Source: Macrostomum lignano | Taxonomy: Eukaryota | Direction: 5' to 3' | Length of the DNA: 64,000 bases | NCBI GenBank assembly: GCA_002269645.1 | Contig: NIVC01000257.1 | Span: 1 to 64,000, forward strand | Shown: piece by piece, positions 1 through 64,000 of the stretch | Position numbering within the stretch: the first letter of the stretch is position 1 | How the letters are laid out: each line of letters begins with the position of its first letter | Program-made: the position numbers and the translations under genes | Notes under the pieces: model-generated | Database searches by the model: none | Told to the model about the DNA's origin: nothing | Seen by the model: the letters and a program-made list of their open reading frames with translations, nothing else

Positions 1-281
1 AGTGGCAGCCTGAGGGTCCAGGATAGCGTAGTGAAGCCTCGCCTGCTGATGCGGCTGCGGTCCCAGCGTTTCGAAGCTGAATTAGAAAACAACGGCAAAT
101 TATGCACTACTTACAGTAGCAGGGCCGCTGACAAAAGAGATGATAAGGACCTGCAACTTCTGACTTGCCAGAAAAGGGATGCTTTTACAAACTATAGAAT
201 ATTCACAAACTATACAAACTTCAATGAGCACCTTATCGCAGCTTTTTCTGGAGACTGAATCATCACCGAAGGCTCCCATCA

Positions 282-6875
<6,594 letters not shown>

Positions 6876-7304
6876 AACTTCAGCAGATTAACAACTAGAA
6901 GGAAAAAGAGCTGGCCGTTTTAACCAGGCGAAAAATGTGAGTGGCTATTTTTTGCGCACTTGCACCCTTCTTAACATTGATAAGGAAGGCTGGGCATTAA
7001 GAAATAGCTTTCACCATGGCTATATGAATATCTGCCGGCCAATTCCAGCTAGAAATTTCTATTTTATCTGCCTGTGCCTGTACCTCCCCTTATTCGTGGC
7101 GTACACCGTGCTGGGTACAGTGAAAGGGTTGCATTGACTGTATCACCGCTTTCCGCTCTTCTGCTGGGCTAGCTCTGGAGCATATAGGCTAGTACCAGCT
7201 TCCCTATGCTAGCTCGGGTTTCTATCGGGGTGGGAAGTGGTTGGACTGGATTGGTGCATGGCCTTCGAGAGCGACTGCCGAACACCGATTGGGCTGTTTG
7301 GGAG

Positions 7305-8425
7305 GCTGTAGAGGGACAGGGAGAAAGGGAGAGTGAAAGGGAATGCTGTAGAGGGACAGCGGAAGAGATGGAGGGACGAGAGGAGAAAAGGAATAGGAGA
7401 AATCGGAGGAGAGAGAAGAGAGGGACAAGGAGAGGGAGAGAGGAGAGGGAGAGAGGAGAGGGAGAGAGGAGAGGGAGAGGAGAGGGAGAGAGGAGAGGGA
7501 GAGGATGAGGGGGAGAGGAGAGGGAGAGAGGAGAGGGAGAGGATGAGGGGGAGAGGAGAGGGAGAGAGGAGAGGGAGAGGATGAGGGGGAGAGGAGAGGG
7601 AGAGGATGAGGGGGAGAGACAGGAGAGGGAGAGGATGAGGGGGAGAGGAGAGGGAGAGAGGAGAGGAGAGGAGAGGAGAGGAGAGGAGAGGAGAGGAGAG
7701 GAGAGGAGAGGAGAGGAGAGGAGAGGAGAGGAGAGGAGAGGATAGGAGAGGAGAGGGAGAGGATGAGGGGGAGAGGAGAGGGAGAGGATGAGGGGGAGAG
7801 ACAGGAGAGAGGAGAGGAGAGGGAGAGGATGAGGGGGAGAGGAGAGGGAGAGGATGAGGGGGAGAGACAGGAGAGAGGAGAGGAGAGGGAGAGGATGAGG
7901 GGGAGAGGAGAGGGAGAGGATGAGGGGAGAGGAGAGGGAGAGGATGAGGGGGAGAGACAGGAGAGAGGAGAGGAGAGGGAGAGGATGAGGGGGAGAGGAG
8001 AGGGAGAGGATGAGGGGGAGAGACAGGAGAGAGGAGAGGAGAGGGAGAGGATGAGGGGGAGAGGAGAGGGAGAGGATGAGGGGGAGAGGAGAGGGAGAGG
8101 ATGAGGGGGAGAGACAGGAGAGAGGAGAGGAGAGGGAGAGGATGAGGGGGAGAGAGGGAGAGAGGAGAGGGAGAGAGGAGAGGGAGAGGATGAGGGGGAG
8201 AGGAGAGGGAGAGGATGAGGGGGAGAGACAGGAGAGGGAGAGGATGAGGGGAGAGGAGAGGGAGAGGATGAGGGGAGAGACAGGAGGGGGAGAGGAGAGG
8301 GAGAGAGGAGAGGGAGAGGATGAGGGGGAGAGACAGGAGAGGGAGAGGATGAGAGGGAGAGGAGAGAGGAGAAAGAGGAGGAAGAGGGACAGACAGTGGT
8401 AGAGGAGCAGGGAGGAGAGGGAGAG
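7305..8425. repeat. Polypurine (GA-rich) compound repeat including a (GAGAG)n core
   Basis: Almost pure G/A on the plus strand. Confidence 0.95.
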
Positions 8426-9059
8426 CACACAGAGAGACACATCCTGTGGGAAGGTGTGCTGAAGAAGCTGAAGGAACAGCACAGTTGACTAACTAAGTCA
8501 CTTTTCAACTTCCGCCCCTCCCCGAGAGAATGTCAACCTAAATTCAGATTACACCAAAATCAATAAAAATACCGCAGAGCGCTATAGAAATTCTAAGTTT
8601 GCACTTAATTCAGCGTTGGTCTTGGCAGTCAGCGGTCGCACTTTGTTGTGAATTTGTATAGTCTACGGCATCGATTAGCCGCTGGAGAAGTTCGATAAAG
8701 ATAAGACAGCAAAGGGCGCAAGTAGGATCTAAATTATATATTTATATTATTATACATGTCGCTTAATTATCAGACTTAGTGTGAGATGTGATCTTAAAGT
8801 ACTTCACATATTTGGTAGGCAATACGCAATTTTTAGCGGTTAGTTGCACTTATTTGAACCTTTTAACATACCTCCTGTCAGCGCATTTTTTATGTATCCA
8901 CCAACTTTCGCGTTGATGACCAAGCTAACTTATCCAAGTATGGTCCTTGTAAGTGCACCTTCTTCCCAAACCTTTATAAGCTGTTTACGTCATTATGGGA
9001 TTCCTATGTGCAAATTTCATATAGAACTTCCGTGAGGAGTTCTGTTAAAATAAAGGAGA

Positions 9060-9420
9060 CTGAGACAGGGAGAGATATTGGAATGAGAGGGAGACTAGGG
9101 TGAGATGGCGTAGTGGGGTGAGAGGGAGACTGGGGTGAGATGGCGAGTGGGGTGAGAGGGAGACTGGGTGAGATGGCGTAGTGGGGTGAGAGGGAGACTA
9201 GGGTGAGATGGCGTAGTGGGGTGAGAGGGAGACTAGGGTGAGATGGCGTAGTGGGGTGAGAGGGAGACTGGGGTGAGATGGCGAGTGGGGTGAGAGGGAG
9301 ACTGGGTGAGATGGCGTAGTGGGGTGAGAGGGAGACTGGGGAGAGATGGCGAGTGGGGTGAGAGGGAGACTGGGGAGAGAGGGAGACTGTGGTGAGAGGG
9401 TAACTGGGGAGGGCGGAGAC
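9060..9420. repeat. About 35-bp G-rich minisatellite (GGGTGAGATGGCGTAGTGGGGTGAGAGGGAGACT)
   Basis: About 9 tandem copies. Confidence 0.92.
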
Positions 9421-9961
9421 TGAGAGATATAAAGTGACTCTAATTTAAATAAACATAGAGAAAAGTGACAAGTAGGGTGAACGACAATGAACTCGAGAGA
9501 GCACAGTTTAAAAGGATCTGGTGCATGTATGGTAAATAATTGGTTGGCAGACTTGATTACAGCTTATTTTATTAGGACAAATAAAGTAAGAAGACGCAAA
9601 GATACCACATGGACACTCGAAGACAGACACAATATGGACGCTCCACACCAAGTAAAAACACAAAAACAAACACGGCATATTAACAAATTTGCGCCATTAC
9701 ATTAATCTCCACAAAAAAATGGGACCCAGAACCGCTTTAGTACTTTTATTAACTTGAAATCTAATTTTAATTTTTAATATTAAAACTTGCAAGCGGCTGT
9801 TTTTTATAAAATAAAAGTACAAGCACAGGCTTGGGTGTCTACAAGCCGGCATTAGGCTGGCTAGAGTGCCACCCCATAGACAACAGTTAGCAAGAAGAAG
9901 AGGGAACAGTCAACCGCGCACCCCTAGACAAAGCTCGCTGGGCCTGTATCTTTTTCAGCAG

Positions 9962-9969
9962 TATATAAG
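9962..9969 (+). promoter_or_regulatory. Candidate TATA box (TATATAAG) of the Ly6-like gene
   Basis: Followed by an ATG-free stretch ending in donor TA|GTAAGT (GT at 10168) that can splice to acceptor TTGACAG| (10595), 15 nt before the ATG at 10611. Confidence 0.55.
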
Positions 9970-10179
9970 CGAGAGCGCAGGAGCGCCTGCAGAGCTAACC
10001 CAATATTTTGCTTACCAACCGAGTGCATCATCAACATACAAACTCGAGTCCTAGAACAGCAGCAACTCAGCAACTGAGGTCGAGTACACTTTCAGGAGCA
10101 ACCGAGTGGAGTCCACACTTAGAAAAAACTGCATCCCGAGTCCATCTGTGCCCGGTAGACGGAGATAGTAAGTCCGCTT

Positions 10180-10440
10180 GTCTTTGTCTCTCCATTCTCC
10201 TCTCTTCCCCTCTACTCTCTCTTGTCTCCCTCTTTCCCCTCCCTCTCCTCTCCTCCCGCTCACTCTTCACTCTTCTTTAACCCTCCCCTTCTCTTCTCCC
10301 TCTCCCCTCCTCACTTCTTACTCTCCCTCTCCTCTCTCTCTCCCTTTTTTCGCTCTTCTCTCAATTCCTCTCCTCTCCGTCTCCCCTCTCTCGCCTTCCA
10401 ATCCACTCTCCATAGCCCTTCGCCTTCTCCACTCTCTCCA
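10180..10440. repeat. CT-rich low-complexity tract in the putative 5'UTR intron
   Basis: Pyrimidine-only stretch. Confidence 0.8.
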
Positions 10441-10610
10441 CGTTTGTCGCTCAAATATGTAAAAAATATTTCAAATTGTATAGCGCATATTTCTCACTAT
10501 TTCTACTTTATATACCCATCCTATATTACATCATAATATTGTCTCGTGGTTCCTTCTCACCTCTGCCTCTGTGTAATTTTTTTTCAAATTGACAGCATTG
10601 CGTCGACGCT

Positions 10611-11483
10611 ATGGACAACGCTTTTGTACTGCAACTGTGCCTGGCCATTGCGCTGTTTCAACTGCCTGTGTGCAGTGCAGTAACTAAGTGCATTGTTGGT
10701 GCTTTCTCAGGGACAAATTATTCTACTGCCGCGTTTGACGCATTAAAGAGTGCAAAATCTAAAACGTGTCCCACAACGAGTAACGATAAATGCCATACAG
10801 TCTACACTTCCGCCAGCGGTCAGTTGGTAAGTGCAGACTAATAAACCAATATTGTATTGAATAGTCCGCTTGGCCATACATTTAACCTAATTTTTTCAGA
10901 AAGCATTAGAATTCAAATGTGGCGCAACTGCCTGTGGTAATCCAACAAAAACAGACTGCGATAGTTGCGACGTTGATGATTGCAACACTGTAAATGATGT
11001 ATTTAATAAATTCTCATCATGCCCGTATTACGACGGCATAAATCAAACGACGATAACCACGGTTGAAATCTACTGTGTGAAAACACCTCAGAGCTGTAAA
11101 CGACTAGATTATAAAGATGGAGTGAGTAATAGGCTGGTATTCTTTTTTCAATTAAAAACTATTTTACCGTTTGAAAAATACGCTGAATTTTTATCTTTCA
11201 GACTGACGCCAAAGTCTATATTGGCTGCGAATCCGACTGTACGGCTAAGGAAACTGCTGCCACTCCGGCTAATGTGGTTAAAGGATGCACGTCTTGCAAA
11301 GGATATGATTGCGCGCCCACCACCGCGCCTGCTGTTACGACACCAAATAAAAGTAAAAAAAAAACAGACGATGTCAAAGACTCAAAAGACGATGAAAAGA
11401 AGTCGCAGGACCAGCTGCAGCCGGGACAGCCGATCTTCCTAGCTCTACTAGTGGCTTTTTCACTGTGCTTGGCTCTACTCTAA
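10611..11483 (+). CDS. Secreted/GPI-anchored Cys-rich protein with two Ly6/uPAR (three-finger)-like domains, 239 aa
   Basis: Exons 10611-10826, 10900-11121, 11202-11483, all phase 0 with GTAAGT/GTGAGT donors and TTTCAG acceptors. Signal-peptide-like N-terminus, two 8-Cys modules ending CDVDDCN and CKGYDC, hydrophobic C-terminus (IFLALLVAFSLCLALL), AATAAA at 11671. The fold assignment is inferred from Cys spacing. Confidence 0.85.
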
Positions 11484-12085
11484 TGGCTGCTCGTCTAAAA
11501 AGTTTGAGTTTAAATCCGCGCATAAAAATAGCGCGAGATAACAAAAAATTTATGTTTTAACTAAAGTGACTATGCTTTCTCGACCCCTGTTAAAATATTT
11601 TTCAGAAAACCTACAATGCGTATAACTACATTCATTCACCGGCTCTTGTTCTGAAAGTGTGCCGATTACAAATAAACATGAAAGGATTTAATTCCTCAAA
11701 ATACTGTACACTCAAAAATTAAAGAATTTAAGTCTATCTAATTTTTTCTAAAATGATAAATAGCTTAAGCTTAAGGGACTCGTTCCCTTCACAAATTCAA
11801 AAATAAATGGATCGCGTTTACCATAGACAATTTTCAAACGATCAATAGAAGCTATAAGCTAGCCGATTCATCCCCTGATGTGTAAAGGCCTGCATAATGG
11901 AAATTAAATCCGGCAATTAGTTAAGAGATCTGACTAAGAGTTAAGAGAATCGCTTTAATGTCGTACTTCTCTTCTAACCACAAACAGTCGATGACGAATT
12001 AGTCAAAGAATATGCATAAAATAAAGCGATAAAACGAGGGTTTTAGGAGGGCTAGCATGTAGCTCACTGAAATAAATTCAAGAAT

Positions 12086-12970
12086 TCCCCTCCATCCACC
12101 CTCTTCCCTCTATCCATACTCTCTCCCCTCTATCCACCCTCTCCCCTCTATCCACGGCCTCTCCCCTCTATCCACGGCCTCTCCCCTTTATCCAACCTCT
12201 TCCCTTTATCCACCCTCTCTCCTATCCACGGCCTCTCCCCTCTATCCACCCTCTCCCCTCTATCCACCCTCTCCCCTCTATCCACGGCCTCTCCCCTCTA
12301 TCCACCCACTCCCCTCTATCCACCCTCTCTCCTATCCACGGCCTCTCCCCTCTATCCACCCTCTCCCCTCTATCCACCCTCTCCCCTCTATCCACCCACT
12401 CCCCTCTATCCACCCTCTCCCCTCTATCCACGGCCTCTCCCCTTTATCCACCCTCTTCCCTCTATCCACCCTCTCCTATCCACGGCCTCTCCCCTCTATC
12501 CACCCTCTCCCCTCTATCCACGGCCTCTCCCCTTTATCCACCCTCCCACGGTCTCACCTCTATCCACCCTCCCACGGTCTCACCTCTATCCACCCTCCCA
12601 CGGTCTCACCTCTATCCACCCTCCCACGGTCTCACCTCTATCCACCCTAACACGGTCTCACCTCTATCCACCCTAACACGGTCTCACCTCTATCCACCCT
12701 ACCACGGTCTCACCTCTATCCACCCTCCCACGGTCTCACCTCTATCCACCCTACCACGGTCTCACCTCTATCCACCCTCCCACGGTCTCACCTCTATCCA
12801 CCCTCCCACGGTCTCACCTCTATCCACCCTACCACGGTCTCACCTCTATCCACCCTCCACGGTCTCACCTCTATCCACCCTCCCACGGTCTCACCTCTAT
12901 CCACCCTCCCACGGTCTCACCTCTATCCACCCTCCCACGGTCTCACCTCTATCCACCCTCCCACGGTCTC
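12086..12970. repeat. Compound C/T-rich minisatellite: 18-20-bp units (CCCTCTATCCACCCTCTC) turning into 26-bp units (CACGGTCTCACCTCTATCCACCCTCC)
   Basis: Unit switch near 12545. Confidence 0.93.
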
Positions 12971-13559
12971 AGTGCACTTACTTTTTCTCTAGCAATAATC
13001 GAACCTAGGCCTCGCATCGATTTGCTCTACGCTCGTACTGTTAGTATAGCGTGCGTTGAGTATTTTCCCGAATTTTCCATTCCCGAATGCACATGAATCT
13101 TTATTTATCTTAGAGTTTGAAAGCACCGATATTACATGTCCGTCTGGGAGTGGCTTTTTAAGGCATCAAGCATTTTAGGAAGAAAATAATGTCATCGTGG
13201 TGATTCATCATTCGGTTTATGATGGCATTATCTGCACATAGGTTTCTCTTCAACCTCTTGACTGGCTGACGACATTTCATATAAATGAAAAAAACTGCAG
13301 CCCTAAAAGTCGACAATGTTAGCTTGTACATAAAATTTTACGAGTACATATAATTTCAAGGCAAACTCAACCAGTGTATTTATGCTCTGTGCATTATGCA
13401 AAAGATGAGCAGATATTGGACCTATGGGCCTGCCCCCCTATTTAGTTAACAACAAAATAGACAGAACCGCGAAGACGGCTTTCAAGGCAATATAAGAGGA
13501 GAAACTTTGGATTCGATTCGGTGCATACAGACATACTGTAACTGCATACAGACATACAG

Positions 13560-13573
13560 ACTGACCGACAGAC

Positions 13574-13618
<45 letters not shown>

Positions 13619-13635
13619 CACAGACAGACAGACAG
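13560..13635. repeat. (CAGA)n microsatellite in the DUSP11 3' region
   Basis: Tetranucleotide run. Confidence 0.9.
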
Positions 13636-13830
13636 AGCAGAAGCAGCTGGCCAGTCAGAGAAGCCGTAGTGCACACCTATGCATGTACATGTAAGACTAT
13701 TTGAAATAATCGCTTCCTATTTCTCTAAGTTTGGTTTACACGCAGAAGATATCAGCTTGTAGCATGCATTGTACATCGGGCAGTACAATTCAACAAATCG
13801 AGAACACTACACGCGAGCAGCACGGTGCGG

Positions 13831-16800
13831 TTAATTTCCCTGTTGGCCATGTTGATTTCCGGTATGGCGCCATTTATGACTTTGGTTGCCATGGCTACTA
13901 TGATGACTTCGGTTGCCATGGCTACTATGATGACTTCGGTTGCCATGGCTACTATGATGACGGTGGTTGCCATGGCTACCATGATGACTTTGGTTGCCAT
14001 GGCTACCGTGACGACTTTGGTTGCCATGGCTACTATGATGACTTTGGTTGCCATGGCTACCGTGACGACTTTGGTTGCCATGGCTACCATGATGAGTTTG
14101 GTTGCCATGGCTACCATGATGACTTTGACCCTGGTAATTGGGGCCAAAATAGTTGCCATACGAATCGTAATAACCAAAATTGTATTGAACACCATAGGGT
14201 TGATAGCCATTGTAACCATGGAAACCAGTGATTGCCTTCCGGCGGGACGCGGGATGATCGTACGGTTTTGGACGACTTTGCTTCTGATTCTGCCAACTGC
14301 CATCGTGGCTGTTGGCGCTCTGCACTGCAGCCCCACCCGCTTCTGCAGCAACTGCGGCTGGCGGGTCGATCGTTGCTCGGGCCTTGGATTGCTGCTGTGA
14401 CGCCTGCGTTGAGGTATGGTCGGTTGCCATGGTTACCACTGTTACTATTCTTTATCCTTACTTTTCTCTCTACCTAGTCTAGCAACTCTGTTGCCTAGCA
14501 GGTAAACAAAGAAAAAAATCTTATGCATATCAAATAAAATCTATGGTTGCTATGGTTACCTAAGAAAACTGGTTGCTATGGATAACTGAGAGAATCGGCT
14601 GCTATGGTTACCTAAGAAAATTGGTTGCTATGGATAACTGAGAGAATCGGCTGCTATGGTTACCTAAGAAAATTGGTTGCTATGGATAACTGAGAGAATC
14701 GGCTGCTATGGTTACCTAAGAAAATTAGTTGCTATGGATAACTGAGAGAATCGGCTGCTATGGTTACCTAAGAAAATTGGTTGCTATGGATAACTGAGAG
14801 AATCGGCTGCTATGGTTACCTAAGAAAATTGGTTGCTATGGATAACTGAGAGAATCGGCTGCTATGGTTACCTAAGAAAATTGGTTGCTATGGATAACTA
14901 AAAAAATCGGTTGCTATGGACAACTAATAAAATCGGTTGCTATGGTTACCTAAGAAAATTGGTTACTAAGGTACCTAAAGAATGGTTGCTACGGTGCCTC
15001 AGTAAAATCGGTTGCCACGGGTATCCAAGAGAATTGGTTGCCTAGGGTTACACCAGGGACAATGTTGCAATGGCTACCAAATGACGCGATTACTTTATTA
15101 TCACATCATTACCCAAAAAAGGCCTCCCCATCAACGCCCAGCTTTTACCGCAACGGCACGCAGGTCGGCCAGATAATTCTCCCGCTCAATAGGGAAGCCG
15201 CGGGCCTCAGCAAACGCGGCGATGGCTTTTTCGGCCGGCCAGCCGTCGACGTCGATCAGGTAGCGGCAGATCATGTAGCCGGTGCGGTTCACCCCGTGGG
15301 TGCAGTGCACAGCTACCACCGAGTCTGGGGGGGGGGGGGGGTGATTGCAAACTCAGGAATTCCACTCGCGAAATCAATTGCTTTTGAGGAAATTGGCTCG
15401 GATGTGGATTCCGTTAAGATTTTTTTTGCAATAGAGATTTGGGATTTCCGCTGAGATTCTCTGGGATTTGGGACTTAATCTGAGATTCTCTTTGGGATTT
15501 GGGTCTTCCGCTAACATTTTCATAGGGGTTTGGGATTTCCGTTGAGATTCTCTTAGGAATTTGGGATTTCCGTTGAGATTCTCTTAGGGATTTGGGATTT
15601 CCGTTGAGATTCTCTTAGGGATTTGGGATTTCCGTTGAGATTCTCTTAGGGATTTGGGATTGCTGTTGGGATTCTCTTAGGGATTTGGGATTTCCGTTGA
15701 GATTCTCTTAGGAATTTGGGATTTCCGTTGGGATTCTCTTAGGGATTTAGGATTCCTGTTGGGATTCTCTTAGGGATTTGGGATTTCCGTTGAGATTCTC
15801 TCAGGGATTTGGGATTTCCGTTGAGATTCTCTTAGGGATTTGGGATTCCCGTTGGCATTTTATGGAGCATGGATTTGCTAAGATACTCGTAGATAACACG
15901 GAAAATTACGAGTTTAACCCTATAGGAGATATGATTAACAGGAATGGCTTTTACACCGAAACAAAGACCGGTGTATTTTACACGCGAACAAAGACTCACC
16001 AGGAGATTCCTGTCTGAACTGGTTGACCACGGCTTCGAATCTGGAAGAGGATTATTTTTAAGCAGAGAGGCGGCGTGGAGAAGATGACAAAACGGCGTTC
16101 ATACGTTGTAGCTTTGATTTATTCACCTGCTTATGCACTTTTGGTCAGGGATGTTGTGGCCTTCAACAAAGATTTTCTCGTATTTCACTCCCTGGCTGGT
16201 GAATTCCTAGAATTCGAAAATTTATTTTTTTGCCAGCCATTGAAACTTCAAACCTCTTAAAATGTTTACAACTACCTCAATCATATGAAAATCCAAAATT
16301 TAATCCCCAAAAATCAGATTCATAAAAATCCCCCAAAAAATCAGATTCATAAAAATCCCCCATAAAATCCCCAAAAATCAGACCCATAAAAATCCCCCAA
16401 AAATCAGATCCATAAAAATCCCCCAAAAATCAGACCCATAAAAATCCCCCAAAAATCAGATCCATAAAAATCCCCTAAAAAATCAGACCCATAAAAATCC
16501 CCCAAAAATCAGACCCATAAAAATCCCCCAAAAATCAGACCCATAAAAAATCCCCCAAAAATCAGATCCATAAAAATTCCCCAAAAATCAGACCCATAAA
16601 AATCCCCTTAAGGCAGGTTTACCTGAGGGTTGTAGTACCGAGTAGTGAAAGTGAGATCCACCACCAGTCCCAGTGGCAGCTTCATCTGTTTGCACCTGTT
16701 CATCAGCTCGGACGGGGTGAACTGCTCATGAGCTGGCATTGAGGCAACGTAGCACTGCGAATGCAATACAAAATAGTTTCTTTTACAAAGCAATCATTGT

Positions 16801-18000
16801 GGCTGAGTCAATTTGTTCGCCTCATTTTTATTGCTTTTTCAAATATGATAAAGCATAATAGCAACAAAATAACTTATTAACTCACCTGTTTGAGTGGCAC
16901 TTTAACCGCTAGAAAATGTGTGTCAGAGATAATCTCCTTAAACGGGTTATAGGCTTCCCATCTGGAAATTGGAATTCCGCGGGGGTATTCTTTAAGGGAA
17001 TTCAAGGAGAATTCTTTAGGGAATTCGGGGGAGAGATTCATAAGGGGAATTCGGGGAGAGATTCTTAAGGGGAATTCGGGGGAGAGATTCTTAAGGGGAT
17101 TCTGGGGGAGAGATTCATAAGGGGAATTCGGGGGAGAGATTCTTAAGGGGAATTTGGGGGGAGAGATTCTTAAGGGGATTCTGGGGGAGAGATTCTTAAG
17201 GGGATTCTGGGGGAGAGATTCTTAAGGGGACTCTGGGGGAGAGATTCTTAAGGGGAATTCGGGGGAGAGATTCTTAAGGGGAATTCGGGGGAGAGATTCT
17301 TAAGGGGATTCTGGGGGAGAGATTCTTAAGGGGATTCTGGGGAGAGAGATTCTTAAGGGGAATTCGGGGGGAGAGATTCTTAAGGGGAATTCGGGGGGAG
17401 AGATTCTTAAGGGGAATTCGGGGGGAGAGATTTTTAAGGGGATTCTGGGGGGAGAGATTCTTAAGGGGAATTCGGGGGGGGGAGAGATTTATAAGGGGAA
17501 TTCGGGGGGAGAGATTCTTAAGGGGAATTCGGGGGGAGAGATTCATAAGGGGAATTCGGGGGGAGAGATTTATAAGGGGATTCTGGGGGAGAGATTCTTA
17601 AGGGGATTCTGGGAGGAGAGATTCTTAAGGGGATTCTGGGAGGAGAGATTCTTAAGGGGAATTCGGGGGGGGGGGAGATTCTTAAGGGGAATTCGGGGGG
17701 AGAGATTCTTAAGGGGAATTCGGGGGGAGAGATTCTTAACGGGAATTCGGAGGGAGAGATTCTTAAGGGGAATTCGGGGGGGGGAGAGATTCTTAAGGGG
17801 AATTCGGGGGGAGAGATTCTTAAGGGGAATTCGGGGGGGGGGGAGAGATTCTTAAGGGGAATTCGGGAAGAGAGATTTTTAAGGGGAATTCGGGGGGGGG
17901 AGAGATTCATAAGGGGAATTCGGGCAGATTGGTATAGAGAAGGCAGGTGTAAGTTATCAATAGCGCTACGCACTTACCGATCTGGTATGCCCCCAGGCAT
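13831..18000 (-). CDS. DUSP11: DUSP11/PIR1-like RNA 5'-tri/diphosphatase with His-rich low-complexity C-terminal tail, 366 aa
   Basis: Exons (minus) 18000-17978, 16961-16886, 16754-16623, 16206-16127, 16040-16000, 15324-15149, 14403-13831; all phases match. Motifs IPDRW, VKVPLK, VDLTFTTRYY, HCTHGVNRTG, ARGFPIERENY. No guanylyltransferase domain follows, so it is not the capping enzyme. The last exon is less certain than the first six. Confidence 0.9.
13880..14125 (-). repeat. 27-bp coding minisatellite (9 copies) encoding HHGSHGNQS-type repeats
   Basis: GTTGCCATGGCTAC at 13885 + 27n (n=0-8). Confidence 0.95.
14545..15075. repeat. 26-bp/52-bp dimeric minisatellite with X-box-like core in the DUSP11 last intron
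   Basis: Alternating GGTTGCTATGGATAACTGAGAGAATC / GGCTGCTATGGTTACCTAAGAAAATT; degenerate copies toward 15075. Confidence 0.95.
15480..15850. repeat. 31-bp minisatellite (GGGATTTCCGTTGAGATTCTCTTAGGGATTT), DUSP11 intron 5
   Basis: About 11 copies. Confidence 0.92.
16300..16610. repeat. 26-27-bp minisatellite (AAAAATCAGACCCATAAAAATCCCCC), DUSP11 intron 3
   Basis: About 11 copies. Confidence 0.92.
16985..17925. repeat. 26-29-bp G-rich minisatellite (GGGGGAGAGATTCTTAAGGGGAATTC), DUSP11 intron 1; G-quadruplex-prone
   Basis: About 34 copies with variable G-run length. Confidence 0.95.
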
Positions 18001-18337
18001 TGTGCAGCGCTGAACACTGAAAGGCAAATTTTTAATTGTTGAATTTGATGGACACGATGGATAGATATCTATGCAGTGGCCTCATAAATATATCTACGAT
18101 CGTATATTAAGTCCTGAATGCAAATCAATTTTAAATAAAAGTCGAAGAAAGGAAGTCAAGTTTTAAATAAATAAATCAAAGTACCTTTTATTTAGCGTTC
18201 CGCATACATCATTGCTAGAGACCTCAATGGTAGTTAAAATAGCAGTGCATAGAGAGATAGAGAAGTGAGAACTAACTATTAACCTGTGTTCCAAGATGCA
18301 TCGAAAATATACTTCAAATTTAGTTAATTTATATGCC

Positions 18338-18830
18338 ATTCTACTACCAGTATAAAAATGGAATATTGTGTCCGTAATTTGTTCAGTATTAAAAGACTGT
18401 TGATACTTTTGATACATATCGCCAAAACGTTGAGAAAACAGTTCGAATAAAAAGTCTATCCAGAAAATCACCCTATTCTACTAACAGTATAAGAATGGAA
18501 TATTTTAGCAACAATAATGAAATGTACAGTATTGAAAAATGTGTACTTTCGATACATATCGCCTAAACTTTGAGAAAACATTTTAATTTTTTCTAATAAT
18601 TTATCAGAAAATCTGGTAAAAAGTGAATAAAAAATGTATCCATAGAAATGAAACTATTCTACAAACAATATAAAATGAAATATTTTATCGAAATTTGTAC
18701 AGTAATGAAAAAACAGTACTTTCGATACATATCGCCTAAAAGTTGAGATAACGTTTCTATAATTATTTTCACTAATTTATCTGACATATTTTGTAATCTA
18801 TGAATAAAATATCACTATCCAGAAAAATCT
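18338..18830. repeat. Old, diverged triplication of a 140-180-bp AT-rich unit between UCP and DUSP11
   Basis: ATTCTAC...TACTTTCGATACATATCGCC-AAA-TTGAGA recurs at about 18338, 18476, 18656. Confidence 0.75.
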
Positions 18831-18987
18831 GGCATAGAATAACGGAAACAGAATACGGAATTAGTAGGCTTACTAATAGTAGCCAGTCATAGTTATAAAT
18901 GTATAATAAAATATAATCCAGCCGACATGTATAGAAAATTGAATATTTTAAATAGAATTACAATTACAGCAAATCAGTTTATTAAGA

Positions 18988-21109
18988 TTAAATCGGCCTA
19001 ATGCCAACCAGTTTTCTAAGCTGCTCAAAAATCATAAAAGTGATAACAGTGTGCGGCCCGATCCGCATCCAGTTCGGCACGAATCCTTTATAGAGGCCGG
19101 TCAGACCTTCGGTCCTGATGGCGGCAGCGGCGCAAGAGAACGCATTGGAATAGGCGGCTCCACGAAGGCCCACCGTGTCCTGGTTCATCACCCGGGTCTT
19201 CACTACATCCAATGGTGAGGTTGTGATGGCGCACATCAGCCCGGCGAACATGCTGGCTAGAAAGTGCAAAGGCAGGCCCTCTTTGAGCAGGCCTCTGCTC
19301 AGCATGGTGTGCTTAAAGTGATCGTAGGATGGCACCTGCAATGATGAGGGATCTTGTGTCTTAATGTGGAGTGCTGACCTGACTCTGACATCCTCAAAAA
19401 CACCAAATCTGAACAAAACATACTATCTGACCGATTTAGACACAAAATCTGACCCATTAACACAAAAGCTGACCTATAAACACAAAATCTGACCCATAAA
19501 CACAAAAATGACCTATAAACACAAATAACGTGACTGATAATAAATACACTAAACCTAACCCATAAATACACTAAATCCGTCTCATAAAAAACACACTAAA
19601 CCTGACCCATAAATACACTAAACCTGACCCATAAATACACTAAATCTGACCCATAAATACACTAAATCTGACCCATAAATACACTAAATCTGACCCATAA
19701 ATACACTAAAACTGACCCATAAACACTAAATCTGACCCATAAACACTAAATCTGACCCATAAACACACTAAATCTGTCCCATAAACACTAAATCTGACCC
19801 ATAAACACTAAAACTGACCCATAAAAACACTAAATCTGACCCATAAACACTAAATCTGACCCATAAACACTAAAACTGACCCATAAACACTAAATCTGAC
19901 CCATAAACACTAAATCTGACCCATAAACACTAAAACTGACCCATAAATACACTAAATCTGACCCATAAACACTAAAACTGACCCATAAACACTAAAACTG
20001 ACCCATAAACACACTAAACCTGACCCATAAACACTAAAACTGACCCATAAAAACACTAAAACTGACCCATAAACACTAAATCTGACCCATAAACACTAAA
20101 ACTGACCCATAAAAACACTAAATCTAACCCATAAACACACTAAATCTGTCCCATAAACACTAAAACTGACCCATAAACACTAAAACTGACCCATAAACAC
20201 ACTAAACCTGACCCATAAACACACTAAATCTGTCCCATAAACACTAAAACTGACCCATAAACACTAAAACTGACCCATAAACACTAAATCTGACCCATAA
20301 ACACTAAATCTGTCCCATAAACACTAAAACTGACCCATAAACACTAAAACTGACCCATAAACACTAAAACTGACCCATAAACACTAAAACTGACCCATAA
20401 ACACACTAAATCTGTCCCATAATAAACACACTAAACCTGTCCCATAAACACACTAAACCTGTCCCACAAACACACTAAGTCTGACCCATAAGCACACCAA
20501 TCTGACCCATAAACACCCTAAATCTGACCCAGCCTAACCCAAACCAAGCAGCAGACTGACCTGAGTAGCGGTGACAACAGCGGCCCGGGCTACAGTCGGC
20601 CCGATGCCCTTGTACAGGGCAGGCACGCCGCCCTCCGCATAGATACTAACAAAAGCGTGCCAGGTGCCGCGGTACCTGGCCCCGGACTCGAACGCCTGCA
20701 TTCGAACTTTCACTAAATCCGTAGGCGTAGCCACAGCGCTACCCAGCACGCCGGTGACAGCGCCCGAACAGATTTTCTTCCACAACGAGAAGTTAGCCGG
20801 ATCGGTCTCCCCGAACAGCCGCTTGACAGGCTCGTACAGGCCCACCCGGATGGCCCCGTAGCCGCCATCGCGCATCATCGACGGCACGACGCCTTTGTAC
20901 AGACCGCGAAGGCCTTCGTTGCGGACCACGGTGGCCAGGCCGCGAATGAAACCGGCGTAGCGAGCGCTGCTCGTCCGGTTGGCTGCTTCGCCTTGGATCT
21001 GCAGGCGAATCTTCACCACGTCTACAGGATTGGTGACCACCGCCGCCGTCAGGTTGGAGCAGCCGGCCAGGCCCACCCGGACCCAGTCGCTTTCCGGCTG
21101 CTGCTGCTG
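18988..21109 (-). CDS. Mitochondrial carrier (SLC25), uncoupling-protein-like (invertebrate UCP4/5 / ucpB type), about 300 aa; start codon not in this exon
   Basis: Exons (minus) about 21109-20561 (CAG|GTCAGT) and 19335-18988. Three carrier signatures (PVDVVKIR, PTDLVKVR, PLDVVKTR). AATAAA 5 nt after the stop. The ORF-track 'M' at 21121 is GTG and an in-frame TGA lies just upstream. Confidence 0.92.
19565..20535. repeat. 20-22-bp minisatellite (CTGACCCATAAACACTAAAT), about 45 copies, UCP intron
   Basis: Tandem units running up to the donor. Confidence 0.95.
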
Positions 21110-21139
21110 CTGCGGGTTCACGATAATAGCAGCACCGTA

Positions 21140-21580
21140 TCAATCTATCAGCCTAGCTATCTACTAAATATCAACTTATCAATCTATCAACCTAGCTATC
21201 TACTAAATATCAACTTATCAATCTATCAACCTAGCTATCTACTAAATATCAACTTATCAATCTATCAACCTAGCTATCTACTAAATATCAACTTATCAAT
21301 CTATCAACCTAGCTATCTACTAAATATCAACTAATCAATCTATCAAACTAGACATTAATTTCATATCAACTAATCAATCTATCAAACTAGACATTTACTA
21401 AATATCAACCAATCAATCTATCAAACTAGACATTTACTTAATATCAACTAATCAATCTATCAAACTAGACATTAATTTAATATCAACTAATCAATCTATC
21501 AAACTAGACATTAATTTAATATCAACTAATCAATCTATCAAACTAGACATTTACTAAATATCAACTTATCAATCTCAACT
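21140..21580. repeat. 39-bp minisatellite (ATCAATCTATCAACCTAGCTATCTACTAAATATCAACTT)
   Basis: About 11 copies, two subtypes. Confidence 0.93.
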
Positions 21581-21760
21581 TATCAATGTATCAAATGCTA
21601 ACTTATTAATATATCAACTCAGTTCATCAATATTAAAAAGTTAAGACCAGTCAGAGTAACTGATTGGTAAAGAAATATTATAAATATAGTTTATATTTGA
21701 ACAGATTAGAATTAAAAACTCTAGTGATCATCTCGTTTTCATTGAATTAGGCTTCTTTAC

Positions 21761-22218
21761 GGCTACCGGACATTTGCCCTCCGGCATTTGCCCTCCGGAC
21801 ATTTGCCCTCCGGACATTTCCCCTCTGGAAAAGTACAGGTAAGGCTGGGGATAGGGTAGGGCGCGGGTATATATTGCTTACTAGAAAAGGATGAGTTGTT
21901 GGCTGGAGAAGAACCTGATGGATGCAAGAGGCGGGAGGATGAGGTTGGTGCTGGAGGAACGACGGGTGGGTACAGGAGGAGGTGAGGTGAGTAATGTGCG
22001 AGGGGGTAAATTTGCAGAGGGCAAATGTCCGGAGGGCAAATGTCCGGAGGGCAAATGTCCCCGAGGGCAAATGTCCCCGAGGGGAAATGTCCGGAGGGCA
22101 AATGTCCGGAGGGGAAATGTCCCGGAGGGCAAATGTCCGGAGGGCAAACGCCGCCGAGGGGAAGTGCCGGAGGGCAAGTGCCGGAGGGGAAGTGCCGGAG
22201 GGCAAATGTCCGGAAGCG
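21761..22218. mobile_element. Non-autonomous foldback/MULE-type DNA transposon (MITE) with subrepeat-built TIRs and 9-bp TSD
   Basis: Left arm GGCTACCGGACATTTGCCCTCC.., right arm ..GGAGGGCAAATGTCCGGAAGCG (15-bp subrepeats in inverted orientation). Flanked by identical CTTCTTTAC at 21752-21760 and 22219-22227. Confidence 0.88.
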
Positions 22219-22389
22219 CTTCTTTACGAGTAAATGCCAAAACAAATGTATGAAATATCCAGAAATAAAATTAGCATTAAAACACGCAGTGAGACAGTAG
22301 TTCTTATACGCTAATTAATAGTTAATTTGTGAAATTATAAATTACTTACTTGCAAAATCAACCACCTTCCAACGTACAAGAAAATTGCA

Positions 22390-22815
22390 GTTCCCATCAA
22401 CCAATCAAAAAATCGCTGCAGTTCTCTCTATTCTCCCAACCAATCAAAAAATCGCTGCAGTTCTCTCTATTCTCCCAACCAATCAGAGAATCGCTGCAGT
22501 TCTCTCTATTCTCCCAACCAATCAGAGAATCGCTGCAGTTCTCTCTATTCTCCCAACCAATCAGAGAATCGCTGCAGTTCTCTCTATTCTCCCAACCAAT
22601 CAGAGAATCGCTGCAGTTCTCTCTATTCTCCCAACCAATCAGAGAATCGCTGCAGTTCTCTCTATTCTCCCAACCAATCAGAGAATCGCTGCAGTTCTCT
22701 CTTTCCTCCAACCAATCAGAGAATCGCTGCAGTTTTCTTATTCTACCAACCAATCAGAGAATCGCTGCAGTTCTTTCGATTCCCCCAACCAATCAGAGAA
22801 TCGCTGCAGTTTTCT
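22390..22815. repeat. 39-bp minisatellite carrying AACCAATCAG (CCAAT box), 11 copies
   Basis: CCAACCAATCAGAGAATCGCTGCAGTTCTCTCTATTCTC units. Confidence 0.95.
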
Positions 22816-22842
22816 CATACCGTTTTGAATTTCCAGCTCTAA

Positions 22843-25335
22843 CTAACAGTTCCCATCCTGCTCAGTGAGCCGCAGCCACTCCAGCAGGGCCATCTTGGTC
22901 CCGGTGCTAACCCGGTTCTTGGCGTCAGGCCTGCAGCTGAGCAATTGTGAAACCTGTACCGGAACCTCGGACCTATCCAGAGACCAGCTGGGTACCGTTT
23001 CCTCATCTGGAGTTTCTTCTCTGCTATTCTGAAAATTGGAGGGGATTGCGCTATTGGTGTGTTGCTCTATTACTGTCTCTCACACTTCCAGATCTCCGAC
23101 TCTTCGTGACTTTCTGTCACTCTTCATGACGTTCTCTATTCATGACGTTCTGTCACTCTTTATGACTTTCTGTCACTCTTTATGACTTTCTGTCACTCTT
23201 TATGACGTTCTCTCTTCATGACGTTCTGTCACTCTTCATGACTTTCTGTCACTCTTTATGACTCTGTCACTCTTCATGACGTTCTGTCACTCTTTATGAC
23301 TTTCTGTCACTCTTTATGACTTTCTGTCACTCTTCATGACTTTCTGTCACTCTTTATGACTCTGTCACTCTTCATGACGTTCTGTCACTCTTTATGACTT
23401 TCTGTCACTCTTTATGACTGTTTTTATGACTTTCTGTCACTCTTCATGACTTTCGGTCACTCTTCGTGACTTTCTGTCACTCTTCATGACTTTCTGTGAC
23501 TCTTTATGACTTTCTGTCACTCTTCATGACGTTCTGTCACTATTCATGACGTTCTCTCTTCATGACGTTCTGTCACTCTTTATGAATTTCTGTCACTCTT
23601 TATGACTCTGTCACTCTTCATGACGTTCTGTCACTATTAATGACGGTCTGTCACTATTAATGATGGTCTGTCACTATTAATGACGGTCTGTCACTATTAA
23701 TGACGTTCTGTCACTCTTCATGACGTTCTGTCACTCTTCATGACGGTCTGTCACTATTAATGACGGTCTGTCACTATTAATGACGTTCTGTCACTCTTCA
23801 TGACGTTCTGTCACTCTTCATGACGGTCTGTCACTATTAATGACGGTCTGTCACTATTAATGACGTTCTGTCACTCTTCATGACGTTCTGTCACTCTTCA
23901 TGACGTTCTGTCACTCTTCATGCCGTTCTGTCACTCTTCATGATGTTCTGTCACTCTTCATGACGTTCTGTCACTCTTTATGACGTTCTGTCACTCTTCA
24001 TGACGTTCTGTCACTCTTCATGACGTCCTGTCACTCTTCAGCATGACCTTCACTAATTTACACTCTCGCTGTCTCAGCAGACAAGCCCTAGTCGCAGAAG
24101 TGCAGCACAGCTAACCTGACGATCGCCATCATCGGCTAGGCCGTCGCCTTCTTCAAGCAGCAAAGTGCCGCCGATCCGCCTGGCCAGCCGGCGGTCAATC
24201 CAAACCAGCCGGTCCACCTCGCGCGGCTCCGGCTTGGCGGCCGAGGTCAGGCTAGCCGAAGACTCCGACAGTCTGGCGTGGAAGTACAGCACCAGATGGT
24301 GCCTAGCAGGCCAGCCAATGTCCAGACTGGCCGGGAACACGGACTCCCAGGCCGTGAGCAGGCGAATTGGCGGCCCGGCTCCGCCAGCAGGCAGGGTCAG
24401 GCCGACCTCCTCTGCCAGCTCTCTGGCCGCTGCCTGTGCGGCGGTCTCGCCGAGGTCCAGATGACCGCCTGGCGGCACCCACACCTCCGGGAAGGCGGAC
24501 ATGCCGGCCGGGCGCCTGGTGAGCAGCAGGCGACCGTCGCCAGATTCCAGCAGTATAGCGGCTGCGGCCGCTACGCGAGTGAAACGACGGCGGGTGTCAG
24601 CAGCGTCGGGCTGCAAGGGGGAGCATTCAGCAGGGGTGGACTGTGGTGATCACTCCGCCAAGCATCTGATGAACACCTTTTGCTTAATTGTTAAACTCCC
24701 CGTGTCATACTTAAACAGCCCTCTCTCTCTCTCCATTTTTAAACTGCCCTAGAGAGCTTAAACACACGACACCAATAAACTACCTAAGAGGCTTAAATCC
24801 TCATTGTTAAACACCCTAGCCCAATAGGCTTAAACACACCACACTGCTAAACTACCCTAACTCAATAGGCTTAAACACAGCACACTGCTAAACTACCTAA
24901 GAGGCTTAAACACAGCACACTGCTAAACTAAGAGGCTTAAACATCCCTTGTTAACCCTCCCACTCACACTCCCCCTAGCCACCAGACCCCTGGTTGCAGC
25001 CGCACCTGAGCGGGAGGCTGCAAACCGACACCTTCGGCAATCTTGGCCACCGGGCAGTCGGCAGGCCGGTGCAGCTCTGTGTGATGCGTTGACGTCGCCG
25101 AACTGTCAAGCAGTCCAGCGTCGATAGATTCGCAAGTCCGAGCACGAAGCGGCGACAGGCAGACGCGATCCGGCAGCAGGTCGATGGTCACCTGAGCTGA
25201 GCGGCCGGGCCTTCGGGCTCCAGGCGGAGCGCCAAGCCGGCGCACGCAGCCCAGCAGTGATTCAGCAAAGCCCGGGTAGCGGTTCTCGGCCGGGCAGTAC
25301 ACGAACATGGGGACTCTGCGTAGGCGGAGCCACAT
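22843..25335 (-). CDS. NUDT17: Nudix hydrolase 17-like, about 336 aa
   Basis: Exons (minus) 25335-25006, 24610-24116, 23028-22843, all phase 0. LLLTRR, WVPPGGHLDLGETAAQAAARELAEEVGL (Nudix box), RHHLVLYF, and C-terminal RVSTGTKMALLEWL typical of NUDT17. Exact start codon uncertain. Confidence 0.88.
23100..24045. repeat. 20-bp minisatellite (TCATGACGTTCTGTCACTCT), NUDT17 intron 2
   Basis: About 47 variant copies. Confidence 0.95.
24755..24950. repeat. Degenerate about 37-bp repeat (GGCTTAAACAC...CTAAACTACC), NUDT17 intron 1
   Basis: About 5 copies. Confidence 0.7.
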
Positions 25336-25369
25336 GAACCGGGTTTTAGCGGCAGGTCGGTGGGGTTAG

Positions 25370-25850
25370 AGTGCAGCGATGGGTGTTTAAAGGGGTTAGG
25401 GCTGCAGCTGATGGGGTGTTTAAAGGGCTTAGGGGTGCAGCTGATGGGGTGTTTAAAGGGGTTAGGGCTGCAGCTGATGGGGTGTTTAAAGGGGTTAGGG
25501 CTGCACCCGATGGGGTGTTTAAAGGGGTTAGGGCTGCAGCTGATGGGGTGTTTAAAGGGCTTAGGGGTGCAGCTGATGGGGTGTTTAAAGGGGTTAGGGC
25601 TGCCGCTGATGGGGTGTTTAAAGGGGTTAGGGCTGCAGCTGATGGGGTGTTTAAAGGGGTTAGAGGTGCAGCTGATGGGGTGTTTAAAGGGGTTAGGGCT
25701 GCAGCTGATGGGGTGTTTAAAGGGGTTAGAGGTGCAGCTGATGGGGTGTTTAAAGGGGTTAGGGCTGCAGCTGATGGGGTGTTTAAAGGGGTTAGGGCTG
25801 CCGCTGATGGGGTGTTTAAAGGGGTTAGGACTGCAGCTGATGGGGTGTTG
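25370..25850. repeat. 33-bp minisatellite (GATGGGGTGTTTAAAGGGGTTAGGGCTGCAGCT), about 15 copies, just upstream of NUDT17
   Basis: Tandem units, one TTAGGG per unit. Confidence 0.95.
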
Positions 25851-26589
25851 AGGCGTGTGGGTTCAACCAACGATATATAGAAAGAAAAAGGAATGTTTAT
25901 TTTCGTAAAAATGTATTAAAATGTTGATTTCATACTTTTTCTGCAGATTTTAAATTTACGTTTTAAATTTTAAGCAAAAATAAAACAAACAAACATACAA
26001 CACTACTCATAGTGGCAAACAGAAACGAAGACAAATCACTTGCTACAATTAATAAAGTCCATATCGATTTTTAATAGCCTTATTTCAGAGTCCTATACAA
26101 CAGTGAATATATAGACTATATATATTTCTATAATAGCAGAATGTTGACAGAAAGAGTGTAAAACTGGATTTTAAAAAGAAACACAAAGACAAGCACGCAA
26201 AACTGCAATGTTTAACAGCAGGAAATTAATAAAAGGTCAACGCTGAAGTCACAATACGGAAAAATTAAGATCTAAAGGATAATAGACACAAAGATTGAGT
26301 GAAAATTTGCAAGTATAATCCTTATAACAGTTGCATAAGTAGTTTAGTTAGGGCAAAATATAGCCAGCACGAGAAGCCCGTCAATCAATAGGTCGAGATG
26401 GTTCCTAATTCAGCTATTACATGGTCTTAGAGGACACGTTCACGTGTATTATTATAAATATGCTTATGTCTCTAACCATAATACAACTTTTTGTTCTTAT
26501 CTGAATACTATTAGTGAGTTAATAGTTGCGATTAACTGACCTAAGATTGGGACACTCAACCTAGGATATTCAGACTCCATTCTAATGTT

Positions 26590-26930
26590 GTGATTCCCCT
26601 TGATAAAATTAGGATTCCCCGCACCAAGATTGGGATTCCCCGTTCTAATATGGGGATGCCCGTCCTAAGATTGGGATTCCCTGTCCTAACATTGGAATTC
26701 CCCGTCCTAATATTGGGATTCCCCGTTCTAATATTGGGATGCTCGTCCTAAGATTGTGATTCCCCGTTCCAATATTGGGATGCCTGTCCTAAGATTGGGA
26801 TTCCCCATCCTAATATTGGGATTTCTCGTCCTAAGATTGGGATTCCCCATCCTAATATTGGGATTCCCCGTCCGAAGATTGGGATTCCCGTCCTAATATT
26901 GGGATTCCCCGTCCTAGATTGGGGTTCCCG
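26590..26930. repeat. 21-22-bp minisatellite (TAA[G/T]ATTGGGATTCCCCGTCC)
   Basis: About 15 copies. Confidence 0.9.
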
Positions 26931-27110
26931 GGTTCTGTGCGGTGAAAATAGGATTTTGGCTTAGAGCTAAAGCCTATCAGTGACTAAAAAGCTTAGTGAA
27001 TCTTAAAAAAAACAAAAGCAACAAGTCGAGTAGGTCTATGGTCCAATAAAAACGTAGGAATAAGCCAGATAAGCACTACAATATAAATTATACCAAGTAT
27101 ACAAAGCAGC

Positions 27111-28195
27111 TCAATACAGGCTGGTCTTCTTCATAATCCGCAGAAATTCCGACTCGTTAATCTCGCCGTCGCCGTCCCTGTCGGCTTCGTCGATCATCTC
27201 CTGAAGCTCCTCGTCTGTGAGATTCTCGCCCAGCTCCTTGGCAACGCGTTTCAAATTTTTAAACGAAATCTTGCCAGTCTCGTCGTCGTCGAATAGGCGG
27301 AAGGCTTTGAGAATCTCCTCCTTCGAGTCTTTCTCCGTCATCTTGCTGGTCATCATACTTAGGAAGTCGTTAAAGTCGATGGTGCCTTCGTGGAGGAAGT
27401 CGGGTTTCGTTAATTAATACAATGTAGAAAATTTAATTGTGAGAGCTCATAGAAGAAGATAGAACAGATGGAACATCATCAGGTACTCGTCCAGCACATG
27501 GAAAATTGTATAAGAACACCTGGGGAACACATGAGAACACCTGGGGAACACATGAGAACACCTGGGGAACATGAGAACACCTGGGGAACACATGAGAACA
27601 CCTGGGGAACACATGAGAACACCTGGGGAACACATGAGAACACCTGGGGAACACATGAGAACACCTGGGGAACACAAAAGAACACCTAGGGAACACATAA
27701 GAACAGCTGGGGAACACATAGAACACTGGGGGACACATAAGAACAGTGGGGAACACATATGAACTGCTGGGTAACACATAAGAACAGCTGGGGAACGCAT
27801 GAGAACACCTGGGGAACACAGTATTAATTGACAGGCTGTCTACCAAACGATTAAAAAAAGTAGCACATGTCTGCAACTAGACTGAGGCCTACAGTCAACC
27901 TGCCCACCCTACTGCAGAATGAATCTCCTAATAAAAGCTCGAAGAAGCCCTCACCTGTGCCTTCCTTGTCGTACTCGGCAATCAGCTTCTTAATCTCTTC
28001 TTTCTTGGGCTCGAAGCCGAGCGCCCGCATGGCCACCTTCAGTTCCTTGATGTCGATGGTGCCGGAGCCGTCGTTATTAAATAGGTCAAATGCTTCGCGA
28101 ATCTCCTGCTTCTGCTCCTCGGACAGCTCCAGCTTGATGCCGGCCGTCTTCTTCTTCTGGCCGCCGCCAGGGCTTGGCTTCTTGAAGGTCGACAT
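27111..28195 (-). CDS. CETN2: Centrin (CETN1/2-type, caltractin), 171 aa
   Basis: Exons (minus) 28195-27955 (G|GTGAGG) and 27385-27111. [63 protein letters not shown]. Confidence 0.96.
27500..27820. repeat. 21-bp minisatellite (GAACACCTGGGGAACACATGA), centrin intron
   Basis: About 14 copies. Confidence 0.93.
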
Positions 28196-28199
28196 GCAT

Positions 28200-28590
28200 G
28201 AGACAGCAATGAGTACAGACAGCAATGAGCACAGTCACAGACTGCAATGAGCACAGACTGCAATGAGACAGCAATGAGTACAGACTGCAATGAGCACAGA
28301 CTGCAATGAGACAACAATGAGCACAGACTGCAATGAGACAGCAATGAGCACAGACTGCAATGAGTACAGACTGCAATGAGCACAGACTGCAATGAGTACA
28401 GACTGCAATGAGCATAGACTGCAATGAGTACAGACTACACTGAGCAGTGAGCACAGATTGCAATGAGACAACAATGAGTAAAGTGCTTAATCAGTACAGA
28501 CTGTAATGAGTAGACTGTAATGAGTACAGACTGTAATGACAATGAGTATAGACTATAATGAGACAGCAATGAGTAGACTATAGAGAGTAG
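28200..28590. repeat. 16/26-bp minisatellite (CAGACTGCAATGAG[C/T]A) abutting the centrin ATG
   Basis: Starts 5 nt upstream of the ATG. Confidence 0.92.
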
Positions 28591-31500
28591 ACTATAATAA
28601 AATAGCATAGGTAAAATACAGCTCTTAGCTGTATCATATTGTTTAATAGTTTATATTGTCTAGATTGTTTAATAGTTTTAATGACCTATGATAAACTTTA
28701 TTTGACTTAGCTATAAGGGGTTTTATGTATCTACTATCTAGATGCAGCAAGGAGGCATTGCTACCCATTTTGCTAACCCCTAAACCTATGATAAAATTAG
28801 AAAGAAATAGTATGTTTAGTATAATTTTTAATCTTTTATATGATTTTCATATTATCTTATATTAGTATATTATTAATATTTTAGACCAAAACTAGCAAAA
28901 AATAAAACATTAAAAAACTATTTCTTATTTTTTAAAGTAACTTTTTAAAAATACTAATAAATTTAAATCTTACATACTAAACTGAGTTGTTAGTGTGTGT
29001 CACAATTGATTTTAGAAAAATTATGGTTCTATTGTCTAAAGTATATATTTGTGATAAATTGAAACAAATATGATTGAATTAGAAAAATTAAAAAATTGTA
29101 ATATTTCTAGACTAACATATATGTCTAATACTTTAGAACTAGACTTTTTGAATTTTAAAAAGAATAAGTATATAGCAACAAAGATGTATAAAATATAGAG
29201 AAATCTATTAGCTTATGGTTGTATCATATAGGTAGAAGATATAAAATGGCATGTTATAAGGTTGACTAGATAGCCATTGCTATTATAGTAGATCAAATGT
29301 CCACAAAAGAGATTACATTTTAATGTTTATATAAAATTGAAGTAGGGTACATTGTTTAAGGAAAGTTAGGAGAATGAAAGCAAAAACAAGCATTTGCATA
29401 TTGTCTTTCTTTATTAATAAATAATATTAATATTAATTTTATTTTATATGACATATTTTGCTTTTGCCAAACAATTGGCATCTTCAGGCAATTATCTAGA
29501 TGCAGAAAGATGATGAATTTTTAAGTCTATTAAGCCAATATGATGCAACCATGGGTAGCAAAGTTAGATAGCCCTGAATGAGAGAGAAGCAAATGCATAG
29601 GTCTGAACATGAATTGATATTACTAAAGAAAGAAAACATGTGAGTGTTTGTTTTTGCTTAATGTAAAATAGTATTAATCCTTTTTTTAAAAACTAACACA
29701 ATTCAATTTATATTTTTGGGCATTGCATTTGAAATAAGAATAATATACAGATGTCATGGCATATTGACTTTCAAATTGGCATCAAAATTTTGTGCTAAAT
29801 GTCAATTTTTTCCTTAGCTTTCGCTGGTTTTTAAGATTTTATACTCTGTATCATGAGCAATCATATAACATGAAATGTTGCTTTTATTGGTTGTGGTTGA
29901 TGCTATTGGGAATGGTATGCAGATTTTGGATTCTGCTATTTCTAAATTCTGACAAAAAAAACAGACTGGATGGGCATGGCTAGCTACCAAGAATGGGTTC
30001 TTCAAATAGCAAGGGGGTACTTTTAGTTTTTTAATGTGATTTGGTTCTAAAAAAGAACAAAATCATTTTAATAAACAAGACTGGAGGAATTACAACTACT
30101 GGCCAATTAATAATCTAGGCCATTGTCGGCAACCGGCGTTTCGTAGAAAAAAATTCGATGAAACATCGATGAAGCCAATATTAACATTAACAAATCCTAA
30201 GCTTAATACATTCTTGTATTACCATAATTTTACGAGATATATGTGCGAATCCTGAGTTTTGACCTGTTTTGAACACTAAAATTTAAAGCTAAAAATGTTG
30301 CTTGCACTTGCTCTGATTTAAATCATTTACCTTTATTAAAACTGGTTACAAGTAGCGTTGTAAATTCCACCCATGGCCACAATCCTTTATAATCACTTAG
30401 TTAGTACATATCATTTACATGTTTTACCAAGGATTATGTACATAAATTCTTTGCTGACTGTGTAACAATTCATTTTGTCAATATGTATAACCGAGATGAT
30501 AAAGATAGATTTATAAAGCCGATGAGTCGAGTCGCCATACATTTAAATTTATTATTATTTTTAAGTACATGTAAAGTATATAGGATAGGACATGTTCGTT
30601 CGATATACAAAATTAACATAGAATCCTAATTTTCTAAACAAAAGCTCTATATATCAATAGGAATTGCTATAATAAAGGCAAAACATGTGAAGACGAACAT
30701 TGGTTCTGCCTCCTAATCAAAAGCATGCAATAATTCTTTTTTTGTGCTGAAAAAAGAATAACTTTGTACATTGTGTCTCCGTAATGTTTTTTTCAAAAAA
30801 TATCTGCCTTCTTAAAATTTACCATGAAACGTAGTTTCCCGTCCGACTTACATGTAAGTAATCCTTGGTATTAGGGTGCAACACGATCGATCCGACCTAG
30901 AAACTTACTTGATCCTTATCAAATCGTTTATTAGAACAAGTGGCGGATCCTAGGGGGGGGGGGGGGCGGGGCGTGTGAATAAAATAGAGTTATCGACACG
31001 GGACCCTGGGGATAAGCACTTTCTTTAGTCAACTTAGAAAAACTGCACGATGGATAAATTTAAGAGCCAGAGATGTGATCACGTTATCAATAATACATTA
31101 TACAGATGATTTATCTACTACTCTACTGAAAGTGGGAGCGTAAGTGCTTTTTTCCAAATCCCGCGCTAGCACATGGGCCCTAAACTTACTAGCCTACTTA
31201 TAACAGTGGGCAATGGGCATTTTTATCCTTTTTCTGCGAATTGTCATAGAATCTATGCTAGATATAATGTTTGGTCATACTAGTAGTCATAATAACATAG
31301 GCGCAGCTTTTTGGGTCATAAATCATCGCTTTCGAAGCTGGTCTGACAGCCACCTGCGCCTCACTCAGTGTTGAGGCGGGCGCCAGATGGTCTGAGGGGA
31401 TGCGAATGATAGCTTTTTTCCCATCATTTTGACAGGCCATCAAGATTTATGAGAGCAAGGCCTATTGTTCGTGTTCACAAGCGTGTGACAGCTTTGACAG

Positions 31501-31743
31501 CTATGCGTTTTACCCCTAAAAGTACTTTGGGATTAGCAATTAGCGATTTCTCTTCATTATCTTCAGTTTCTATTTAATAAGAGCTTTCTAATGTATATTT
31601 TTTCATTAATTTTTGTCAATTCTACGCGAAAAGTCATAAATCATTTTGTTGCGATTTTGATTGATTTATGGCCGCACCTGTCATGTTTTTACGACCCCGA
31701 GGGAACTGATAGGATCTCCTGGTCACTGGGTAGCAACAAGCTT

Positions 31744-31845
31744 AGCCAATCAGAAAATTCGGCACTCATTTTAACAAATCGGCTCAGCCAATCAGAATCG
31801 ACGTGTTCCAATAACAAACTGCGGTCCAGTTGGCGGCTATTTAAA
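31744..31845 (+). promoter_or_regulatory. Promoter-like module: two AGCCAATCAG boxes followed by TATTTAAA
   Basis: CCAAT boxes at 31744 and 31786, TATA-like at 31838; no convincing CDS downstream. Confidence 0.35.
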
Positions 31846-33276
31846 CCGGTGTTTTTGGCCCGCTCGGACTACAACCTTCTTCCTTTCCGGGGTGCTACCC
31901 CTGCAAACCTTCTTGCGACCGGGTGCCACCCTTGGCTCCACCGGCCATGCAGAAATTGACCGTCGTTTCTTGATCCCCGGATTGCGACTTCCCCCATCAT
32001 CATCAAGGACGAATCCCCCGGTCATCAGCAGTGAACGTCAAAGTGAAGAGCATCACCTGCTAGCTATCGGCGAAGATTGTGACATCAGCATCATCCCGGG
32101 CCTACAGCTGCGAAGCACTAAGCCGATTCGGTCACTGTGGATTACCTGGTCTCCGGCTAGGCAGAAGTCATTCAATAATACTGCTAGTAGTCTAAAACTC
32201 CAATTCAATCTGAAGTGTGAAGTGATCTAAGGAGAAGGTTAAATCTAACAGTTATTTTCATCGGTTTTATTTCTTTGTTCGCCGATGGCTCAGATCAATA
32301 GCTAAGCTAGTAGGCGCCGGTCATAGTGGACCAATGGCAAGGCAGTTCTCAGTCGATAAATCTATCAAATCAGTTAGCGAAATTGCCAATAGTGCAGAAT
32401 CGGCTCCAGAGGTGTACTCTGTGCACTCTAGGTTAGCCAAGCGGCTCGGGTGATGAATCATGCGCGGTCTCTGATGTTCGAGTTAGCCTATCATCAGCGC
32501 TTGAAGGCCAAAAGTACAATTCTTCGTATTTAGCAATGTAATAGTACATGTAGCTACCCCATAGTCTCGCCACTGCAAGAATACCCTGCACAAGTCCCCT
32601 CTGTAACTGCATGACCAATGCGATCTAGTCCCAGCAGTGTCCCTTAACATCGGCTATGACTTCGAGATTGACAGCAAAAAGACACTAGTTGGCAGGTAAG
32701 TGCAAAGCCCCTTCTAGTCGGAAGCCCGATTTCGAGAGTCCCGGTGTGGTGAGCCAGGACGTACGGGCTGGTGGCAGCGAGTTAGCTAATCTGCGGATTA
32801 ACTAATTTCTACCTTCAAAATTCTCCCTGCTTGTCTCTCGCTGTCCCTCTCTTAGTTATAAGACCTAGACTGCTCGCCACACGATCAAGCTACCATGGGG
32901 CTGACCATCTGACAGGAGTGGGGGGCCAGGACTCTAATTGATTTATTTCTGAGACCTGAGGCCCGAAGGCTTCCCCACAAGGGGGCCGAAAGGTCGAAAC
33001 CCATCATTATACCATACTTATAGTAGAAATATCAGCGTAACAATATTATCATTAAGTTGACCCGTCAAGTTACGACACAACACACTTAACTCCTGGTATG
33101 TTGAACTTAGAACGATAATACAATTCACTTTCCACAAATTTTTGACAATTTGTCCTTTTATTGTAACAAAAAATAAACTTTTTATTTCGCTGTGTACATG
33201 TACATGTATGACGAAGGTTTAACTTGTACAGTTAAGCAAAAGCACTTCTATCTTTTTACATGTAGATGAAACCAAA

Positions 33277-33498
33277 TGAAGCTTATAGCAGCTAGTTATG
33301 AGCTTGATTGTCGTTGTACTTTAATTCCCTTCGTTGCCTTCCCCATCAACTATAGACAACGCAGAAAGTGCTTGTCTTAATCTCAGGGCTTTTTACCCAG
33401 CATACAGCTAGTGTTGTCTATGGTTGATAGGGAAGGCAACGAAGGAAAAAATTATTACGACAATCAATCATATAAATAATAAACTGCTACAAGCTTTA
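33277..33498. mobile_element. Imperfect foldback (MITE-like) element, about 80-bp arms, about 50-bp spacer
   Basis: TTCGTTGCCTTCCC-ATCAAC-ATAGACAAC mirrored by GTTGTCTATGGTTGATAGGGAAGGCAACGAAGG; no clear TSD. Confidence 0.6.
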
Positions 33499-33506
33499 TT
33501 GTGTAG

Positions 33507-33605
33507 CAGTGTTAAATAAATTTCATTTATTTGCATCGAAAGATGATTTGCACAGTGAAATAAACCGTTTATTTGCACCGATGCAAATAAATGAAATTTA
33601 CACTG
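33507..33605. other. 22-bp perfect inverted repeat / hairpin
   Basis: TAAATTTCATTTATTTGCATCG (33517-33538) / CGATGCAAATAAATGAAATTTA (33579-33600). Confidence 0.8.
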
Positions 33606-36169
33606 AGACCATAGACGTTCGCCCGGGGCAAGTGGGGGATACATTAGGCGTAAAGGCGGTGGTTCTTAATTATTACCCAGTTAGGCCCGGTCATAGACAA
33701 AGAAAAGCATTTATTTGTTGCGAAAGAAATTTATTTGGCCGGGCCAAAAAATTATTTATTGGCCCGAGTACTTTAGAATTTCTGTTGCTTGACACGAACT
33801 GAGTAATAAATACATCATTACCCACAGCTTGTTTGACTTATCTATGGGCGTAAGCGATAAATAAATAAAACAAATGGGGAAAAACATATACTTAGGTATT
33901 ACTGATTTAATGACAAGTAAGATAGTTCGCAAGATAGTGTTCAAAGGTTGCAACTAGTTTTTTTCGATGGAACATTCTGGAAGAAAGAATGTTCTAGAAT
34001 GAGTTCACGTGGGTGGGAACTCAACTTACTGTATTTGGAATTATATGTTTATCGCGGAAATTTCTAGAATTATTGCAATGCGTGCTACTAATACAATTGG
34101 AGTGGAAAAAACAATGTAAAAACAAAACATTGCCCTAAATACTCGTAAATACAATTGCAATTTTGCTTTTTTGCTGGTCAAGTTTGATAAAAGTATCCTC
34201 GATTTGTACGAGTATATTATCGTGCCGTGCTGTTTGATAGTTCGATGACGGTTTAAACGGTCGATCAACCTTTTTTAGCATTTAGGACGAATAAATCTGC
34301 AGAGTAGGAGCAATTTATATTGCGCCTTTAAATTTCGACTCGAAGCGTTTAGCGTAGCAAAAAGAAAGGAAGAATTTGCTGGGATGAATTAATTGTTCCT
34401 GGAATTAATGTTTTTAACCGGAGTTCATGTGCGTGTAAAAGTCAATTTTAAAGAAAACTAGCGTATAGACATTGCAACAATGCAATGTAATTCGATATAG
34501 TTTTTCCCTGATTTGCCACGATAAAATATGCATGTATACGATATGAGCCTAAGATAAAGTTGCATGTCAAGGGCATTCGTTAATAGGCCGACTCGCATGC
34601 ACATGAGAGATTATATTTTAAGAGGAGCAGGCCTTGCAGGCCTGGCGTCACGTGACGTTGAGCTGTTATTGTCTTATCTTAGCCTGCGTCAATTTATAAT
34701 GGCCATGTGTCTACACAATGCTAGATGCGATCTTTTAGATATGATGCATGAAAGAAAATATTAGGTCATTTGAATGATGTTGCAGAAAAAATTGTCATTT
34801 CTTTCAAATTGAGACCGGAACGAGCTATTTTTGAGCTATGCATATGCATACAGTATAGTTTATTAAATTTCTATATCTTAATAATGATTATTTTACAATA
34901 CAAACAAAAGAATGCTTAGCCATCTTTAGCTTTGTTACTATTAGTAACTAAACTGGTGGCATTAGCACTACATGCCAAAATTAACAGGATTGTATTTTGG
35001 AAGCTGCTGCATTCCGAGGCCCGCTACGCGCCGGACCGATCGATAAACTCTGCCCCTGCCCCACACGTACCCACCTCCCCCAACCCGCCCTCACACCCAT
35101 TCCAGGGGTACACAGATTTTTAAGCGTACATTTAAAAGCCGTCAACGAAACTAATTAGAGACTAACGCGTGAACGGGCGGCCGGCCCTTTATTCTAAGTT
35201 TAGTCTATAAAAAATATCCGTCTGTCTGTGCCCGGCGCAGTGAGGACAAGGCAAGGAGATTTAAGTAACGCAATTAGCAGGCCCTAACTGGTTAAAAGCC
35301 TAACTTAATAGTGCATAAAATAATCTTACGACAGTCTAAATAATGTAACCAGACCGAGAGCCTTTCTTGTCTCCAGCAGCTAAAACAAACACTGTATATA
35401 CACTACACTACCCAACTGTCCAAGTGTGCTTAAATAAACATACCGAAGTTATTATCAAATACTGTCTGGACGCGCGCAATAATTATGGTTATTAAAATAC
35501 AGCTCGTAATTAGCTACATCAACAAATAAGCTAACATAAATAAATAATAACAACTCAAGCAAAAGCTTACATTTTTATATCGAAAGACGGTACATTCAAT
35601 TCTTATTGAATATATATTTCTCTGCGAATTATATTTTAACTTTAATTTAACACTCAGGGAAAAATATTATTAAATATTGTTTGATTGAGCAGAGACAGAC
35701 CACGTTGGTCAGGATTCGGGAATCTCAATGAATCTCAAGGCAAATTTTGCTGAGTTGCTCGCAATATTGATGTAAAAGAGACAGTCAATAGGTCTGGGAG
35801 ACTAATAACTATTAACTTGAAAGAGGTGAACGAAAGCATTTTTTCATCTGTTTTTTGGGGTTTAAGTGCAAAACTATTAGCCAGGAAGTTAAAATTCAAT
35901 AGAATTGTTGCACATCTATCCTCCATCACATCTATCCTTAAGGGACAAGAATAACAGTGAATAGCATCATATTCGAACAACAATTCAGGTCAATAATCAT
36001 GCAATAATGACGCGGAAAAAGTCATGAAAAAACAAAAATCCTTGACATAATTTCTACAGAAATACTTCAAATTTACTATGCATTGCTGACAAAAATCTAC
36101 ACCGCTATGCAGAATGACTCAGAGGCCAGAGCGCAGTAGTCCGGGGTAGGAGATGCCCCTCTCGACATC

Positions 36170-36885
36170 ACCTACTTGGCGCCCTCCTGACATCACCTAC
36201 TTGGCGCCCTCTTGACATCACCTACTTGGCGCCCTCTTGACATCACCTACTTGGCGCCCTCTTGACATTACCTACTTGGCGCCCTCCTGACATCACCTAC
36301 TTGGCGCTCTCTTGACATCACCTACTTGGCGCCCTCCTGACATCACCTACTTGGCGCCGTCCTGACATCACCTACTTGGCGCCCTCCTGACATCACCTAC
36401 TTGGCGCCCTCTTGACATCACCTACTTGGCGCCCTCCTGACATCACCTACTTGGCGCCGTCCTGACACCACCTATTTGGCGCCCTCTTGGCATTACCTAC
36501 TTGGCGCCCTCCTGACATCACCTACTTGGCGCCCTCCTGACATCACCTACTTGGCGCCTCTCTGACGTCACCTACTTGGCGCCCTCCTGACATTACCTAC
36601 TTGGCGCCCTCCTGACATTACCTACTTGGCGCCCTCCTGACATTACCTACTTGGCGCCTCTCTGACATCACCTACTTGGCACCCTCTTGACATTTATCTA
36701 CTTGGCGCCCTCCTGACATCAACTACTTGACGCCCTCCTGACATCAACTACTTGGCGCCCTCCTGACATCACCTACTTGGCGCCCTCCTGACATCAACTA
36801 CTTGACGCCCTCCTGACATCACCTACTTGGCACCCTCCTGACATCAACTACTTGGCACCCTCCTGACATCAACTACTTGGCGCCC
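36170..36885. repeat. 25-bp minisatellite (CTCCTGACATCACCTACTTGGCGCC), about 28 copies
   Basis: Tandem units. Confidence 0.96.
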
Positions 36886-37201
36886 TAAGAAGCCATTTCA
36901 ACTGATGCAACATGTGTAGTAAAGCACAGACAAGTAACAGGTAAGAACGGCTGGATTCTACTATTTTAGCTATAGTGTTACTAGAAAGAAAGTCTACAGA
37001 ATCGCATATTTTAATTCTATAATATAGTCTTCGGAATCTTTTAGTTCGGCTTTTTTCAACGGATTTTCCGCTGCCAACGCTAAAACAATTCAACCAGTCT
37101 AAGAGACAAAAACGCTAATCTAAGAGTAAAAAGCTGATAATCACAGCAGAAAGCATTGGTGCTGATTGTTAATGAGTGGGACGAATCAGTAAACAACTAC
37201 T

Positions 37202-37690
37202 AGTATTGCTTTTGTCAGCCTAACTGAGAATAAAGCCACCCAAAATGAGAATCCTGCCTACGCCGACTGCGAAGGGCCCGGCCGCGTGCAGCCCCAGTCT
37301 ATGGGCCATAGACAATAAAGGACAAGCAAAGGGATAAAAAGCCATCCAATGTGAGAATCGATTGCAATCCAATATTATCGATCCAATATTGGTCTATGCG
37401 TCGTATTCTTTTATTTTTATACCTTCTGAGCTTCTGAGCCATATGACTAGCCAATCCTAGCTTATCCTTTATAGTCTATGGCTCATAGACTAGGCTGGAC
37501 GCAGCTAGGCCCTTCGTATTCAGCTTAGGCAGGATTCTCACATTGGATGGCTTTTCATCACTTTGCTTATCCTTTACAGTCTATGGCCCATAGACCAAGG
37601 CTGCACGCAGCCAGGCCCCTCGCAGTCAGCGTAGGCAGGATTCTCACTTTGGATGGCCCCACTCTCAGTTAGGCTGACAAAACCAATACT
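37202..37690. mobile_element. Foldback element (MITE-like) with about 160-bp imperfect TIRs and an extra internal copy of the arm unit
   Basis: AGTATTGCTTTTGTCAGCCTAACTGAGA.. mirrored by ..TCTCAGTTAGGCTGACAAAACCAATACT; GTCTATGG-C-CATAGAC palindromes in each unit; no TSD found. Confidence 0.7.
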
Positions 37691-37859
37691 TTAATTGAGA
37701 CTAAGCTACACCGGATGATGAGTGCATGGATAATATGCATATGCGAATGGACCCATCCGCATAGTAACGCATGTGTTAGACCATAGATATGGTCCCTTCA
37801 AAACGAATGATGGGAATTCGCGATGGGGATCTGAGATCCGGGATGGCTGGGACCTGGGA

Positions 37860-38180
37860 TAAAAGGGCTTCGAGATTGTAAAGATCTGGAGGCATGGGAT
37901 TTGGGATTATGGGATCTGTGATTATGGGATCTGGGATTATGGGATCCGGGATTATGGGATTTGGGATTTTGGATTCGGGATTATGGGATCTGGGATTATG
38001 GGATCTGGGATTATGGGATCTGGGATTATGGAATCTGGGATTATGGGATCTGGGATTATGGGTTCTGGGATTATGGGATCTGGGATCATGGCATCTGGGA
38101 TCAGGTGATCCGAGATCTGGGACCATGGGATTATGGGATCTGCGCCATCATGGGATCTGGGATCATGGGATTTGGGATCA
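37860..38180. repeat. 15-bp minisatellite (GGGATCTGGGATTAT) just 3' of the PPP1R3 stop
   Basis: About 20 copies. Confidence 0.9.
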
Positions 38181-38218
38181 CTAAAAATTACGAGCGCAGA
38201 ATCTAGGATCTCGAGAGA

Positions 38219-41200
38219 TCAATAGTATACCCGATCGGCAAAGTGGTCCCAGACGGAGAACTCTGAAAAGTCGGTGACGCCCGAATAGTTGGGCTTGTAG
38301 TCCCTGGTGTAGGCATTGGCCGACCTGCTGGACTTGGACGAGGCAGATTTCTTGGCCACCGACACCTTGTAGTTCGCGCCCAAGTTGCTGTCCCAGAAGG
38401 CTTGGCCTTCGGCCTCGAAGCAGACGCAGAATTCGAAGCCGCGCTCCAAGTCGGCGGGGCAGGGGAAGCTGAACACGAATGAGTCCTGCGGGGAATGGGG
38501 ATAGGGATGGCTGGAGGAATGAATGTAGCGCGTAGTTTTCCTGATATTTGGCTGAGCTACCGGCCTCGGATTCAATTCTATTAAATTCACTTTTTCAGAT
38601 CCCTGTCTCAGATCCCACTCTCAGGATCCTAATCTCAGATCCCAATCTCAGATTCCAGTCTCAGATCCCAGTCTCAGATCCTAGTCTCAGATCCCAGTCT
38701 TCAGATCCCTGTCTCAGATCCCAGTCTAAGATCCCAGTCTCAGATCCCAGTCCCAGATCCCAGTCTCAGATCCCAGTCCCAGATCCCAATCTCAGATCAC
38801 AGACTTCAGATCCCAGTCCCAGATCCCAGTCTCAGATCCCAGTCTTCAGATCCCAGTCTCAGATTCCAGTCTTCAGATCCCAGTCTCAGATCCCAGTCTC
38901 AGATCCCAGTCTCAGATCCCAGTCTCAAGATCCCAGTCTCGGATCTCTGTCCCAGATACAAGTTTCAGATCCCAGTCTCAGATCCCAGTCTTCAGATCCC
39001 AGTCTCAGATTCCAGTCTCAGATCCCAGTCCCAGATTCCAGTCCCAGATCCCAGTCCCAGATCCCAATCTCAGATCACAGACTTCAGATCCCAGTCCCAG
39101 ATCCCAGTCTCAGATCCCAGTCTTCAGATCCCAGTCTCAGATTCCAGTCTTCAGATCCCAGTCTCAGATCCCAGTCTCAAGATCCCAGTCTCAAGATCCC
39201 AGTCTCGGATCTCTGTCCCAGATACAAGTTTCAGATCCCAGTCTCAGATCCCAGTCTCAGATCCCAGTTTCAGATCCCAGTCTCAGATCCCAGTCTCAGA
39301 TCCCAGTCTCAGATCCCAGTCTCAGATCCCAGTCTCAGATACTAGTCTCAGATCACGATCTCGGGTCTCAGTCTCAGATCCAAGTCTCAGATCCCGATCT
39401 CTGGTCCCAGTCTCAGATCCCGATTTCGGGTCCCAGTCTCAGATCCCAGTCTCAGATCCGGAATAATGAGACACACCTGACGAGAGTCCTGCGAGCTGGC
39501 GTAAGTCGCATCAAAGTCTCGATAGCTCGCCCATTGATCGAAGCTCACCCGAACAAAGACTCTCTTTTTGAAGCTGATATTCTTCACCGAGACCGAGCCT
39601 TTAGCTGTCAGCCCGTCAAAATATAAATTGCTAAGCGATACGCAATTCTTTTCCACATTCTCTCTGAACAGAATGTACTTTGACGAGGGCTGGGCAAACT
39701 GGCAGCGGAACTGGCCGGATTTGTCCGAACTGGCTTCAATGTCATCGGCCGCGTCCGGGTCGGCTGGAAGTGGCCCTGATGTTGGGGAAGATCGGGGCCG
39801 GGAGTTTTTTAGCTTCGGCATACACCCCCATATATCCTAGTGAACAACCTGAGGGAGGGGGAAACAGCCCAGTGAACAACCTGAGGGAGGGAAACAGCCC
39901 AGTGAACAACCGGAGAGAGGGGGAAACAGCCCAGTGAACAACCTGAGGGAAGGGAACAGCCCAGTGAACAGCCTGAGGGAGGGAAACAGCCCAGTGAACA
40001 ACCCTTAGGAAAACAGCCCAGTGAACAACCTGAGGGAAGGGAACAGCCCAGTGAACAACCTGAGGGAGGGAAACGGCCCAGTGAACAACCTGAGAGAGGG
40101 GGAAACAGCCCAGTGAACAACCTGAGGGAAGGGAACAGCCCAGTGAAAAGCCTGAGGGAGGGAAACAGCCCAGTGAACAACCCTGAGGAAAACAGCCCAG
40201 TGAACAGCCTGAGGGAGGGAAACAGCCCAGTGAACAACATGAGGGAAGGGAAACAGCCCAGTGAACAGCCTGAGGAAAACAGCCCAGTGAACAGCCTGAG
40301 GGAGGGAAACAGCCCAGTGAACAGCCTGAGGGAGGGAAACAGTCTAGTGAACAGCCTGAGGGAGGGAAACAGCCCAGTGAACAACCTGAGGGAGGGAAAG
40401 CAGCCCAGTGAACAGCCTGAGGGAGGGGGAAACAGCCTAGTGAACAACCTGAGGGAGGTAAACAGCCCAGTGAACAGCCTGAGGAAAACAGCCCAGTGAA
40501 CAGCCTGAGGGAGGGAAACAGCCCAGTGAACAGCCTGAGGGAGGGAAAGCAGCCCAGTGAACAGCCTGAGGGAGGGGAAAACAGTCTAGTGAACAACCTG
40601 AGGGAGGTAAACAGCCCAGTGAACAGCCTGAGGGAAACAGGCCAGTGAACAACCTGAGGGAGGTAAACAGGCCAGTGAACAACCTGAGGGAAACAGCCTG
40701 TACAAAGTCGGCATTTCAGCACTCACTGATGGACAGAAACTTTGGCGGGGCCCAGCTGGGCTCGCTGAACACGCGGACCTGCTGCAGCGGTTTGCCAGCA
40801 TCGTCGGCAAAGATGACTCGCTTTTTCATCGACTTGCCAATAGAGTCGGAGACAGCCTTGTGAAGCGGCGGCCCCCCGCCACCGTCAGGACGTCGGCGGC
40901 GGTGGCTTCGGCGGCGGTGGCTTCGGTGGCGGCCGCTGGCGCTGGTTGCGGTTCAGCCTCACCCTCGCCGTTGCCTCTACCTTCGCCGTCGCCCTCGCCG
41001 TCGCGCTCACCGTGGCCATTCAGCAGGTCCAGCAGGCAGTCGAAACTGTGCCGGAACATCAAAGGCGGCGCCAGTCCTGTCGATTGGTTCTCGCAATCGA
41101 CTTTGAAAACTGCGACATAGTTGGGCGACTCCATGGAATAATCTAGAGGCGACTTCAAACTTGATGACAAAGGAGAGTCTTTGTAGTTGAATTGTGCAGC

Positions 41201-42295
41201 AGAATTGCTGCTAGGCAGATCGGGATCTGAGTAGCTCCTGGCAATGGAACCTGTTAAGGATAAAGTACATGTAAAGCCTTAAATGAATTCAAAAGAACCA
41301 TATGTACTTTAGATAATATAGATCATTGGCAAAAACTTACTATATAAATATGCTTCTATTGACTTTTTCTAGGCATATTTTTTAAAGTTTCATTTCAATT
41401 AAAGTCTTCTAAAGTAAGTAAGTTTGGCTTGATGCCAAATCTGACATTATTATTATTTGAAATAAATTTAATATGGACCCTTAAATATAGGTTCTTACTT
41501 TATAAAAAATTGCTTAATATCAAATCATTAAAAATTATTAAATAGACAGCTATATTTGTTTGAATGCTTTGCAATAACTTTTTCAAAACTATACAAAAGC
41601 TATATGTAAAATAGTATCATTTATTGTATAATAAGTACATCAAGTATATTTTTATTTTGTGCCTTGCAAAAACAGACTTAGCCTAATAGCATTCTAATTT
41701 CTATATATATATCCCAGTGTATATATATATATATAACTATATAACTGTAAGATAGCATTTTCATTTTTATAGGTATAGATTACATAAAATGATGTCCTAT
41801 ATTGTTATATTACAAATACTTGATACTTCAATTCATACACACACATATAGGGTACAGCTAAAAGGTACAGCTAAGAATAGACAACAATATATAGTATAGG
41901 TTCATTTTGTTATTCCTAGACTCACCCAGTTTTTTCTGTAGCTGTTGCTGCTGCTTCTGCTGCTTCTGACAGTTAAAATAGCTTTGGCTTTTTGTTTTAC
42001 ATTGCTGCTGATGTGGAAGCTGGCGGAAACAGTTCAAGGCTGGAGCAGCTTGCGTGTCAACTGCTGACATAGTCGTCTGCGACGGCAAGTCTGCGGCTAA
42101 GGCAGGCGTGTACCTGCCTAGGGCTACTCTAGAGAAAGCAAAGTAGTGCGCAAATGCCGCTAATCCCGGTTGTCGTATTCGGCCAATTGGCGTAGTAGAA
42201 CTGTATGGTCGTCTGTTTCCTTTGCTCTGCTGCTGCGACTGCTGCTGCTTGGTTGATCTCCTCTGCTTGGAGACGTGTAACAGTAGAGTGGTCAT
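38219..42295 (-). CDS. PPP1R3: Protein phosphatase 1 glycogen-targeting regulatory subunit (PPP1R3B/C-like; RVxF + CBM21); one -1 frameshift in exon 2
   Basis: Exons (minus) 42295-41926, 41250-40727, 39775-39477, 38485-38219. KKRVIFADDAGKPLQQVRVF (PP1 docking), GSVSVKNISFKKRVFVRVSFDQW and EFCVCF..WDSNLGANY (CBM21). Exon 2 is 524 nt (needs 525); adding one G to the G6 run (plus strand 40872-40877) restores the frame. Confidence 0.88.
38597..39460. repeat. 13-bp minisatellite (CAGATCCCAGTCT) with about 280-bp higher-order duplication, PPP1R3 intron 3
   Basis: CAGATCACAGACTTC variant at about 38793 and 39072. Confidence 0.95.
39836..40700. repeat. About 30-bp minisatellite (CCCAGTGAACAGCCTGAGGGAGGGAAACAG), PPP1R3 intron 2
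   Basis: About 28 copies. Confidence 0.95.
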
Positions 42296-43004
42296 TTCTT
42301 TATTGTTTTAGCCTAACGCTGGCCATGTGAATTATCGTAAGCCGTCTAGTAGTAGCTTACTATCGCTTAGTCTAAAAGGAGAGCTAGCTAGCTACCTAAC
42401 TAGTCGACTTGCAAGAATGAATGCGGGAACGAATAGAGGGCAGTTTTATAAACTGCAGTTTAGCTGTGCAGTTGTTGTCCAATCCGAGTGCGGCCTTCCC
42501 TCTAGTCTAGAAAAACCCTTGCCGTTCAGCCGGCAACCCCTCCCCCTCATTTTGGGCCGTCCTTGCCAATTTTTCAGCCCGGTATGTACGCTGCGTCTAT
42601 TTTTAGCCCGCGTGGACCTGGGACCAGCGGGGGGGAACAGTGTACATACGCGGCTATAGCGTACACTAACTAGCATACGAGTACAAAGGTATATCAAAAC
42701 AGGCTAAAAGCGGTTATGGGAACTGTCACAAGCCTTTATACCATCTCCGTTCTGCTTATGCCTATACCAAAAAATAAAAAACTACACAGAGAACAGGCGT
42801 GGACCCAGAAAATTGTGAACGGGGTGGCGCAGATTACAAGTTATCTTTGTTTTTGATTTTTTACCAAGGCGCGTCACCTCCGACACGTCCCCCCCCCAGT
42901 AAAAGCTATGGAGTGGACATGCTAATGCTTTGCCCCCCCCCACCCCACCTTGTGGCCCGTTGTGACAACAATATTTTTTCTTCAGAGCGCCAAAATATAG
43001 CGCC

Positions 43005-43260
43005 TTCGGCGCCAAAATGAGTGCCTGCGGCTCCAAAATGAGTGCCTGCGGTGCCATAATGAGTGCCTTTGGCGCCAAAATGAGTGCCTGCAGCGCTATA
43101 ATGAGTGCCTGCGGCGCTAAAACGAGTGCCTGCGGCGCCAAAATGAGTGCCTGCGGCGCCAATATGAGTGCCTGGGGCGCCAATATGAGTGCCTGCGGCG
43201 CTATAATGAGTGTCTGTGGCGCCAAAATGAGTGCCTGCTGCGCCGAAATGAGCGCTGACA
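43005..43260. repeat. 21-bp minisatellite (GCCTGCGGCGCCAAAATGAGT), about 12 copies
   Basis: Tandem units, several with GGCGCCAAAA. Confidence 0.92.
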
Positions 43261-44027
43261 ACACAATTCTCAAAATAATGGAAACGTAGGAATTTAGTCA
43301 TGTACATGTCTACATGCAAAATATGTTGAGTTCTTGGTAAAATATCAAAAATAAAATAAAATATCTAACTCGAACGCAAGGAACGCCCTTTGCGCGTCCC
43401 TAAATCCGCTACGGACAAAATAGTCAACAAACTAGCATTGGGATTTGTATTTTAGCAATCTCTGAGCAACGATTCTCATACTGCTTAAAAGTTATTTCGA
43501 ACTCACGACTCACGTCAATGAATAATTCAGTAACTTGATGTTTTGATGTTTACATAACCTTATGTAACTATAAGCTCCAAAGAAGTGCATCTGATAGAAG
43601 AAATTTAATTTCATGAGTCAAAAATTCCCATGTTTAGTTGTAACAGACTTTATCTCTTTCTTGCTTTAAGTTCAGATAGATTACTCCTACTAATACACAA
43701 ATGTCTGGCTTACACTGCCCACTGAGTCACGCTATCTCTGACACTTAAGAAGCTAAATACCCGTAAAAGTGGACGAAAGAATGATATGAAGCTTCGTTTG
43801 CCCGTAAACAAGTCTCTTCATGGTCTACAAAGTTTATTTTGTAACATATTTGAGCTGGCCAATTCCCTATATTGAAACATTCTTATGCTGTTACTGTAAG
43901 TAAAAACATAAGGTCATTTTAGACATAAACAACTGAAGCATAAAAACGCTAAAGTCACAAGCTACTCGAAAAAAAATTGTAAAAAAATAGAGTTTTTTTC
44001 GAGTCAGTCGAAAAATCGACTGACTGA

Positions 44028-44108
44028 CTGACTGACTGACTGACTGACTGACTGACTGACTGACTGACTGACTGACTGACTGACTGACTGACTGACTGAC
44101 TGACTGAC
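44028..44108. repeat. (GACT)n microsatellite
   Basis: About 20 perfect units. Confidence 0.97.
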
Positions 44109-44769
44109 CAAAGTCCTTAAATTAAAGCAGCAAGTATGGTACATTGCTCCAAGTTAATAAGAACGTCAAAAATAAATCTTTAAAAAAGAAAAGAAAAGAT
44201 AATATTTGCTCAAGGACGTGCTCGTGCCAACGCTATATTACGTAATCCTTTCCACTCCCGATGCCCGAGTGATGTGAGGGGCTGATAGATAGAGATAAGG
44301 AAGAGACAACCCTGTTTTTATCTAGGAAAAGGCCTGCCGCCCACTCCCGTATGGCAATTACTAGCTGAGCAAATTACCACTGGGCCCCACAGCACTGCGT
44401 ATGCAGATCTGGTTCGGCAGCTGCAGATTCGATCCCAGCCTGCGGTCCAGCTGCCCGCAGTCGCTCCTCCCACTTAGCTACCTTATCCTGCGCTCCACAT
44501 CCACTACACTATTATTGCATCACAGAGGCCTTCCCATCTTTCCGTTCTCAGAGACCAGCCACTCCCTCCTTCCCAGGGATGCGTGAGAAGTAACGCCCCC
44601 ATCCCGCGTCCCTCTTCTACGTTACAGCTTCCGCTGCGCATCCTCATATATATATATATGACTCGGGGTTGAAACGAGTCAAGTGATACTCTCTGCTGTC
44701 ATCCGGTCAGAGGATTGTAAATCATTTTCATCCACCAGCTGGACGACCTCTAGCGAGCAGAGGATGAAA

Positions 44770-45240
44770 TGGTGACCGCTGTCAGTGAGCAGATCGGTTA
44801 AATGGTGACCGCTGTCAGTGAGCAGATCGGTTAAATGGTGACCGCTATCAGTGAGCAGATCGGTTGAATGGTGACCGCTGTCAGTGAGCAGATCGGTTAA
44901 ATGGTGACCGCTGTCAGTGAGCAGATCGGTTAAATGGTGACCGCTGTCAGTAAACAGATCGGTTAAATGGTGACCGCTATCAGTGAGCAGATCGGTTAAA
45001 TGGTGACCGCTGTCAGTGAGCAGATCGGTTAAATGGTGACCGCTGTCAGTGAGCAGATCGGTTAAATGGTGACCGCTGTCAGTGAGCAGATCGGTTGAAT
45101 GGTGACCGCTGTCAGTGAGCAGATCGGTTAAATGGTGACCGCTGTCAGTGAGCAGATCGGTTAAATGGTGACCGCTGTCAGTGAGCAGATGAAATGGTGA
45201 CCGCTGTCAGTGAGCAGATGAAATGGTGACCGCTGTCAGT
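44770..45240. repeat. 33-bp minisatellite (GTGACCGCTGTCAGTGAGCAGATCGGTTAAATG)
   Basis: About 14 copies. Confidence 0.96.
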
Positions 45241-45597
45241 GGGGCATAAGGTCCAAGGTTACCCCATTAAAAATGCATGACACCATTTCTTTTCAATGGA
45301 CACAACATCCGAAAAAAAAATGGAGGCAAGACTTGCACTCGCTTTGCTGTTGCGTAACATCTGACAGCTTTTTGACCACGCATTGTCAGCAGGCCTGTCA
45401 GTCAATGCCCGCCTGCATTGGCCCCATTGTGGTGCGTCGAAGCAGGTGACGAAACCGTGGCTTCACCGATTCAAAACTCGTGTCTCACCTGTCTCGCTTA
45501 CCTGACTGAGCGAACACCTGGGCCGGCTTTTTAATCTCCGGTAGTCAATTTGTCGCTTGACAGTAGCGAGTCACGCACGGGCTGGATAAAGTAGAAT

Positions 45598-46905
45598 CTT
45601 TACAAACTATAGAATCTTCACAAACTATAGAATCTTCACAAACTATAGAATCTTCACAAACTATAGAATCTTCACAAACTATAGAATCTTCACAAACTAT
45701 AGAATCTTCACAAACTAAACTATAGAGCATTCACTAACTATAGAGTATTCACAAACTATAGAGTATTCACGAACTATAGAGTATTCACAAACTATAGAGT
45801 ATTCACAAACTATAGAGTATTCACAAACTATAGAGCATTCACAAACTATAGAGTATTCACAAACTATAGAGTATTCACAAACTATAGAGTATTCACAAAC
45901 TATAGAGTATTCACAAACTATAGAGTATTCACAAACTATAGAGTATTCACAAACTATAGAGTATTCACAAACTATAGAGTATTCACAAACTATAGAGTAT
46001 TCACAAACTATAGAGTATTCACGAACTATAGAGTATTCACAAACTATAGAGTATTCACAAACTATAGAGTATTCACGAACTATAGAGTATTCACAAACTA
46101 TAGAGTATTCACAAACTATAGAGTATTCACAAACTATAGAGTATTCACAAACTATAGAGTATTCACAAACTATAGAGTATTCACAAACTATAGAGTATTC
46201 ACGAACTATAGAGTATTCACAAACTATAGAGTATTCACGAACTATAGAGCATTCACTAACTATAGAGTATTCACAAACTATAGAGTATTCACAAACTATA
46301 GAGTATTCACGAACTATAGAGCATTCACTAACTATAGAGTATTCACGAACTATACAGTATTCACAAACTATAGAATATTCACTAACTATAGAGTATTCAC
46401 AAACTATAGAGTATTCACGAACTATAGAGTATTCACAAACTATAGAGTATTCACGAACTATAGAGTATTCACAAACTATAGAGTATTCACAAACTATAGA
46501 GTATTCACAAACTATAGAGCATTCACAAACTATAGAGTATTCACAAACTATAGAGTATTCACAAACTATAGAGTATTCACAAACTATAGAGTATTCACAA
46601 ACTATAGAGTATTCACAAACTATAGAGTATTCACAAACTATAGAGTATTCACAAACTATAGAGTATTCACAAACTATAGAGTATTCACAAACTATAGAGT
46701 ATTCACGAACTATAGAGTATTCACAAACTATAGAGTATTCACAAACTATAGAGTATTCACGAACTATAGAGTATTCACAAACTATAGAGTATTCACAAAC
46801 TATAGAGTATTCACAAACTATAGAGTATTCACAAACTATAGAGCATTCACTAACTATAGAGTATTCACAAACTATAGAGTATTCACGAACTATAGAGTAT
46901 TCATA
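45598..46905. repeat. 18-bp minisatellite (TTCACAAACTATAGAGTA), about 72 copies
   Basis: Tandem units. Confidence 0.97.
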
Positions 46906-47344
46906 TCAATTTAAACCCCGAGCTTTGGCAACCGAAGTCATTCGGCACCTTTGGTCAGCGGCTGCATGATAACTGCATGGGGTGTCCGGTTTTCACATCT
47001 GGTTTTGCGCAATCAACTTTCTCTTCCATCCTCTGGCCTCTGCTTCTAATAGCAGCAGACACAAAGTCTTAGTGGCCAAAAAGTGGTAAATTTTCTAATG
47101 TGTCTGGCAGGGTCATTGGGAATGCGCAGTTTTTTATGGCCAGTGCGGCTTCTTTGGATCGCGGCAACTTTGCAGCCCGACCGCCGCGCCCCTCTGCATT
47201 TGCGAAGCAGAACTGATGGGTCACCACTTTTATTTTGCATCGCGTCTCTCCCCTACTGCTGTGAGATCTGGATTTACCATCTACTAGGATTCTCGCACAA
47301 TTTTGTACTATCATTCATTATTCTGTTCTCAGTACTCTATTCTC

Positions 47345-48430
47345 GTCTGTTCTCACCTGCCCTCACCTGTTCTCACCTGTTCTCAGTGTTTCTCACCTGT
47401 TTCTCACCTATTTCTCACCTGTTTCTCACCTGTTTCTCACCTGTTTCTCACCTGTTTCTCACCTGTTTCTCACCTGTTTTCACATGTTCTTACCTGTTTC
47501 TCACCTGTTTCTCACCTGTTTCTCACCTATTTCTCACCTGTTTCTCACCTGTTTCTCACCTGTTTCTCACCTGTTTCTCACCTGTTTCTCACCTGTTTTC
47601 ACATGTTCTCACATGTTCTCACCTGTTCTCGCCTGTTCTCACCTGTTCTCACATGTTCTCACTTGTTCTCACCTGTTCTCACCTGTTTCTCACCTGTTTC
47701 TCACCTGTTTCTCACCTGTTTCTCACCTGTTTCTCACCTGTTTCTCACCTGTTTCTCACCTATTTCTCACCTGTTTATCACCTGTTTCTAACCTGTTTCT
47801 CACCTGTTTCTCACCTGTTTCTCACCTGTTTCTCACCTGTTTCTCACCTGTTTCTCACCTGTTTCTCACCTGTTTCTCACCTGTTTCTCACCTGTTTCTC
47901 ACCTGTTTCTCACCTGTTTCTCACCTGTTTCTCACCTGTTTCTCACCTGTTTTCACATGTTCTTACCTGTTTCTCACCTGTTTCTCACCTGTTTCTCACC
48001 TATTTCTCACCTGTTTCTCACCTGTTTCTCACCTGTTTCTCACCTGTTTCTCACCTGTTTCTCACCTGTTTCTCACCTGTTTCTCACCTGTTTTCACATG
48101 TTCTCACATGTTCTCACCTGTTCTCGCCTGTTCTCACCTGTTCTCACATGTTCTCACTTGTTCTCACCTGTTCTCACCTGTTTCTCACCTGTTCTCACCT
48201 GTTTCTCACCTGTTCTCACCTGTTTTCACCTGTTTCTCACCTGTTTCTCACCTGTTTCTCACCTGTTTCTCACCTGTTTCTCACCTGTTTTCACATGTTC
48301 TTACCTGTTTCTCACCTGTTTCTCACCTGTTTCTCACCTATTTCTCACCTGTTTCTCACCTGTTCTCACATGTTCTCACATGTTCTCACCTGCCCTCACC
48401 TGTTCTCACCTGTTTCTCATATGTTCTCAT
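47345..48430. repeat. 10-11-bp minisatellite (TTTCTCACCTG), about 95 copies
   Basis: Tandem units with about 470-490-bp higher-order repetition. Confidence 0.97.
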
Positions 48431-49074
48431 CTGTTTTCAGTGACTCCCGTTCTGAAGCCAATTTCATGTGAGTTATGCACAGCTGTCAAATTTAGTTAAT
48501 TAAAAACATTAGCAAAAAGTATGAACTTAGGAAACACAAGAGTAGGCTGTTAAGCTGCTTTTTATTTCGCTCAAGCAAAACCTTTGCATATTCCTGGTTC
48601 TCTCTAGCACCCCTCTACAAAAAGCCGCCTTTCAACTCTGCCAATTTAAGTCCTCTTCCGGGTGGCTTGCTGCTTTTGCGGGCAGACTTTGCGTGCGACT
48701 CGCCCCTCCCCCATCAGGACCGACCAACGCTTTATCAGCATCACCCAGTAAAAAAGGTTTGCGCTGTCAAAATCAACAGCAGAGTGCAGAGGCAGGTTAA
48801 AAAAGCAAGTGCGGACTGGGCTGGCTTTAAACTAAGAAACAGAAGGGCATTGTTTCTGCTCAAACAATAGAGTGCTTAAGCTGCAGCAGAGAATGAGGAG
48901 CTTCCGCTTTGCAACTGCCTCGGCACAGATGCTCTCAGACTGGCTTCTACGAGCGTTGCTGCTGATGCACTTTTCTGGCCGTCTCTTCCGTTCTTTCGCA
49001 AAGAGCAAAAGACTTTGACAATATTTGTCACATTGACCTGGATTGCACTCCGCTTTCGCTCTGCAACTCAATCT

Positions 49075-50465
49075 GCTCTCTGTCTCTCTACTCCTCTATG
49101 CATCTCTCTACTTCTCTATGCATCTCTCTACTTCTCTATGCATCTCTCTACTTCCTTACCCGTCTCTCTACTCCTCTATCCATCTCTCTACTTCCTTACC
49201 CGTCTTTCTACTCCTCTATCCGTCTCTCTACTCCTCCATCCCTCTCTCTACTCCTCCATCCCTCTCTCTACTCCTCTATCCGTCTCTCTACTCCTCCATC
49301 CCTCTCTCTGCTTCTCTATCCATCTCTCTACTTCTCTATCCATCTCTCTACTTCTCTATCCATCTCTCTACTTCTCTATCCATCTCTCTACTTCTCTATC
49401 CATCTCTCTACTTCTCTATCCATCTCTCTACTTCTCTATCCATCTCTCTACTTCTCTATCCATCTCTCTACTTCTCTATCCATCTCTCTACTTCTCTATC
49501 CATCTCTCTACTTCTCTATCCTTCTCTCTACTTCTCTATCCATCTCTCTACTTCTCTATCCATCTCTCTACTTCTCTATCCTTCTCTCTACTCCTCTGTT
49601 CATCTCTCTATTTCTCTATCCATCTCTCTACTTCTCTATCCATCTCTCTACTTCTCTATCCATCTCTCTGCTCCTCTATCAATCTCTCTACTTCTCTATC
49701 CATCTCTCTACTCCTCTATCCGTCTCTCTACTCCTCCATCCCTCTCTCTGCTTCTCTATCCATCTCTCTACTTCTCTATCCATCTCTCTACTTCTCTATC
49801 CTTCTCTCTACTCCTCTGTTCATCTCTCTATTTCTCTATCCATCTCTCTACTTCTCTATCCATCTCTCTACTTCTCTATCCATCTCTCTGCTCCTCTATC
49901 AATCTCTCTACTTCTCTATCCATCTCTCTACTTCTCTATCCTTTTCTCTACTTCTCTATCCATCTCTCTACTTCTCTATCCATCTCTCTGCTCCTCTATC
50001 CATCTCTCTACTTCTCTATCCTTCTCTCTACTCCTCTGTTCATCTCTCTATTTCTCTATCCATCTCTCTACTTCTCTATCCATCTCTCTACTTCTCTATC
50101 CATCTCTCTGCTCCTCTATCCATCTCTCTACTTCTCTATCCTTCTCTCTACTCCTCTGTTCATCTCTCTATTTCTCTATCCATCTCTCTACTTCTCTATC
50201 CATCTCTCTACTTCTCTATCCTTCTCTCTACTTCTCTATCCTTCTCTCTACTCCTCTGTTCATCTCTCTATTTCTCTATCCATCTCTCTACTTCTCTATC
50301 CATCTCTCTACTTCTCTATCCTTCTCTCTACTTCTCTATCCTTCTCTCTACTCCTCTGTTCATCTCTCTATTTCTCTATCCATCTCTCTACTTCTCTATC
50401 CACCTCTCTACTTCTCTATCCATCTCTCTACTTCTCTATCCATCTCTCTGCTCCTTTATCCGTCT
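49075..50465. repeat. 20-bp pyrimidine-rich minisatellite (CATCTCTCTACTTCTCTATC)
   Basis: About 70 copies. Confidence 0.97.
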
Positions 50466-51044
50466 CTCTAGAACCACAAGAATGCCACGCGAGCTCACTA
50501 TTCTGTCTATTTATGTCTGTATAAAAAATAAATTTCAGATCAATGAACCAATATGCACTTTCTCTAGCTCGTTTCGGATTTCCCAATCGGTGACTTTGGA
50601 AAAATCTGGGAATTCGTTTAGTCGGTAGTAAAGAATAGGGGACCCGGTACCACTGAATTGGACTGGAGTGGCTCTGTGGGCTCCAGTGAGCAGGCTCTGA
50701 TTGATGGCAGTGGATTGTCAACAGTAATTATTAATTAAAAGGGGGGGGCCCTGCCAATCAGCACCCGCCTCTTTGGAGTAAAATATTCCTGAGTCAAGGA
50801 GGGAGGAGTCAATTATCTCACTTTTTCATTCTGACAATAGGTGGGTAGCGCTGTGGACAGGAAGCATCCATAACTTATGGGGGGGGACAAATGCAGTACT
50901 TCTGTGTGCAGATTTCAGATTTACTCAATCGCTGATCCTCTTCTATTAGTACTCGGCTCAGTGTCCATTCTAGTTGGTGCATGGCTGAACTGCAAGTACA
51001 GCTCACTAGAGTAGATCTCGACTGACTCTCAGCTGTCGAGTGTA

Positions 51045-52790
51045 CGAGGAACAGGGGAGACTAGGAGAGGAACATGAGAGATTAAGAGAGGAACAGGGAA
51101 GATTAAGAGAGGAACAGGGGAGACTAAGAGAGGAACAGGGGAGACTAGGAGAGAAACAGGGGAGACTAGGATAGGAACAGGGGGGACTAGGAGAGGAACA
51201 GGGGAGACTAGGAGAGGAACAGGGGAGACTAGGATAGGAACAGGGTAGACTAAGAGAGGAACAGGGGAGACTAAGAGAGGAACAGGGGAGACTAAGAGAG
51301 GAACAGGGGAGACTAGGAGAGGAACAGGGGAGACTAGGAGAGGAACAGGGGAAACTAGGAGAGGAACAGGGGAGACTAGGAGAGGAACAGGGGAGACTAG
51401 GAGAGGAACAGGGGAGACTAAGAGAGGAACAGGGGAAACTAGGAGAGGAACAGGGGAGACTAGGAGAGGAACAGGGGAAACTAGGAGAGGAACAGGGGAG
51501 ACTAAGAGAGGAACAGGGGAAACTAGGAGAGGAACAGGGGAGACTAGGAGAGGAACAGGGGAGACTAGGAGAGGAACAGGGGAGACTAGGAGAGGAACAG
51601 GTGAGACTAGGATAGGAACAGGGGAGACTAAGAGAGGAACAGGGGAGACTAGGAGAGGAATAGGGGAGACTAGGAGAGGAACAGGGGAGACTAGGATAGG
51701 AACAGGGGAGACTAGGAGAGGAACAGGGGAGACTAGGAGACGAACAGGGGAGACTAGGAGAGGAACAGGGGAGACTAGGAGAGGAACAGGGGAGACTAAG
51801 AGAGGAACAGGGGAGACTAAGAGAGGAACAGGGGAGACTAGGAGAGGAACAGGGGAGACTAGGAGAGGAACAGGGGAGACTAGGATAGGAACAGGGGAGA
51901 CTAAGAGAGGAACAGGTGAGACTAGGATAGGAACAGGGGAGACTAGGATAGGAACAGGGGAGACTAAGAGAGGAACAGGGGAGACTAGGAGAGGAACAGG
52001 GGAGACTAGGAGAGGAACAGGGGAGACTAGGAGAGGAACAGGGGAGACTAGGAGAGGAACAGGGGAGACTAAGAGAGGAACAGGGGAGACTAGGAGAGGA
52101 ACATGAGAGATTAAGAGTTGAACAGGGGAGACTAAGAGAGGAACAGGGGAGACTAGGAGAGGAACATGAGAGATTAAGAGAGGAACAGGGGAAACTAGGA
52201 GAGGAACTTGAGAGATTAAGAGAGGAACAGGGGAGACTAAGAGAGGAACAGGGGAGACTAGGATAGGAACAGGGGAGACTAAGAGAGGAACAGGGGATAC
52301 AAGGAGAGGAACAGGGGAGACTAAGAGAGGAACAGGGGAGACTAGGAGAGGAACAGGGGAAACTAGGAGAGGAACATGAGAGATTAAGAGAGGAACAGGG
52401 GAGACTAGGAGAGGAACATGAGAGATTAAGAGAGGAACAGGGGAGACTAAGAGAGGAACAGGGGAGACTAGGAGAGGAACATGAGAGATTAAGAGAGGAA
52501 CAGGGGAGACTAAGAGAGGAACAGGGGAGACTAGGATAGGAACAGGGGAGACTAAGAGAGGAACAGGGGAGACTAGGAGAGGAACAGGGGAGACTAAGAG
52601 AGGAACAGGGGAGACTAAGAGAGGAACAGGGGAGACTAGGAGAGGAACAGGGGAGACTAAGAGAGGAACAGGGGAGACTAGGAGAGGAACAGGGGAGACT
52701 AGGAGAGGAACAGGGGAGACTAGCAGAGGAACAGGGGAGACTAGCAGAGGAACAGGGGAGACTAGGAGAGGAACAGGGGAGACTAAGGCA
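51045..52790. repeat. 21-bp purine-rich minisatellite (GAGGAACAGGGGAGACTAGGA)
   Basis: About 83 copies. Confidence 0.97.
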
Positions 52791-53694
52791 GGAACACCCG
52801 TCAAGCCTTACAGGCATCACAGAGAGACAGCAGCAGCCGGTTGCGCCCCAGAGAAATATCTGTATTATCCTCCCCAGGGTCAGTGCAAGCCTCCCGGCAG
52901 AGATTGGTTAATTGAGTCACAGCAGCAGCAGAAGCAGCAGCAAGCCGCAACAATTGGCACTCGGAGCCGATAAGCCGCGTCTGCAGGAATTTCTGCTCGC
53001 CCGCCAGCTTCCTGTTGCGCAATCGAGGTCGCCGCGGACATTCCATCGCATTCTCCGGACAGAAATGGCCGAAAATTGCATGACTGGAAAGCAGGCAAAC
53101 TATTTGGTTGGGCCTGCAAACTTACAAGTTAATAAGCCGCTTTGATATACAACTCGAGGGCACCATCTTCGCCGAAGTCAACGTGCCTCTTCTCCAACAC
53201 TGGCTCTCTCTCTCTTTTTCTCCATCTCGATTTTCCGTTTCTATCTGCTTTGCCTCATCCGCCTCGGTCCAGATGCTGTGTGTGTGGGAAACTCCGCAGC
53301 TCGCGGCGCCCTTGGCGACAGGCGGGGCAGAAGATTGCGGAGGGAGATTCGCACATCTGCCAGATATCCCGTCCGGGACTCGCTAAGGCGAGAAAGTGGG
53401 AATGTTTCACTAAAAACATTACGTAATAACTCTTGTTGCCACATGCACCATTTAAACGGATTTTGGCCTCGGGGCCGGGGGGGCATCTTGGGGATGGTTT
53501 TGGTGCTATCGTGTTGGCCGACTAGGGATTCACACAGCTGAGAGGCGTGAGGGTGAACAGCCGGATAAAAGTTTTGCGGGAAAACCTTTTATGCTGCATT
53601 TTTACCATCGGCTGGTGTGTTTGCTATCTGCTACAAAATCGATTTGAATCGAAAAGATTTATTTGGATTAGGGTCAACGTTGGTTAGGGTAGGA

Positions 53695-54550
53695 TGGAGT
53701 AGGTCAGAGTAGGTCAGAGTGGGGTAGAGTAGGTCAGAGTGGGGTAGAGTAGGCCAGAGTAGGCCAGAGTAGGCCAGAGTAGGCCAGAGTAGGCCAGAGT
53801 AGGCCAGAGTAGGCCAGAGTAGGCCAGAGTAGGCCAGAGTAGGCCAGAGTAGGCCAGAGTAGGCCAGAGTAGGCCAGAGTAGGCCAGAGTAGGCCAGAGT
53901 AGGCCAGAGTAGGCCAGAGTAGGCCAGAGTAGGCCAGAGTAGGCCAGAGTAGGCCAGAGTAGGCCAGAGTAGGCCAGAGTAGGCCAGAGTAGGCCAGAGT
54001 AGGCCAGAGTAGGCCAGAGTAGGCCAGAGTAGGCCAGAGTAGGCCAGAGTAGGCCAGAGTAGGCCAGAGTAGGCCAGAGTAGGCCAGAGTAGGCCAGAGT
54101 AGGCCAGAGTAGGCCAGAGTAGGCCAGAGTAGGCCAGAGTAGGCCAGAGTAGGCCAGAGTAGGCCAGAGTAGGCCAGAGTAGGCCAGAGTAGGCCAGAGT
54201 AGGCCAGAGTAGGCCAGAGTAGGCCAGAGTAGGCCAGAGTAGGCCAGAGTAGGCCAGAGTAGGCCAGAGTAGGCCAGAGTAGGCCAGAGTAGGCCAGAGT
54301 AGGCCAGAGTAGGCCAGAGTAGGCCAGAGTAGGCCAGAGTAGGCCAGAGTAGGCCAGAGTAGGCCAGAGTAGGCCAGAGTAGGCCAGAGTAGGCCAGAGT
54401 AGGCCAGAGTAGGCCAGAGTAGGCCAGAGTAGGCCAGAGTAGGCCAGAGTAGGCCAGAGTAGGCCAGAGTAGGCCAGAGTAGGCCAGAGTAGGTCAGAGT
54501 GGGTCAGAGTGGGTCAGAATAGGTCAGAGTAGGGTAGAGTAGGGCAGAGT
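53695..54550. repeat. 10-bp minisatellite (AGGCCAGAGT), perfect core with AGGTCA-type variants at both edges
   Basis: About 85 copies. Confidence 0.98.
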
Positions 54551-55094
54551 GGATCAACGCAAATCTGAGTAGATTGTGTGCACCTGTTCTCCTTTTCGGA
54601 GTAGGAGCACAAGCAAGCTGCTCCTAGAAGAGATTCAGTAGAATTTTGACAGCAGAAGAAGAGTCTTTTGGTTGCGTGTTTTTGTCTCTCATCCCACCTT
54701 TTTAAAACGCGGTTGTTCTCAGCAGAGCTCCGCTCACCTGCCTGTTTGCTAAAAAATGGCAGACTTTGTCATTTCAACTAACCAGAAAATTCTTGCTTCA
54801 ACTTTGCTTTCTAGACAAACGTTTTTTCTCGCCCCAAGATTTTATATTTAAAGAGAATTCAAAAGCTTTGGGGAGAATTCGCTGCACAATACACTACTGG
54901 CTTTTAAAGCAGCTCATTCACACAGACTTTGAGCATGTTCAAACATATTGAGCCACTTCATTCTCCACGGTGACTCACTTTCACAACATCCAGCCAGAGT
55001 CCAATGTGATTTATAACCCAAAGTTGCTCAGCTTGGGTGGCACTGGATTACCGCTTGGCCTTATTAGCATAATTTTAAAGCGATTAGACAAAGA

Positions 55095-56870
55095 AGATTT
55101 AGCGCCACATTATCAGAGATTTAGCGCCACATTATCAGAGATTTAGCGCCACACTATTAGAGATTTAGCGCCACACTATTAGAGATTTAGCGCCACACTA
55201 TCAGAGATTTAGCGCCACACAATCAGAGATTCAGCGCCACACAATCAGAGATTTAGCGCCACACTATCAGAAATTTAGCGCCACACTAACAGAGATTTAG
55301 CGCCACACTATCAGAAATTTAGTGCCACACTATCAGAGATTTAGCGCCACACTAACAGAGATTTAGCGCCACACAATTAGAGATTTAGCGCCACATTATC
55401 AGAGATTTAGCGCCAAACTATCAGAGATTTAGCGCCACATTATCAGAGATTTAGCGCGACACAATTAGAGATTTAGCGCCACATTATCAGAGATTTAGCG
55501 CCACACTATCAGAGATTCAGCGCCACATTATCAGAGATTTAGCGCCACACTATCAGAGATTTAGCGCCACACAATCAGAGATTTAGCGCCACACAATCAG
55601 AGATTTAGCGCCACACAATTAGAAATTTAGCGCCACATTATCAGAGATTTAGCACCACACTATCAGAGATTTAGCGCCACACAATCAGAGATTCAGCGCC
55701 ATACTAACAGAGATTTAGCGCCACACAATCAGAGATTTAGCGCCACACAATCAGAGATTCTGCGCCAAACTATCAGAGATTTAGCGCCATTCTATCAGAA
55801 ATTTAGCGCCACACTATCAGAAATTTAGCGCCACACTATCAGAAATTTAGCGCCACACTAACAGAAATTTAGCGCCACACTATCAGAAATTTAGCGCCAC
55901 ACTATCAAAGATTTAGCGCCACAGAATCAGAGATTTAGCGCCACACAATCAGAGATTCTGCGCCACACTATCAGAGATTTAGCGCCACACTATCAGAGAT
56001 TTAGCGCCACACAATCAGAGATTCAGCGCCAAACTATCAGAGATTTAGCGCCACACTATCAGAGATTCAGCGACACACTATCAGAGATTTAGCGCCACAC
56101 TATCAGAGATTCAGCGACACACTATCAGAGATTTAGTGCCATACTATAAGAGATTTAGCGCCACACTATCAGAGATTTAGCGCCACACAATCAGAGATTC
56201 AGCGCCATACTATCAGAGATTTAGCGCCATACTATCAGAGATTCAGCGCCATACTATCAGAGATTTAGCGCCATACTATCAGAGATTTAGCGCCACACTA
56301 TCAGAGATTTAGCGCCACACTATCAGAGATTCAGCGCCAAACTATCAGAGATTTAGCGCCACACTATCAGAGATTCAGCGACACACTATCAGAGATTTAG
56401 CGCCACACTATCAGAGATTCAGCGACACACTATCAGAGATTTAGTGCCATACTATAAGAGATTTAGCGCCACACTATCAGAGATTTAGCGCCACACAATC
56501 AGAGATTCAGCGCCATACTATCAGAGATTTAGCGCCACAGAATCAGAGATTTAGCGCCACACAATCAGAGATTCTGCGCCACACTATCAGAGATTTAGCG
56601 CCACACTATCAGAAATTTAGCGCCACACTAACAGAGATTTAGCGCCATACTATCAGAGATTTAGCGCCACACTATCAGAGATTTAGCGCCATACTATCAG
56701 AGATTCAGCGCCATACTATCAGAGATTTAGCGCCATACTATCAGAGATTTAGCGCCACACTATCAGAGATTTAGCGCCATACTATCAGAGATTCAGCGCC
56801 ATACTATCAGAGATTTAGCGCCACACTATCAGAGATTCAGCGCCATACTATCAGAGATTTAGCGCCACAC
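55095..56870. repeat. 22-bp minisatellite (AGAGATTTAGCGCCACACTATC)
   Basis: About 80 copies; about 308-bp higher-order duplication near 56040/56350. Confidence 0.97.
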
Positions 56871-57469
56871 AATAAAAAATACACACCCCTCTGAGCTAGA
56901 TATTTCTATCATTCAGTTTATTCATTCAGCTGAAGCTCAACCTGAGAATTGATAAAAACTCTTTTAATGGCCCAGTGATATCGGGGAGGATAATCCCTTG
57001 TGAGGATTTGGGATTAGACGGCATACTCCGCCTTCTGGCTTCTTATTGAAGAGATATTGACAGTTAAATCTGTTTAATTATACAACATAATATGTGGTTA
57101 ATCCTTAGTGTTATAAAGTATAGTTAAACACTACAGATTAAGGATTAAAGTTTTAGACTCAGGCATTGAGTTTTTAAATATGGCAGAACGAGAAGAAGCT
57201 TTGAATGCATTTCTTCTGCCTGGCAATTTCAATTTTATAGATAAGAAAGAGTCTGTATTGATTGGCGCGGCTTCATCTGGATTAGGAAACTGGATAACTT
57301 TTCAAACTCGCATTGCCGTTTGAAGATCTTGAGCTTGAAGAAATTTTCCAGCTGACCGCTAGCGTCTGGCTTCTTCTTAACTCAGCTCAGTGACCTGTCA
57401 TTAGAAGTCCGCCATTTTGTCATGTGCCAGACGGGTTTATCTTACTTTAAAGATTTTATAAAGGATAAA

Positions 57470-58995
57470 GACACGTGTCTATTGGGTCCACTTCCACAAA
57501 GACACATGTCTTTTGGTTACACTTCCGCAAAGACACATGTCTATTGGTTCCACTTCCGCAAAGACACGTGTCTATTGGTTACACTTCCACAGAGACACAT
57601 GTCTATTGGTTACACTTCCACAAAGACACATGTCTATTGGTTACACTTCCACAAAGACACATGTCTGTTGGTTACACTTCCACAAAAACACATGTCTATT
57701 GGTTACACTTCCACAAAAACACATGTCTATTGGTTACACTTCCACAGAGACACATGTCTATTGGTTACACTTCCACAAAGACACATGTCTATTGGTTACA
57801 CTTCCACAAAGACACATGTCTGTTGGTTACACTTCCACAAAAACACATGTCTATTGGTTACACTTCCACAAAAACACATGTCTATTGGTTACACTTCCAC
57901 AGAGACACATGTCTATTGGTTACACTTCCACAAAGACACATGTCTATTGGTTACACTTCCACAAAGACACATGTCTGTTGGTTACACTTCCACAAAAACA
58001 CATGTCTATTGGTTACACTTCCACAAAAACACATGTCTATTGGTTACACTTCCACAGAGACACATGTCTATTGGTTACACTTCCACAAAGACACATGTCT
58101 ATTGGTTACACTTCCACAAAGACACATGTCTGTTGGTTACACTTCCACAAAAACACATGTCTATTGGTTACACTTCCACAAAGACACGTGTCTTTTGGTT
58201 ACACTTCCACAGAGACACGTGTCTTTTGGTTACACTTCCACAAAGACACGTGTCTTTTGGTTACACTTCCACAGAGACACATGTCTGTTGGTTCCACTTC
58301 CACAAAGACACATGTCTATTGGGTCCACTTCCACAAAGACACATGTCTATTGGTTACACTTCCACAGAGACACGTGTCTGTTGGTTCCACTTCCACAAAG
58401 ACACATGTCTTTTGGTTACACTTCCACAAAGACACGTGTCTTTTGGTTACACTTCCACAGAGACACATGTCTGTTGGTTCCACTTCCACAAAGACACATG
58501 TCTATTGGGTCCACTTCCACAAAGACACATGTCTATTGGTTACACTTCCACAAAGACACGTGTCTATTGGTTACACTTCCACAGAGACACATGTCTATTG
58601 GGTCCACTTCCACAGAGACACATGTCTATTGGATTCACTTCCACAAAGACACATGTCTATTGGTTACACTTCTACAAAGACACATGTCTATTCGTTACAC
58701 TTCCACAAAGACACATGTCTATTGGATTCACTTCAGCAAAGACACATGTCTATTGGATGCACTTCAGCAAAGACACATGTCTATTGGATTCACTTCAGCA
58801 AAGACACATGTCTATTGGATTCACTTCAGCAAAGACAAATGTCTATTGGTTACACTTCTACAAAGACACATGTCTATTGGTTACACTTCCGCAAAGACAC
58901 ATGTCTATTGGTTACACTTCCACAAAGACACATGTCTATTGGATTCACTTCAGCAAAGACACATGTCTATTGGTTCCACTTCCACAAAGACACGT
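57470..58995. repeat. 31-bp minisatellite (GACACATGTCTATTGGTTACACTTCCACAAA)
   Basis: About 49 copies. Confidence 0.97.
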
Positions 58996-59904
58996 GGCAT
59001 TAGTACACGAACACAATTCTCTCCCAGACATCTAGCACAAAACACAAATGTCTTAGAAGCATTTCTATGAGAACTTGCGTTCATTAGTCACATTTCCGCA
59101 AAGACGCGCGTCCTTCAAAAGCATTTCTTCCAATCAAGTTCAGTCCCATGGAGTCACGTGTCCCCAGAGGACGCAGGACTGACCAAAACTGAGAGGACTT
59201 TAAACTAAAGTCAGTGAGCGATTTTTCTAATAACTCTCCAGAGATGAGCGGTCACAATTGGTCTCGAGCAGTCGATAACCCAGAGGGGACATCTCGAATT
59301 CCTCTGCCAAAGAAATCAATGTCTCTGTCAACAGTCAAGTCCATCGACATTGGAATTTCGTGCCCTCGATGCTTGCTCCCGAACTCGATGTTCAGCTGCT
59401 AACATGGCTCCTTCTAGAAGCAATTAGCTGTCCAACTTTCTCAAAGCCCAAAAAATTCCGAGCATTCCGTCCGTCTGGGGGGGGGACAAGGAGAGCAGAA
59501 AAGCCGTCCAAACTTCATTCAATCTCTTTCGCTCTTTGTTCTCAAATCTTCAATCACGGGCGGCGCTGAGAGGCTGCGAGGAGCTGATTAATTCTTTTCG
59601 AATCCTTCATCCCAGCCAGCAGATGCAGCTCGGCCAGGCAAGGGAGCAAGCAGAAAAAGAAAATGGAGTGGGCGGAGATCCCAGCAGTGTGTTGACCTCC
59701 GGGACCCGACAGGCTGGCCCTCCTAATTGTATTACAGAAGTCTGCGATGCCGACTCCAGGAAACTGACGATGATGAGGAGCGAAAATGGGAGGCTGGCGT
59801 TGGGGACAACGCCGGAGGTAATGGCGGGCTCTGATTCCCGCTGGACAAAAATATAATGTCCATGAACTGTCGGGTCAGATGGCGGCTCATCCTATTCACT
59901 TGGG

Positions 59905-60255
59905 ATGGCTAATCTAGCCAGTGTGGATTTAGGATTAGGAGTGGATTGCTAATCTAGCCAATGTGGATTAAGGATTAGGAGTGGATTGCTAATCTAGCCA
60001 ATGTGGATTTAGGATTAGGAGTGGAATGCTAATCTAGCCAATGTGGATTTAGGATTAGGATTGGATTGCTAATCTAGCCAATGTGGATTTAGGATTAGGA
60101 GTGGATTGCTAATCTAGCTCATATCGATTTAGGATTAGGAGTGGATTGCTAATCTAGCCAATGTGGATTAAGGATTAGGAGTGGATTGCTAATCTAGCCA
60201 ATGTGGATTTAGGATTAGGAGTGGATTGCTAATCTAGCCAATATAGTTAAGGATT
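59905..60255. repeat. 40-bp minisatellite (GCTAATCTAGCCAATGTGGATTTAGGATTAGGAGTGGATT)
   Basis: About 9 copies. Confidence 0.95.
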
Positions 60256-61450
60256 AGAGTCGCAATTTAAAAATCGCTCTCCAAAATTTCTTAGAAATGG
60301 AGTCGAAATCTTGCAAAGCAAGCCGCCAGCCCAGCAAGGCAGTTTCTGAGCAGAAAAAGCTACAAATCCTCCCAGCAATCTCGAGCCAGAGTTGCTATCT
60401 GGACTATCGCAACCCGGCCGCCATTCTCTTCTCCTCCTCTCGAATCGTAATAAAAAGTCGCGAGTGGGCCTGACAACAGTGCGGGGGCCCTGGGCGAGTT
60501 TGTTTGCCATCCAGATGAAGGAATCTGAGCGCTGCAATTTCGTCTTCCTGCTTCTAAGAAGATGAGCAGCAGCAGCAGAGGAAGGGGAGATTCGGGGCAC
60601 TAGAGGGGAAGAGGGGGAATGAGGAAAATAAGGGCAGTGCCAGATTGCCGGCAGCCGGCACTCCCACCTCCGCGGCGCTTTTGTTGACAAGAAACTCTCT
60701 CTCTCTCTCTCTTTGGCAGCTGCGGGCTGATTGCTGCTGGCGGGCGGGCGAGTTCGAGTGGACGGTGCAGAGGAAGGCCGCCATTAGGACTCGGACCGGG
60801 GTCCAGGAGAGATGAAGAATGGGAAGGATGTGAGATGCTGGCGGAAGCTGGCCCGGGGGGGGTTGAGTTCCAACTCTTATAGCAGATAGGAGGGTGAAAA
60901 AGAAATCTGTGTTTGCTTCCTCAAACAGGCTTTCTATCCTTCCCTATCCTTGCTTGTCCGTCGAGTTTCTCCCAGATTTGCCACTCCTGCTCCCAAGTCA
61001 TCCAAAGACTTTCCTAACCGCCAGTTCACCGCCGAGGGAGGGAGGCGCTGGAACTGAGAATGAAAGCGAAGCGTGAGCGAGAGAGTGAATATTGTAATAT
61101 TGGTAGCCAAACTGGAGTACAGTAAGTAGTTCGCAGGTTTCAAAGAGCAAGTTTTTCAAGAGTTCGCTCTGGGAGAGGCAGAGAGGGGTAGGGAGGGAGG
61201 CAGGGGGGTGGCAGCGACTGGTCTGTCACGCTTGCCGTGTTTCTGTAATTAAGTGCCGGCGCACTTTTACAATCCTGCTGCTGAGCCGGTTGCTAATGCT
61301 GCTATGCTCATAGGGATTATGGGTAATGGAAACTTCAGACTTGTAGGATAATAAATTTCTGCACCAATCTAGCCTACATGTACATGGATGAAGCCACTTA
61401 GAAATAACTCAATCAATCGGCACTATATCAAAAGTTACATTCCGAAACCG

Positions 61451-61477
61451 TGACCCGCCGATGACCTTAAATGACCT
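61451..61477 (-). promoter_or_regulatory. Nuclear-receptor response-element-like cluster: perfect DR4 (AGGTCAtttaAGGTCA) plus a third half-site (DR5)
   Basis: Plus strand TGACCC-gccga-TGACCT-taaa-TGACCT. Motif match only. Confidence 0.35.
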
Positions 61478-61613
61478 CGGGCTTCTTCTCCGACTTGGTT
61501 GCTCGACCGTGATTGCAGGCGACTCGCTAATTGCAATTAGACTCGTTTCGAAGATTGAGTACCAGAAATTCGATATGAGTCTATTATCTCAGTACTAGAA
61601 TATGCTCGAGTGC

Positions 61614-61922
<309 letters not shown>

Positions 61923-62509
61923 CCTCTTGATATCTGTCTAGTATCTGCCTCTCTAACCCGCCCAGCAACAACTTTCCAGCTGAATATAGCTGAGAATGCC
62001 GCTCTGGAGTCCCGGAGCCCCGGGGCAGTGGCCGCAGCCGCTGATCAGGTGTCGGAAGCGGCAGCGGAGGCCCGGACTCAGGCCGCTAATGCAATCGGGC
62101 GGCCGGGCGCTTCCTCATTAGCTGCCAGGCCCGGGGATAACCGCGTTATCCGCATTATTCACGCTGTCCCGAGCTGGCCTGGCCGGCTTCCCGCTTTCCC
62201 GCGCCGCAAACTGAGAGCGGACTTCCAGCCCGGCAAGATGGCAGCTATAAAATGAATCCGAGCGACTCCCCCGGTGCGCAGCCCGAAGGCGGTCGCGCGA
62301 ACGGTGAAGAGGAAGCGACTCGGGGGGAAGCCATGCTAGAAGAAGAAGACTATCTGGAACAGGCATTAGTGGGCCTGTAGCGTCCTGGGGGCTGTCTTGA
62401 GAGCTGATTTTTGCACGGAACAGGACCTTCTTTATTTAGTATCGAAGACTCACTGGGGGCTGCGTTTCAGAACGTGATTTTGTACTTTATGGAGTGAAGC
62501 AACAGCGCT

Positions 62510-62858
62510 GCTCACACAAAAACAGCAGCGCCTCACAAAACAACAGCAGCGCCTCACACAACAACAGCAGCGCCTGACGCAACAACAGCAGCGTCTCACA
62601 AAACAACAGCAGCGTCTCACAAAACAACAGCAGCGCCTCACACAACAACAGCAGCGTCTCACACAACAACAGCAGCGTCTCACACAACAACAGCAGCGTT
62701 TCACACAACAACAGCAGCGTCTCACACAACAACAGCAGCGCCTCACACAACAACAGCAGCGCCTCACACAACAACAGCAGCGCCTCACACAACAACAGCA
62801 GCGCCTCACACAACAACAGCAACGCCTCACACAACAACAGCAGCGCCTCACACAACAA
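62510..62858. repeat. 21-bp minisatellite (CACAACAACAGCAGCGCCTCA)
   Basis: About 16 copies. Confidence 0.95.
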
Positions 62859-63689
62859 TTTGCAATGCACTGCCTTATAGCCTTCATGATTGCAGTGATA
62901 CGCAAAAGCGACGCAACATGCAGTTTCTGGCGGGACCATCCGAAAGATGACATTCTCTTTCCCAACAAGCCGTTATCCAGTGGCCAGCAAATGAAAAGCT
63001 TTGGTTATCCAGAGGATGCAGATTCTTCAAAGAGGCAATCGGGACTTCCACTTGTCCTGCAGGCCGAAGCGACTGGCCATTTGTAAACCGCCTTGGGTAG
63101 TGGAAGATGAGCCTTATCTAGTGCGCAGGGGCCATTCTGTTTCTTCTACAGCAGCAGCAATACATTCACTGTCCAGTGCAACTTCCTCCCTGCAATCCCA
63201 TTCATGCAGGGATAACTATCTCCCGCAAGTTGGGGATTTATACCTTTGTCCAGGCTGTGGAAGGCTGTGTGTTTAAAAATTCTGCCAATTTTCCTCTGTC
63301 TGTCTGTCTGTTGTGTGTCTTTTTTTCTGCCGCGATTGCCCGCCCGGCCGCGGCTGGAGGTCAGCGCGGTTTTTGAGTGACACGACGGCCTTTTTTCTTC
63401 TTCTCTTTAGTTCGAAACGGTCCGGTTTTAAATTATCGTTTCCGCAACAATTCCTATCGCACCTCTCGCTCTCTCGCCGTTCGTCTGGTCGTTATGTTGT
63501 TGGGCGAGGTGTTGCGTCAGAGCCTGCTAAACCTTGGAATTGCTGGGACTGCGGGTTTCTCTCCCCGTTTTTCCATTAACTTCTGACTTCTGTGCGGCGA
63601 GCTGATTGGGAATGCAACAGTTCTAGTCTTGTTGATAGACGAAATTTTTAGATTTGGCAATCTTTGGCACAGAGCTAGGTCTATGCATT

Positions 63690-64000
63690 GATTGATTGTC
63701 TGATAGATCAGATATAGATATGGAGTGATTGTCTGATAGATCAGATATAGATATGGAGTGATTGTCTGATAGATCAGATATAGATATGGAGTGATTGTCT
63801 GATAGATCAGATATAGATATGGAGTGATTGTCTGATAGATCAGATATAGATATGGAGTGATTGTCTGATAGATCAGATATAGATATGGAGTGATTGTCTG
63901 ATAGATCAGATATAGATATGGAATGATTGTCTGATAGATCAGATATAGATGTGGAGTGATTGTCTGATAGATCAGATATAGATATGGAGTGATTGTCTGA
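63690..64000. repeat. 33-bp minisatellite (GATTGTCTGATAGATCAGATATAGATATGGAGT), runs off the window end
   Basis: At least 9 copies. Confidence 0.96.

What the first reader, a model, noticed from the sequence alone, without database searches (positions are those of the whole stretch)
13885..15077. Dense RFX X-box array written simultaneously into a coding repeat and the adjacent intron (dual-use DNA)
Seen: nine copies of GTAGCCATGGCAAC (minus strand) at 27-bp spacing in the DUSP11 last exon, where they also encode the S-H-G-N core of the His-rich repeat. Further perfect copies lie at 14212 (GTAACCATGGAAAC, coding GFHGY), 14423, about 14546 and about 14936 (GTAACCAT[A/G]GCAAC). About 14 near-matches sit in the 26/52-bp intron array, and several degenerate ones reach 15077. 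The exon array and the intron array share only the 14-15-bp motif; their spacers are unrelated, and the decayed copies keep GTTGC..GG..AC while spacers drift. Known: these match the RFX/DAF-19 X-box (GTHNYYATRRNAAC; GTNRCC-N0-3-RGYAAC), which controls ciliary genes, and a centrin gene lies about 12 kb away. Inference: a homotypic RFX super-cluster (enhancer or RFX decoy) that may itself have created the protein's His-rich tail by exonisation.
Basis: partly seen in the sequence, partly recalled or inferred. Interest (0 to 1): 0.8.

Follow-up and report, generated by a model that had tools for sequence, protein, structure and literature searches.

The report
X-box-core minisatellites in flatworm DUSP11
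Two adjacent tandem repeats in a flatworm phosphatase gene, one coding, are built on a perfect RFX-type X-box, but the same core seeds hundreds of unrelated minisatellites genome-wide, so this looks like one member of a repeat class, not a dedicated cilia enhancer.

Summary
The window is Macrostomum lignano (Mlig_3_7, contig C257). There are nine exact GTAGCCATGGCAAC at 27-bp spacing in the last coding exon of a DUSP11-like gene, read as S-H-G-N. Exact single copies lie at 14423, 14546 and 14936, and a 26/52-bp intron array carries 1-2-mismatch copies. In the window, 52 of 53 near-matches fall in this stretch (expected 0.02 exact).

Genome-wide the X-box 14-mer is about 70-fold over its reversed control (6162 vs 88). 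Tandem X-box pairs number 445 vs 0, in at least 21 unrelated unit types. NF-Y-like CCAAT and Rel/kappaB-like cores behave the same way. So this locus is one member of a genome-wide class of "TF-motif-core" minisatellites in a window that is 46% tandem repeat.

Nothing ties it to centrin, which lies 13 kb away past two other genes and has no X-box of its own. The amplified intron units are the degenerate ones. The intron array differs by four 52-bp units between about 99% identical genome copies.

Exonisation or expansion creating the His-rich tail is plausible: the tail is an orphan. RFX binding is untested. Best reading: core-nucleated, largely neutral minisatellites, one of them in frame.

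The parts
13831..14404 (-). Last coding exon (CDS part, including the stop codon) of a DUSP11-like (RNA/RNP complex-1-interacting phosphatase) gene. It encodes ASQQQSK...GYNGYQPYG...(S/R/T)(H/R)H(G/S)SHGN(Q/R/H) x9...QGN*.
   Evidence: My splice model equals the NCBI transcript-based protein P0001, BOX15_Mlig010689g3. Pfam DSPc scores 3.8e-14.
13876..14127 (-). Coding 27-bp minisatellite of 9.3 units (9 codons per unit). Each unit holds one exact X-box, GTAGCCATGGCAAC, at 13885 + 27k up to 14101.
   Evidence: None of the 14 X-box columns vary, against 7 of 13 spacer columns (Fisher P=0.0019). There is a 9-bp sub-period. Single-stranded DNA folds at -57.8 kcal/mol, z=-11.2.
14128..14235 (-). 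Gly/Tyr-rich coding stretch (GFHGYNGYQPYGVQYNFGYYDSYGNYFGPNYQ) with a decayed 9-bp periodicity of the same WTGGYTRCC type. It includes the X-box-like GTAACCATGGAAAC at 14212-14225.
   Evidence: (hits at 14200 and 14209, 9 bp apart).
14405..15148 (-). Last intron (744 bp; donor GCG|gtaaaag, acceptor cgcag|GCG). About 90% of it (14420-15087) is X-box-core repeat.
   Evidence: junction LRAVA|ASQQQ in P0001.
14423..14436 (-). Single exact X-box, GTAACCATGGCAAC. It lies 19-32 nt upstream of the 3' splice site, in the branch-point zone.
14543..14958 (-). Intronic 26-bp minisatellite organised as a 52-bp higher-order unit. The A unit is ..GGCTGCTATGGTTACC.. and the B unit is ..GGTTGCTATGGATAAC... Exact X-boxes occur only at the edge units, 14546 and 14936.
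   Evidence: The array has 19.6 units here against 11.8 in three other genome copies.
14959..15087 (-). Five decayed units. The last one (15061-15087, TGTTGCAATGGCTACCAAATGAC) is closer to the exon-type unit (about 20 of 27) than to the intron type (about 15 of 26).
   Evidence: plus direct reading.
15149..15324 (-). Upstream DUSP11 exon with the catalytic loop HCTHGVNRTG. It is shown for context and is not part of the repeat.

Best explanation
The feature is a pair of adjacent minisatellites in the last exon and last intron of the Macrostomum lignano DUSP11-like gene. Both are built on the same 18-bp core, TTGGTTGCYATGGYTACC, which contains a consensus RFX X-box.

They belong to a genome-wide class of M. 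lignano minisatellites in which a short core identical to a transcription-factor site is combined with unrelated spacers and periods. The cores seen are the RFX X-box, the NF-Y-type CCAATCAG box and the Rel/kappaB-type GGGATTYCC.

Shown:
- The arrays, their core and their coding status.
- The genome-wide recurrence of the core in many unrelated unit types.
- Copy-number change of the intron array between near-identical genome copies.

Inferred:
- The arrays arise and change length by replication slippage or unequal exchange.
- The core recurs for one or both of two reasons. Over-represented, clustered, palindromic factor sites provide the 11-14-bp direct repeats at which tandem duplication starts. 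Alternatively, factor-bound sites open chromatin and act as break or recombination hotspots, as CCAATCA and ATGACGT do in fission yeast.
- The core does not recur because this locus needs an RFX enhancer.
- The exon array has a unit of exactly 9 codons, so its expansion was tolerated. It is translated as a lineage-specific His/Gly/Ser/Asn-rich tail. The exon array may be bound by RFX, but no regulatory role is required to explain it.
For: Identity of the locus:
- 99% match to the M. lignano protein.
- the assembly statistics match.

Repeat load:
- 46% of the window is TRF array.
- 15% of the genome is simple or tandem repeat (PMC5730564).

Specific enrichment of the core:
- X-box 14-mer: 6162 vs 88.
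- Everted half-sites: 257 vs 211, nearly all from one 50-bp satellite.
- Tandem X-box pairs: 445 vs 0, with at least 21 unrelated spacers and periods of 20-54 bp in the first 545 contigs.
- GGTTGCYATGG pairs: 2474 vs 2, with 10 unit types in the first 23 contigs.
- Blast of the intron array finds about 40 further core-sharing arrays at 65-78% identity.

Generality:
- RCCAATCAGMG pairs: 3394 vs 51.
- GGGATTYCC pairs: 14810 vs 448.
- An arbitrary array-derived 11-mer also shows core sharing, but far more rarely.

Signs of neutral dynamics:
- The intron array has 19.6 vs 11.8 units between copies that are about 99% identical elsewhere.
- The amplified 52-bp unit carries 1- and 2-mismatch X-boxes.
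- In non-coding arrays the core is no better conserved than the spacer: 0.136 vs 0.152, 0.109 vs 0.100 and 0.061 vs 0.064.
- Decayed intron units keep their spacers as well as their cores.

No link to a ciliary target:
- There is no X-box anywhere else in the window, including upstream of centrin.

Precedent for factor-site hotspots:
- PMC6827382.

The tail is an orphan.
Against: - In the exon array the 14 X-box columns are invariant while 7 of 13 spacer columns vary (P=0.0019). This points to some constraint on the core there, whether on protein, DNA or the register of misalignment.
- The nine exon sites are perfect consensus X-boxes and RFX genes are present, so binding is likely at least in vitro.
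- Three tandem X-boxes are enough to drive expression in ciliated neurons of C. elegans (bioRxiv 10.1101/2021.02.03.429678), so an effect on transcription cannot be excluded.
- The nucleation or hotspot step is inference. Unit-type counts therefore come from the first 100 rows of each search.
Confidence: 0.55

Rival explanations
1. Functional homotypic RFX cluster. The arrays are selected binding platforms for RFX factors. They would act as an intragenic enhancer for DUSP11 or its neighbours in ciliated or germ cells, or as a sink that buffers free RFX.
For: - There are nine perfect consensus sites and more than 14 near-sites within 1.2 kb.
- The X-box arrangement is specifically enriched genome-wide, and everted half-sites are not.
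- Four RFX genes, each in three copies, are present.
- The core is invariant in the exon array.
- Synthetic 3x X-box constructs are sufficient in C. elegans.
- About 30% of all consensus X-boxes in the genome sit in arrays, so a sink effect is conceivable.
Against: - Canonical X-boxes act singly or in pairs close to promoters. These lie in the last exon and intron of a non-ciliary gene.
- Centrin is 13 kb away behind two genes and has no X-box.
- The intron amplification propagated degenerate sites.
- Copy number differs between near-identical genome copies.
- Non-coding arrays show no conservation of core over spacer.
- The same architecture holds for CCAAT, kappaB-like and even an arbitrary core, so a general mutational process is the more economical explanation.
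Confidence: 0.17
2. Coding first. The motif in the exon is a by-product of a Gly-X-(His/Asn/Gln) tripeptide (9-bp) repeat, in which GGT-AGC-CAT-GGC-AAC reads G-S-H-G-N. Protein-level selection keeps it, and the intron array is a secondary spill-over of exon units.
For: - The 27-bp unit has a 9-bp sub-period, and the upstream Gly/Tyr-rich coding part has the same decayed period.
- The invariant columns are the SHGN codons.
- The most distal decayed intron unit (15061) resembles the exon unit, including part of its spacer (read directly).
- The exon array is identical in all genome copies.
Against: - The same core builds many arrays whose periods are not multiples of 3 (20, 22, 23, 25, 26, 31, 41, 49-50 bp), so they cannot be coding.
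- Two of the three minus-strand frames and two plus-strand frames are open through the array. Public models read it in different frames (P0002 and P0003).
- The tail has no homologues that would indicate protein-level conservation.
- Zero differences in 252 bp between copies is not significant at 0.7% divergence.
Confidence: 0.15
3. Transposon-derived. The arrays are remnants of internal or terminal tandem repeats (enhancer repeats) of a mobile element that carries X-boxes.
For: - A double X-box (GTTGCCATGGCAACCAAAACGCGTTGCCATGGCAAC) lies in a conserved element of at least 87 nt. It is present at 40 or more scored places, with 155 candidates.
- LTR elements make up 21% of the genome.
Against: - That element recurs at about 3-3.7-kb spacing in tandem on single contigs, which looks more like a tandem gene or unit family.
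- Its flanks share nothing with the DUSP11 arrays.
- There are no transposase or RT ORFs and no terminal repeats around 12-17 kb.
- The nine single X-boxes on contig C1 have unrelated flanks.
- The unit types have unrelated spacers.
Confidence: 0.08
4. Chance. One of the window's roughly 45 arbitrary minisatellites simply happens to contain an X-box-like word.
For: The window is 46% tandem repeat with very diverse units. The nine exon copies trace back to one amplified unit.
Against: - At least four independent contexts carry the motif within 1.2 kb: the exon unit, two intron unit types, and the singles at 14212 and 14423.
- There are no matches elsewhere in the window.
- Genome-wide, tandem pairs number 445 vs 0.
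Confidence: 0.02

Closest known systems
RFX/DAF-19 X-box promoter elements of ciliary genes (GTNRCC-N0-3-RGYAAC; nematode GTHNYYATRRNAAC)
   Same: The sequence is identical to the consensus, with an AT spacer and a palindromic arrangement. The genome encodes RFX DNA-binding domains. Single copies with unrelated flanks are 20-40 times over expectation.
   Different: From my own knowledge, known functional X-boxes are single or paired and promoter-proximal. Here there are 9 + about 16 copies in a last exon and intron of a phosphatase gene, arranged as a minisatellite. No binding or expression data exist.
Core-sharing minisatellite families (Jeffreys-type hypervariable minisatellites with a common 10-15-bp core) - from my own knowledge
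   Same: Tandem 20-50-bp units are found at many loci with different units but a shared short core. Copy number varies between copies.
   Different: The core here is a canonical transcription-factor site rather than a chi-like G-rich word. Several such TF-like cores coexist in one genome.
Transcription-factor-dependent recombination hotspot motifs of fission yeast (M26 ATGACGT/Atf1-Pcr1; CCAATCA/Php2-3-5) - PMC6827382
   Same: The very words CCAATCA and ATGACGT occur as minisatellite cores in this genome (window array 23099-24040). This offers a precedented route from factor binding to local breaks and unequal exchange.
   Different: No recombination data exist for M. lignano. RFX is not among the yeast hotspot factors. 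The link to array birth is inference.
Coding minisatellites / in-frame VNTRs that create low-complexity protein tails (for example mucin and prion-octarepeat type repeats) - from my own knowledge
   Same: The unit is a multiple of 3 (27 bp = 9 aa), is in frame, lies inside an annotated CDS and gives a His/Gly/Ser/Asn-rich tail.
   Different: The unit doubles as a perfect palindromic TF site. An array with the same core continues in the adjacent intron. The tail is an orphan.
Synthetic or natural homotypic TF-site arrays used as enhancers (3x X-box reporter in C. elegans, bioRxiv 10.1101/2021.02.03.429678)
   Same: Tandem full X-boxes; sufficiency for expression has been shown in another animal.
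   Different: Those arrays sit upstream of a minimal promoter. Activity of the present arrays is untested.

Membership tests
RFX X-box cis-regulatory element | Sequence matches GTNRCC-N0-3-RGYAAC | tested here: met
   12 exact matches and 52 of 53 matches at up to 2 mismatches lie in 13885-15077.
RFX X-box cis-regulatory element | A cognate RFX factor is encoded in the genome | tested here: met
   PF02257 hits over the cut-off at 12 places, which is 4 genes in 3 copies each.
RFX X-box cis-regulatory element | Promoter-proximal position upstream of a ciliary or RFX-target gene | tested here: not met
   The copies lie in the last exon and last intron of a DUSP11-like gene. Centrin is 13 kb away, has no X-box upstream, and two genes lie between.
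RFX X-box cis-regulatory element | Bound by RFX and required for expression | not testable with these tools
   Needs ChIP/CUT&Tag, EMSA, a reporter assay and RNAi.
Minisatellite family with a shared core | Head-to-tail units of about 10-100 bp | tested here: met
   27-bp x 9.3 and 26/52-bp x 19.6.
Minisatellite family with a shared core | The same short core at many loci with otherwise unrelated units | tested here: met
   At least 21 unit types for the full X-box and 10 for GGTTGCYATGG within the listed rows. Pair counts are 445 vs 0 and 2474 vs 2.
Minisatellite family with a shared core | Copy-number instability | tested here: met
   The intron array has 19.6 vs 11.8 units between genome copies that are about 99% identical. 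The exon array is stable at 9 units.
Coding (in-frame) minisatellite | Unit length is a multiple of 3, the array lies inside the CDS, and the frame stays open | tested here: met
   27 bp = 9 codons. P0001 contains the nine repeats.
Coding (in-frame) minisatellite | The repeat is actually translated | not testable with these tools
   The annotation is transcript-based, but no proteomic evidence is at hand. Other public models read another frame.
Homotypic TF-site cluster enhancer / decoy | Sites conserved above flanking or spacer sequence | tested here: inconclusive
   In the exon array 0 of 14 core columns vary against 7 of 13 spacer columns (P=0.0019). The intron array and other non-coding arrays show no difference.
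Transposable-element-derived satellite | Shared element flanks, terminal repeats or element ORFs | tested here: not met
   There are no such ORFs or terminal repeats in 12-17 kb. Spacers and flanks are unrelated among arrays and among singles.
DUSP11/PIR1-type phosphatase (host gene) | DSPc domain with an HCxxGxxR(S/T) loop; best relatives are RNA/RNP complex-1-interacting phosphatases; no guanylyltransferase domain | tested here: met
   The loop is HCTHGVNRTG. Pfam DSPc scores 3.8e-14. Relatives are 40-50% identical and named DUSP11-like.

The most novel reading that the evidence does not exclude
In Macrostomum lignano, occupied transcription-factor sites (RFX X-box, NF-Y CCAAT box, Rel/kappaB-like site, perhaps the CRE) are the nucleation or hotspot cores that generate much of the genome's large minisatellite load. 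The X-box arrays, including the coding one in DUSP11, would then be RFX-bound in vivo. They would act both as expansion-prone recombination or replication hotspots and as a sizeable sink or platform for RFX. About 30% of all consensus X-boxes lie in arrays.
Probability: 0.2. Interest if true: 0.8.

Novelty: new variant of a known kind. Interest (0 to 1): 0.5.

Why it matters
Why minisatellites at different loci share short cores is an old open question. Here the cores are recognisable transcription-factor sites, seen in dozens of unrelated unit types. M. lignano has transgenesis, RNAi and a duplicated karyotype that supplies internal replicates. The idea that factor binding seeds tandem-repeat birth therefore becomes directly testable.

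Locally, the finding shows how a non-coding repeat class can add a new low-complexity tail to a conserved enzyme.

It also carries a practical warning. Genome-wide X-box scans for ciliary genes in this species will be contaminated by roughly 1,600 array-borne sites. The extra sites in the multi-copy double-X-box element are a further possible contaminant, but what that element is remains undetermined.

Tried and rejected
Unit-type counts therefore rest on the first 100 rows of the pattern searches.
- Reading long flanks with N-padded patterns failed. One pattern was over the 35-place limit. Fixed 50/70-nt gaps returned only one place.
- The look-up of encoding contigs holds no record for P0001.
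- Rfam gives only sub-threshold miRNA-hairpin look-alikes (at most 30 bits against gathering scores of 74-113). These are caused by the palindromic cores and I rejected them as RNA genes.
- Hairpin-driven slippage as a general cause is rejected. The exon array folds strongly (z=-11.2) but the intron array does not (z=+1.05).
- A search for other proteins with the SHGN repeat tail found none outside the M. lignano models. No orthologue comparison of synonymous sites was therefore possible.
- The four extra genome copies are too similar (about 0.7% divergence) to test constraint.
- Three rows of the core-versus-spacer analysis (L035, L037, L040) were mis-oriented and discarded.
- Literature searches for X-box/RFX together with minisatellite or Macrostomum found nothing relevant.
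Full report
**What the window is**

A spliced model of the gene at 13.8-17 kb is 99% identical to the NCBI protein BOX15_Mlig010689g3 of Macrostomum lignano (P0001). G000 has 764,410,778 bp and its longest contig is 2,680,987 bp. These figures match the published Mlig_3_7 assembly, which is reported as 15% simple or tandem repeat, 21% LTR elements and highly redundant because of duplicated chromosomes (PMC5730564).

The window itself is 46% TRF-detectable tandem array, with about 45 arrays of very different units.

The gene has a DSPc domain with the loop HCTHGVNRTG. Its best relatives outside the species are RNA/RNP complex-1-interacting phosphatases (DUSP11) at 40-50% identity over the catalytic half. 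Neighbours on the minus strand are a mitochondrial-carrier gene (18991-21139), a NUDIX gene (24077-24649) and a centrin-type EF-hand gene (27114-28234).

**Check of the observation**

- TRF finds a 27-bp array at 13876-14127 (9.3 units) and a 26/52-bp array at 14544-15051.
- The consensus GTNRCCATRGYAAC has 12 exact matches in the window, all on the minus strand. Nine are GTAGCCATGGCAAC at 27-bp spacing (13885...14101). The others are at 14423, 14546 and 14936. Shuffles give 0.02.
- At up to 2 mismatches, 52 of 53 matches lie in 13885-15077.
- With all spacer lengths from 0 to 3 there is no further match anywhere in the window.
- The site at 14212 fits only the nematode consensus.

The nine exon copies nevertheless trace back to one amplified unit. 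The independent occurrences number about four or five: the exon unit, two intron unit types and two singles.

**Gene structure**

- The junction LRAVA|ASQQQ of P0001 corresponds to the donor GCG|gtaaaag (exon end 15149) and the acceptor cgcag|GCG (exon start 14404).
- The last intron is 15148-14405, and about 90% of it is core-containing repeat.
- The last exon's CDS runs from 14404 to the stop codon at 13831-13833.
- The annotation behind P0001 is transcript-guided.
- Each 27-bp unit is nine codons, (S/R/T)(H/R)H(G/S)SHGN(Q/R/H), and the X-box is [G]-S-H-G-N.
- Two UniProt models (P0002, P0003) splice inside the array, using the AG of GTAGCC, and read it as VAMAT.
- Four of the six frames are open through the array.
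- The single X-box at 14423-14436 lies 19-32 nt upstream of the 3' splice site.

**Local anatomy**

- The two arrays share TTGGTTGCYATGGYTACC, 18 bp with two transitions. Their 8-9-bp spacers are unrelated (ATGATGACT versus TAAGAAAA / TGAGAGAA).
- The exon unit has an internal 9-bp sub-period (TTGGTTGCC / ATGGCTACC / ATGATGACT). The Gly/Tyr-rich coding stretch just upstream (14128-14235) shows the same decayed period.
- Within the exon array none of the 14 X-box columns varies, while 7 of 13 spacer columns do (Fisher P=0.0019).
- In the intron array the amplified 52-bp unit carries a one-mismatch site and a two-mismatch site. Exact sites are only at the edges.
- Mismatch rates in the intron array are the same in core and spacer (0.136 vs 0.152).
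- The decayed units at 14959-15087 keep their spacers about as well as their cores.
- The most distal decayed unit (15061) is closer to the exon-type unit, which hints at a common ancestral array. This is an inference from direct reading.

**Other copies in the genome**

Contigs C4636, C1647, C1646 and (truncated) C846 carry the same locus.

- Unique parts differ at about 0.7% (6 of 882 positions).
- The exon array is identical in all copies (252 of 252; nine units).
- The intron array has 11.8 instead of 19.6 units, a difference of exactly four 52-bp units.
- The intron array is therefore dynamic on a very short time scale.
- The identity of the exon array is not statistically informative at this divergence.

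**Genome-wide context**

| Pattern | Observed | Reversed control |
|---|---|---|
| X-box 14-mer GTNRCCATRGYAAC | 3033 + 3129 | 44 + 44 |
| Everted half-sites RGYAACATGTNRCC | 257 | 211 |
| Tandem X-box pairs, 5-40 bp apart | 445 | 0 |
| Tandem GGTTGCYATGG pairs | 2474 | 2 |

- Nearly all everted-half-site matches come from one 50-bp satellite.
- Among the first 100 rows of the 14-mer search there are 82 unique sites, 56 single and 26 in six clusters. Scaled up, that is about 3,450 single sites and about 1,600 sites in about 370 clusters.
- The nine single sites on contig C1 have unrelated flanks.
- The listed tandem X-box pairs include at least 21 unit types with unrelated spacers and periods of 20, 21, 22, 27, 29, 33, 41, 42, 49 and 50-54 bp. 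The DUSP11 exon array, with eight consecutive pairs, is among the densest.
- The GGTTGCYATGG pairs fall into ten unit types in the first 23 contigs.
- Blast of the locus finds about 40 further arrays resembling the intron array at 65-78% identity. Those I could read (L003, L006, L009, L015, L034-L040) have periods of 9, 20, 27, 32 and 84 bp around the same GGTTGCTATGG.
- In the non-coding arrays tested, the core is not better conserved than the rest.
- The genome encodes RFX DNA-binding domains at 12 places, which is four genes in three copies each.

**The pattern is not peculiar to the X-box**

| Core | Tandem pairs | Control | Unit types in the listed rows |
|---|---|---|---|
| RCCAATCAGMG (NF-Y-type CCAAT box) | 3394 | 51 | about 20 in 18 contigs |
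| GGGATTYCC, mostly GGGATTTCCC / GGGATTCCCC (Rel/kappaB decamer) | 14,810 | 448 | at least 13 in 11 contigs |
| ACTATAGAGTA (arbitrary 11-mer from a window array) | 299 | 204 | five |

The first hit of the arbitrary 11-mer is on contig 257. Sharing of a short core between otherwise unrelated units is thus a general trait of this genome's minisatellites. TF-like cores are one to two orders of magnitude more diverse than the arbitrary word.

**Most likely mechanism**

Shown:
- Membership of a genome-wide core-sharing minisatellite class.
- In-frame coding status.
- Copy-number instability.

Inferred:
- The arrays are born by tandem duplication between two nearby copies of an over-represented, clustered site. 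Because the X-box is palindromic, two sites always form a direct repeat. Doublets such as GTTGCCATGGCAAC-N8-GTTGCCATGGCAAC exist at many loci.
- Alternatively or in addition, they are born at factor-opened, break-prone sites. In fission yeast CCAATCA (Php2-3-5) and ATGACGT (Atf1-Pcr1) are protein-dependent recombination hotspots (PMC6827382). Both words occur as array cores here.
- The arrays then expand and contract by slippage or unequal exchange.
- The 27-bp unit keeps the frame, so an expansion inside, or captured into, the last exon produced a new tail. That tail has no relative among 5.8 billion proteins.

This reading does not need RFX-dependent regulation at this locus, and it does not exclude RFX binding.

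**Rivals**

- A selected RFX enhancer or decoy (0.17). It is favoured by the perfect sites, the invariant exon core and the sufficiency of 3x X-box reporters in C. elegans. It is disfavoured by position, degenerate amplification, instability, lack of core conservation in non-coding arrays and the generality across cores.
- A coding-first origin (0.15). It is favoured by the 9-bp tripeptide period and the SHGN invariance. It is disfavoured by the many arrays with periods that are not multiples of 3 and by the orphan, frame-ambiguous tail.
- A transposon origin (0.08). No supporting element structure is present at this locus.
- Chance (0.02). Effectively excluded.

**Comparison with the known, and novelty**

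- The motif passes the sequence test for an RFX X-box. It fails the positional test, and the functional tests could not be run.
- The arrays pass every test I could run for a core-sharing minisatellite family and for an in-frame coding minisatellite.
- I found no paper describing X-box, CCAAT or kappaB-type cores in Macrostomum repeats, or X-box minisatellites in general.
- I therefore file it as a new variant of a known kind.

**Verdict and limits**

The finding as worded (a dedicated RFX super-cluster near centrin) is over-interpreted. The underlying pattern of TF-site-core minisatellites, one of them coding, is real, specific and worth a proper census.

- Unit-type counts come from truncated listings.
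- The TF names rest on consensus matches recalled from general knowledge.
- No binding, expression, recombination or cross-species data were available.

Noticed in passing
genome-wide; window 22398-22816 (39-bp unit CAACCAATCAGAG...), 59903-60257: NF-Y-type CCAAT-box words (RCCAATCAGMG) are the core of many minisatellites with unrelated spacers. There are 3394 tandem pairs vs 51 for the reversed control, and about 20 unit types in the first 18 contigs. The word contains the fission-yeast hotspot motif CCAATCA.
   Followed up: partly
genome-wide; window 15432-15854 (next DUSP11 intron, GGGATTTCC) and 26588-26929 (GGGATTCCCC): Rel/kappaB-like GGGATTYCC(C) is an even commoner minisatellite core. 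There are 14,810 tandem pairs vs 448 for the control, and at least 13 unrelated unit types in 11 contigs.
   Followed up: partly
G000 contigs C491:332139, C2517 (46441, 55466, 58473, 61452, 64463), C4055, C149, C374 and others: A double X-box (GTTGCCATGGCAAC-CAAAACGC-GTTGCCATGGCAAC) sits in an element of at least 87 nt, conserved at 88-100% at 40 or more scored places (155 candidates). Copies are often 3-3.7 kb apart in tandem. This is a multi-copy unit, either a gene family with an RFX-type promoter or a mobile element; which one is not determined.
   Followed up: partly
window 23099-24040 (ACTCTTCATGACGTTCTGTC), 42987-43252 (GCGCCAAAATGAGTGCCTGCG), 9084-9409 (..GAGATGGCG..): Other window arrays carry CRE/M26-like ATGACGT, E2F-like TTTTGGCGC and YY1-like GATGGCG words. 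These were picked out after looking at the data, so no statistics are attached.
   Followed up: no
L032 (G000:C1646, copy of window about 14135-14140): One genome copy has CCC instead of CCCC in the GPNYQ codons just upstream of the coding array. This would shift the array into the VAMAT frame, which also stays open. It may be a homopolymer assembly error.
   Followed up: no
window 13876-14127: The coding array folds into a row of hairpins between neighbouring palindromic cores (single-stranded DNA -57.8 kcal/mol, z=-11.2). It draws sub-threshold Rfam miRNA-precursor hits (at most 30 bits). The intron array does not fold (z=+1.05).
   Followed up: yes
window 14423-14436: An exact single X-box lies 19-32 nt upstream of the 3' splice site of the last intron, in the expected branch-point zone. 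Its half-sites (GTAAC/GCAAC) resemble branch-point words.
   Followed up: no
window 15327-15341: A (G)15 run, which is C15 on the coding strand, forms the polypyrimidine tract of the acceptor of the catalytic exon. Its length is 10-11 in other genome copies (L030, L031).
   Followed up: no
window 1-64000: 46% of the window is tandem array, against 15% reported for the genome. Nearly every intron and intergenic stretch holds one or more 10-40-bp minisatellites. Several cores recur between arrays (GGATCTGGGA, CTCTATCCA).
   Followed up: partly
G000:C1:297006-297409 (L003): A 9-bp array, (GGTTGCTAT)n, with a 63-bp higher-order unit is made of the X-box half-site alone. It has the same 9-bp period as the sub-structure of the DUSP11 coding unit.
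   Followed up: partly
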